Positions 1 through 46,145 of a DNA stretch of 46,145 bases are shown here, one piece after another. The position numbers and the translations under genes are program-made. Numbering within the stretch: position 1 is the stretch's first letter; each line of letters begins with the position of its first letter. The notes beneath the pieces are model-generated. The model made no database searches and was not told the DNA's origin. It worked only from the letters and a program-made list of their open reading frames with translations. The DNA is from an uncultured virus (IMG/VR IMGVR_UViG_3300042894_007218) (Duplodnaviria > Heunggongvirae > Uroviricota > Caudoviricetes): IMG/VR virus record IMGVR_UViG_3300042894_007218; one strand, given 5' to 3'.

Positions 1-234
1 ATACATTTATCTTTACCTATCTATATTAGTGGTTTGGATATTTTCAACTCAAATATAGATAATTTTAAATATATTAGTATAGAGGTAACTCAAAATATCC
101 AACATGAACACACAGATTTAAGTATTGTCAAAGAATGGTTTGAAAAAAGAAGGTACAAACTAATTGAAAGAAAATCAGTTGATAATGTCGGACAATTGTT
201 TTTTGTTAAGAAAAGAAAATATACTAAAAAGTAA
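1..234 (+). CDS. hypothetical protein, 5'-truncated by window edge
   Basis: Frame is open from base 1 to the TAA ending at 234. Confidence 0.6.
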   Translation: MHLSLPIYISGLDIFNSNIDNFKYISIEVTQNIQHEHTDLSIVKEWFEKRRYKLIERKSVDNVGQLFFVKKRKYTKK

Positions 235-457
235 ATTCATCAAATCTTGAAATGTGATTTTCACTGACTTTTTCAGGAAGACCTTGATGTTTAGTTTTGG
301 CAAAATCTCTCAATTTTTTTAAACCCTTTCTTTTCCCTTTTTTCAAAAATGACTTTGCTAATTTCTTTACTGATGGTGATGCATCTTCCATTTCGCCTTT
401 TGCCCAAGCGTATGCCATGCCCATTAATCTTTGTTGTTTTTTTGAAGTTGATGGCAT
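224..457 (-). CDS. DUF3008-like small basic protein
   Basis: MPSTSKKQQRLMGMA...LRDFAKTKHQGLPEKV resembles the DUF3008 pattern (recalled). Confidence 0.6.
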   Translation of the reverse strand: MPSTSKKQQRLMGMAYAWAKGEMEDASPSVKKLAKSFLKKGKRKGLKKLRDFAKTKHQGLPEKVSENHISRFDEFTF

Positions 458-502
458 GGAAAGTATAAATTTTTATTATATATAAAAAAATAATTTAATA
501 TT

Positions 503-715
503 ATGTCAAAATTGAGAAACGGTGGAATTATTTCCAAAGAAGAATATGTAGGTAAAACATTACAAGAAGCAACTAAATACGCAGAAGATGGTGGTTTTGT
601 TACTAGAATAGTTGAAACAGATGGTCATGCAAAAATGTTAGATATGTCTGTAAATCCAAAAAGATTAAATTTTAGAGTAAATAAAGAATTTGTTACCGAC
701 GTATTTGGTGGATAA
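503..715 (+). CDS. small protein, peptidase inhibitor I78/potato-I-like
   Basis: YVGKT...MLDMSVNPKRLNFRV...VTDVFGG resembles the I78 pattern. Confidence 0.5.
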   Translation: MSKLRNGGIISKEEYVGKTLQEATKYAEDGGFVTRIVETDGHAKMLDMSVNPKRLNFRVNKEFVTDVFGG

Positions 716-731
716 AATAATTTAATAAAAA

Positions 732-763
732 TTTGGTAGATTTAAAACATTTTACTAATTTTG
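732..763 (+). promoter_or_regulatory. Bacteroidota sigma-A-type promoter for leader 1/tRNA operon 1
   Basis: TTTG-N20-TAATTTTG. Confidence 0.75.
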
Positions 764-820
764 TATAAGATAATGACAAATAATTAAAAAGAGAGTTTAA
801 CAATTCAATATATAACAACA

Positions 821-922
821 ATGAGAGCAATTCGCACACATAAGCATTTTAGTAAATCGTCGAAGTGGTTTAGTCACTCCGGTTCGGTACTAAAAGAGTA
901 TTGCTCAAATTTAGAAGTGTAA
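821..922 (+). CDS. attenuator leader peptide 1 (MRAIRTHKHFSKSSKWFSHSGSVLKEYCSNLEV)
   Basis: 33-aa ORF; R/H/K/F/S/W run matches downstream tRNAs; GGTTCGG (881-887) complements the terminator arm. Confidence 0.85.
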   Translation: MRAIRTHKHFSKSSKWFSHSGSVLKEYCSNLEV

Positions 923-947
923 TAACTTATAAAAGACAATATAATTT

Positions 948-980
948 AACCCGAACCTCGAAAGAAGTTCGGGTTTTTTT
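948..980 (+). terminator. intrinsic terminator (attenuator 1)
   Basis: AACCCGAAC/GTTCGGGTT stem plus T7 run. Confidence 0.9.
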
Positions 981-995
981 ATTAATAAAAAAATT

Positions 996-1068
996 GGAAT
1001 GGTGGCAGATTAGGTAATTGCGCTGGACTGAAAATCCAGAGGAGTGGGCTCGATACCCACCCGTTCCA
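996..1068 (+). tRNA. tRNA-Phe(GAA)
   Basis: Cloverleaf; ctgga CT GAA AA tccag. Confidence 0.9.
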
Positions 1069-1078
1069 CAAAAAATAT

Positions 1079-1154
1079 GATCTCGTAGCTCAGCAGGTTT
1101 TAGAGCACCTCACTTTTAATGAGGGGGTCGTGGGTTCGAGCCCCACCGGGATCA
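1079..1154 (+). tRNA. tRNA-Lys(TTT)
   Basis: cctca CT TTT AA tgagg; TTCGA T-loop. Confidence 0.95.
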
Positions 1155-1156
1155 CT

Positions 1157-1229
1157 GTGAATGTAGCTCAATTGGTAGAGCGCTTGATTGTGATTCAAGA
1201 GGTAGCGGGATCGTAACCCGTCATTCACC
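1157..1229 (+). tRNA. tRNA-His(GTG)
   Basis: cttga TT GTG AT tcaag; C73. Confidence 0.9.
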
Positions 1230-1233
1230 AAAT

Positions 1234-1304
1234 ACGTCATACAGACAAGGTGTCGGTCAGGTCTCCAAAACCTCGACGGCTGGGTTCAATTCCTAGATGG
1301 CGTG
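1234..1304 (+). tRNA. tRNA-Trp(CCA)
   Basis: aggt CT CCA AA acct; acceptor acgtcat/atggcgt. Confidence 0.8.
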
Positions 1305-1309
1305 CTAAT

Positions 1310-1382
1310 AGTTTCATCGTCTAACCGAATAGGACACACGGCTACGAACCGTGAAGTGAGAGTTTGAGTCTTTCTGAAACTA
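1310..1382 (+). tRNA. tRNA-Arg(ACG)
   Basis: cacgg CT ACG AA ccgtg; atypical T-loop TTTGA. Confidence 0.8.
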
Positions 1383-1390
1383 CAAAATAA

Positions 1391-1477
1391 GGAGAGTTGG
1401 TAGAGTGGTTGATTACACCGGTCTTGAAAACCGGAAAACTTGAAAGGGTTTCCAGGGTTCGAATCCCTGACTCTCCT
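1391..1477 (+). tRNA. tRNA-Ser(TGA)
   Basis: ccggt CT TGA AA accgg; long variable arm. Confidence 0.95.
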
Positions 1478-1488
1478 CTAAATTTTAC

Positions 1489-1570
1489 GGAGAATAAACT
1501 AATCTGGTGATTAGAGCCGCCTGCTAAGCGAGTTGCACGTACATTTGTGTGGGGTTCAATTCCTCTCCGC
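1489..1570 (+). tRNA. tRNA-Ser(GCT), 3' acceptor strand shortened (possible pseudogene)
   Basis: cgc CT GCT AA gcg with long variable arm; only a few nt follow the T-arm before the convergent gene's stop. Confidence 0.6.
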
Positions 1571-4417
1571 TTATACTTTTGGTTTTTCAACAATAAATTC
1601 ACCATTAATATCATATAAACCACTACTTAAGATATAGTCATCGTGTCTTTCGCCAATTACTAACCAGGATATTTCATCAGATGAATTCGAATTAATACAG
1701 TTTATTTGTAGTTTATTTCCAATTACGATGCCTTTTACTGCATCCCATCCAGTCTCATTTGAGGTGAAACATTGGAAGTTTTTATTTAATGCAAGTAATG
1801 TACCTTCTGTCATATTAAATTGCTCATCTAAATTAATTTCAATAAATCCATTTACTAACTGTGATTTACCTCTGTATATGTTATTTGCCTGTGGTGCTTC
1901 TACAAAAGAGTGTAATAAAGTATGTGTTTCTTTTAGTTGTGGAAGAGGGTGGTCAATTTGAAATGTACCCGCTGCCTTTGAAAGTGTTCCATTAACTCTC
2001 AAATTATATGCTGTATATATACCACTTCCGCCCACTGTTGGTACTGTTCCGGAACCACCTGTCATATAAAATCTTATTTGGTCATTTTCGGAAATATCAC
2101 CAAATGTCAATAAGCCATCACCATCATCTCTTAAATTAAAATATGATCTGGTAGATGTTAGCATCTCAAAATAAGTTGGGTATTGAGTAATACTTGATGT
2201 TCCTGCTGTTATTGTTCCTGAATTATTGAATTTAATTTCTGAGCCGTTAGAGTTGGTTGTAAATTCAATATTTTTTTCACCGGTTGTATAGCCAAATTCT
2301 GCTATAGTACTTGTTCCTTGTATTCTTAAAAAGTTACCTCTTAGTGCAGTCGCAGATGCTGTTCCTACAACGGTAAAGTCATATGTAGGTGTATTTGTTT
2401 TTATACCAACTCTGTCTGTTGAAGCATCAGCAAAGAATAAATTCGCATTAGTATCTCCGCCAATTCTAAAGTCAGTGTTCGCGTCACCTGAGTTATTAAA
2501 TACCGAAGTTCCACTTTCGACAACTATTCCATAGTTTATATTTCCTCCTGTTGTAGTAACTTTTAATCCATAATTGGTTCCAGTAGTCGATGTGGTTGTG
2601 ACTGCTGAAATTGCATAATTATCACCTGAGGCAGTTCCGTTAGTATTTTGACTTACTAATGTATAAGCATGAGTTGTTTGTGTGTTTGATATTGAGAATT
2701 TTGCATTTGATGAATATCCACCAACTCCTGCCACATTAGTTGATGCTTGTGTTGATAAAAGATTTCCATCTAATGTTCCTTCAATTCTGAAATCATTACT
2801 ACCATTTGAATTATTAAATATGGCAGATCCTCTAACGTCTAATGTTGCCAGTGGTGTGTTTGTTCCAATACCAATACTATCAGTTGACGCATCAGCAAAG
2901 AATAAATTCGCATCAGTATCTCCTTCTATTCTAAAGTCTGTGTTTGCATCACCTGCTTCATTGAATATTGATGTTCCGGTATTTACAACAACTCCATAAT
3001 TGATTGAAGATCCACTTGTTTGTACAAAAAGTCCATAGTTTGCTGATGATTGAGTTGATGAAACTAAACTAAGAAGACCATAAGATGATGAAGTTGTTTT
3101 TGAACTATTATTGAAATAACCAGCATAAGAAGGATCTGTTGTATTTGCTGCTGTTGTTGCAACCCATGCAAAAACAGCTTTGTCTCCTGTTGAATAAACT
3201 GGCCCATTGCCAACTACGGCCCAAAGTGCATTATTTGCAAAGCTTCCGTTATTTACTTGTGTATAAAGACCTGTATTAGTTGAAGCGTTCCCTAAATTAG
3301 AGATATAAGATCCCCAGTTATTGGTACCAAACGTATCATTACTTACTCCTGTTCCAATTGTTACATAATTACCATAATAGCTACCTGCTGTGCCAGATGT
3401 TATTGTTGTATACATTCCGTAGGTTGTTGTAGATAATGTTAAAGTGGTGTAGACACCATAACTATTTGTGTTACTACCAGTATTTCTCGCATAGATTGCG
3501 AAAGTAGTACTGGCTGTTGATGTGCCGATGTTTCCAAGAACTCCGACATCACCACTTCCAAAACCAATAGAGGATCCAATATTTCCACTGATTGCTATGC
3601 TGTAAGTACCGCTTGAAATTTCAGAATGTATACCTGTTCTTATAGTTGTATTATTTTTTCTGATATACAACTGAGTATCGGAAGATGAAAGAGTTGTACC
3701 AATAAAAACATTTGTTCCGTTATCATAAATAAGTGAATTTGTCAAATCTGTAGAAGATGACCATTTTGGTAAATAATTTGTTGTTCCTGTACCTGTGACT
3801 ACTGAAGTTGGTATATCACTGACAAGTGCCATAGTTCCACCATTATTTGGCATTACAATTGACCAGTTTGCTGTTAATGTAGAAGTGAATAATCTCATTG
3901 TATATGAGCTACTTGTAAATCCAATGTAAGATGGGGTTGGTAAAATAATATTATTTACACCAGATGAATTTCCAACCGCTAAAACTTGAGATAGCGATGG
4001 TGTTGTTCCGCCTACTTGCCAAGTTGCGTTACCAGAAGCATCGGATGTAAGAACATATCCAGATGTCGCACCATCTGTTATTGTTATGTTTGAAGTGGTA
4101 ATGCCACCAACTCTTAGATTAGAATATGAGTCAATATTTACAGAGCCTATTACTGTGTGGTCATCGTTTGTTCCAATAAGTGCGAAAGTGTCATTTGTTT
4201 CATCCCATATAAAAGCCTGAGTTAGACCAGTTCCTCTGGTAAACATAATTCCTTCATCTAATAAAGGAGCACCTGATTGGCTATGACCTAAAGCTATTAT
4301 AGTATCTGATACAACTAAACTTGTTGTATAAATCGAAGAAGCAGATCCTAATATTGAAAAAGAACCTGTTACTAACAAATCACCCCATATTTCCGAACTT
4401 CCGTATATTTTTGGCAT
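1571..4417 (-). CDS. virion fibre/structural protein with internal repeats
   Basis: 948 aa, S/T/G-rich; three 'DFRIxG..DxNL' repeats; C-terminal FQIDHPL...HSFVEAP domain. Confidence 0.7.
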   Translation of the reverse strand: MPKIYGSSEIWGDLLVTGSFSILGSASSIYTTSLVVSDTIIALGHSQSGAPLLDEGIMFTRGTGLTQAFIWDETNDTFALIGTNDDHTVIGSVNIDSYSNLRVGGITTSNITITDGATSGYVLTSDASGNATWQVGGTTPSLSQVLAVGNSSGVNNIILPTPSYIGFTSSSYTMRLFTSTLTANWSIVMPNNGGTMALVSDIPTSVVTGTGTTNYLPKWSSSTDLTNSLIYDNGTNVFIGTTLSSSDTQLYIRKNNTTIRTGIHSEISSGTYSIAISGNIGSSIGFGSGDVGVLGNIGTSTASTTFAIYARNTGSNTNSYGVYTTLTLSTTTYGMYTTITSGTAGSYYGNYVTIGTGVSNDTFGTNNWGSYISNLGNASTNTGLYTQVNNGSFANNALWAVVGNGPVYSTGDKAVFAWVATTAANTTDPSYAGYFNNSSKTTSSSYGLLSLVSSTQSSANYGLFVQTSGSSINYGVVVNTGTSIFNEAGDANTDFRIEGDTDANLFFADASTDSIGIGTNTPLATLDVRGSAIFNNSNGSNDFRIEGTLDGNLLSTQASTNVAGVGGYSSNAKFSISNTQTTHAYTLVSQNTNGTASGDNYAISAVTTTSTTGTNYGLKVTTTGGNINYGIVVESGTSVFNNSGDANTDFRIGGDTNANLFFADASTDRVGIKTNTPTYDFTVVGTASATALRGNFLRIQGTSTIAEFGYTTGEKNIEFTTNSNGSEIKFNNSGTITAGTSSITQYPTYFEMLTSTRSYFNLRDDGDGLLTFGDISENDQIRFYMTGGSGTVPTVGGSGIYTAYNLRVNGTLSKAAGTFQIDHPLPQLKETHTLLHSFVEAPQANNIYRGKSQLVNGFIEINLDEQFNMTEGTLLALNKNFQCFTSNETGWDAVKGIVIGNKLQINCINSNSSDEISWLVIGERHDDYILSSGLYDINGEFIVEKPKV

Positions 4418-4432
4418 ATTATCTTATTTATT

Positions 4433-6766
4433 TTATCCTATTATTACAATTTTTATATTTGATAGGTTTTGAGTAAACCTAACCGCAACTGAGTTACTAT
4501 CTGAAATACTTACATCTCCGATTATCATAAATCCGGATGAATCATATGTTTGAACAATTACCTCATCTGTTCCAAGTGAATGTGTTATTGTTTGTGAAAC
4601 AGATGCTGTGAAGCTGGCTACTGTAGCGTATTTTGAAGTAGATGTTCCAACTTGTGAATCAACATATCCTTTTGTAACAAGTGAGTAAGTTGTGAAGTTA
4701 GCTGAGTAATCATCATAATAAACAAGTCCTTTTGATGAAAACTCATCTTCGATAATCATTGTGTTATTTGAAGATCCATCACCTAGTCCAATAGTCTGAT
4801 TTGATTTATAAATCTGTATGATGCTTTGGCTTAATCCATTATTTATGTACATAAACGAACCATTTGTATTTGCCTCAAATACTGAGTTATTTCCAGTAGA
4901 ATCTTGGTAAAATAAAGAAATGTTAGTAATACTTGAATTTAGTTGTGAGAAATTAAAACCATCCGTTGTTCCTAAAGTAGTTCCATTTCCTAAGAACACG
5001 TAGTCATATTCAGTTGAGTTTGAAGCAGTAAGGCTTATCTGATTTGCTCCTTCAACTTTGAAATCGAAATTGTTACCATTTATTAAAGTGTTTTGTGAAA
5101 GTGTTCCGCCTAAATAAATTTGGTCTGAAATAATTTGTAATCCGTTTCCGACATTCACATCTAATGTTACTGTACCTGAAGTTCCACCTCCACTTAATCC
5201 GTCACCAGCAACAACTTCAGAAACAAAGTCATTATTGATAGAATTAATTGTTGACCAAATAGATGCTGTTCCTAAATCAACATAATTTTTATCAACAAGT
5301 GAGTAAGTAACAAATGTTGATGAATAATCGAAGGCATATTGTAGACCCTCACCATTTGACACTGATATTGATGCTGAGCCAACTCCTATATTCAAACTTA
5401 AATTACTTACTAAAATTATATCTTCATCATCTAATTGTATATAAGCTTTATTTAAATTTCCATTATCGGTTGAAATTACTACGGTATCTGGCGCATAGTC
5501 TAAATTAATTTGACCACCACCTCTTACTGAATATAGAGACGAGCCGGTTCCCATTTCAATTGAATTATAACCAGTCCAATTACCGAGTGTTAAAACATCT
5601 TCAAGATTTTGATACTCCGCTGGACTTGATGTCCAATTTAAATTACCTAGACCATCAGTTACCATATAACTACCCGATGCGCCATCAACGTTTGGTAACG
5701 TATATTTGTTATTGATATTTACATACTCTCCTAAAACAACTGAGTTTGTCAATGAAGCTATTAAATTCTCACCACCTAATATAACAGCATTATGAACACC
5801 TATATCAACAAAACTATTTTTCGTTGAAATTAAAACTGGTGATGCGTCAACAGCTGGTGATGTAAATGATGTAAGTGTATCTGTAACTATTAATCCGTTT
5901 GTAGTTAAGGTTGTCGAACTTGATGATGTTATAAGTGCTATTAAACTATTACTGTTTTCTAATATCAGATTATTTGTATCTGTGAAACTTAGACTAGCAT
6001 CACCTAAAGAACCTCTAAGTTTTTTTGTATCCTGAATATAAGTATCTGGAATATAAACTGAGTTATTTGCAATTGCTGATTGACCAACACCACCGATAAT
6101 AACACTATTGATAACATTTGAGTTAAAGCTGGAGTTTTGTGAGCCAATAAATACAGCATTACTTGATGTGTTTGTACTTGTGACTGAAGTTCCAATATTA
6201 GATTTTAGTAGTATCTCATCTGATGTATTAAAAATTCTTAATCTGATTTCTGAATTAGAAAAAATATCTACATCAGTTGATAATTTTACATAATTTGAAC
6301 CATTTGTAATATCAATAGTATTTCCTAATGAGTTAACTAAACTCATAGTGGCATTAGTAAGAGATAAATAATTGTAACCAGTTGTCAAATAAACTGAACT
6401 TGTGAGTGAGTTATAATCAAAATATAAAGCAGATAAACCGTTATTTGATAAAATAGAACTGGATGTTCCCATATAAATTGTACTGGCAGATGCCATATCA
6501 ATAGTTCCTGAATTCCCAACTAAAATAGAAGTAGCTGTTCCCATAAGAATGGAGTATGTCTCTGAATCATTTGATACTGATAAGACTTGAGCTAATGACT
6601 GAGTTCCACCTGAAGAACCACTTCCAGTTCCGCCAATAGGAGTAATAACTCCGGCTGAGTCTTTTTGTTTTAAAATACCATCATCATCATATGCAACTAA
6701 AAATCCTGTAGAAGGAGTAGCCGCTGTAGTTAAAGACATGGTATAACCAAAAATAAGTGAGCTCAT
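4433..6766 (-). CDS. putative virion structural/fibre protein
   Basis: 777 aa, S/T/N-rich; 'SLAQVL..N' motif shared with neighbour; 'VAGDGLSGGGTSG' and C-terminal 'ITHSLGT' motifs. Confidence 0.65.
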   Translation of the reverse strand: MSSLIFGYTMSLTTAATPSTGFLVAYDDDGILKQKDSAGVITPIGGTGSGSSGGTQSLAQVLSVSNDSETYSILMGTATSILVGNSGTIDMASASTIYMGTSSSILSNNGLSALYFDYNSLTSSVYLTTGYNYLSLTNATMSLVNSLGNTIDITNGSNYVKLSTDVDIFSNSEIRLRIFNTSDEILLKSNIGTSVTSTNTSSNAVFIGSQNSSFNSNVINSVIIGGVGQSAIANNSVYIPDTYIQDTKKLRGSLGDASLSFTDTNNLILENSNSLIALITSSSSTTLTTNGLIVTDTLTSFTSPAVDASPVLISTKNSFVDIGVHNAVILGGENLIASLTNSVVLGEYVNINNKYTLPNVDGASGSYMVTDGLGNLNWTSSPAEYQNLEDVLTLGNWTGYNSIEMGTGSSLYSVRGGGQINLDYAPDTVVISTDNGNLNKAYIQLDDEDIILVSNLSLNIGVGSASISVSNGEGLQYAFDYSSTFVTYSLVDKNYVDLGTASIWSTINSINNDFVSEVVAGDGLSGGGTSGTVTLDVNVGNGLQIISDQIYLGGTLSQNTLINGNNFDFKVEGANQISLTASNSTEYDYVFLGNGTTLGTTDGFNFSQLNSSITNISLFYQDSTGNNSVFEANTNGSFMYINNGLSQSIIQIYKSNQTIGLGDGSSNNTMIIEDEFSSKGLVYYDDYSANFTTYSLVTKGYVDSQVGTSTSKYATVASFTASVSQTITHSLGTDEVIVQTYDSSGFMIIGDVSISDSNSVAVRFTQNLSNIKIVIIG

Positions 6767-6829
6767 TAAAATAAATTTATTTCTTATTCTATATATTATT
6801 TTTGAAATTATCTTTTTAGAATTGAAACA

Positions 6830-6855
6830 AAAAAACCACTCTTTTGAGTGGTTTG
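6830..6855 (-). terminator. intrinsic terminator
   Basis: aaaccactc/gagtggttt stem with A-run (T-run on minus strand). Confidence 0.7.
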
Positions 6856-6858
6856 AAT

Positions 6859-7221
6859 TTAATATTTTGGTATTTTCATATCTGATGATATTTCAATTTT
6901 GAATCCAAAACCAGTATCTTCATCTGTAGAATATTTAACTTCTGAATCATAGCCATTGTTTCCGTTAAAAGTAATTGGATTTGGTCCATTTACTCTTTGT
7001 TGTCTTCTCATTATTTCATCATTTCTTTTTGCTTCTTCTTGAGCAACTATTTCTTCAAATGTTAGTTCCTTTTTCTGAGGCACTGGTTGATTTGGAATCG
7101 AAGAATATTGTTGAGGTTCATGTCCATATTTTCTTAAGAGTTGTTCAGCTTCCCAACCAGTAATTTCTCTTTCTGATTCAACGTGTTGTTGGTCTACTAT
7201 TCTTGCTTGTGGTCTTTCCAT
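6859..7221 (-). CDS. hypothetical protein
   Basis: ORF in a minus-strand operon. Confidence 0.7.
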   Translation of the reverse strand: MERPQARIVDQQHVESEREITGWEAEQLLRKYGHEPQQYSSIPNQPVPQKKELTFEEIVAQEEAKRNDEIMRRQQRVNGPNPITFNGNNGYDSEVKYSTDEDTGFGFKIEISSDMKIPKY

Positions 7222-7229
7222 AACTTTTG

Positions 7230-7640
7230 CTATTTTTTGATTGAGACGATAATATCTATTTCGTCTCTTCTATTTGCTTTTATTTTTATATCTGCATTGG
7301 CGGAAAATTTATCAATAATCCTAATTGTAGCAACTTCAATTTCGTCATACAATTCTGACAATTTTTCATTTTTCATCTTTAGAAATTCTAAATTAGTTTC
7401 AACTTTTCCTATATAAAGGTTCGATCCAATAGGTTGAGGCAGGGTAATAATTTTACCCAGACCTATATTTAAAATATAAATTAAATCTGGATTATGAGAT
7501 AGAGTGCGTTCATATGAATCCGCAATGTGTATTTCTTTATTAACTTCAAAGTTTGAGTTTTCTAAAATATCTAAAAAACAATCTTCTAAATATCTCAAAT
7601 CTTCATCACTACTTTCAAATATCTTTTTTAAATGTTTCAT
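7230..7640 (-). CDS. hypothetical protein with MKHLKKIFES N-terminal motif
   Basis: ORF; shared N-terminal motif. Confidence 0.75.
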   Translation of the reverse strand: MKHLKKIFESSDEDLRYLEDCFLDILENSNFEVNKEIHIADSYERTLSHNPDLIYILNIGLGKIITLPQPIGSNLYIGKVETNLEFLKMKNEKLSELYDEIEVATIRIIDKFSANADIKIKANRRDEIDIIVSIKK

Positions 7641-7654
7641 GTATTATATATTAA

Positions 7655-8221
7655 TTATTGTTTATATCTGCGTTGTAAAATAATCAGTTGAACTTCAGCC
7701 TCAATATAGGTATCGAATCTATAATCTTCACCGGTATTCAAATCACATATTTCTATCCAATTCAATTGATTGTTTTCACCAATTGTTCCATCTATTATAG
7801 ATATTGTTTTTGATCCAGCATCTACTCTGGCTTGTAAGCATTGAGAACCAGTTGATTTATTGAGATGCCAATCTTGCCACTCTAAATCTTTCCAAAATTT
7901 AATATTTTTAGATTTTAATTCTTCTAAAAAATCAATTTTAATAAGTGATAAGTAAATACTATCATCTAAAGTAATCTGATTGTGTCTGATTTTTTCAACT
8001 TCTTTTGAAACATTAAGAATAGACCATCCAATATCTTCTAATGCGCTTCTAACAGCCTCTATATCATCTTTATCACATTCTGTTTTTCTGTTTAAATCAC
8101 AAATTAATATACCATATGAACTTTCATAAACAATCTCAGGTTCATTATCTGTTAAGATATACATGTATTCTAAAATATTAGAATGAGATTCAAAAATTTT
8201 ATATGATTTTAAATGTTTCAT
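7655..8221 (-). CDS. hypothetical protein with MKHLKSYKIFES motif
   Basis: ORF; shared N-terminal motif. Confidence 0.75.
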   Translation of the reverse strand: MKHLKSYKIFESHSNILEYMYILTDNEPEIVYESSYGILICDLNRKTECDKDDIEAVRSALEDIGWSILNVSKEVEKIRHNQITLDDSIYLSLIKIDFLEELKSKNIKFWKDLEWQDWHLNKSTGSQCLQARVDAGSKTISIIDGTIGENNQLNWIEICDLNTGEDYRFDTYIEAEVQLIILQRRYKQ

Positions 8222-8685
8222 AATCTTCTTAATTGTATTGCATTTCCACCCTGTCTTACTGAAAATCCTTCTGGTGGATTCATATCTAAATACCTTTTAT
8301 ATATTCTGGTTCTGGAGGTAACAAAGTGTTTTTCTGTATCTTTTGCTAATCCAACAAAGAATATTTCTTTAGTCCAATTACATCTTTTTGTAAAATCATT
8401 TAAGATATCTCCAAAAACTGTTTGAAGAACTCTATACGGATTTACATTTACAATTTTATAAGCAGTATAAGAACCTTCATCTTCTACATAATAAAGTAGT
8501 TCATAAACATTACTTAACTCGCCTGGCTTTCTTACAGGAATGTTTTTAAACTCAACTAAATATCGATTTCCAATGACATCTTCAAATTTATATTTGATTA
8601 AAAAAGGATTATCAGATTCTAATTCAAAATGATAAGATTGAACTTCTTCTAATAAAAATTGAAAAAAATGTGACAAGTATTTCAT
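8218..8685 (-). CDS. hypothetical protein
   Basis: ORF preceded by AATATATA; overlaps the next start. Confidence 0.75.
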   Translation of the reverse strand: MKYLSHFFQFLLEEVQSYHFELESDNPFLIKYKFEDVIGNRYLVEFKNIPVRKPGELSNVYELLYYVEDEGSYTAYKIVNVNPYRVLQTVFGDILNDFTKRCNWTKEIFFVGLAKDTEKHFVTSRTRIYKRYLDMNPPEGFSVRQGGNAIQLRRL

Positions 8686-8769
8686 TAAAAGTATATATTA
8701 ATTGAAAAAATTCTTTAATTTATAAGAAAAGAGAAAACTTTTTTATATATACACATACAATTAGAACAT

Positions 8770-8842
<73 letters not shown>

Positions 8843-8861
8843 CTAAAAAAATTAAAAAAGT

Positions 8862-8933
8862 ATGAATAAATTAGCAACATATTATTACGAAGCCGAGGGT
8901 TTAAACCCAGTCGGACGAGTTTGTGTGTTGTAA
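8862..8933 (+). CDS. attenuator leader peptide 2 (MNKLATYYYEAEGLNPVGRVCVL)
   Basis: YYYEAE run precedes tRNA-Glu and tRNA-Tyr; antiterminator 8910-8924. Confidence 0.85.
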   Translation: MNKLATYYYEAEGLNPVGRVCVL

Positions 8934-8952
8934 CGATTTGATTACTTTAAAC

Positions 8953-8984
8953 AAACCCAGTCCGATTTTGGTCTGGGTTTTTTT
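8953..8984 (+). terminator. intrinsic terminator (attenuator 2)
   Basis: AAACCCAG..CCGA/TTGG..CTGGGTTT plus T-run. Confidence 0.85.
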
Positions 8985-9007
8985 ATTTTAAAAATATTTT
9001 AAAAAGA

Positions 9008-9039
9008 TTTGGTGTATTTGAAAAGTTACCTTATCTTTG
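9008..9039 (+). promoter_or_regulatory. Bacteroidota-type promoter between attenuator 2 and tRNA-Glu
   Basis: TTTG-N20-TATCTTTG. Confidence 0.7.
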
Positions 9040-9094
9040 TAAAACAAAAGAGGTAAATATAAATCCAAGTAACCCCTTGGTTTTTTACTAACTT

Positions 9095-9166
9095 GGTCCC
9101 ATCGTCTAACGGTTAGGACGTTAGGTTTTCATCCTAGAAATCGGAGTTCGATTCTCCGTGGGACTA
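9095..9166 (+). tRNA. tRNA-Glu(TTC)
   Basis: ttagg TT TTC AT cctag. Confidence 0.95.
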
Positions 9167-9177
9167 CAAAATTTATT

Positions 9178-9258
9178 GGAAGGTGGCAGAGTGGTTAAAT
9201 GCGGCAGACTGTAAATCTGCTCTCTTACGAGTACGGGGGTTCGAATCCCTCCCTTCCA
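9178..9258 (+). tRNA. tRNA-Tyr(GTA)
   Basis: gcaga CT GTA AA tctgc; long variable arm. Confidence 0.95.
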
Positions 9259-9314
9259 ACAAAATTTAAAAGAGGAAATAAACTTTTTATATATAATAAC
9301 ATAAAATAGAAACA

Positions 9315-9398
9315 ATGAAAAATTTAACTAACATAGGGGCAGTAATTATAGCGATAGGCGCGGGGCGTTTTATCGATAGACTGAGTTATGTTATGTAA
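9315..9398 (+). CDS. attenuator leader peptide 3 (MKNLTNIGAVIIAIGAGRFIDRLSYVM)
   Basis: ATA x3, GGG x2, GGC, GCA, GCG x2 precede Ile(TAT)/Ala/Gly tRNAs; antiterminator 9378-9387. Confidence 0.85.
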   Translation: MKNLTNIGAVIIAIGAGRFIDRLSYVM

Positions 9399-9419
9399 AT
9401 TTTGACTTTACATATATTT

Positions 9420-9451
9420 AAAACCCAGTCTCGAAAAGACTGGGTTTTTTT
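9420..9451 (+). terminator. intrinsic terminator (attenuator 3)
   Basis: AAAACCCAGTCT/AGACTGGGTTTT plus T-run. Confidence 0.9.
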
Positions 9452-9455
9452 ATTT

Positions 9456-9536
9456 CGGCAAGTACCGTTGGTGTCTTATACACACTATACACGTAGCGGG
9501 AAGTTGAAAACGTGGGTTCGAATCCCACCTTGCCGA
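9456..9536 (+). tRNA. atypical tRNA-Ile(TAT)-like RNA lacking a canonical D-arm
   Basis: Acceptor cggcaag/cttgccg; T-arm gtggg TTCGAAT cccac; gtgt CT TAT AC acac. Confidence 0.6.
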
Positions 9537-9542
9537 CAAATT

Positions 9543-9616
9543 GGGCCATTGGTGAAGAAGGCTATCATACCTGGTTTGCACCCAGGAGTCACGAGTTCGA
9601 GGCTCGTATGTGTCCA
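9543..9616 (+). tRNA. tRNA-Ala(TGC)
   Basis: cctgg TT TGC AC ccagg; G3:U70 present; 1-nt bulge in acceptor. Confidence 0.85.
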
Positions 9617-9622
9617 CAATTT

Positions 9623-9710
9623 GCAGGTATCGCCTAGTTGGTCGATGGCTCCGGATTTCCAATCCGGTCAGATAAGGTTCACAACGTGGGTTCGAATCCC
9701 ACTACCTGCT
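9623..9710 (+). tRNA. tRNA-Gly(TCC) with enlarged variable region
   Basis: ccgga TT TCC AA tccgg; U73. Confidence 0.85.
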
Positions 9711-9767
9711 CAAACCTTGCCAAGATTGGGGTCGTGAGTATTCTCCACAAAAATTAATATATACTAT

Positions 9768-9950
9768 ATGACAATTTTTAAAAACAAATTAGACGGAAAG
9801 CTCTACACTATTTATAAGAATAGTGATGGAACACTTACTGCATTTCCTTCTGGTAAGGTTGTAGATGAGATGAGTATATTAAAAAATTGTAAGCTCGAAG
9901 ATTTTTTTGTTTACAAAATTGAACAAAATAAAATTAAAGGTTTTATATAA
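9768..9950 (+). CDS. hypothetical protein
   Basis: ORF after AATATATA motif. Confidence 0.6.
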   Translation: MTIFKNKLDGKLYTIYKNSDGTLTAFPSGKVVDEMSILKNCKLEDFFVYKIEQNKIKGFI

Positions 9951-9966
9951 AAAATTAAAAGAAATT

Positions 9967-10098
9967 ATGAAGATAGTAATAGAAGGTGAAATTAAGGGTA
10001 GTAAAGAAAATTTTAGGAATTTGACCACTGATACAAAAATTAAATTTGTATCTAAGCTAATGAAAAATGTAAAAAAAAGAATTAAGTCCAGAAATTAA
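9967..10098 (+). CDS. small hypothetical protein (ATG start MKIVIEGE)
   Basis: ORF followed by terminator hairpin at about 10084-10110. Confidence 0.45.
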   Translation: MKIVIEGEIKGSKENFRNLTTDTKIKFVSKLMKNVKKRIKSRN

Positions 10099-10136
10099 CT
10101 GGACTTTTTTATAAATAGAAAGAAACAAAAAAATTT

Positions 10137-10871
10137 ATGAAAAACTTATTATTATTTATATTTACCTTTATCTCAATCCTATCTTATTCACAAACAATTC
10201 TTTCTTGGAATATTCAGAATTTAGGAGAAACAAAGTATAAAAGAGATTCAGTTATTACACAAATTACAAATGTTATAAAATCTTCTAAAGCAGACATAGT
10301 AGCAATACAAGAAGTAATCACTGGACCTTATGGTGATTCTTGTATTATCAAAATATCTAAACTACTTAATTATAATTATACTATATCTGCTAGAACTACA
10401 GGAGATGGGGCTGAAAGATATGCTTTTCTTTATAAAAAAGATATAACCCTAAACTGGTCAAAGTTAGATGCTAACTTACAAGACTCACTAAATAGAGAAC
10501 CATTTATGGCTTCTTTTAAATACAATAAAAAAGATGTTGTTGTAAGACAAGTTCATTTAGTTCCTACAAGTAAAAATCCTCAACAAGAAGTAGAAGATAT
10601 GTACTGCTATAAAGATGGTATTATTTGTGGTGATTTTAATTTAACTTGTAAACATCTAATCTATATTCCGTTATTGAAAAGTTTCAATTCACCTCTTTGT
10701 GGACAGGGAACTTCTCTAAAAAGAGATGGGACAGTTAGTGAAAACAACTATGACCATTTTTTAGTAGATAAAACTTATAAGATTGTTGAAAGTAAAGTGT
10801 TCATTTATCCGTACAAAGGAAATAGAAATACATTATCTGACCATTTGCCTATACTTATTAAATTAAATTAA
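10137..10871 (+). CDS. endonuclease/exonuclease/phosphatase (DNase I-like) family protein with signal peptide
   Basis: SWNIQN, DIVAIQEV, ERYAFLY, GDFN, YDH, SDHLP motifs. Confidence 0.9.
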   Translation: MKNLLLFIFTFISILSYSQTILSWNIQNLGETKYKRDSVITQITNVIKSSKADIVAIQEVITGPYGDSCIIKISKLLNYNYTISARTTGDGAERYAFLYKKDITLNWSKLDANLQDSLNREPFMASFKYNKKDVVVRQVHLVPTSKNPQQEVEDMYCYKDGIICGDFNLTCKHLIYIPLLKSFNSPLCGQGTSLKRDGTVSENNYDHFLVDKTYKIVESKVFIYPYKGNRNTLSDHLPILIKLN

Positions 10872-10882
10872 TATATACTCCT

Positions 10883-11446
10883 ATGAAGTATCTAAAGAGA
10901 TTTAACGAAAATATATCAGTTTATGATCCTAAATGGGAAGAATTGCTTCCTGATACTATTACTGTTTTGAAAGGTCAAGACCACGGTATAGATAAGTGGG
11001 TATATAGTAAGGGGAATATTATGTTAAACTCCGATATGTTACAAATAACATATGATATAGATGCTGATATGGCACCTGATACATTAGAAATAGATATCTA
11101 TATGGTAAGAGATACTGCTTTTGATAAAAGCGGTGATTCTACGACTGTTGTAAAATCTGGCACTTTTGAATATGATGATAACATAGGAGAAAAATTGCCA
11201 AATTTAAGACTTACTGTAGACATCACTTTTGGTGATGAGATGGCATGTGAATTTACAATTGATAAAGTTAATGGTGTAAGACTATTTCAAGATACCACTT
11301 ATGGTTCTAAATTTGATCCTTCGAATACCATTTTTGCGCTAAGTGATGAAAGTCTGAAAAAATTTGTTGATTTTTTAAATAGATTCAATCACGGTGTCAA
11401 TCTAAAATTAGATGATTTCAATTTTTTAAAACAAAATAAAAATTAA
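10883..11446 (+). CDS. hypothetical protein, paralog of 26148-26909
   Basis: MKYLKRFNE motif; blocks shared with 26148-26909. Confidence 0.8.
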   Translation: MKYLKRFNENISVYDPKWEELLPDTITVLKGQDHGIDKWVYSKGNIMLNSDMLQITYDIDADMAPDTLEIDIYMVRDTAFDKSGDSTTVVKSGTFEYDDNIGEKLPNLRLTVDITFGDEMACEFTIDKVNGVRLFQDTTYGSKFDPSNTIFALSDESLKKFVDFLNRFNHGVNLKLDDFNFLKQNKN

Positions 11447-11457
11447 TCCTATAAAGC

Positions 11458-11580
11458 ATGAATAGATTTATTGAGATAGTATCTGAATATCCATTTACTT
11501 GTTTGTGGCTATCAGTAATTATTATTTCTATTATTTCTATGATAAGTGAATCAATTAAGAAACGTAAAAATAGAGATTAA
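11458..11580 (+). CDS. small single-pass membrane protein (40 aa)
   Basis: Fills the gap; hydrophobic core plus basic tail; stop overlaps the next ATG. Confidence 0.55.
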   Translation: MNRFIEIVSEYPFTCLWLSVIIISIISMISESIKKRKNRD

Positions 11581-12236
11581 TGGAATTATTTCATTTCGAT
11601 ATTGAAACCGCTGGAAAATGGCGAGATTTTGATGAATTTGTGGAAAACGATAAAAGAGGATCTGACCTATTTAAATCTAAATGGGAAAGAATGAGATGGT
11701 CTGAAAAGTATAAAGACCTAAATGAAGCTTATTTAGATAATTCTGGTATCATATCAGCTTATGGAAGGATTGTTTGTATCTCTTTTGGGTATATTGACAA
11801 TGATGGTCAAAAAAGAATTTCTTCATTCTATGGTGATGATGAAAAAGATATTGTTGAATCATTTAACAATTTACTATCTAAGATAGAAAAAAAAGCTTTC
11901 AATCTTTCTGGTTTTAGAATAAATCATTTTGATATTCCTTGGGTTTTACACAAGTGTCACAAATATGGCATTAAACCCGCCAATATTATTTATGTATATG
12001 ATAAAAAACCCTGGGATATGAGAATTACAGATATGTCTGATGATTGGAGGCAAAAGTTTGCTTGGGCGTTCTCATTTGATGAAATGTGTTATGAATTAGG
12101 TGTAGATTCTCCAAAGCAAGAAATGAATGGTTCTGAAGTTCATAAGTGTTTTTGGAATGGTGAATTAGATAAAATAAAGAGATATTGTGAAAGTGACGTA
12201 TCTGCTTCTATTGATGTTTCTTTAAAGTTATATTAA
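11580..12236 (+). CDS. DEDD 3'-5' exonuclease (PolB-proofreading-like)
   Basis: FDIET, N.FDIP, YCESDV motifs. Confidence 0.85.
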   Translation: MELFHFDIETAGKWRDFDEFVENDKRGSDLFKSKWERMRWSEKYKDLNEAYLDNSGIISAYGRIVCISFGYIDNDGQKRISSFYGDDEKDIVESFNNLLSKIEKKAFNLSGFRINHFDIPWVLHKCHKYGIKPANIIYVYDKKPWDMRITDMSDDWRQKFAWAFSFDEMCYELGVDSPKQEMNGSEVHKCFWNGELDKIKRYCESDVSASIDVSLKLY

Positions 12237-12282
12237 ACATCCGGTGTCTATACAAATATATACTTGTAAATTATAATATATT

Positions 12283-12453
12283 ATGCCAGCAAAAGATAAA
12301 ATGTTTTCTATTAGAATTCCGGAAAAACTTCTTAATGAATATAGAGAATTCTGTGAAGAAAACTCAATTAATATTTCTTCTAGATTAAGAAAGTTTATTG
12401 AAAGAGACTTAGAAAATTGGAGAGCTAAAAAAATTCAACAAAAGAAAAATTAA
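12283..12453 (+). CDS. ribbon-helix-helix DNA-binding protein (56 aa; not in ORF track)
   Basis: MPAKDKMFSIRIPEKLLNEYREFCEENSINISSRLRKFIE is a CopG/Arc-like pattern. Confidence 0.7.
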   Translation: MPAKDKMFSIRIPEKLLNEYREFCEENSINISSRLRKFIERDLENWRAKKIQQKKN

Positions 12454-12461
12454 TTTAAACA

Positions 12462-12488
12462 AAAAAACCCTCGATTATGAGGGTTTTT
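12462..12488. terminator. bidirectional terminator
   Basis: AAAAACCCTC/GAGGGTTTTT between convergent genes. Confidence 0.8.
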
Positions 12489-12490
12489 AT

Positions 12491-13591
12491 TTATGTAAGA
12501 ATTGATGTAATTGCTTGTTTTCTTATCTCCGTCATCTGAACACCTTGCTCTAATCCTTTTAGGAATATTTGTGCCACTTCAGATAATCCAACTAAGTGTG
12601 AGATGCTAGACCAAATTCCCCAACTAGCAAGTCCAATCATGAATGCTGCATAAATAATATTGGCTATTTTTTCTCTAAATTTCTCATTTCTTAATTTACT
12701 GCTTGGTTTTGATACAGCACCTAAACCTTTTAATACGGCTCTTATTGGCGATGTATATAAACTGTGTAGTTGATGACCTTTTTCTTTTAACCAGTTTCCA
12801 AAATCTGAGCCAAATAATTTATCTCTATATTTTTTCAGTCTACCAATCTCCATATCTATCACCTCTTTACTAATTTTTGGATTACCCTTAGAGTTCTTAT
12901 TGGCTGCTTCTTTTTCAGCCTTTTTCTTAAGTTCTTCTTCTGGTACAACTCTATCACCTTTATCTATTCCACCAAGTTCTCCAAGTGGTTTATGTTCATG
13001 TGGTTGGTGGTCAAATTCTAATTCGGTATTTCCTAACGATTTAGCTAAATTATTAGAAACTTCAAACCAGTTATTATCAAAATAAGCGTTTCCTAAAAAC
13101 CTTACCTGTATTTTTTTTCCATCAGCAATACTTTTCTTCATTTTTTTATAAGTTGATATTGCTTCATTCAACATCTTAAGATTTTTCATAGCTTTATCAT
13201 CTAAGTTGATACCAAATTTTCTTTTTAGAAAATTAGCACCACTACCAACTGCTTCCAAACAAGCGGGTATCAATGAAGCTATAGTAATTGCTAATAAAAT
13301 TCCGGCTTCTTCATTGGTTTTTTTATCTTCACTTTGTTCTTGTTCTTTATCACTAACTGGTTTGTCTAAATCAATTTTGCCTTTTGTTTCCGGAAAATGT
13401 TTTGCAATTAAATCTTCAATTTTTTTCTTTTCTTCTTCAGGCATTTCTTCTATAATTTCTTCTTCTGATTGTGCTTGTTTAGGAGCTATTGATGAAACTT
13501 CATCAGCCTCGAATAAAAATCCAATTTCTTCAAGTAGTAGTTCTAAACTTCTAGATTCATGAAACTTTTGATATTCTTTAATAATTTTCAT
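12491..13591 (-). CDS. hypothetical protein with hydrophobic segments and MKIIKEYQKFHES motif
   Basis: 366-aa ORF. Confidence 0.8.
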   Translation of the reverse strand: MKIIKEYQKFHESRSLELLLEEIGFLFEADEVSSIAPKQAQSEEEIIEEMPEEEKKKIEDLIAKHFPETKGKIDLDKPVSDKEQEQSEDKKTNEEAGILLAITIASLIPACLEAVGSGANFLKRKFGINLDDKAMKNLKMLNEAISTYKKMKKSIADGKKIQVRFLGNAYFDNNWFEVSNNLAKSLGNTELEFDHQPHEHKPLGELGGIDKGDRVVPEEELKKKAEKEAANKNSKGNPKISKEVIDMEIGRLKKYRDKLFGSDFGNWLKEKGHQLHSLYTSPIRAVLKGLGAVSKPSSKLRNEKFREKIANIIYAAFMIGLASWGIWSSISHLVGLSEVAQIFLKGLEQGVQMTEIRKQAITSILT

Positions 13592-13640
13592 TATTTTAGT
13601 TTTATTTTTTTAATATATATTAAAACTTTAAACCTAAAAA

Positions 13641-14072
13641 ATGAAATATATTGCTAAATTTGAAAATATATCTATGTCAAAAAACAGAGTTGATGAGATA
13701 GAAATCGAACAAAATGTAGAAAAGTATTTGAGTGGTTTGTCAGATTACGATATTAACAAACTTAAAATTGATTTAGAGATTTTGGCAAAAAAACACAATC
13801 TTAATTTTGATGACTTACAGGATCCTGAAATAGTTAAGCAAATACTTACAAATACAAATGAGAGTTTCAAATCTTGGTTGGCTGATAATTGGTATTACTT
13901 AGTTGATAAAATAAGCAAATATGGTAATATATTTGCTGCTGTAACTTTTGTAGGTACTATGTTATCTCATTATTTGACTGGTAATGAATCTTTGACTGGT
14001 GTAAAAGTAGCTGTTGTTGCATACACAATATCAAGCATAGTTGGTCTTCTTAAAAAATTAAAAGAAGAATAA
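13641..14072 (+). CDS. hypothetical membrane protein (MKYIAKFEN motif)
   Basis: Two C-terminal hydrophobic helices. Confidence 0.75.
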   Translation: MKYIAKFENISMSKNRVDEIEIEQNVEKYLSGLSDYDINKLKIDLEILAKKHNLNFDDLQDPEIVKQILTNTNESFKSWLADNWYYLVDKISKYGNIFAAVTFVGTMLSHYLTGNESLTGVKVAVVAYTISSIVGLLKKLKEE

Positions 14073-14093
14073 AGCAAAATAATTTCAACAAAA

Positions 14094-14125
14094 TTTGGTA
14101 GAACTGAAACTTTTATCTAATTTTG
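14094..14125 (+). promoter_or_regulatory. Bacteroidota-type promoter for leader 4
   Basis: TTTG-N20-TAATTTTG. Confidence 0.75.
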
Positions 14126-14183
14126 TATAAAATAATGACAAAAAATTAAAAAGAAAGATTTAACTTTCAATATATACAAAACA

Positions 14184-14300
14184 ATGAAAACGAATTTGAC
14201 AAATATGACGATGAACCTAACACTCAATGTGGTGAATATTACGTTATGTAATATTAGAACTTCTGAGGGTTCCTTCCTATTTAGTAAATTTGTCTTATAA
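14184..14300 (+). CDS. attenuator leader peptide 4 (MKTNLTNMTMNLTLNVVNITLCNIRTSEGSFLFSKFVL)
   Basis: Codons 3-26 are only T/N/L/M/V/I/C/R, matching the downstream tRNAs; antiterminator 14262-14272. Confidence 0.88.
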   Translation: MKTNLTNMTMNLTLNVVNITLCNIRTSEGSFLFSKFVL

Positions 14301-14328
14301 AGTGTAAATTTATAACTAAATATAAAAG

Positions 14329-14365
14329 AACCCTCGGATAGAAAAATCTGAGGGTTTTTTGTTTT
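14329..14365 (+). terminator. intrinsic terminator (attenuator 4)
   Basis: AACCCTCGGAT/ATCTGAGGGTT plus T-run. Confidence 0.9.
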
Positions 14366-14370
14366 ATACT

Positions 14371-14442
14371 GGAGTAGTAGCTTAATGGTGAAGCAATCGG
14401 CTGTTAACCGATAGATTACAGGTTCGAGTCCTGTCTACTCCG
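14371..14442 (+). tRNA. tRNA-Asn(GTT)
   Basis: atcgg CT GTT AA ccgat. Confidence 0.95.
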
Positions 14443-14448
14443 CTAAAT

Positions 14449-14521
14449 AGTCTCCTCGTTCAACTGGACAGGACATCGCTCTTCTAAAGCGAGGATATGG
14501 GTTCGAATCCCGTGGAGACTA
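14449..14521 (+). tRNA. tRNA-Arg(TCT)
   Basis: tcgct CT TCT AA agcga. Confidence 0.9.
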
Positions 14522-14527
14522 CTAATT

Positions 14528-14598
14528 ACTCTGATGGCGTAAAGGTAGCGTATCTCTTTTACATGGAGAAGGCAGTGGTTCGATACCACTTCGGAGTA
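14528..14598 (+). tRNA. tRNA-Val(TAC)
   Basis: tctct TT TAC AT ggaga. Confidence 0.9.
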
Positions 14599-14606
14599 CA
14601 AAAAAT

Positions 14607-14681
14607 TGGAATATAGCTCAGTTGGTTTAGAGCGCCGATCTGATACGTCGGAGGTCACTGGTTCGAGCCCAGTTATTCCAA
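14607..14681 (+). tRNA. tRNA-Ile(GAT)
   Basis: ccgat CT GAT AC gtcgg. Confidence 0.95.
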
Positions 14682-14688
14682 CAAACAG

Positions 14689-14771
14689 GCACCTGTGGTC
14701 GAGTGGAGTAGAAATACGGAAGGCACTGGATTGCAAACCCAGTCACGGGGGTTCAAGTCCCTCCAGGTGCT
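14689..14771 (+). tRNA. tRNA-Cys(GCA) with enlarged D-loop
   Basis: ctgga TT GCA AA cccag; U73. Confidence 0.85.
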
Positions 14772-14778
14772 CAAATAT

Positions 14779-14850
14779 GCTGATGTCGTATAATGGTCAT
14801 TACATTGCCTTTGTAACGCAAATATGTGGGTTCGACTCCCTCCATCAGCT
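14779..14850 (+). tRNA. tRNA-Thr(TGT)
   Basis: ttgcc TT TGT AA cgcaa. Confidence 0.85.
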
Positions 14851-14856
14851 CTAAAA

Positions 14857-14928
14857 TGTCTCGTAGTTTAATGGGAAAACGTTACCTTGACATGGTAAAG
14901 AGAGTGGGATCGTTACCCACCGAGACAA
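14857..14928 (+). tRNA. tRNA-Val(GAC)
   Basis: ttacc TT GAC AT ggtaa. Confidence 0.85.
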
Positions 14929-14953
14929 CAAAATAATGGATGGTGATTGAAAG

Positions 14954-15024
14954 AGTTACTTCGTTTAATGGAAAAACAATTGACTTCTAATCAATCTACA
15001 CTGGTTCGATTCCAGTAGTATATT
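14954..15024 (+). tRNA. tRNA-Arg(TCT)-like element with broken acceptor stem
   Basis: attga CT TCT AA tcaat; good D and T arms; only about 4 acceptor pairs. Confidence 0.55.
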
Positions 15025-15056
15025 ACTCTTCAAAGCTTTCCTCCGTTATTTTATTT

Positions 15057-15139
15057 GCCTTGGTGGTGAAATTGGTAGCACACGCCAGATTTAGGATCTG
15101 GTGCCGAAAGGCGTGAGAGTTCGAGTCTCTCTCAAGGTA
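15057..15139 (+). tRNA. tRNA-Leu(TAG)
   Basis: ccaga TT TAG GA tctgg; long variable arm. Confidence 0.95.
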
Positions 15140-15145
15140 CAAAAT

Positions 15146-15231
15146 GCTCCTGTGGCGAAATTGGCAGCACGCGTTGGACTTAAAATCCAATGGTCATAGT
15201 GACCGTGCCGGTTCGAGTCCGGCCAGGAGTA
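15146..15231 (+). tRNA. tRNA-Leu(TAA)
   Basis: ttgga CT TAA AA tccaa; long variable arm. Confidence 0.95.
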
Positions 15232-15265
15232 CAAAATTAATATATAATCAAAAAAGAAAAGTATT

Positions 15266-15592
15266 ATGACTATAGAAATTACAGATCAAAACTTTAATGA
15301 AATGATTAAAAGCTCAGATAAATTGATTTTAGTAGACTTTTGGGCATCTTGGTGTAATCCATGTAAAGCTTTAGCTCCTGCTTTAGAAGATGCTTCAAAT
15401 GATTTAGAAGAAAAAATTGTTGTTTATAAAATAAATATTGATGAAAATCCGGATTCTCCTCAGAGATATGGTGTTAGAGGAATACCTACTATTTTATTCT
15501 TTAAATCAGGTGAAGTAGTAGATAGACAAGTAGGAGTTTTATCAAAATCAAAACTCTATGAAAAAATAGAAAGTGTTTTTTTTAGTCATTAA
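15266..15592 (+). CDS. trxA: thioredoxin
   Basis: VDFWASWCNPCK, GIPT motifs. Confidence 0.95.
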   Translation: MTIEITDQNFNEMIKSSDKLILVDFWASWCNPCKALAPALEDASNDLEEKIVVYKINIDENPDSPQRYGVRGIPTILFFKSGEVVDRQVGVLSKSKLYEKIESVFFSH

Positions 15593-15598
15593 ACAAAA

Positions 15599-15668
15599 AC
15601 CGTGGCTTAGTGGAAAAGAATCTACTCTCATAAGGTGGGTTAAGTGAGTTCGAACCTCATACACGGTA
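15599..15668 (+). tRNA. tRNA(CAT), elongator Met-like, compact/atypical
   Basis: accgtg/cacggt acceptor; ctact CT CAT AA ggtgg; gtgag TTCGAAC ctcat. Confidence 0.6.
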
Positions 15669-16238
15669 CTATCTTAGTATTGTAACGTGACCGGTTATTA
15701 GTTTTTTTCCATCATCGTCAATCATATCTAATTTCATTATCCAAGAATATGTTCCATCCGGAACTAAAACGCCATTGTATGTACCATCCCATTTTGAATT
15801 AACATCATGTGATTGCCATATAATTGCACCCCATCTATTGTATATTGTTAATTCAAAATTATCAGTAGATATACCACTTGTTAATACCGGTCCCCACATT
15901 TGATTGAATTCATTTCCATCTGGTGTAAATGAATTAGGAACCCAAAATATTAACGGATCACATTGAGTTACAATAACGTCTAAGACTTGTGGATTTCCAG
16001 GACATCCTATATCATTATAACCAATTGCAACTATTTGATATTCTCCTGGTTCATCATAAGTAATACTAATATCTAATCCATTACCAATTTGAGAACCATT
16101 TAGAAACCATGTTACAGTACCATTTACATCAATGGTTGTTGTATATGTAAAAGTGTTTGGTTCTTCACATATCTCAAACTCCTGTTGAGCATGGTATCTA
16201 AATGTTAATAGTAAAAATAATATTAATATAACTCTCAT
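15669..16238 (-). CDS. secreted protein with T9SS type B (gliding-motility-associated) C-terminal domain
   Basis: Signal peptide; VPNSFTPDGN..., IYNRWG, WDGTYNG, DGTY motifs. Confidence 0.9.
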   Translation of the reverse strand: MRVILILFLLLTFRYHAQQEFEICEEPNTFTYTTTIDVNGTVTWFLNGSQIGNGLDISITYDEPGEYQIVAIGYNDIGCPGNPQVLDVIVTQCDPLIFWVPNSFTPDGNEFNQMWGPVLTSGISTDNFELTIYNRWGAIIWQSHDVNSKWDGTYNGVLVPDGTYSWIMKLDMIDDDGKKLITGHVTILR

Positions 16239-16239
16239 C

Positions 16240-16806
16240 TTAATTATGTTGTATTGGTGTTAATGTTGGTTGTGGAGAAACTCCTGTATTTGAAGTTGCT
16301 GTAAAAGTACATCCTCCATTTGTATAAGTGTATGTAATAGTTGATGCCCCTGGTCCTGCTGTTTGTGGACAGAATTGGCCATTAACTACTCCATTTCCTG
16401 ACCAAACACCACCAGCTGGTAATCCAGATAACGCAACACACGGATCTGTTACACAGAAAGGTCCAATCGGTGTGATTGATGGAGCGACTTGATAAATAAG
16501 AACATTTAAGTTTACTGCTGGTGATGGACAACCAGCCTGTGAAGTGTAAATAACACTAACTGCATTATTAATTAATCCCGGAGGACAGTTTGACCAGTTG
16601 ACTTGAATTGAGTTTGTGCCCTGTCCTGATGTAATTGTTGCACAAGCAGGAACTGTCCAAGTATAAGTTCCAGCGCCAATTGAAGTTACTTGATACTGAG
16701 AAAGAGATTGTGACTGATAACAAACAGTGTCTGGATTTGTAGTCACAAGCTGACCAAATACAGCCGTGTTTAAGAGAATAAAGAATAATAAAAACAGTTT
16801 TTTCAT
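16240..16806 (-). CDS. secreted PKD/Ig-like domain protein
   Basis: Signal peptide; YTWTV...GQGTNSIQVNW; ends PIQHN. Confidence 0.8.
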   Translation of the reverse strand: MKKLFLLFFILLNTAVFGQLVTTNPDTVCYQSQSLSQYQVTSIGAGTYTWTVPACATITSGQGTNSIQVNWSNCPPGLINNAVSVIYTSQAGCPSPAVNLNVLIYQVAPSITPIGPFCVTDPCVALSGLPAGGVWSGNGVVNGQFCPQTAGPGASTITYTYTNGGCTFTATSNTGVSPQPTLTPIQHN

Positions 16807-16825
16807 TTTTAATTTTTAATTTTTA

Positions 16826-17878
16826 TTAGTTGTGGCTAATTGGGCCTAAAACTATTTGAGGTGGTTGTGTTATAGTGACACTTCCAGTAGCTGTACATCC
16901 GTTTAGATTAACAGTTACTGTATATGTTCCTGGACAAAGATTACTTATTGATTGAGTTGTTGCACCATTTGACCATAGATATGTCGCTCCTGGGTAATTG
17001 GCATTTGCTGTTCCATTACAAAGACCAAAACAAGTTACATTTGTAAATGTTGGATTAACTACAATATTAACAGGTGTCCAAGTTATTGTAGCATAACCAT
17101 TGCCTGAATTATTTGAAGCAAGACAAGTTCCACCCGGTGGCACCAACGATGATCCTCCGCCGCCTCCGCCGCCTCCATTAGACCCGGTGCAACAACCGTC
17201 GTTTCCACCACCGCCTCCGCCATAGTATCCACCACCACCGCCTCCACCAGAAGCGGTTTGCCAAAATCCACCATTACCACCTTGGTTTAATGTTCCTGTT
17301 TGTCCACCAGGGGGAGTTCCTGCCCAGGGGGCGCCTCCTAATCCACCAGCTACTTGAGTACCTCCACCTCCACCTGCACCGAACGTTGATGTACCTGGTG
17401 CGCCGTTTGTGCAGTTAGCTGGTCCGCCTGCAACTGAATTTGATCCTCCACTTTTTCCACCACCTCCGCCACCAACAATTACTCTGTTTGCAAGTGCAGT
17501 TCCACCAATTCTAATATCAGTTGCGCCACCACCACCACAAGAGTTGTAAGCCACATTTGCTGGATTAGAGGCATAACCTGTGCCACCGCCATTCCATCCA
17601 CCTGAATTATTTCCACAGGAACCTTGGCCACCTACATAGATATTTAAAGTTTGACCTGGTGTGACATTAAGTGTTGCTGAAATTCTAGCACCGTTTCCGC
17701 CATTTGCGCCGCCACCTTTAGCCCCAGCGACAACAACATTTATAGAAGTAACACACGGTGGTACTACCCAAGTTTGTAACGATCCGGTATAGTTAAAGTT
17801 AACAGTTTGAGTTTGTGAATATAAATAGTTGAATATAGAACTCAGAAACAATAAAGTTAGTAATCTAAGTTTAATCAT
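16826..17878 (-). CDS. secreted glycine-rich domain protein with SprB-like repeat
   Basis: FNYTGSLQTWVVP, GGGGATDIR, poly-G tracts; YLWSNGATTQSISNLCPGTYTVTV; ends PISHN. Confidence 0.85.
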   Translation of the reverse strand: MIKLRLLTLLFLSSIFNYLYSQTQTVNFNYTGSLQTWVVPPCVTSINVVVAGAKGGGANGGNGARISATLNVTPGQTLNIYVGGQGSCGNNSGGWNGGGTGYASNPANVAYNSCGGGGATDIRIGGTALANRVIVGGGGGGKSGGSNSVAGGPANCTNGAPGTSTFGAGGGGGTQVAGGLGGAPWAGTPPGGQTGTLNQGGNGGFWQTASGGGGGGGYYGGGGGGNDGCCTGSNGGGGGGGGSSLVPPGGTCLASNNSGNGYATITWTPVNIVVNPTFTNVTCFGLCNGTANANYPGATYLWSNGATTQSISNLCPGTYTVTVNLNGCTATGSVTITQPPQIVLGPISHN

Positions 17879-20331
17879 TTAATTTCAAATTTTCTTATTG
17901 TAGTGGTCAATTTTTCGTTTACTACATATATATAATACATTCCAGATGATTTTTGTAAATTATCTACAAAAAATGCATTTATTCCTGGTTTTATTTCTAA
18001 ATCTTTATTTAATACTTCAGAGCCTTTTGTGTCTTTAATAATTAACTTTGAAGTTCCTACTAAATTTATATCATTTATTATGACTTGAAATTCACCTGAA
18101 GTCGGATTTGGAAATACTGAGAAATAACCTTCTGAACTAACACTACAATTTACATTGATTGGTCCATATTCTTTTGACTTACCATCTATATCAATTTGTA
18201 AAAGTTTATAGTAATTATTACCAGAAATTATATTTTCGTCTAAAACTGTATAAGATAGTTCTTGTGTTGAGTTACCTGCTGAACTAATACTTGTAAGTGT
18301 AGACCAATTCACACCATCTCTAGATTTCATAACTTTAAAGTAATCTGAATTATGTTCTGTTGCTGTTTTCCAATCTAATGTTACTGAACCATCTTTGCAA
18401 TTACCTTCAAAACTTAATAATTCTACTGGTAATGCTCCGTTTGTAATAATATTAAAAAATCTAACTTGAGTTCCGCAATTAGTAGAATTTGAGACCGTAA
18501 CTCTAACCGATCCATCTGTTGTTGTTTGAGGCCAATAAAACGATATTGATGGTGTATTTGAGTTTGGTATGTTTGTCCAAAATGGTGCTGTTATTGATTG
18601 TGTGTAAGCCCACTGATAAGTTGAATTTGCAACTGGTGTTATTGAATATGTCTCCTGTGTTCCTGCAATTATTGTGTTGTTTCCTGATACCGTTGAAACA
18701 AATCCGACTGATGGATTTACTGATATAGTTGTAGAAGTTGAATTTGAACATCCATTTGAACTAACAGATAATTGATATAATTGTGTTGATGTTGGTGATG
18801 CAAATGGACTTGGAGCCGATGGATTTGTTAATCCTGTTGATGGTGTCCAATTATATGTTATTGGTGATCCAGCAGGAAGACCTGTCACAGAACTAACTAA
18901 TTGAGTATTGGTTCCTGAACAAATAGTATTACTTACTGAAGAAACAGAAACATTTGGTGTTGGATTTACCGTGATGAACGTAGAAGCACATCCTGAACTA
19001 AATTGACTTCCGTTGAAGTTTCTTGCAAAATATGTTGTTGTGGTTGTTGGTGAAACACTGATAGAATTTCCAAATCCAATTTGAGTTATTCCACATCCAT
19101 TTACATACCAATAAACTGTACCAGATACACCATTAGCAGTTAATGTTGTTGATTGACCATTACACAAAATATTTTGAGTTGTAGAAATTGATGTGGGATT
19201 TGGTGGAGGTGGTGTAGCACAAGTTAAACCAATTGAAAATGGACTTGTACTACTATATCCATGAACTAATATGTAATAGTTTACACCTGGTGCGCCATAC
19301 CAACTATAAGACGCTGATGATGTAGAACAAACAGGACCCCAATCATCATTTCCACCAATACAAGTTAGTGATGAGCAATTAGGACCACTAAATACTGATA
19401 TTTTACTATCCCATGCTGTCGCACATAAGTTAGCAGTCATGTTTTGTCCGTTCCCTGCTACCACATACCAAACACCACCAGTTGTTTGACTAACACCACA
19501 AAAACCACCCATTTCACCTGTTCCTGTGTTTGTGGAGTTTACGGTCGTTCCAGCAATTGTTTGTCCACATACTATTGGTGTTGCATTACAGACTAAATCA
19601 TTTGATGGTGCTGCGGGAGCTGAACAGGAAAGACATTCAATTGTTGAAGTTCCACAGGATGATGCGGTTCCACAAGATGAGTTTGTGTTATAATGAATAT
19701 AATATGTTCCTGAAATCGGTGCCGTCCAAGTTAATGGTGAAAAACCTGCAGCAACTACCGTTCCATTATAAGATGTGTGTCTAACGGTGATATAACCTCC
19801 TAAATTATATGTCGATCTATATTGCCTACCTGAAACTACACTAAAAATAGTATTATATTCTGATTGGAATGTGCAAGAACTTATGGTTTGTAAACCTGGA
19901 ACTGATGGTGCTGTTAATGACCCATAAGCATATAGGTTTACACAACCTCCACCACCACCACCTGAACAACTACCAATACAAGTATGTCCTCCAAATGTTG
20001 AACCTCCAGTAGTTGGTTGTGTGGTATTTAAGAGAATTGTTCCTGTATTATTTCTAATTTGAACTCTCATTTCAGATGGATATATTCCTGCAGTTGTTCT
20101 CCATACTCTAATCGTTTGTCCCGATGATGCGGTAAAGTTAAATATTGCTGGTCCTAATCCTGAATTAAGTGTTATGTTGGTCAATACCGTTAGTCCATTG
20201 ACTGAAACTGATACAGCACCACCATTCCATCCATCACCCCAAGTGTCTGTAAGATATATTTGATGAGTGCAAGACTGTGAAAAAAAATATGATGACAAAA
20301 ACGTAAACAAAAAAATTAATAAGTTCTTCAT
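17875..20331 (-). CDS. large secreted multi-domain protein with T9SS type A C-terminal sorting domain
   Basis: Signal peptide; DTWGDGWNG, Ig-like repeats, LPVELLSF, VFPNPTSG...GMYYI tail. Confidence 0.9.
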   Translation of the reverse strand: MKNLLIFLFTFLSSYFFSQSCTHQIYLTDTWGDGWNGGAVSVSVNGLTVLTNITLNSGLGPAIFNFTASSGQTIRVWRTTAGIYPSEMRVQIRNNTGTILLNTTQPTTGGSTFGGHTCIGSCSGGGGGGCVNLYAYGSLTAPSVPGLQTISSCTFQSEYNTIFSVVSGRQYRSTYNLGGYITVRHTSYNGTVVAAGFSPLTWTAPISGTYYIHYNTNSSCGTASSCGTSTIECLSCSAPAAPSNDLVCNATPIVCGQTIAGTTVNSTNTGTGEMGGFCGVSQTTGGVWYVVAGNGQNMTANLCATAWDSKISVFSGPNCSSLTCIGGNDDWGPVCSTSSASYSWYGAPGVNYYILVHGYSSTSPFSIGLTCATPPPPNPTSISTTQNILCNGQSTTLTANGVSGTVYWYVNGCGITQIGFGNSISVSPTTTTTYFARNFNGSQFSSGCASTFITVNPTPNVSVSSVSNTICSGTNTQLVSSVTGLPAGSPITYNWTPSTGLTNPSAPSPFASPTSTQLYQLSVSSNGCSNSTSTTISVNPSVGFVSTVSGNNTIIAGTQETYSITPVANSTYQWAYTQSITAPFWTNIPNSNTPSISFYWPQTTTDGSVRVTVSNSTNCGTQVRFFNIITNGALPVELLSFEGNCKDGSVTLDWKTATEHNSDYFKVMKSRDGVNWSTLTSISSAGNSTQELSYTVLDENIISGNNYYKLLQIDIDGKSKEYGPINVNCSVSSEGYFSVFPNPTSGEFQVIINDINLVGTSKLIIKDTKGSEVLNKDLEIKPGINAFFVDNLQKSSGMYYIYVVNEKLTTTIRKFEIK

Positions 20332-20546
20332 TGCTAAAATACAATTTTAGTCTCACTTGAAGAATCCATATCAACATCTCTATCAACACACTGAAAACCC
20401 CCATCTACCATGGGCCGGTCGAGTTATAGAGTATATATAATCTATATCTCTGAAGATGTCTGTAATTTAAGACTAGATTATTATTCAATGGAATCTATTT
20501 ATAGTTCACTGTGGATTGATGAATATTTTTTTAAAATATATACGAT

Positions 20547-20864
20547 ATGAAACACATTGATTTTTTAAATCCTGACCATATTATTTTAGCTAATAAAAAA
20601 AGCTCTACATCGTATAAGCAATTTACAAAAGATATGAGATCTCGAAAATTTACTGATTTAAGAATGCTCGAAACAAAATCTGAATTTTATATTAGATATA
20701 ATTTAGACGGCAACAGTCTTTGGTATTTTTCTAATATTCTACAAAGAAGGGGAAAAGATTATTATATTGAATTAAATACTTTATCAAATGAGATGGTAAA
20801 TGAATTAGAAAAAAAATATATTCAATTAAATCGAGATGAAAAACTGAATAAATTATTCATATAA
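20547..20864 (+). CDS. hypothetical protein (C-terminal RDEKLNKL motif)
   Basis: ORF. Confidence 0.7.
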   Translation: MKHIDFLNPDHIILANKKSSTSYKQFTKDMRSRKFTDLRMLETKSEFYIRYNLDGNSLWYFSNILQRRGKDYYIELNTLSNEMVNELEKKYIQLNRDEKLNKLFI

Positions 20865-23087
20865 TGGAAAGTTCGGTAAGTATAATCTTGTAGTTGCGTT
20901 ATCTGCAAAAATTAAATACTTTGAATCATCTCTAATTATATACTGATTTAATAATTTATTATGAACCTCTTTTGGTATACATTCACTGAATAGTCTGACA
21001 TTCGTCAATTTCATATCCGATCCTAAAATTTCTGGATATCTTTCGATTTGATATTCGAATGTTGTCATTGATTGTGAATTTGTATACACTTCTTGTAGAA
21101 TTGTAGAAACTAAATTTGCGGCATCTTCTTCATATTCTACATTTCTTTTATATACATACTGAGAAATATTTTTAATTCTTTGATCGATATTTAGAACATA
21201 ACAATACCAAGTTTCTTCATTAAGTGCCGTACAGTCAAATGTTTGATTTAAGTTAAATGTATAAGTTGTTGCATTAGTTGTAACTAATATTTTATCATTT
21301 GTTAATTCTATTTTATAACCTAACTGATTTGCTTCGTCGTAATTATAATAGAAGTTATACATTTCATCTGGTATATAATTATTGATATTAAACCAAACAG
21401 TAAATGCTATATTTTCTGCAATTTGAAGCTGTGAATCTAAATTATGATATTTTACTGCGGTAGACCTATATTGAACTGACCCCATATCATAATGTGCTTT
21501 TGAAATAATAGTTGATGAATTTTCAATCAACTCTTTATCAATTGTTGCGCTATACTCTAATCTTATAGGATCCTTTGTTAGAGGTTTAAATTGTTGTTTA
21601 TTTGCAATTGATGCTTTGTCCTGTTGTTTTTCAATACCTATTAATTCATCAATAGTTGTATTTTTAGTAAGTTTATCAAGTGTATTTTTAATTTCAGTAT
21701 TTGCAACTTGAACATTTGCAGTTTTGTTGTATTTTTTCAGAATTAATTTATAATAAACCGCTGAGTTATTAAAGTTTCTAAATTGTTGCGCGTGATCAAC
21801 TGAATACATTCTATTTAGATTACAAAAGTAAAGAAAGTCTTCTTTTGCTGGTCTACGTTGAACTCCAAAAACTTCTTTGAATTGTTGTTTTGTAATATGT
21901 GCTTCCATAGTTTCAAATAGATTTAAATCAAATTGATTCATAACTATTTGAGAGTCTGGGAAATTATTTCCCTCAATCGATACTTTGATATCACCTTGGC
22001 ATACTACATTATATAATTGATATTCATTAAGTGTGTGGTCTTGGCCTTTTTTATCTGGGTCTGTTGCAAAGTAAATTACTTTATGTCCAAATACTTGTTG
22101 AGCATCACTAGAAAGTTTTTCTAAAAGTTTGACAGCTGTATTTTGAGCATATGGATTATATAGATTTGCCTTTTCATCATCGGTCATTGGTTTAAATGTA
22201 TTGATATCACATGCTGGTCCATTTCCACCACTTGAGTTTAAATTAGTGTTTGGTATAAAATTCCCATTTGCATCATAAATTCCATTTAAATTGGTTTGAC
22301 AACATTCTCTAATACCATATAGATTAGATTTAAAATAGTCTTTACTAACATTCTGAAAGTCACCAAGTAGATTAATATCTAAAACTGTAACATCTTGATT
22401 AGAATTATTTTCTATTTTATACTCAATTTGAAAAAATCTTATTGGATTTATTCTATTATTCTGTATATTTTCTTTAGTAAAGTATTCCCATCTTGACCAA
22501 CTTCTACTTGAATCTTGTGAGTATCTAAAAAAGACATCACAACCTGTAGGTAAAACACCTGGATGACTTGTTGAAATAACTTCTACCTCTGAAATAGAAA
22601 ATACTTTCAATATGTCTGTTGGTTTAATAATTTTAAATTCACCTTTTTTTACAACTACTGAACTACCATCACTAACAACCGGTCTATCTAAATCTCCAAT
22701 TAATTTGTATTCAAGTATTTTAATATTACCAATAGTTGAGATGCCTTTTCTAACCCATTTGATTTCTATATAAAGAGGTTCTGCTGGATCTAGTGGTGGT
22801 GAATTGTCAACAAATTTTTTTAAATCTAACCATTCTGACCAAGTAGTTCCATTATTTGAAAGTCTGTAATACGGAAGAACAAATCTTGTATCATTAATAC
22901 CTAAACTATCATAAGCAAAATTTGTTATTTTTGTAACACCTTGTAAATTTGGAAATTGTAAAATGTATTCGTCTCCCGGAGAAGAAAGAATTGGTGTGGC
23001 ATTAGCTGAACCAGTGGCCGCTAATAAGTCAAATATATCAGAAATTTCTAATCTACCTGTGCTGGTATCTTGAATGATATTATACAT
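20853..23087 (-). CDS. virion protein with a T4 gp14-like neck/head-completion domain
   Basis: QQVFGHKVIYF...RPAKEDFLYF...MYSVDH resembles gp14 (G.DV.Y, RP.EGDLIYF); LamG-like C-terminus. Confidence 0.55.
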   Translation of the reverse strand: MYNIIQDTSTGRLEISDIFDLLAATGSANATPILSSPGDEYILQFPNLQGVTKITNFAYDSLGINDTRFVLPYYRLSNNGTTWSEWLDLKKFVDNSPPLDPAEPLYIEIKWVRKGISTIGNIKILEYKLIGDLDRPVVSDGSSVVVKKGEFKIIKPTDILKVFSISEVEVISTSHPGVLPTGCDVFFRYSQDSSRSWSRWEYFTKENIQNNRINPIRFFQIEYKIENNSNQDVTVLDINLLGDFQNVSKDYFKSNLYGIRECCQTNLNGIYDANGNFIPNTNLNSSGGNGPACDINTFKPMTDDEKANLYNPYAQNTAVKLLEKLSSDAQQVFGHKVIYFATDPDKKGQDHTLNEYQLYNVVCQGDIKVSIEGNNFPDSQIVMNQFDLNLFETMEAHITKQQFKEVFGVQRRPAKEDFLYFCNLNRMYSVDHAQQFRNFNNSAVYYKLILKKYNKTANVQVANTEIKNTLDKLTKNTTIDELIGIEKQQDKASIANKQQFKPLTKDPIRLEYSATIDKELIENSSTIISKAHYDMGSVQYRSTAVKYHNLDSQLQIAENIAFTVWFNINNYIPDEMYNFYYNYDEANQLGYKIELTNDKILVTTNATTYTFNLNQTFDCTALNEETWYCYVLNIDQRIKNISQYVYKRNVEYEEDAANLVSTILQEVYTNSQSMTTFEYQIERYPEILGSDMKLTNVRLFSECIPKEVHNKLLNQYIIRDDSKYLIFADNATTRLYLPNFPLYE

Positions 23088-23134
23088 ATGTTATATATTA
23101 AAATTATTTATTCGCAAAGTTTTTTAACAAAAAA

Positions 23135-23166
23135 TTTGTAAAATCAACAATGTTGCTGTATCTTTG
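23135..23166 (+). promoter_or_regulatory. Bacteroidota-type promoter
   Basis: TTTG-N20-TATCTTTG. Confidence 0.7.
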
Positions 23167-23235
23167 TATAAATCTATCAAAGGATAGTAATTTAGAATAG
23201 TTCTAAATTGAATTGAAATAAAAAAAATAAAAACT

Positions 23236-24477
23236 ATGAATATTAAAGAAAAGTTCTTAGAGTTAACAAATCGAACTTATCCACACGGTACAGAAGAAGA
23301 ACTATTTCCAATTTTATTTAATACTGTTGATGGTCTTCAAAAAGACGAATTTGGAAACCTATTCATAAAAATAGGAGATAGTGATGTAATGTTTACTTCT
23401 CACTTAGACACTGCAACTTCTTCAAACACTCCCGTAAATCACGTTTTTGATGGTGATATAATCAAAACAGATGGTAAATCTATTTTAGGTGCTGATGATA
23501 AAGCTGGTGTAACAATTATGCTTTATATGATTAAAAACAACATCCCTGGTCTTTATTACTTTTTCTTAGGTGAAGAAGTTGGATGTATTGGTTCAAAAAA
23601 AGTGGCTAACGTTCAAAAAGAAAACAAAATAGAAGGTATCAATAAAGTAATTTCATTTGACCGCAGAGGTACTAATTCGGTTATTACTTTTCAAAGTGGT
23701 AAAAGATGTTGTTCAGATAACTTTGGTAAAACACTTGCTGCTCAATTAAATCAAGCTGATGGTAGTTTTATGTATGAAAACGATCCTACTGGTGTTTTGA
23801 CTGACTCTATTCAGTTTATCAATATTTATTCAGAATGTACAAACATTTCGGTTGGTTATCAATCTGAACACACTTATTCTGAAACTCAGAATATCAAACA
23901 CTTGGAAAAATTGGCTGAGGCTTGTTTGAAAGTTGATTGGAATTCACTTCCTGTTGAGAGAGATCCATCTAAAATTGAATATAAGTCTTATGGTGGATAT
24001 AGTGGATATCCAGGATGGGATGATGATGATTACTATGGTTACGGATATGGTTCTAGAGGACAAGTAAAAGGATATTCGACTTATAACAACTGGGGTTCTA
24101 TCACTAAACCGGTAAATAAAACAGAAAATATTTGGTTTCATGACCGTAAGTTTAACTATGTTTCTAAAATTGAAATTGATGAACTTACTAAAAAAGTGGT
24201 TTCAGTTGACCTTTGTAAAGAAAGAATTGCTGATGAAAAGTTAATCATTGACAGTTTAATCAAATCTTTGGATGTAGACTACAAAAGCAGTCAATGGGAT
24301 GGTTTCAAATATGTTCTAACATATGAAAGTAACTATTCTACTGAGTGTGACCGGAATGACTTGATTGAATATCTACCTGAATTAGACTATTCAAAAATTG
24401 AAGAATTAGGTGATGTTCCAAATGATATGTTTGATACAGATGCTTATTTAGATATGTGTGATGGATTTTATGACTAA
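23236..24477 (+). CDS. M20/M28-family zinc peptidase-like protein
   Basis: SHLDT, GADDKAG, GEEVG, late His (EHT) metal ligands. Confidence 0.85.
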   Translation: MNIKEKFLELTNRTYPHGTEEELFPILFNTVDGLQKDEFGNLFIKIGDSDVMFTSHLDTATSSNTPVNHVFDGDIIKTDGKSILGADDKAGVTIMLYMIKNNIPGLYYFFLGEEVGCIGSKKVANVQKENKIEGINKVISFDRRGTNSVITFQSGKRCCSDNFGKTLAAQLNQADGSFMYENDPTGVLTDSIQFINIYSECTNISVGYQSEHTYSETQNIKHLEKLAEACLKVDWNSLPVERDPSKIEYKSYGGYSGYPGWDDDDYYGYGYGSRGQVKGYSTYNNWGSITKPVNKTENIWFHDRKFNYVSKIEIDELTKKVVSVDLCKERIADEKLIIDSLIKSLDVDYKSSQWDGFKYVLTYESNYSTECDRNDLIEYLPELDYSKIEELGDVPNDMFDTDAYLDMCDGFYD

Positions 24478-24488
24478 AATTTTGTGAT

Positions 24489-24689
24489 ATGGAGATTATA
24501 AAAGATAAATGGATTGCAACAAAAGCAAGATATTGTAAAGTGAAATATCACAATAAACACTTTAGAAGATTTCACTACGTTTCTATGGGTAGAAGCGTTG
24601 ATGTACTTTGGCTTGCATCTGATAGGTCTTTTCTTCCGGAGACACTTGAAAAGGTATTAGAAAGTGAATTTCAAAAAAAAGTCGGGTAG
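24489..24689 (+). CDS. hypothetical protein
   Basis: ORF followed by hairpin at about 24677-24700. Confidence 0.6.
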   Translation: MEIIKDKWIATKARYCKVKYHNKHFRRFHYVSMGRSVDVLWLASDRSFLPETLEKVLESEFQKKVG

Positions 24690-24859
24690 TTCCGACTTTT
24701 TTATTATATTTGTACTATGTTACTATCAAAGATTAAAAAATTAAAACAAAAAAATAAACTCAAAGATAAAATCTTTAAAGAGTATGAACTGGCTATAGAA
24801 AACAAAGACTTTGTGCGTAGTGGTATTTTATCAAAAAGATTTTTAAAACTAAAATAATT

Positions 24860-25345
24860 ATGACAATTGCTGATTTAAAATTGAAAATTGATGAAAAACA
24901 AAAATCATCAAATATATTACGTAAACAGTTAGGTAAGATTCATCAAGAGTTAGACGAATTAAGAAATCAATTTAATCAACTTGAAATGGAAGAGTTTGTA
25001 AATTATTTACAAATTGGTGAAGTTATTGAATTTGATAGTTACTTTTCATTAAAAGGTTTTTGCAAAGATCCTAAAGCTACTAATTCATTTCAATCTGGTG
25101 AAAAGATTAAAATTATAAAAAAGAATAAAAAATCAATTGTTATTGAGGTGGTTAAAAAGTTTCAACGAAGATGGGATGATGTACAAAAGAAATCGGTTGT
25201 TATTGGTGAAACAAATCCAGGTTGGAATATAAGAGTTGATTTAGATTCATTTTTTCACTTTTATCTAAGAAGTAAAACAATGAAAAACACATTTGATTCT
25301 TATATCAAAAGAAAACATGCATTAGATAGTTTATTTGATGAATAA
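24860..25345 (+). CDS. hypothetical protein with N-terminal coiled coil
   Basis: ORF. Confidence 0.75.
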   Translation: MTIADLKLKIDEKQKSSNILRKQLGKIHQELDELRNQFNQLEMEEFVNYLQIGEVIEFDSYFSLKGFCKDPKATNSFQSGEKIKIIKKNKKSIVIEVVKKFQRRWDDVQKKSVVIGETNPGWNIRVDLDSFFHFYLRSKTMKNTFDSYIKRKHALDSLFDE

Positions 25346-25769
25346 AGAAGTTGAAATATTAAAGATAGGTAGTATTCTACCGGTGATGCCTATAAAAGGA
25401 ACCAGAGTGTATGATACCTCTCAGTTTAAAAACAAACAAACTATTATGGTTGTTTATGATGGTGGTGAACTTTTTGATTACTATATTGGTATTTTAAGAA
25501 AGAATTGTGATGAATATGTCTATCAAAAAACTGCTAAGTCTATTATAGGAAAACCTCATACTTTTAAATTTAATGATGATACGCTAAAAGGTATCACGGA
25601 TGGTGATCCAATAGTTGGTCAATCTTATACTATTGGTAATTCAAGTTGGTATACTTCTACAGTGAAAAAAATAATAGATGATTGTATTCTTATTACAAAA
25701 AATTCTGTTTATGCTATTCATAATCTGTCTGATGTAAGAGATAGAAAATTAAATGATTTGGGGTTTTAA
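25335..25769 (+). CDS. hypothetical protein (C-terminal RDRKLNDL motif)
   Basis: ORF. Confidence 0.75.
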   Translation: MMNKEVEILKIGSILPVMPIKGTRVYDTSQFKNKQTIMVVYDGGELFDYYIGILRKNCDEYVYQKTAKSIIGKPHTFKFNDDTLKGITDGDPIVGQSYTIGNSSWYTSTVKKIIDDCILITKNSVYAIHNLSDVRDRKLNDLGF

Positions 25770-25779
25770 TATATACCTT

Positions 25780-26145
25780 ATGAAGCATATTAAACCAATT
25801 AATGAATTTACAAGAACGATAGGGTTTAGATATTCTGAGCCGGCTATTGGATACAGAGCAATTCTATTTTGTGTTGGTAAATTAAGTAAAAACTCATTTT
25901 TGCAATTATTGAATTTTTCAGAAATTAAAAATGAAAAAGTAAAAATATCTAAGGAAGAAAATAAAGTCAATACTGAAGAAGGTGAAATTGAAACAGATTT
26001 AGTTATTGAATTTGACTTTTTTGTTTATAGTGAACAGGAGTTAGAAAGAATAGTTGAAGATGTTAGAAATGGTCTACAAAGAGAATTTAATGTTCAGACT
26101 TTTGATTTCTTACTTAAAGAACTTCCTAAGTTAAAAAAGAAATAA
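25780..26145 (+). CDS. hypothetical protein; start corrected to MKHIKPINEF
   Basis: ATG at 25780 follows AATATATA and gives the shared N-terminal motif. Confidence 0.75.
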   Translation: MKHIKPINEFTRTIGFRYSEPAIGYRAILFCVGKLSKNSFLQLLNFSEIKNEKVKISKEENKVNTEEGEIETDLVIEFDFFVYSEQELERIVEDVRNGLQREFNVQTFDFLLKELPKLKKK

Positions 26146-26150
26146 TATTG

Positions 26151-26909
26151 ATGAGATTTCTGAAAGGTTTCAATGAGGCGGTTGGAATAGTCAACTTAGG
26201 TTCTAATATCTCTCAAGAGAGAATTCCTAATCTACAACACGTTGGTGAGCCAATTGAAGATGGTGATAATATTTCAATATTTCAACAAGACTGGTTTGAA
26301 AAGTTATTACCTGATACTATAAAAGTACACTCACATCCAAATCTAAAAAAACTCAATTTTGATCAAAGTTTGACTAATATTGATACTGAGAATAAGACTT
26401 ATGTTCTTAAAAAGAATGATTGTACTATTGATGGTGATTTAGTACAATTTAATTACCACCAAAATACTTATGATAAACCAGAAGATATAGTTGATGATGG
26501 TGAGCCAGATATGTTAGAGTTTGATATACATTTTGTTAAAAATGATAGAGGAATAAAACTATTAGTAGATATTACTTATGGTGATAACATGGCTTATGAG
26601 TTTTCAATTGAGACACCTAATAAAATTAACATAATACACTATACCGGAAAAGGTTCGATGTATGATAGTGAAACACATTGGGGTTTCTGCGAGGATACTA
26701 TTAAAGATTTAGTCAAATTCTTTAATGCTTTTAATCATGGAATTAACATTACTGAAGAAGACTTTAATTTTTTAGATTCTGATAAAGAAAGCTACCAGCA
26801 TAATACACACGACCAAAAGCACCTTTATAATGATGAATCAGATTTAGTAAGATTTGGAAATTCATCAAAGGTAAAAAGTTTTGAAAGTTTTATTAAAAAA
26901 ACTTTGTAA
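26151..26909 (+). CDS. hypothetical protein, paralog of 10883-11446
   Basis: MRFLKGFNE start; blocks shared with 10883-11446. Confidence 0.8.
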   Translation: MRFLKGFNEAVGIVNLGSNISQERIPNLQHVGEPIEDGDNISIFQQDWFEKLLPDTIKVHSHPNLKKLNFDQSLTNIDTENKTYVLKKNDCTIDGDLVQFNYHQNTYDKPEDIVDDGEPDMLEFDIHFVKNDRGIKLLVDITYGDNMAYEFSIETPNKINIIHYTGKGSMYDSETHWGFCEDTIKDLVKFFNAFNHGINITEEDFNFLDSDKESYQHNTHDQKHLYNDESDLVRFGNSSKVKSFESFIKKTL

Positions 26910-26933
26910 AATAAAAACTTTTTTCTATTTTTG
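26903..26933 (+). promoter_or_regulatory. Bacteroidota-type promoter for leader 5
   Basis: TTTG-N19-TATTTTTG. Confidence 0.65.
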
Positions 26934-26981
26934 TATAGAAAATTGACAAATAGAGAAAAATAATTCAATATATAATTAACA

Positions 26982-27074
26982 ATGAAAAACGTAATTGTAA
27001 ATATCGTAGTAAATCAACAACCGCAGGATCAGGATCCAGTCGGAGTGACTAACTATGTTTTTACATTGAGTTAA
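26982..27074 (+). CDS. attenuator leader peptide 5 (MKNVIVNIVVNQQPQDQDPVGVTNYVFTLS)
   Basis: QQPQDQDP run precedes Asp/Pro/Gln tRNAs; antiterminator 27046-27054. Confidence 0.88.
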   Translation: MKNVIVNIVVNQQPQDQDPVGVTNYVFTLS

Positions 27075-27094
27075 GATATTAACAAATAAATTGT

Positions 27095-27129
27095 AAACCC
27101 GGTTAGTCAAAAACTAATCGGGTTTTTTT
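27095..27129 (+). terminator. intrinsic terminator (attenuator 5)
   Basis: AAACCCGGTTAGT/ACTAATCGGGTTT plus T7. Confidence 0.9.
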
Positions 27130-27136
27130 GTTTTTA

Positions 27137-27208
27137 GGTCTATTAGGGTAGTGGTTATCCTTCCTCACTGTCTATGAGGAGACGCGAGTTCGATTCTCGC
27201 ATAGACCG
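27137..27208 (+). tRNA. tRNA-Asp(GTC)
   Basis: cctca CT GTC TA tgagg; G73. Confidence 0.92.
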
Positions 27209-27272
27209 CACAAAGTAACTGTTTGGCGGTGAAAGTACTCTTTAGAGAATAGAGTAAAATAATTCTCAAAAA

Positions 27273-27346
27273 CTAGGTGTAGCTCAGTTTGGTAGAGCGG
27301 GGAGTTTGGGACTCTCAGGCCGCAGGTTCGAACCCTGTCACTTAGA
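27273..27346 (+). tRNA. tRNA-Pro(TGG)
   Basis: gggag TT TGG GA ctctc. Confidence 0.92.
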
Positions 27347-27354
27347 CTTAAAAT

Positions 27355-27429
27355 TGTCCTGTAGTGAAATTGGCATCACGTATCATTTTGGCTGATAAGT
27401 TTGAGGTTCGAACCCTCACAGGACAACCA
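27355..27429 (+). tRNA. tRNA-Gln(TTG)
   Basis: tatca TT TTG GC tgata; U1-A72; encoded CCA. Confidence 0.92.
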
Positions 27430-27456
27430 GATATAAGACCTTCCGAGGAAAGACCT

Positions 27457-27849
27457 TTAACTTTCAGAAATCTCAATCCACCTTCCATCTGATAAAAATT
27501 GAAACTTTCCAATAAAATGATAACGATTTCCCCATTCCTCTGGTGATATTATTGAAAGAAATTCTTCGGTTTCTTTTTGGTATAGATAGTATGATTGACC
27601 CGGTATTGGTTGAAAATTATGTTTAGCTAAATATAATCTTTCATTAATTGAAATTTCATTCATTAATTTTTGATATTCTTTTTGTATTTCTTCATACTTT
27701 GAGGTGTAGTGATGTTTTAATTTATTGGTTTTTTCAATTTTAAAAAGAGTGATATCATCTGGTGAAAATTTTTGAGAACCAATTTCAGTTGGATAAGATT
27801 TTAATCTTCTATCTGGAACATAAGAATCAGGAAGGTTTTTTTCAGTCAT
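27457..27849 (-). CDS. DUF2452-like protein
   Basis: YPTEIG...AKHNFQPIPGQSYYLY...LSIISPEEW (recalled family pattern). Confidence 0.7.
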   Translation of the reverse strand: MTEKNLPDSYVPDRRLKSYPTEIGSQKFSPDDITLFKIEKTNKLKHHYTSKYEEIQKEYQKLMNEISINERLYLAKHNFQPIPGQSYYLYQKETEEFLSIISPEEWGNRYHFIGKFQFLSDGRWIEISES

Positions 27850-27916
27850 ACCATTATTATAGTCTAAATTTAAATAAAGATTAAAACTTTTTATTTATTT
27901 AAGTAATATATATTAT

Positions 27917-28381
27917 ATGAAAATTAACGTTTATAGAATTGATTTTAGTAAATCTTCTTTTGAGTTGAATGAAGACTATGATCTTTTATCTGAATCTGAA
28001 CAAGAAAAAATATCTTCACTGGATACGGAATCGTTTTTTGATTATGAGGATGGCGAAGGAAGATACATTTGTTATTTGATTTGTAACGCTATAGAAATAA
28101 AAAAATATTCTGATGTATTAGGAAACAACCTAATTGGTCATCAAATTACTAATTTATCAAATGATATACTTAAATTTCTCATAAATCTCGAAGAAGATTT
28201 AAAGCCACTATTAAATACTATCAATTCAATAAAGTATAGTTTTTTTATTGATGATTTAAATGATTGGATAATTGAACATTTAGAAATAGACACGGTATTA
28301 GATAGAATAAGTGAATTGGGAGATATTGATAAGTTATCGTCTATTGAAAAAGAATTCTTAAAAAACTTTCATCTTCCATAA
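27917..28381 (+). CDS. hypothetical protein
   Basis: ORF; ends IDTVLDRISELG...EKEFL. Confidence 0.75.
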   Translation: MKINVYRIDFSKSSFELNEDYDLLSESEQEKISSLDTESFFDYEDGEGRYICYLICNAIEIKKYSDVLGNNLIGHQITNLSNDILKFLINLEEDLKPLLNTINSIKYSFFIDDLNDWIIEHLEIDTVLDRISELGDIDKLSSIEKEFLKNFHLP

Positions 28382-28411
28382 ATTATTACTATATTAGCAA
28401 AAATTACTTTT

Positions 28412-28603
28412 ATGATACAAAAATTAAAAAACTTTAAAAGAAAAGTTATAAAAACCGTAACACAGGCTTATGCTGACCAACTTGTTAAAAGAATGCAAAT
28501 TGAAGTTGATATAGAAGATCAAACTCAATTCTGGCTTTTATTTGAACAAGCAGCAAAACTTAATGCTTATTGTATAGTATTTCACGACATTTATTTAGAC
28601 TAA
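28412..28603 (+). CDS. hypothetical protein
   Basis: ORF abutting the next gene. Confidence 0.65.
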   Translation: MIQKLKNFKRKVIKTVTQAYADQLVKRMQIEVDIEDQTQFWLLFEQAAKLNAYCIVFHDIYLD

Positions 28604-28604
28604 A

Positions 28605-29024
28605 ATGAATAAATTATTCTTAGATGATATTAGATTTCCAAAAGACGCTATTGGACTAGTACCATCAATTATGAACAAATTTTACTGGGAAGATGATTGG
28701 AACATAGTAAGAAACTACTATGAGTTCTGTAATTATATACAAAAATTTGGAGTTCCTGATTTTATATCATTTGACCATGATTTGGCAGATGATCACTATA
28801 ATGATCTTTTTTCTAATGAAAACTGGACCAAAGATGATAGTGATATTGTTTTAAAATATGATGAATATAAAGAAAAAACAGGATACGAGTGTGCTAAATG
28901 GTTAGTTGATTGGTGTTTAGAATTCAATCATAAACTACCTGACTATGTTGTGCATTCTGCAAATCCTGTAGGTAAACAAAATATCGAATCTTATTTAAAT
29001 AACGCGAAAAAACATTTATTATAA
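28605..29024 (+). CDS. cyclic-phosphate-processing receiver-like domain protein
   Basis: LFLDDIR.P, ISFDHDL, TGYECAKWL, VHSANPVG motifs. Confidence 0.8.
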   Translation: MNKLFLDDIRFPKDAIGLVPSIMNKFYWEDDWNIVRNYYEFCNYIQKFGVPDFISFDHDLADDHYNDLFSNENWTKDDSDIVLKYDEYKEKTGYECAKWLVDWCLEFNHKLPDYVVHSANPVGKQNIESYLNNAKKHLL

Positions 29025-29329
29025 TGGATTTTATTAAGACACATCTTATTTCGAAAATTAAACAACAGGTAAAAGAAAAACAGGATATTTTAAAGTTTGA
29101 TGGATTTCTTTTTTTAGATAAAGATGTTAATAGTCGTGGTAACAAAAAAATTAATAGACTAAACAAATATAACCTTTATCAAAAAGAAGAATTACTACCA
29201 TTGAATTGGTATGATACAAAAGGTAATTCTCTCTTAGAAGTTTATACTCAATTAAAAGATAATAACTTTTACATTTATAAATTACTAAATGGTAGGTCTC
29301 ATAAAATGAGAATCAAAAAAAGAAAATGA
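29024..29329 (+). CDS. hypothetical protein
   Basis: Translationally coupled ORF. Confidence 0.65.
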   Translation: MDFIKTHLISKIKQQVKEKQDILKFDGFLFLDKDVNSRGNKKINRLNKYNLYQKEELLPLNWYDTKGNSLLEVYTQLKDNNFYIYKLLNGRSHKMRIKKRK

Positions 29330-30039
29330 TAGAAGCTCTAAGAAATGATTTTAAATATTCAGTGTCATATAATTATGACACCATATATTCGTGCGAGGAA
29401 TCCGGGTGTAATGAAGAGGGTATTTGTAGGTGTGGTTATATCACAAATACATACTTATATAAAGTTGATGTTTTTGCGATAGTTACTGATATTTATTCAG
29501 AGATTTTTGATAATTCAATCTCTACAAAAAGACATAACGCCATTAACTCTCTTTGGGGTATATCTGAAGATATCGAGAAATATACTATCGATAGAATTTT
29601 AAGAATTAATAAGGTTTGGAAACCAGAATTTTGGGACATAAATGTTGGTGGTGGTTATTATGGTCAGGAAATTGATGAAGTTGTCCTTATTGAAGATATG
29701 GTTTTGAAATTAAATTCTCAATTAGAAAAAGCTTTTGAAATTGATAATCTAACAGAAAGAATTGAGTATCTTTTAGAACTTGAAAATGGATTTATATTAG
29801 AAGATATAAAAAATAAGAAATATGTAGTATCTGTTATTGATATAGATGATGTTGTTTTTTCAAATACAGAACATAAAAGAAAGATTTTAATCGAAGAGTT
29901 AGAACATTATTCTGATAGGAACTATAAGGGTATTCGAGGTATTGTCAAAAAGGATGGTAATAAATTTAAATTAATTGATGGTTATCACAGACTTTCCAAA
30001 ACCGAAAATAAATTAGTCAAAGTGTTAGTTGTTGAATAA
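29326..30039 (+). CDS. protein with C-terminal ParB/Srx-like motif
   Basis: FKLIDGYHRL. Confidence 0.6.
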   Translation: MIEALRNDFKYSVSYNYDTIYSCEESGCNEEGICRCGYITNTYLYKVDVFAIVTDIYSEIFDNSISTKRHNAINSLWGISEDIEKYTIDRILRINKVWKPEFWDINVGGGYYGQEIDEVVLIEDMVLKLNSQLEKAFEIDNLTERIEYLLELENGFILEDIKNKKYVVSVIDIDDVVFSNTEHKRKILIEELEHYSDRNYKGIRGIVKKDGNKFKLIDGYHRLSKTENKLVKVLVVE

Positions 30040-30068
30040 ACTTTTTACCTTATAATCATAACATAATT

Positions 30069-30791
30069 ATGGAATTAAATAAAATCTACCACGGTGATTG
30101 TTTAGAAGGTCTTAAATCAATGTCTGAAGCAACAGTTGATTTAGTTGTTACATCACCTCCTTACAATCTTAATATTGATTATGCTCATCATAAAGATGAT
30201 ATGAAATTAGAAGCTTACTACAATTGGTGTAGAGAGTGGATTTCAGAATGTTATCGGGTATTAAAACCAGGTGGTAGATTTTGTCTTCAAATAGGTTGCT
30301 TTCAGTCTCAGTTAAATGAGCCTTCCTATGCGACCTTCACAAATATATTTCAGGAGGTAGGATTTACTTTTAGAGAGTTTATTATTTGGAATAAAAATCA
30401 AATTCCTAAAAGAACAGCGTGGGGTAGTTGGAAAAGCCCATCAAACCCACGCATCTTACCTCCATTTGAAATGATTATTAATTTTCACAAAGGTTCTCCT
30501 AAGATTTTAGAAAAAGGTGAAACTGATTTAACTAAAGAAGAATTTGTTGCTTGGACAAACGGTCTTTGGGTTATGGCTCCTGAAAGTGCTAAAAAAAGAA
30601 ATCATCCAGCTCCTTTCCCAGAAGAATTAGTAACTCGTTGTATTAAAATGCACTCTTATATTGGTGGTGTTGTACTTGATCCATTTAATGGTAGTGGAAC
30701 AACTACATCAGTTGCTAATAAGTTAGGAAGAAAATGGATTGGTTATGACATTACTGAAGAGTATTGTAGTTTAGCAGAAGATAGGATATAA
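30069..30791 (+). CDS. DNA methyltransferase, N4-C/N6-A beta class
   Basis: VTSPPYN precedes HPAPFP and VLDPFNGSGTT. Confidence 0.92.
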   Translation: MELNKIYHGDCLEGLKSMSEATVDLVVTSPPYNLNIDYAHHKDDMKLEAYYNWCREWISECYRVLKPGGRFCLQIGCFQSQLNEPSYATFTNIFQEVGFTFREFIIWNKNQIPKRTAWGSWKSPSNPRILPPFEMIINFHKGSPKILEKGETDLTKEEFVAWTNGLWVMAPESAKKRNHPAPFPEELVTRCIKMHSYIGGVVLDPFNGSGTTTSVANKLGRKWIGYDITEEYCSLAEDRI

Positions 30792-30822
30792 AAAAAGAGA
30801 GTCAAATGACTCTCTTTTTTTT
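30791..30822. terminator. bidirectional terminator
   Basis: AAAAAAGAGAGTC/GACTCTCTTTTTT. Confidence 0.85.
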
Positions 30823-30824
30823 AA

Positions 30825-31772
30825 TTATTTTTTATATCTTCTTTTTTCCATCATAGCTGGTTCTTCAGTTTTTGCTAAAGACATATCTGTATTTGGTTCA
30901 TTTTTCCAAACTTCACCTAATCTCATTAAGTCATTATTTTTCTGAGGACTTGAATTATACATATCTAACCATTCTCCAAGTGTAATCATTCTTGGTCTAA
31001 ATGAAAGTATAGATTTGAATTTATCAAATTCTTTTTGTTTTTCTTCTTCACTTTTAAATTCTGCTGGCATGACACCACCCATACGACCACTTGCGTATTG
31101 ATGTCCCATTTTCATTTCACCTGATTCAACATCGCTAAAAGGAGCATATATATTTGATTCCTCTTTGTAAGCTATCCAATCTTGTTCTAACATAGACCAT
31201 ATTGTAGTTTCTGTATTAATTGTGCTTCCTGAAAATTCAAAATCAATATGTTGAAAACCTTTGCTTAAAAGTTTATCGTTATCTGTCATTTCTGGATGTC
31301 CCTGGTAATTAGGAACTTTCAAATTAAGTAATGACATCTGAGATGGATGTTTAGACAAATCAAATACTTTTGGAAAATTCTTTGAGACTTTTGCTATTGC
31401 TAGTCTATCTAAGTTATATACTAATTCTCCATCTTGAAAATAGCTTCCAGTCAAAAGAAGAAAATCTACCGGTGAGCTTACTTCTCTTACCTTATCTGCA
31501 GGTATATCTGATAAAGTGATTTTTTTATCCCAAGGTTTTTGACCAAAAGTTGGATTATATACTGAATACTCGTTAGAAGAAAGTTCATATATCTCGCCAT
31601 ATGTAGGTAATCCATTTTTGTTCCATAAGTCCAATGTAGTTCTATCTACACCTCTTGCGAAAAGATTTTTAATTTTGTTCCAAACATTTCCAAAAATATT
31701 GGCTTCATTTACTTCCTGAGACTTATTATACTCAGTGCTTTCAAATACTTTATATGATTTAACGTACTTCAT
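30825..31772 (-). CDS. hypothetical protein (MKYVKSYKVFES motif)
   Basis: 315-aa ORF. Confidence 0.8.
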   Translation of the reverse strand: MKYVKSYKVFESTEYNKSQEVNEANIFGNVWNKIKNLFARGVDRTTLDLWNKNGLPTYGEIYELSSNEYSVYNPTFGQKPWDKKITLSDIPADKVREVSSPVDFLLLTGSYFQDGELVYNLDRLAIAKVSKNFPKVFDLSKHPSQMSLLNLKVPNYQGHPEMTDNDKLLSKGFQHIDFEFSGSTINTETTIWSMLEQDWIAYKEESNIYAPFSDVESGEMKMGHQYASGRMGGVMPAEFKSEEEKQKEFDKFKSILSFRPRMITLGEWLDMYNSSPQKNNDLMRLGEVWKNEPNTDMSLAKTEEPAMMEKRRYKK

Positions 31773-31828
31773 ATTTTTATTTTATTTTTTATTATATATT
31801 AATATTTTTTTTTAAGATTTTAACTTAT

Positions 31829-33739
31829 TTATTTCCCAATAAATTCATTTGTGTCTATTTCTTCAAATCTTGCTTGAAATCTTCCCAATCTCTTTCTAAG
31901 TTGTTGTTTATATTCATCGTTGTCTTTATCATTGAATTTAATTTGTAATTGACCTTTCTCTTCAATAACATCTTCAATTCTTTTTATTTCATATTTTAAT
32001 TTAGATTTAATCATATCTCTTATTTCTAAGATACTCTTTTCATAAGCAAACTTATCAGTCAACCTTTTTTTCTTGTTATCTACTTTAATTTCTAAAACTA
32101 ACGAATCAACTTCAGATAGATATTCAATTCGTTCTAATTCTTCTGGGTTTTCACCAACTATTTTATAAGTTTCTAATTGGAATTGAATTGGAATAGGCTC
32201 ATCTGTATAATCTAAAGTAAATAGTTCTCTTAAAGCATAACTATAATTATCCCAATCACCCCACTCTTTAGAAAGAACTTCAAACCATTTTTGGTCTCTA
32301 TATTCTCTCGCATTTATGATATCATCATCATCTCTATGATACCAGTTTGAATCTGCACCTATTGGATCACCATCACTATCAATTTTTTTGATAACTTCAA
32401 CCGCATTCTCATCATAAAGATAGTATCCATATGCTTCTGAATATACAGCGTCATCGGTGTGAATTGGTTCATCTAACCACTCATCAAAAACAATATCATC
32501 ACAATCTTCTGGATACCAAGCATTTCTATTTCTACGAGAACCCGTTTCTATATAAGTTGCATAGTCTCTGTTTAAGTATGAGTCCGCCCAATCCGACCAA
32601 ACTGCTTGGTCGTGTGGAATTCTTCTATCATGCCACTCTGACCAAACACCAGATGCAATTTCTTCATAACCACCACCGGTATCATTTAAAATATATTGAC
32701 CTTCATAACTTTCATCTTCATCATCATCGTTGTAAAGAATTCCTTCGTTTGGATCAAATCTTTTAAAAGTATCCATATAAGGATATCTTCCGTAGTTTTT
32801 TGCTTTCAATTGCACTTCTAATGTAGCATTTTTCTCTTCACCATCTATTGTTACATTACTAAATGAATGATGATTATTACTTGATTTATAAATCCAACCT
32901 TTTTCTTTAGCATAGTTTCTAAATTTCTCAACATCAGAATCCTTAATAGTATATTGTCTATCCATAAACCAACTGTCCTGTGCTGGATCTTTTCCATATA
33001 TTTTAATTGAGCTTAATTTCCAAACTAAAGCTCTTCCAATAAGTTTATCATCTTCTAAAAGTATGAGCATTTTACACACATCTGTATTCTCGGTATAAAT
33101 TCCAAAAAGTCCAGATTTTCTAGCCATACAAGAGTTACCTAAAGTTCCAGACATTTCTTTATAATTATCAGCGTTATACCATATATTGATGGCATCTCCA
33201 GAAACTTCTTCAAAATACTCACCTTGTTTTGATAAAGAGGCTTTAAATTTATTTGTAAATTCTTCAATATCTTTTGATGTGTATTTACCGGGAAGTAGAG
33301 CATTTACTAATCTTCCTAACTTAACATCGTTTCTTGATTTACTTTTTAAATCATACTCATTAAACATGTGGTTGACATCTGTTTGAGTAGTTTCGCCCTT
33401 GTCAATTTTAGATAACATTATATCTAAAATTTGTTTAGTTCGTTCATCGCCCAAATTATTTTCTTTACCCCAATCAGTAAAAGATTTTTCTACATTATTT
33501 TTTAAGTTTCTTAAAGTAGATCCTGAAATATAACCTTCTCTATCAGAAAGAGATATAAAAGTCATATCATTTTTAACATCTCTATATTCTAAATCAATAA
33601 GGTCTTTTGCTATTTCAGATTGTTTTGATAACTTATAAAGAACATCTTTAAAGTCTTTTACATAATAAACATAAGTTTCATTAATTAAACTTTCAAAAAG
33701 TAAGTCCTCTTCAATAAATTTATTATATCTTAAAATCAT
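31829..33739 (-). CDS. large hypothetical phage protein
   Basis: 636 aa; NSCM, GRALVW, MDRQY, YPYMDTF blocks; D/W-rich short repeats. Confidence 0.8.
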   Translation of the reverse strand: MILRYNKFIEEDLLFESLINETYVYYVKDFKDVLYKLSKQSEIAKDLIDLEYRDVKNDMTFISLSDREGYISGSTLRNLKNNVEKSFTDWGKENNLGDERTKQILDIMLSKIDKGETTQTDVNHMFNEYDLKSKSRNDVKLGRLVNALLPGKYTSKDIEEFTNKFKASLSKQGEYFEEVSGDAINIWYNADNYKEMSGTLGNSCMARKSGLFGIYTENTDVCKMLILLEDDKLIGRALVWKLSSIKIYGKDPAQDSWFMDRQYTIKDSDVEKFRNYAKEKGWIYKSSNNHHSFSNVTIDGEEKNATLEVQLKAKNYGRYPYMDTFKRFDPNEGILYNDDDEDESYEGQYILNDTGGGYEEIASGVWSEWHDRRIPHDQAVWSDWADSYLNRDYATYIETGSRRNRNAWYPEDCDDIVFDEWLDEPIHTDDAVYSEAYGYYLYDENAVEVIKKIDSDGDPIGADSNWYHRDDDDIINAREYRDQKWFEVLSKEWGDWDNYSYALRELFTLDYTDEPIPIQFQLETYKIVGENPEELERIEYLSEVDSLVLEIKVDNKKKRLTDKFAYEKSILEIRDMIKSKLKYEIKRIEDVIEEKGQLQIKFNDKDNDEYKQQLRKRLGRFQARFEEIDTNEFIGK

Positions 33740-33791
33740 AATTTATATATTAAATTTCTGCAGTTAAATTTATTTTATATATATTTGTAGT

Positions 33792-34268
33792 ATGAAATTA
33801 AAAGAGCCTTTTGTGATGTTACTTATTGGACCAACTTTATCAGGTAAATCCACTTGGATAAGAAACAATTATCCTGATGTAAATATTATCTCAAGAGATG
33901 AAATTTTAATGGAAGTTGCGGGAACCAGAGATTACAATAAGGCTTTTGAAACAGTCGACCAAAAATTAGTTGATAGAGTTTTAGCAGAAAGACTTACCGA
34001 AGCTAACTTTAATAAAACATCAACTATTGTTGATATGACAAATATGACAACAAAAAGAAGAGCACAAACACTTAGATATTTTGATGATGGTTTTTACAAA
34101 ATGGCTATTGTTTTTTCTATTCTTTCCGATGATCAATACCAAATGAGAAACATTGATAGAAATGCTAAAGAAAACAAATGGATACCACCATCGGTAATAA
34201 AATCAATGATAGATTCTTATCAGGAGCCTCAATATGACGAGGGTTTCAACAACATCATTTTTCTATAA
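33792..34268 (+). CDS. P-loop kinase (AAA_33/polynucleotide-kinase-like)
   Basis: GPTLSGKST, ISRD, IVDMTN. Confidence 0.85.
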   Translation: MKLKEPFVMLLIGPTLSGKSTWIRNNYPDVNIISRDEILMEVAGTRDYNKAFETVDQKLVDRVLAERLTEANFNKTSTIVDMTNMTTKRRAQTLRYFDDGFYKMAIVFSILSDDQYQMRNIDRNAKENKWIPPSVIKSMIDSYQEPQYDEGFNNIIFL

Positions 34269-34334
34269 AAAATCCTTGAAATTTTGGTAAAATCAAAGTT
34301 TCATATTATATTTGTATAAATAACACGGATATAT

Positions 34335-34691
34335 ATGATTTCTACTGAGCACGTAATTGATTTTGACAACTTGGTACTAACTTCAAAAGAGGTTTTTGAT
34401 GATTGGGAATGTCTAATTTGTGAACACGACGGTTATTACTCAGAAGAAGATCAATACTTAAACTTTGATTTCAAAGGTATTGAAGTTATTATTGGATTTG
34501 AATTAACTATTAAAGGTTGGTCTTGGTATCGACCTGCTTCATATATGGAGCCAGAAGATGGTGAAGTTAATATTACAGATGTTGATATTGATGTAAATTA
34601 CCTATTGATCGCTGATGAAGAGGTAGTTGTTGATGAGGATCTCAAAAAGACCTTATCAGAAGTAGTAAAAAAATATGTTACAAATGAATAA
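34335..34691 (+). CDS. hypothetical acidic protein
   Basis: ORF after promoter at 34283-34314. Confidence 0.7.
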   Translation: MISTEHVIDFDNLVLTSKEVFDDWECLICEHDGYYSEEDQYLNFDFKGIEVIIGFELTIKGWSWYRPASYMEPEDGEVNITDVDIDVNYLLIADEEVVVDEDLKKTLSEVVKKYVTNE

Positions 34692-34995
34692 AGTTTATTT
34701 TAACAAAGAAAAAAAAGTATGGTTTGTAAATGAACCAGAAGATTTTTACAGTTTCAAAAGTGTCAACTATGAAACAAATGAAGAGATAAATCAAATTCTT
34801 TCTTGGACTCGTGGTTTTGATTTAACAAATTATCCACATCATGTAAGAATGTATGATGTTCAAATAGAAGGTGTTAAATATTTATTTCTAATGAGACAAC
34901 TTGATGATTGTTATATCATTGAATCAGAAAATCCACTTTCTTTAGATGAACTGATAAATGACCAGTCTATATTTTTTACCGGAGAAACGATTTAA
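34684..34995 (+). CDS. hypothetical protein
   Basis: ORF (MNKVYF start). Confidence 0.65.
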   Translation: MNKVYFNKEKKVWFVNEPEDFYSFKSVNYETNEEINQILSWTRGFDLTNYPHHVRMYDVQIEGVKYLFLMRQLDDCYIIESENPLSLDELINDQSIFFTGETI

Positions 34996-35016
34996 TCTTT
35001 TTAATATATACTCCTA

Positions 35017-35886
35017 ATGAAAGTAAGAAAATTAGGAGATTGGAAACCACGAGTTTTGATTTTTCAGGGTTCACCGAGAGATCCAGAAACTTGTTCGAAT
35101 ATGGAATCAAAAACACATAAGATTATTAAGTATATGATTTCTAAGTGGTCTCCATTTGTCAATTTTCAAGTAATTGACTTAGCCGTAAATCAAAACAAAA
35201 GACCTATTATTCAACCTTGTAAAGGTTGTATTTCCACCGCTGGTGGTTACCATTGTCACTTTGATTGTTCTTGTTATTTTAAGGGAGACCATAAAAAACC
35301 GGACTTATTAAAAGAGTTAGATGTTTATACTAAACTTCAAGAATGTGATGCTTTTCTTATAGTATCACCTATTCATTGGCATGCCTTAAGTTCTCAAATC
35401 AAAACTTTATTTGATAGACTTGTTTGTGTAAATGAAACACTAACAATAGATGATGCGAAGAAATTGATGGGTGATGATAATATAAAAAATTCAGAAATTA
35501 CTGGAAAATTTGCACGTTCTGGTAAATATGACAGTATGTTGAGAAATCATTTAGAAGGAAAGGTCGCTGCTTTTTATGTACATGGTGATAACGGGGCTGA
35601 TGATTATGAAGGTAAAGAATATCCACAATCTTATCAAGACGTTTTAGACGATGGCTTTGGAAATAATCCAAAGGCTACTGTTATGCCTTATGTAATGCAA
35701 TTAAAATATTCTGGAATTTTTGTACCTGATGAATTGATAGAAGCGTTTTATATTAATGAAGGTATCAATTATAACTTGGCTAATAAAAATTTCAATAAAG
35801 AAAAAGATTTTTTTGATAGAGCTGATCATTTACTAGAAAACTTACTTACATATTTAGAAGAAAATAAATACAAAGAAAAGTTATGA
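35017..35886 (+). CDS. flavodoxin-fold NAD(P)H-dependent FMN reductase / iron-sulfur flavoprotein-like
   Basis: QGSPR, PCKGC...CHFDCSC, SPIHW...KTLFDRL. Confidence 0.85.
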   Translation: MKVRKLGDWKPRVLIFQGSPRDPETCSNMESKTHKIIKYMISKWSPFVNFQVIDLAVNQNKRPIIQPCKGCISTAGGYHCHFDCSCYFKGDHKKPDLLKELDVYTKLQECDAFLIVSPIHWHALSSQIKTLFDRLVCVNETLTIDDAKKLMGDDNIKNSEITGKFARSGKYDSMLRNHLEGKVAAFYVHGDNGADDYEGKEYPQSYQDVLDDGFGNNPKATVMPYVMQLKYSGIFVPDELIEAFYINEGINYNLANKNFNKEKDFFDRADHLLENLLTYLEENKYKEKL

Positions 35887-36086
35887 TGGATTTTAAAGAC
35901 AAAATTATTTATATAATGATTATTGGTATAATGTCTATACTTGGTTTTATTGTTATTGGTGATTTTGTAGTTGCTCTTTTAGAAAGAAGACCGGTAGATG
36001 AAAAAATTACTGATTTATTACAAATTGTAATAACTGGTTTAATAGGTATTGTTGGTGGATATTTTGGTTCAAAAAATAAAAACTAA
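35883..36086 (+). CDS. small two-TM membrane protein
   Basis: Two hydrophobic helices; GYFGS plus basic tail. Confidence 0.7.
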   Translation: MMDFKDKIIYIMIIGIMSILGFIVIGDFVVALLERRPVDEKITDLLQIVITGLIGIVGGYFGSKNKN

Positions 36087-36353
36087 ATGAGATATTTAGA
36101 AAGTTTTCAAGATAAACTGCCAGATAAATCTGGAGTTGATATGTGGCAAAATTATATTGAACAACAATATAAAGATAAGATATTTGATACTGAATTTGGT
36201 AAAATGGTTCAGATAGATGATAAAACCTATTTTCTAAATAATAAAACTGATGTTGTTAATAGAATGTTCTTTGAAATATCTAACAATATTAAAGGTAAAA
36301 TACATGAGCCGAGTTTAAGAAGAGCCATCAAGAATTGGATTAACAATATATAG
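36087..36353 (+). CDS. hypothetical protein
   Basis: ORF; MRYLESF motif. Confidence 0.7.
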   Translation: MRYLESFQDKLPDKSGVDMWQNYIEQQYKDKIFDTEFGKMVQIDDKTYFLNNKTDVVNRMFFEISNNIKGKIHEPSLRRAIKNWINNI

Positions 36354-36387
36354 ATAAATTATTCTTTAGATATTTAATATATAATGT

Positions 36388-36894
36388 ATGAAAATTAGAA
36401 AGTTCAATGAAGAAGTTGGTTTCGATGATGAAGAAACTAGAGACCGTTTAGAGATTGCAAATCTGCGAGGTGAACTTGATCCTTCTAGTTCGAGTATGAG
36501 AACCTATGTACTTCCTCAAACTAAAATCAATACAGATACTGAGATAAAAAAACTTGTTTATAGAGAGCAAATACTTGATAGATTTAAAACTGATGTCAAA
36601 AGAATTGAAGGTTCTAAACTAATTAGTTTTTTTGCAACAAGTAAAGAACCAGTTGATGGTATTGAATACTATGCTCAATTATCTTTTGCTTATCATATGG
36701 GCCAATACTACATTGGTACAATTATTAGAAACAGAGAGGACTTTGAAAATGAAGAAAGATGGGTTAGACAGACATTCTTCTTTGATAATATTGAACAGGT
36801 TTATAAAATCTCTTCACTTTTCATAAAAGAGTGTGAAAGACTAAATGTAGTTGATAGTGGTGATTTAGAGCCATATCGTACTGAACAAAATTAA
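36388..36894 (+). CDS. hypothetical protein (MKIRKFNEE motif)
   Basis: ORF after AATATATA. Confidence 0.75.
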   Translation: MKIRKFNEEVGFDDEETRDRLEIANLRGELDPSSSSMRTYVLPQTKINTDTEIKKLVYREQILDRFKTDVKRIEGSKLISFFATSKEPVDGIEYYAQLSFAYHMGQYYIGTIIRNREDFENEERWVRQTFFFDNIEQVYKISSLFIKECERLNVVDSGDLEPYRTEQN

Positions 36895-36916
36895 TTTTAA
36901 TTTTTTTTCTTAAAAA

Positions 36917-37215
36917 TTTGGTGGATTTGAAATATTGCCTTATCTTTGTATTAACAAACGATGGGGAAGTTCCAGAGCGGCAAATGGAGTTACGTTGTAA
37001 CGTGACTGGTCTCAATAGATCTTCGTAGGTTCGAGTCCTAACCTTTCCCACAAAAAGATTTGGTAGATTGAAAAATTTTACTTATCTTTGTAAAACAAAT
37101 CAGAAACGTCTGATATAATTAAAAGTTCTTTGAAAAACGGTTTAGTACTAAACAAACTAAACCAAAAAAAAAGTAAAAAAAGATTTGGTCGAAATAAAAA
37201 AAGTTCATATCTTTG
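36917..37215 (+). promoter_or_regulatory. three tandem Bacteroidota-type promoters (36917-36948, 37059-37090, 37184-37215)
   Basis: TTTGG-start, N20 spacer, TATCTTTG in all three. Confidence 0.8.
36963..37050 (+). tRNA. tRNA-Tyr(GTA)-like with irregular anticodon loop
   Basis: Tyr-type D-arm and variable arm; gttacg TTGTAA cgtgac (6-nt loop). Confidence 0.6.
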
Positions 37216-37253
37216 TAAAACAAAATTGAAATAAGAAATATAAAAATACACAT

Positions 37254-37326
37254 CGCGGGATAGAGCAGTCGGTAGCTCGCAAGGCTCATAACCTTGAGGT
37301 CGTTGGTTCGAGTCCAGCTCCCGCTA
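37254..37326 (+). tRNA. tRNA-fMet(CAT), second type
   Basis: caagg CT CAT AA ccttg; C1:U72 mismatch. Confidence 0.9.
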
Positions 37327-37374
37327 CAAAAGAGTTCTCAACGGAGAACATCGTTCTTTGAAATATTGTCTTTA

Positions 37375-38205
37375 ACAGTCGGTTTCGGCTGACTGTGAAA
37401 AGAAGGGCGGCTTATAGTCCTTAAAATAAACCGTGAAAGCGGGATAAAGTGAACAGAATAGCTAAATCTGTTTGCGTCTTGAACCCTCGGGTTTGAGGTC
37501 GAGTAAGCAAGTGGGATACCACAACTCCTTATTAATCGAGGGTAACACTGTAGATGAAATGGATTTGTGACCAGGCAATTGTAGATTGTTTGGTTGACTT
37601 CGGAAGAAGAATAGGAATAACCCATAGGTCTGTTGCGAGAAGTGTTGACTCACCGGTCTTCATCATTGCGGAGCCCAACTTAAGAGGTGTCTTAAAGTCG
37701 AAAGACAATCAGGTGTACGGGTGGTGCTGTTACTTGACACTCTTCTCTCTACCAGGAGAGTTGTTGTGGAGATATCTTAAAGAGTTGTGATGGAGGCATC
37801 ACACGGAGTAGTTCAGTATTCTTGAGGTCAAAAGCTTTGAGAGCTGAGAGGTAACCACTACTTCGACAAATCTACAAAGCACTAAATTTCACTATTAATG
37901 AAACATTTAAAAAGGAAATCGAAAGTGTTACCTAGTTACTGATGAAAGGTACCTACCCAGTCGTGAGTGTTCACGGCCACTGATGCTCGAAAGGCTGATG
38001 TGATTTCATCGAAAAGCTTATAGAGGGTCGAACCTCGAGTCAGCTCGCAAGGTTGAGTAAGTGGATTAAATGGAGAGTAATTAGTAACTTAAGGAGTGGT
38101 TAGTCTAACTAACCGGTACTGACAGAGTACTTCTCAAAAGGAAGTGGATAAGAAGGGAAACCATAATCTAACAAAAGTTCTGTCGTCAAAGGCGTAATCT
38201 CAGCC
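37375..38205 (+). ncRNA. large structured RNA, probably GOLLD
   Basis: About 830 nt, GC-richer, no credible ORF, many GNRA/UUCG-capped hairpins, flanked by tRNAs, ends in hairpin plus T-run. Confidence 0.65.
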
Positions 38206-38258
38206 TTTTTTGGTCGGTTCATAGGAACCTCTGAGAGCGAGACTCAGACCGACCTCAA

Positions 38259-38342
38259 AAGTTTTCGTAGTGGTTAACTTGGTCTGTTCTTACAGAGTGA
38301 ATACCTGACTTCACATCTCAAGTTTTCGTAGTGGTTAACTTG
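38259..38342 (+). repeat. two exact 23-nt direct repeats separated by 38 nt
   Basis: AAGTTTTCGTAGTGGTTAACTTG at 38259-38281 and 38320-38342. Confidence 0.9.
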
Positions 38343-38405
38343 CTCTTTGATTAGAGAGTCTGTTTAAAGACAGGGTGGGTACTAAACCCCACACTAAAAA
38401 ATCTT

Positions 38406-38512
38406 GGCCCGTTCGTCTAGTGGACTCTTAAAAGAGGTACAGAAACTTTGTGAACGTAGAGGACGCCTAACTTTTCATTAGGAGACATTGGGTTCGAATC
38501 CCATACGGGCTA
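38406..38512 (+). tRNA. tRNA-Glu-like gene with ~34-nt D-loop insertion and shifted anticodon loop
   Basis: Glu-type body ggcccgt..gtctagtgg[insert]aggac; cctaa CTTTTCA ttagg. Confidence 0.6.
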
Positions 38513-39199
38513 CTAATTTCTTTTATTTATAATATCAGATATAGTGCCTCTACTAGCATTCATAATTTTAGCTATATCGGATTTCTTAATTCCACTATCA
38601 TAAAGTTCATATATTTTAATTCTATTTAATTTAGGTTGTGTTTCTTTAATATTTTTTGACTTTTTTTTAATTTCTTGTTCATACTTGAAGAACCTATCTT
38701 TGTCTATGTGGTGCTCTTGATGGCAATTTTGGCACAATATCTGGCATTTATTTAGTTCATTGATTATAGTTTCCATATTATGAATGTATCTGATATCAGA
38801 AATTTTAAATTCTTTTTTTGATGATTCTAAATGGTGAAATACTAAGCTTGATGGACATACATCATATTTACAAATTTCACATTTAGAACCTTTAATATTT
38901 AAAAATATTTTTTTATTATTTTTATTTAGTGATATTTTTGAGATATTTTCTAAATAGTGAACTTCTTCGTGACAATTTTTACAAACAAGTTCACACTTAT
39001 CTAATTCTTTTTCTATTTTAGACCATCTCAAATATCGCATCTCACCTATTCCATTTTCTTTCTCATCTTTATTTTTGTGATGAAAAGTCAGATGAAAAAT
39101 GTTACTATTTGAACAAATTTTACATTTATTACCAAGATAATTTATACTCTTAATTTTTTTTGACCAAGCATCTATAAATTGCCAATCTTTTTTATTCAT
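38513..39199 (-). CDS. HNH endonuclease (two HNH/Zn modules plus C-terminal HTH), homing-type
   Basis: Twice CxxC...FHH...KCxxxCxNCHxExH; terminal HTH. Confidence 0.85.
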   Translation of the reverse strand: MNKKDWQFIDAWSKKIKSINYLGNKCKICSNSNIFHLTFHHKNKDEKENGIGEMRYLRWSKIEKELDKCELVCKNCHEEVHYLENISKISLNKNNKKIFLNIKGSKCEICKYDVCPSSLVFHHLESSKKEFKISDIRYIHNMETIINELNKCQILCQNCHQEHHIDKDRFFKYEQEIKKKSKNIKETQPKLNRIKIYELYDSGIKKSDIAKIMNASRGTISDIINKRN

Positions 39200-39272
39200 T
39201 TGTTCGTTTTTTTTATTTTATATATTAAAAAAGAAAACGAACTTTTTTCAAAATTTATGTATAAATAAATAT

Positions 39273-39376
39273 GGTCCTTTAGCTCAGCAGGTTAGAGCAA
39301 CTGACTCTAAGTGTTATAAGTAAATTAACACAACAATATAATCAGTAGGTCCACGGTTCGAGCCCGTGAGGGACCA
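39273..39376 (+). tRNA. tRNA-Ile2-like gene interrupted by a 30-nt insertion in the anticodon loop
   Basis: Ile2-type body ggtccttTAGCTCAG...; actga CTC[30 nt]ATAA tcagt. Confidence 0.75.
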
Positions 39377-39437
39377 CTAAAACAAAAACTCATCAAATTA
39401 TTTGGTGAGTTTTTTTATTTTAATTATATTTGCTATT

Positions 39438-39689
39438 ATGAATATTTTTACAAAATCTAAGATTGTTAAACTACTGAGTGATAAAGTTCAATCAGGAGAG
39501 ATTGTTAGTTTTGATTTAACCGATTCTTATTTAAGAATCACAAAGTCAAAAAGAACAGGCTTCACTTTTAGATTAAGTGAATACTCTGATATCCTTTTAA
39601 TAAATATTTTGAAAAAAAAGACACCTAAGCCACAGTTTCAAAATATAGAAACCTTTTATAAACAACAAATTCAAATACTAAAATCATAA
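39438..39689 (+). CDS. hypothetical protein (start at ATG MNIFTK)
   Basis: Follows promoter at 39401-39432. Confidence 0.65.
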   Translation: MNIFTKSKIVKLLSDKVQSGEIVSFDLTDSYLRITKSKRTGFTFRLSEYSDILLINILKKKTPKPQFQNIETFYKQQIQILKS

Positions 39690-40030
39690 TGGTGCCAGAA
39701 AAGATTTTAGCACATATAGACAATCAAGTAATTGACCAAATTGAACTTGGTCAAAGATGGGATGATATTATAGATTACTTAGATTCTAATGTTAGAAGAT
39801 ATAAAAAAAGAGACGGATTTATTGAAGTTAGTGAAAAGTATCTTGTTAATAACTGGAATAGAATTGAATGGAAAAAAAGGATGACCACTATGCTTGTCAT
39901 TCAGTCAAATCGTAGAATTGAAGATATAAAGTGGATTAAAAAAAATCATCACGATTTTCCGAGATATTCTTCAAAAAAAATGTATAAACTTGTTTCACTC
40001 AGAGACAAATTAAAATCTAATAAAATTTAA
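39689..40030 (+). CDS. hypothetical protein
   Basis: Coupled ORF. Confidence 0.7.
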   Translation: MVPEKILAHIDNQVIDQIELGQRWDDIIDYLDSNVRRYKKRDGFIEVSEKYLVNNWNRIEWKKRMTTMLVIQSNRRIEDIKWIKKNHHDFPRYSSKKMYKLVSLRDKLKSNKI

Positions 40031-40081
40031 ACAATTAATTTTAAAAATAATATATACATCCTAAGTAAATAGTAGATAGAA

Positions 40082-40603
40082 ATGAATATTGAAATTGAAA
40101 GAAAGTATCTTCTTAAAGCGATACCAAATAAAGAACCAATTGAAACAATTGAGATTTTTCAATGGTACTTAAAAAACTCAGAAGGTATCTGGGAAAGAGC
40201 TCGTAGTTGCTACTCGGACCAAAAAGGTTTTTACTTTGTACATACCATCAAAAAGAACATTGCGCCTGGTATAAATGAAGAAGATGAAAAAGTAATTACA
40301 CCAGAAGAGTTTAATGAGTTTGTTGAAAAGTGTAAAGTTTCCCAATCAAGATACATTTCAAAAGAAAGATTGATTTATCCAGACGGTGATTTAAAATGGG
40401 AAGTTGACGTATTCAATAATGGTCATCATCTTATTGTTGCTGAGATAGAAGTTCCTTCTATGGAATTTGAAGTCAAAATACCAAAGTTTATCAATGACAA
40501 ATTATTAATGGAAGTCACTGGTATGAAACAATTTGGCAACAGAAATTTATCCAACAAATATGTTACAAAAAGTCAGGCGATTAAAAGTCAAACAACCGAT
40601 TGA
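40082..40603 (+). CDS. CYTH domain (triphosphate tunnel) protein
   Basis: EIERKYL, KER, WEVDVF, VAEIE. Confidence 0.9.
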   Translation: MNIEIERKYLLKAIPNKEPIETIEIFQWYLKNSEGIWERARSCYSDQKGFYFVHTIKKNIAPGINEEDEKVITPEEFNEFVEKCKVSQSRYISKERLIYPDGDLKWEVDVFNNGHHLIVAEIEVPSMEFEVKIPKFINDKLLMEVTGMKQFGNRNLSNKYVTKSQAIKSQTTD

Positions 40604-40802
40604 TGGTTTGTTAGAAAACAGTGAGATACTTTGGGAATTTTATGATTATCCAGACCATTTCTATTCTGAAAATCAAAACAATACTGATATATTTACTTTG
40701 AAGACAATGTGTCAATATATCGATTTTAATACACTTTTTGAAGAATTAGAACCAATCGAAAAAGAAAAATCACCACAGTATAAACTTCTAATTCATAAGT
40801 GA
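40560..40802 (+). CDS. hypothetical protein
   Basis: ORF filling the gap; start uncertain. Confidence 0.5.
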   Translation: MLQKVRRLKVKQPIDGLLENSEILWEFYDYPDHFYSENQNNTDIFTLKTMCQYIDFNTLFEELEPIEKEKSPQYKLLIHK

Positions 40803-40812
40803 TATAATTTTT

Positions 40813-41403
40813 ATGAATGAGAAATTAGAACTTAGAATGTATGGTCTTGTTCCATACAACATTTCGCCAATCCAACAAGCAATTCAATTTGGACACGCTG
40901 TTGTTGAATATGGTCAACGTGTTAAACTACCACAAGCGATGTCAAAGATGAGCATCAATGCCAGTTGTATTTATGATGATTGGGCAGATAATTGGAAGAC
41001 TTTTATCATACTTAATGGTGGTACAACAAATCATAGAGTTGATGAACAAGGTATGCCTTTTGGTACATTAAATAATCACTTATTAGTTTTAGAAGAAAAT
41101 AAAATTGACTTTGTTACTTTTCATGAGCCTGATTTAGGTGACCAATTGACAGCAATTGTTTTTGTTGTAGATGAAAGAGTATTCAATCGTAAAAAATATC
41201 CTGACTTTGAAGACTGGATTATTGAAAACTATGGTGAATTAATAAGGTCTGATTATTATACGACATCATATATGTTAGCAACACAAATTAAACAATCTAC
41301 CAGTAAAAGAGATAAAAAAGTTTATGATGAGTGGTCAAAATTTGTTGGTGGTGAAAAAAACATCTTTTTAAGAGACTTTTTGAAAAATTTTAAATTAGCT
41401 TAA
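40813..41403 (+). CDS. peptidyl-tRNA hydrolase PTH2-like protein
   Basis: QAIQFGHAVVE, IILNGG, FHEPDLGDQLTAI. Confidence 0.65.
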   Translation: MNEKLELRMYGLVPYNISPIQQAIQFGHAVVEYGQRVKLPQAMSKMSINASCIYDDWADNWKTFIILNGGTTNHRVDEQGMPFGTLNNHLLVLEENKIDFVTFHEPDLGDQLTAIVFVVDERVFNRKKYPDFEDWIIENYGELIRSDYYTTSYMLATQIKQSTSKRDKKVYDEWSKFVGGEKNIFLRDFLKNFKLA

Positions 41404-41826
41404 ATGAAGTGGTTTAAAATTAACAATAAAGATAATTTTTCCGCAAAAGAAGTTAGCATACAGTTTTTACTTGATACTTCAAATAATGCTAGATATGGAT
41501 ATGCTAAAATTGTCAATCAGGAAAGACAATTAATTGATTTAACTATAGTATTAGAACTAAATCAAGAAAATAAAGATTATTTCTTCGAACTATTTGATAA
41601 ATCAAAACGTCCTGGTGTTAAAGCGTCTGATTATAAATTTGAAACTTGTTCTTCGGAATTTATTGCTAAAGGTTGTATCATCAAATCTATAACTACTGAT
41701 CCAGTTGCGAATCAAATTGTTATGGAAATTAGATGTGACAATTCATCAGTCAGACCGATTGAAGAAAGAAGAGATGAGATTATTGATGAAATCTTAGACA
41801 AAACTTTAAAAAATAAAAACATATAA
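41404..41826 (+). CDS. hypothetical protein
   Basis: ORF; C-terminal RRDEIIDEIL. Confidence 0.7.
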   Translation: MKWFKINNKDNFSAKEVSIQFLLDTSNNARYGYAKIVNQERQLIDLTIVLELNQENKDYFFELFDKSKRPGVKASDYKFETCSSEFIAKGCIIKSITTDPVANQIVMEIRCDNSSVRPIEERRDEIIDEILDKTLKNKNI

Positions 41827-41841
41827 TAAAAAAATAAAACT

Positions 41842-43965
41842 ATGATGACAAATACAAACAATTTAGAAGGTAGAGATTATACGGCTCCGAGTATCAAAGC
41901 GGCTTTGGAAGATGACGAAGATGATGATAGAGGATTTGGGTCTTCTAAGAAGTCAGACTCAAAATCTAAAACTCCTGTTTTAGATACTTACAGTCGTGAT
42001 TTGACTAAGATGGCTGAAGAGGGTAAACTCGACCCGATCGTAGGTAGAGAAAAAGAAATTGAGAGAGTTTCGCAAATTCTTTCCAGAAGAAAAAAGAATA
42101 ATCCAATTCTTATTGGAGAACCGGGTGTTGGTAAATCTTCAATTGCAGAAGGTTTGGCACTTAGAATTGTTCAAAGAAAAGTTTCTCGTATTCTTTTTAA
42201 TAAAAGAGTTGTAATGCTTGACTTAGCTTCAATGGTCGCTGGTACAAAATACCGTGGTCAGTTTGAAGAAAGAATTAAAGCTCTTATGGGTGAATTAGAA
42301 AAAGAACTAGATGTAATTCTTTTTATTGATGAAATTCACACTATGATTGGTGCTGGTGGTGCTTCTGGTTCTCTTGATGCCTCTAATATGTTTAAACCGG
42401 CACTTGCTCGCGGTGAGATTCAAATCATCGGTGCTACTACACTTGACGAGTATCGTAAACATATTGAAAAAGATGGTGCTTTAGAAAGACGTTTTCAAAA
42501 AGTTATGGTTGAGCCAGCAACTGCTGAAGAAACACTTCAAATCATTTCTAATATTAGAGAAAGATATGAAGACCATCACAATGTGAAATATACAGAAGAG
42601 GCAATCAAAGCATGTGTTGATCTTACTGTTAGATATCAGTCTGACCGTCACCTACCAGATAAAGCGATTGATGCTTTGGATGAGGCTGGTGCAAGAGTTC
42701 ATATTTCTAACATTGTTGTTCCTCAAGAAATCACTGATGTTGAAAATAAAATTAGTGATATCAAAGAAAAAAAGAATGAAGTAATTCGTTCTCAACGATA
42801 CGAAGAGGCCGCAAAATTGAGAGATGTAGAAAGACAACTCAATGAGTCTTTAGAAAAAGCTCGTAAGGCTTGGGAAGATGACCAGAAAAATCATAAACAA
42901 ATTGTTTCTGAAGAAAACGTAGCTGAAGTGGTTTCTATGATGACTGGAATTCCTGTAAGTAAAGTAAATCAGGATGAAAATCAAAAACTTCAGAAAATGC
43001 TTACAGAACTGAATGGTAGAGTAGTTGGTCAGGACGATGCTGTTAAGAAAGTCGTTAAGGCTATTCAAAGAGGTCGAGTTGGAATGAAGGATCCAAACAG
43101 ACCAGTTTTCTCTGGAATTCTTATTGGTAACTCTGGTGTTGGTAAAACTGAATTAGCTAAACAAATTGCTAAGTATTTGTTTGACTCTGAGGATGCTCTT
43201 ATTAGATTAGATATGTCTGAGTATATGGAAAAGATTTCTTTAACACGTATTCAAGGGTCAGCTCCTGGATATGTTGGTTATGAAGATGCTAATGTACTTG
43301 ATAAAATCAGAAGAAAGCCTTACTCAGTAGTTCTTTTTGATGAGATTGAAAAGGCACATTCTGATGTATTTAATCTTTTTCTTCAGATGTTGGATGATGG
43401 ACATGTTACTGACTCTCACGGTAGAAAAGTATCTTTTAAAAACTGTATCATTCTTATGACCTCAAATGTTGGAACTAAGATTGTTAAAGATTTTGGTTCT
43501 GGTGTTGGATTTACAACAAAAGCTAAAAGAGAAAGTGGTGAAGAGCAAATCAAAGGAATTCTTGAAAAAGAATTGAAAAAGAAGTTTGCTCCTGAATTCA
43601 TTAACCGTCTTGATGAAATCATTTACTTTAGAGATTTAGGTAAAGAAGAAATTCTTAAAATCATTGACTTAGAATTGTCTAAGACTGTATCAAGAGCTAA
43701 AGAACTCGGATTTACACTTACTGTAACTGACCAGTTAAAAGACCATTTAGTTGAAGTTGGATATGACCCTCAATATGGTGCTCGTCCACTAAAAAGAGCA
43801 ATTCAGAAATGGATTGATGACTATGTTACTGAGTTTATTATTGAAAATAATCCAGCTGAAGGAACTGAGTTATCAATTACTTATGATGCTGAAAAAGAAG
43901 AGTCAGTTGTAACAGCTGTCACTTTAAAAAAGAAGGCAACTCGTAAGAAGAAAACTGAAGAGTAA
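41842..43965 (+). CDS. clpC: ClpC-like AAA+ chaperone lacking the Clp N-domain
   Basis: Two Walker A motifs (GEPGVGKS, GNSGVGKT), UVR-type middle domain, GARPLKR. Confidence 0.9.
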   Translation: MMTNTNNLEGRDYTAPSIKAALEDDEDDDRGFGSSKKSDSKSKTPVLDTYSRDLTKMAEEGKLDPIVGREKEIERVSQILSRRKKNNPILIGEPGVGKSSIAEGLALRIVQRKVSRILFNKRVVMLDLASMVAGTKYRGQFEERIKALMGELEKELDVILFIDEIHTMIGAGGASGSLDASNMFKPALARGEIQIIGATTLDEYRKHIEKDGALERRFQKVMVEPATAEETLQIISNIRERYEDHHNVKYTEEAIKACVDLTVRYQSDRHLPDKAIDALDEAGARVHISNIVVPQEITDVENKISDIKEKKNEVIRSQRYEEAAKLRDVERQLNESLEKARKAWEDDQKNHKQIVSEENVAEVVSMMTGIPVSKVNQDENQKLQKMLTELNGRVVGQDDAVKKVVKAIQRGRVGMKDPNRPVFSGILIGNSGVGKTELAKQIAKYLFDSEDALIRLDMSEYMEKISLTRIQGSAPGYVGYEDANVLDKIRRKPYSVVLFDEIEKAHSDVFNLFLQMLDDGHVTDSHGRKVSFKNCIILMTSNVGTKIVKDFGSGVGFTTKAKRESGEEQIKGILEKELKKKFAPEFINRLDEIIYFRDLGKEEILKIIDLELSKTVSRAKELGFTLTVTDQLKDHLVEVGYDPQYGARPLKRAIQKWIDDYVTEFIIENNPAEGTELSITYDAEKEESVVTAVTLKKKATRKKKTEE

Positions 43966-43970
43966 AAATT

Positions 43971-44000
43971 AAAGAGAGAGTAACTTCTCTCTTTTTTTTT
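43971..44000 (+). terminator. intrinsic terminator
   Basis: AAGAGAGAG/TTCTCTCTT plus T-run. Confidence 0.8.
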
Positions 44001-44012
44001 ATATAATATTAG

Positions 44013-44393
44013 ATGAATAATATAACAGGTATAAGTGCAATACACTCTCAGGGAATTAGTGGTGTTTCTGGTAAAGCAGGTACTTCTGGTCCGGTTGGAA
44101 CTTATGGTTCAATTGGTAGTCACGGTATAAGTGGAACTTCTGGGCCAATTAGTATTATAGATTTCAAAGATGATTTGATGAAGAAATACCATATGAGATT
44201 TAAAATTGAAGTATCATCATATAATAATTTAATTCCTATTTACAGAATAACTGATATTAGTGGTATTGAATACCAGTTTAAACCAAACAGTGTGACACAT
44301 GCTCGTAAAGAAGTTGATGAGTATATAAGTCTATTAATAACAACAATAAGACAGGAAAAAATAAACAATTTAATTAATGAACAAAAATTCTAA
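44013..44393 (+). CDS. hypothetical protein with N-terminal G-x-x repeats
   Basis: [32 protein letters not shown]. Confidence 0.7.
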
Positions 44394-45297
44394 AATTTAT
44401 GTAGCTGGTCATAATGGCATGGTTGGCTCAGCAATAGTGAGAAAGTTAAAAGAGTTAGGATATACTAATATTATCACTAAAAGTAGAAAAGAAGTTGACC
44501 TAACTAATCAATTTCAAGTAAATCATTTTTTTCATTTTGAAAGACCTGATTATGTTTTTTTAGCTGCTGCTAAAGTTGGTGGTATCAAAGCTAATGATGA
44601 TTTTAGAGCTGATTTTATTTATGAAAATCTTATGATACAGTCTAATATTATCAAAGCCTCTTATGATTGTGGTGTAAAAAAATTACTTTTCTTAGGTTCT
44701 TCTTGTATTTATCCGAAATTTTGTGAACAACCAATTAAAGAAGAATACTTACTCACTGGTCAGTTGGAACCAACAAATGATGCTTATGCTATTGCAAAAA
44801 TTGCAGGTATAAAGATGTGTCAAGATTTTAACAAACAATATGGTGCAAATTTTATTTCTGTAATGCCTACAAATCTTTATGGACCCGGTGATAATTATGA
44901 TTTAAATAACTCACATGTCTTGCCAGCTATGATTAGAAAGTTTCACGAGGCAAAAGTAAATGGAACTGAAAAAGTTGAAATCTGGGGAACTGGAACTCCT
45001 ATGAGGGAGTTCCTTTATGTTGATGATTTGGCTGATGCTTGTTTATTCCTAATGAATAATTACGATGATAGTGAAATAGTTAATATTGGAACTGGTCAAG
45101 ATGTTACTATTGCAGAACTTGCTATTGGTATATCAAAAATAGTTGGATATGATGGAGAAATATATTTTAATACCAACATGCCAGATGGAACACCAAGAAA
45201 ACTTTTAGATGTTTCAAAACTAAAAGATTTAGGTTGGCAATACCAAACATCTTTATCAGATGGAATAAAAAAAACGTACCAAGATTATGTCAAATAA
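44377..45297 (+). CDS. fcl: GDP-L-fucose synthase
   Basis: [38 protein letters not shown]. Confidence 0.95.
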
Positions 45298-46145
45298 GAA
45301 AGTAGCTTTCATTACTGGAATAACAGGAATGGATGGTTCTCATTTAGCCGAGCTTCTTTTAGAAAAAGGATATGAAGTTCACGGAATGATAAGAAGAACT
45401 TCAACTTTTAATACTGATAGAATAGACCATATATTCAATAAATTAAAGTTACATTACGGTGATGTCACTGACCCTCTTGTAATTTCAAATTTAATTTCAC
45501 AAATTCAACCAGATGAAGTTTATAACTTAGCTGCTCAATCTCATGTTAAGGTGAGTTTTGAAATACCTTATTATACAGCTCAATGTGATGGTTTAGGTAC
45601 TCTTGCTATTATAGAGGCTGTCAAAAATCATTGCCCAAAAGCCAGAATTTATCAAGCATCTACATCAGAACTATATGGTGGTATGGATTATAATATGCCA
45701 GAAACCGGATATACTGAAAATTCGGTAATGCACCCAAGAAGTCCGTATGGTGTTGCTAAACTTTATGCACTTTGGATAACGAAGAATTATAGAGAATCAT
45801 ATGGTATGCACATTTCAAATGGAATTCTTTTTAATCACGAAGGTGAAAGAAGAGGAGAAACATTTGTTACAAGAAAAATCACAATGGCTTTAGCAAATAT
45901 TAAAAAATCAATTGATAATGGTGTTGATTTTCAAACATTAAAATTAGGAAATTTATATGCTAAAAGAGATTGGGGTTATGCTAAAGATTTTGTTGAGGGT
46001 ATGTGGCTTATGTTACAACAAAACACTCCAGATGATTATGTACTTTCTACTGGTGAAACACATACTATAAAAGAATTTGTTGAAGAGGCTTGTAAAGAGT
46101 GTGGTTGGAATATCAACTGGGTTGGAGAAGGATTAAATGAGAAAG
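45287..46145 (+). CDS. gmd: GDP-mannose 4,6-dehydratase (3'-truncated by window; not in ORF track)
   Basis: [56 protein letters not shown]. Confidence 0.95.

Follow-up and report, generated by a model that had tools for sequence, protein, structure and literature searches.

Why should a huge phage place three tRNA genes directly behind an intrinsic terminator, and a short open reading frame rich in Gln, Pro and Asp codons directly ahead of it? The question is raised by positions 26982-27429 of the window, by which we mean the whole 46,145-nt stretch of DNA analysed here (uncultured Caudoviricetes virus, IMG/VR record IMGVR_UViG_3300042894_007218). We read this locus as a trp-style, ribosome-mediated transcription attenuator that would gate the genes for tRNA-Asp, tRNA-Pro and tRNA-Gln, sensing how fast their cognate codons are decoded and feeding back on tRNA supply; we put the probability of this reading at about 0.8. 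The phage would then probably make these three tRNAs only when ribosomes slow on Gln, Pro or Asp codons. The unit is also probably one of a panel, with one such gate before each tRNA cluster of the phage. From the arrangement described below we infer that the leader is translated, that ribosomes stall on it and that read-through responds.

The features of the locus are collected in Table 1. Each element named in the preliminary description was found where that description had placed it, including the run of eight consecutive Gln/Pro/Asp codons inside an ORF with an ATG start. Every codon of this run can be read by the anticodons of the three downstream tRNAs. Asp, Pro and Gln together account for 12.6% of residues in the long ORFs of the window, and the chance expectation for a run of eight such residues in 29 is about 1.4e-6; taken over the entire peptide, the three residues are modestly enriched (8 of 29 residues, binomial p = 0.024). 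The gap between the terminator and tRNA-Asp is too small to hold a promoter, and the three tRNAs should therefore be made by read-through only. The conserved spacer between tRNA-Asp and tRNA-Pro (27208-27274) gave no significant fold (z = -0.17).

Table 1. Features of the Asp/Pro/Gln tRNA locus and of its four sister units in the window.
Feature	Position	Strand	Description
Promoter-like site, presumed Bacteroidetes type	26903-26933	+	TTTG, 19 nt, TATTTTTG (= TAnnTTTG); 48 nt 5' of the leader ATG
Leader ORF	26982-27074	+	30 codons, ATG start, TAA stop; peptide MKNVIVNIVVNQQPQDQDPVGVTNYVFTLS
Region 1, 5' strand of the leader hairpin	26997-27016	+	GTAAA ... CGTAGT ... TCA; overlaps the V/I/N codons
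Sensor block, codons 12-19	27015-27038	+	CAA CAA CCG CAG GAT CAG GAT CCA
Region 2, putative antiterminator strand	27046-27054	+	TGACTAACT; within the ORF, 18 nt 5' of the stop codon
Intrinsic terminator	27095-27125	+	13 pairs (5 G-C), loop CAAAA (5), T tract 27123-27135
tRNA-Asp (GTC)	27137-27209	+	Begins 11 nt past the terminator stem
tRNA-Pro (TGG)	27273-27347	+	
tRNA-Gln (TTG)	27355-27429	+	
Sister unit 1	732-1478	+	Promoter motif 732-763; leader 821-922 MRAIRTHKHFSKSSKWFSHSGSVLKEYCSNLEV; terminator 948-975; tRNAs Phe, Lys, His, Arg(ACG), Ser(TGA)
Sister unit 2	8862-9260	+	Leader 8862-8933 MNKLATYYYEAEGLNPVGRVCVL; terminator 8953-8980; additional promoter motif 9008-9039; tRNAs Glu, Tyr
Sister unit 3	9315-9711	+	Leader 9315-9398 MKNLTNIGAVIIAIGAGRFIDRLSYVM, three ATA codons; terminator 9420-9448; odd tRNA-like element 9456-9536; tRNAs Ala, Gly
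Sister unit 4	14094-15232	+	Promoter motif 14094-14125; leader 14184-14300 MKTNLTNMTMNLTLNVVNITLCNIRTSEGSFLFSKFVL; terminator 14327-14358; tRNAs Asn, Arg(TCT), Val, Ile, Thr, Val, Arg, Leu, Leu

The site upstream of the leader is one of 17 matches in the window to TTTG-N17-21-TAnnTTTG, a consensus that we take to be the Bacteroidetes promoter type. Shuffled sequences held 3.43 +/- 1.92 matches, and none of 100 shuffles reached 17. The leader start has no Shine-Dalgarno sequence but carries an A at -3. Bacteroidetes are reported to lack Shine-Dalgarno sequences and to use A-3 (PMC6847099); an A at -3 in 34 of the 37 leaders described below, together with the missing Shine-Dalgarno sequence, fits that start context. 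The host of this huge phage is probably a member of the Bacteroidetes.

The order of promoter, short ORF, terminator and tRNA genes occurs in five units of the window. Leader residues belonging to the amino-acid set of the following tRNAs numbered 18 of 32 in sister unit 1 (p = 9.5e-5) and 24 of 37 in sister unit 4 (p = 0.0014), where the pairing of leader and terminator arm also reached z = -6.06; the corresponding counts were 5 of 22 in sister unit 2 (p = 0.084) and 6 of 26 in sister unit 3 (p = 0.081). The same layout was found 37 times in seven related huge phages, and this panel spans tRNAs for all 20 amino acids. The relatives were sampled as stretches around tRNA matches. Because their genomes are related by descent, the 37 units do not amount to as many independent events. 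G003/L122, near-identical to G004/L121, was left out of the counts, as was G002 (L123, L140), which has a syntenic site with neither leader nor tRNA and whose two tRNAs lie behind no unit.

Construction of the units is uniform. The stop codon lies 18-33 nt before the terminator stem in all 37, and A occupies +4 in every leader. The opening M-[KRTN]-[TNAKR] is common to 36 leaders of all specificities, and NI falls within residues 5-9 in 17. The strict promoter motif is found within 130 nt upstream of just 13 of the 37. Across all stretches analysed, 33 of 35 terminator-like hairpins ending no more than 120 nt 5' of a tRNA are preceded by a leader ORF (ATG, 12-45 codons, ending 10-45 nt before the stem); the other two lie at 9061-9084 of the window and at 1101-1123 of L130.

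The residues of a leader mirror the tRNA set behind it. For all six genomes that have several units, the true pairing of leaders with tRNA sets was the single best of all permutations (ranks 1/120, 1/5040, 1/120, 1/120, 1/5040 and 1/5040; the single-unit genome G005 was excluded). Individually, 26 of the 37 leaders are enriched in residues of the tRNAs that follow them (binomial p < 0.05) and 11 have p > 0.05; a leader's own tRNA set ranked first in 32 of 36 cases. The match is specific to the reading frame, with a fraction of 0.39 of residues in the ORF frame vs 0.18 and 0.13 in the others. Where relatives split or regroup their tRNAs, the leader sequences change to match. A separate poly-Gln leader with its own terminator precedes the Gln tRNAs of LR745206.1 and LR756502.1, and leaders of the SSSRSSS type stand before Arg(ACG) and Ser(TGA). 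The more distant LR756504.1, with regrouped clusters, has LSLCLSLSLSL before Leu/Ser/Cys, IIRMRIIR before Arg/Ile/Met and KKQQYKQYQPQYK before Tyr/Gln/Lys tRNAs. Together, recurrence of the layout and correspondence between leaders and tRNAs support the proposal that the locus is an attenuator, as far as sequence analysis can.

Could the ORF instead code for a small protein that has its own function, or have arisen by chance, its resemblance to the tRNA set being a by-product? ORFs of similar size are not rare: 1397 of 10000 shuffled upstream segments (14%) contained one with an ATG start and 16 or more codons whose end fell in the same range. Both the N- and C-terminal parts of the Gln/Pro/Asp peptide are conserved as well. 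Pairwise codon differences in this leader family are, however, mostly non-synonymous (943 vs 332 synonymous), and the invariant parts coincide with the pairing strands and form no protein-like pattern. As the permutation and frame tests also speak against a protein or chance origin, we consider it very unlikely.

Codon choice in the sensors bears on what an attenuator of this kind would sense. Of 411 cognate codons, 364 have a downstream anticodon that can read them under strict wobble rules; the remaining 47 are mainly AGT Ser codons and a position-2 AGA. The match extends to isoacceptors, with CGC before Arg(ACG), AGA before Arg(TCT) and ATA before Ile(TAT). CGC makes up 1% of Arg codons in the genes of the window, yet it is the codon used before Arg(ACG). 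Rare G-ending codons read by downstream U34 tRNAs are also more frequent in the sensors than in long ORFs (39% vs 16%). The same attenuator might respond to amino-acid starvation or to a general slowing of translation, rather than to the supply of these particular tRNAs, since a missing amino acid and a missing tRNA look alike to a stalled ribosome, and the classical trp, his and thr leaders respond to amino-acid supply. Against this, extra tRNA cannot relieve amino-acid starvation, so that such a response would bring no benefit, and the discrimination between isoacceptors and the enrichment in rare G-ending codons both count against it. We therefore regard starvation or general slowing as an unlikely signal and retain decoding speed at the cognate codons as the preferred one.

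The preliminary description had region 2 pairing with GGTTAGTCA (27101-27109), and this pairing is present, with nine pairs of which one is G-U. The target consists of 7 nt of the terminator 5' arm and 2 loop nt, and the arm (27095-27107) thus contributes its GTTAGT to both structures. The duplex of leader and terminator arm has a predicted energy of -13.0 kcal/mol (z = -2.56), a value reached by 4 of 200 dinucleotide shuffles, and it beat the duplexes with all 32 unrelated terminator arms. Over the 37 units, the mean z of a leader with its own terminator 5' arm was -2.8 (below -2 in 28, above -2 in 9); the own arm outperformed every unrelated arm in 12 and ranked among the best 10% in 23. In every case, the strand that pairs is located in the 3' portion of the leader, past the sensor.

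Homologous leader ORFs were found in 13 other sequences, giving 14 with the window. The core Q-P-Q-D-Q-D is kept in all of them, with synonymous variation among CCA/CCG/CCT, CAA/CAG and GAT/GAC, and Asp/Pro/Gln tRNAs follow wherever sequence is available. Alignment A4 excludes L169, with the same leader as G004, and L176, with the same leader as L160. The predicted antiterminator is paired in 97.3% of 112 cells in the 14 sequences, vs at most 47.5% when the strands are slid. None of its eight pairs changed on both sides in these sequences, and shuffles reached the observed values; support for the antiterminator is thus conservation, not covariation. In the 14 homologues, little or no change is seen in the strand G[AG]CTAAC and in its target GTTAGTC, while other terminator positions covary and the spacer drifts; GTTAGTC stays the same even as its 3' partner within the terminator varies. 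The terminator itself is paired in 78 of 78 cells in six sequences, with compensatory changes in 2 of its 13 pairs.

Region 2 had been proposed to pair alternatively with CGTAGT (27005-27010) and TCA (27014-27016). These pairings do appear in the minimum-energy fold of the leader, but they are weak in the window. Among the homologues, the two core helices between regions 1 and 2 are paired in 82.8% of 169 cells, vs at most 42% when slid, a percentage that 434 of 500 shuffles also reach, and no covariation supports them over these cells. The hairpin predicted for the leader of the window is paired in just 69.6% across six sequences; the fold of the whole leader gave z = -3.65. The suggestion that the N-terminal V/I/N run is structural fits these data: NVNI..VN is kept in the homologues, and its codons contain GTAAA and AGTTA, the 5' strands that pair with the region of the antiterminator strand.

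When the ribosome footprint was blocked during folding, the exact antiterminator had the lowest energy at 3 of 8 stall positions, and at the four others tested a competitor was more stable by 0.1-0.8 kcal/mol. For the complete transcript, the terminator wins at any ribosome position, so in these models the switch would have to be kinetic. This last result would also be expected of a constitutive, leaky terminator that ends upstream transcripts or stabilises their 3' end, with a fixed read-through and a non-regulatory ORF. The missing covariation of the antiterminator agrees with such a terminator, as does the position of the hairpin: the upstream gene, which it could serve too, stops at 26909, some 190 nt before it. 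A leaky terminator, however, does not explain why a promoter motif and a conserved ORF lie between that gene and the hairpin, why leader composition tracks the tRNA set in six genomes, or why GTTAGTC is invariant in the 5' arm opposite a varying 3' partner. Nor does it account for the joint presence and absence of leader and tRNAs: among 20 syntenic metagenome loci found via the upstream protein, 10 have leader and terminator and 10 have neither leader nor tRNA. Nine of the leader-bearing loci have Gln and Asp tRNAs behind (Pro in six), and one lies at a contig end. We judge the leaky terminator to be improbable, to about the same degree as the starvation signal. An exact 14-nt pattern scan of viral contigs gave 119 stretches, which comprised one homologous leader (L100) and otherwise chance matches.

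The attenuator would work as follows. Transcription would begin at the promoter-like site, and a ribosome would start on the 30-codon leader. With rapid decoding of Gln, Pro and Asp codons, the ribosome would pass over region 2 to the stop codon at 27072, where it would cover the antiterminator strand or separate it from its partner. The terminator could then fold, and the transcript would end at least 4 nt before tRNA-Asp. If charged tRNA-Gln, tRNA-Pro or tRNA-Asp is scarce, the ribosome would stall within the sensor block and hold region 1 unpaired, leaving region 2 free to pair with 27101-27109 once that is made. With the antiterminator paired, no terminator would form and RNA polymerase would enter the three tRNA genes. 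On a leader without a ribosome, region 1 would pair with region 2 and termination would follow. Since tRNA output would relieve the slow-decoding signal, the circuit would amount to negative feedback on decoding capacity for those codons.

The contigs of four RNA-library runs that match the stretch all come from relatives, with 85-99% likeness to it. One 702-nt contig contains promoter and leader, 142 other letters and then tRNA-Asp; as it starts about 200 nt before the leader promoter, it may represent DNA or upstream read-through and carries no information on regulation or 3' ends.

Leader-peptide attenuators are not known to regulate anything but enzymes of amino-acid biosynthesis or aminoacyl-tRNA synthetases. 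The genes behind the present terminator are of neither kind, being three tRNA genes. Enterobacterial attenuators include trpL, hisL, pheL and leuL, and the thrL and ilv leaders are multivalent. In these systems a promoter is followed by a short translated ORF holding regulatory codons in a run, by three pairings that exclude one another (1:2, 2:3 and 3:4) and by an intrinsic terminator ahead of the regulated genes. The locus would share this plan, with its 1:2 pairing as a candidate, and, as in thr and ilv, one leader would sense several amino acids. It differs from them in an antiterminator strand that falls within the coding part of the leader, 5' of the stop codon, in the lack of a Shine-Dalgarno sequence, in the presumed Bacteroidetes-type promoter and in the panel of paralogous units with different codon sets. 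Because the regulated genes are tRNAs and not biosynthetic enzymes, feedback would act on decoding capacity.

The pheM leader controls the pheST operon. A His leader stands before hisS/hisZ paralogues in bacilli (PMC2965389); neither "tRNA gene" nor "Bacteroidetes" occurs in that paper. As with these two leaders, a gene of the translation apparatus would be controlled by ribosomes reading cognate leader codons; the product is an aminoacyl-tRNA synthetase in those systems and the tRNAs themselves here.

A T-box has no ORF and works by direct binding of one uncharged tRNA. The likeness to our locus lies in sensing tRNA status and in the choice between terminator and antiterminator ahead of translation-related genes, and one may ask whether the codon run itself binds the anticodons of uncharged tRNAs and stabilises the antiterminator, with no ribosome involved. 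Codons complementary to the downstream anticodons are indeed present, with a terminator/antiterminator pair behind them. The cognate triplets, however, lie in one frame, bounded by an ATG with conserved start context and by a stop codon, and eight contiguous specifiers serving three different tRNAs are without precedent to our knowledge. Rfam at gathering level returned only tRNA and GOLLD in the whole window. At E <= 10 in 26880-27140, the best matches were a trpB motif with 25 bits (cut-off 59) and Trp_leader RF00513 with 15.5 (cut-off 41), with no T-box match in either search and no leader family reaching its cut-off. Assignment to the T-box or to a curated leader family was accordingly rejected, and direct tRNA binding is the least probable of the alternatives considered here.

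A table of candidate cis-regulatory elements includes the Bacteroid-trp motif RF01692 for Bacteroidetes (PMC2864571). This motif would represent an attenuator of the leader type within the phylum presumed for the host, and suggests that the host machinery can run such switches; it regulates trp genes, not tRNAs, and the window has no match to it. Full-text literature searches, as judged from their listings and the openings of abstracts, returned no description of codon-specific leader control of tRNA genes.

Phage tRNA genes are usually viewed as constitutive add-ons that match codon usage, and codon-specific attenuation is known for amino-acid synthesis genes and synthetases. The present analysis adds a panel of 37 units, whose tRNAs span all 20 amino acids, and tests their assignment by permutation. 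With less confidence than for the single locus, we lean towards the wider view that huge phages of Bacteroidetes carry decoding-speed sensors that discriminate isoacceptors, one per tRNA cluster and together covering all 20 amino acids, and thus have a demand-driven tRNA supply, with each cluster transcribed only while ribosomes are slow on the very codons that its tRNAs read. If the gates work, tRNA transcription would be under codon-specific negative feedback, and function would explain why tRNA genes are grouped by amino-acid sets. Phage tRNAs would then serve to replace a failing host pool, rather than to suit a fixed codon bias, making good those host tRNAs that run short in infection, for example through host shut-off or anticodon nucleases. 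With working gates, synthetic biology could also draw, for its parts, on a natural set of at least 37 short sensors that stall ribosomes at specific codons and come with matched terminators.

A further 25 tRNA calls lie behind no unit; these comprise 12 Met tRNAs, 7 with odd anticodon loops and 6 others.

The window is AT-rich and phage-like, with 23 tRNA genes called by ARAGORN, and two further tRNA genes and one GOLLD RNA found with Rfam. The preliminary description had read unit 5 as an attenuator, with eight consecutive Gln/Pro/Asp codons ahead of Asp/Pro/Gln tRNA genes and a strand able to pair either with the terminator arm or with the upstream CGTAGT..TCA (27005-27016). That description was correct, as the ORF, codon block, hairpin, tRNAs and pairings were all found where it had placed them; the upstream pairing was part of the minimum-energy fold. 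With D, P and Q making up 12.6% of residues in the window's long ORFs, the chance expectation for an eight-residue D/P/Q run within 29 residues was approximately 1.4e-6. Enrichment over the whole peptide was modest (8/29, p = 0.024).

Features of the five units and of neighboring elements in the window
Feature	Coordinates	Strand	Description
Promoter motif, leader 1	732	+	upstream of leader
Unit 1 leader ORF	821-922	+	peptide MRAIRTHKHFSKSSKWFSHS...; tRNAs Phe, Lys, His, Arg, Ser
Unit 2 leader ORF	8862-8933	+	peptide ...YYYEAEG...; tRNAs Glu, Tyr
Unit 2 extra promoter motif	9008-9039	+	between terminator and tRNA-Glu (within 9008-9094)
Unit 2 second terminator-like hairpin	9061-9084	+	no ORF; between first terminator and tRNA-Glu
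Unit 3 leader ORF	9315-9398	+	peptide ...IGAVIIAIGAG...; odd tRNA-like element, tRNAs Ala, Gly
Unit 3 odd tRNA-like element	9456-9536	+	Rfam 35.6 bits; ARAGORN call only at lowered threshold, abnormal anticodon loop
Promoter motif, leader 4	14094	+	upstream of leader
Unit 4 leader ORF	14184-14300	+	peptide MKTNLTNMTMNLTLNVVNITLCNIR...; tRNAs Asn, Arg, Val, Ile, Thr, Val, Arg, Leu, Leu
253-aa protein upstream of leader 5	26148-26906		no Pfam match
Promoter motif, leader 5	26903	+	upstream of leader
Unit 5 leader ORF	26982-27074	+	ATG start; peptide MKNVIVNIVVNQQPQDQDPVGVTNYVFTLS
Unit 5 sensor block	27015-27038	+	codons 12-19, eight Gln/Pro/Asp codons in succession
Unit 5 antiterminator strand	27046-27054	+	TGACTAACT, complementary to GGTTAGTCA at 27101-27109
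Unit 5 terminator-like hairpin	27095-27125	+	13-bp stem, 5-nt loop, T tract
Unit 5 tRNA-Asp(GTC), tRNA-Pro(TGG), tRNA-Gln(TTG)		+	start 11 nt past terminator stem; ARAGORN
DUF2452 gene	27457-27849	-	Pfam PF10504, E = 1.3e-14; converges on tRNA-Gln end
Tandem promoter motifs	36917, 37059, 37184		ahead of tRNA-Met, no leader ORF
tRNA-like sequence	36963-37050	+	Rfam 24.9 bits (cut-off 29); ARAGORN call only at lowered threshold, ambiguous anticodon
tRNA-Met	37254-37327
GOLLD RNA	37804-38206	+	Rfam RF02032, 285.7 bits, full length
CTA-anticodon tRNA	39273-39377	+	amber-suppressor type, ARAGORN label Pyl; 30-nt intron in anticodon loop; Rfam 56.7 bits; ARAGORN detects only with introns allowed

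Five units sharing one layout, all on the + strand, emerged from the small-ORF listing upstream of each tRNA cluster and the sequences. The Bacteroidetes-type promoter motif TTTG, 17-21 nt, TAnnTTTG occurred 17 times in the window versus 3.4 expected, and 0 of 100 shuffles reached 17. The extra promoter motif and ORF-less hairpin of unit 2 mean that tRNA-Glu and tRNA-Tyr may have an additional unregulated or differently regulated transcription entry. The odd element of unit 3 occupies the site of tRNA-Ile(TAT) in relatives, and the leader ahead of it has three ATA codons.

In the phage collection the closest records were LR745206.1, LR756502.1 and LR756504.1, three genomes labelled 'uncultured phage' (635-642 kb) in the accession series of published huge phages with predicted Bacteroidetes hosts. 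The tRNA-flanking stretches of these records and of four IMG/VR contigs were surveyed by a fixed rule, under which a unit was a terminator-like hairpin preceded at 10-45 nt by the end of a 12-45-codon ATG ORF and followed within 900 nt by a tRNA. The survey yielded 37 units in seven genomes, with leaders of 16-39 codons and a stop codon-to-stem spacing of 18-33 nt (median 23, all 37 units). Of the 35 terminator-like hairpins that end no more than 120 nt upstream of a tRNA, 33 had a rule-conforming ORF; in shuffled upstream segments, ATG ORFs of 16 codons or more ended in this range in 14% of cases. Twenty-five tRNA calls lay behind no unit, including 12 tRNA-Met and 7 with odd anticodon loops.

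Leader composition was compared with the downstream tRNAs. Individual enrichment in the residues of these tRNAs (p < 0.05) was found for 26/37 leaders and not for 11/37. When assignments were permuted, the true leader-tRNA set assignment scored highest in all six multi-unit genomes (rank 1/120 in the window and in contigs G004 and G001; 1/5040 in LR745206.1, LR756502.1 and LR756504.1), and the own tRNA set ranked first for 32 of 36 leaders. Rearranged tRNA clusters in relatives are the most telling cases for leaders following their tRNAs. Leaders MTTTQQIQQQQINQTD (LR745206.1) and MTTSFQQQQQQQINRTD (LR756502.1), each with its own terminator, precede three and four Gln tRNAs, respectively, and leaders with SSSRSSS or SSRSRSS precede Arg(ACG) and Ser(TGA) in three genomes. 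In the more distant LR756504.1, where tRNAs are grouped unlike in the others, MKAMILSLCLSLSLSLQK... precedes Leu, Leu, Ser, Cys, Ser, Ser, Leu, Leu; MKTIAMIIRMRIIRPKMLG precedes Arg(TCT), Ile, Met; MKTKKQQYKQYQPQYK... precedes Tyr, Tyr, Gln and four Lys; and ...FWHFHF... precedes His, Phe.

The match was frame-specific and extended to individual codons. Cognate residues made up 0.39 in the ORF frame versus 0.18 and 0.13 in the remaining two, and under strict wobble rules 364 of 411 cognate codons could be read by an anticodon encoded downstream, the unreadable ones being chiefly AGT Ser and position-2 AGA. AGA precedes Arg(TCT), ATA precedes Ile(TAT) and CGC precedes Arg(ACG), yet the window's long ORFs use CGC for 1% of their Arg residues. 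NNG codons are rare and wobble-read by U34 tRNAs. In boxes of downstream U34 tRNAs, 39% of sensor codons ended in G (83/213 NNG) versus 16% in the window's long ORFs, with 19 NNG versus 15 NNA in the five window units; this preference could reflect greater sensor sensitivity or RNA pairing needs.

Loci related to unit 5 were collected via the protein encoded upstream, so the search was blind to the leader. Three of four loci on viral contigs had leader, terminator and Gln/Asp/Pro tRNAs, and the fourth had neither leader nor tRNA. Leader and terminator were present at 10 of 20 metagenome loci, nine of them followed by Gln and Asp tRNAs (six also by Pro) and one by the contig end; the other ten had neither leader nor tRNA, four of these with <750 nt of downstream sequence. 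Leader and tRNAs thus appear and disappear jointly. In contig G004, a 214-aa HNH endonuclease ORF (L121 4051-4695, equivalent to L133 about 11050-11700; Pfam PF01844, 21.7 bits, cut-off 21.4) splits the putative attenuator's terminator from the Gln/Pro/Asp tRNAs, at a gate-tRNA distance of 728 nt.

Fourteen distinct homologues kept the Q-P-Q-D-Q-D core with synonymous variation (CCA/CCG/CCT, CAA/CAG, GAT/GAC). Outside it, pairwise codon differences were mostly non-synonymous (943 versus 332), as would be expected of a peptide without a function of its own. The N-terminal V/I/N run had been suggested to be structural or a relic; NVNI..VN was conserved, and the leader hairpin draws its 5' strands from this run. 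Among leaders of all specificities, 36/37 began with M-[KRTN]-[TNAKR], and 17/37 had NI within residues 5-9. The V/I/N run therefore constitutes a shared module, not a second sensor.

In an alignment of six sequences all 78 terminator cells were paired, and 2 of the 13 pairs showed compensatory changes. For the antiterminator (G[AG]CTAAC:GTTAGTC), 97.3% of 112 cells were paired across 14 sequences versus at most 47.5% when slid; five pairs were invariant, three varied on a single side and none on both, so the evidence is conservation and not covariation. The 5'-arm GTTAGTC was invariant, its 3'-arm partner occurred in several versions and the spacer drifted, a pattern that a strand having two partners should show. 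Helices between region 1 (26997-27016) and the antiterminator strand (region 2), GTAAA:TTTAC and AGTTA:TAACT, were paired in 82.8% of 169 cells versus at most 42% when slid, without covariation support.

Pairing strands were wholly unlike among paralogous units, and every leader matched its own terminator arm, always through a strand in the leader's 3' part, past the sensor block. Compared to dinucleotide shuffles, this pairing had a mean z of -2.8 (z < -2 in 28/37 units); unit 5 scored -2.56, reached by 4/200 shuffles. When arms were swapped, the own arm beat every unrelated arm in 12/37 units, including unit 5 (32/32), and was in the best tenth in 23/37.

Folding without the terminator 3' arm gave the antiterminator in most units, and folding with it gave the leader hairpin plus terminator. 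When unit 5 was modelled with a blocked ribosome footprint, 3 of 8 stall positions gave the exact antiterminator as the minimum-energy fold. A competitor using 26943-26947, which may lie outside the transcript, was more stable by 0.1-0.8 kcal/mol at the four others tested. With the full transcript the terminator won at every position, so by this model the choice must be kinetic, as in classical attenuators.

We propose that an undelayed ribosome would read the Gln/Pro/Asp block, trail the polymerase across 27046-27054 and reach the stop codon at 27072, where it would cover that strand or separate it from 27101-27109, allowing the terminator to form. A ribosome stalled at 27015-27038 would hold region 1 open and leave region 2 free to capture the emerging terminator 5' arm, and polymerase would enter the tRNA genes. 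As the gap between terminator and tRNA-Asp has no room for a promoter, read-through is the sole route to these three tRNAs. Leader starts had A at -3 in 34/37 and at +4 in 37/37, and lacked a Shine-Dalgarno sequence. This matches the Bacteroidetes pattern (no Shine-Dalgarno sequences, A at -3) reported in PMC6847099, making leader translation plausible. Taken together, the comparative evidence supports the earlier interpretation of unit 5 as a putative attenuator of the tRNA-Asp/Pro/Gln genes.

By analogy, unit 5 would work like enterobacterial leader-peptide attenuators, among them the multivalent thr and ilv leaders. Nearest in spirit are leaders ahead of synthetase genes, including pheM, which precedes pheST. 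The His leader ahead of hisS paralogues, described in PMC2965389, belongs to the same group. Unlike these known systems, the element would regulate tRNA genes, has its antiterminator strand inside the ORF, is set among Bacteroidetes-type promoters without Shine-Dalgarno sequences, and belongs to a whole set of paralogous units. In the window and the leader region, no Rfam leader family reached its gathering cut-off. Full-text searches covering part of PubMed Central turned up no account of tRNA genes, whether of phages or of cells, under the control of a leader-peptide attenuator.

Other RNAs were also observed in the window. The GOLLD RNA lies ~480 nt past tRNA-Met, and the sub-threshold tRNA-like sequence sits between the first and second tandem promoter motifs. 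The CTA-anticodon tRNA may point to recoding of TAG by the phage; leader stop codons were TAA in 33/37, TGA in 3/37 and TAG in 1/37. In relatives, several tRNA-like genes called by ARAGORN had 'anticodons' of 2 or 4 letters, and most of them adjoined a tRNA-Met (stretches L129 1337, L135 1297, L147 802, L149 1104, L151 881, L153 1066 and L154 1037), and these may be intron-bearing or unusual tRNAs similar to the one at 39273.
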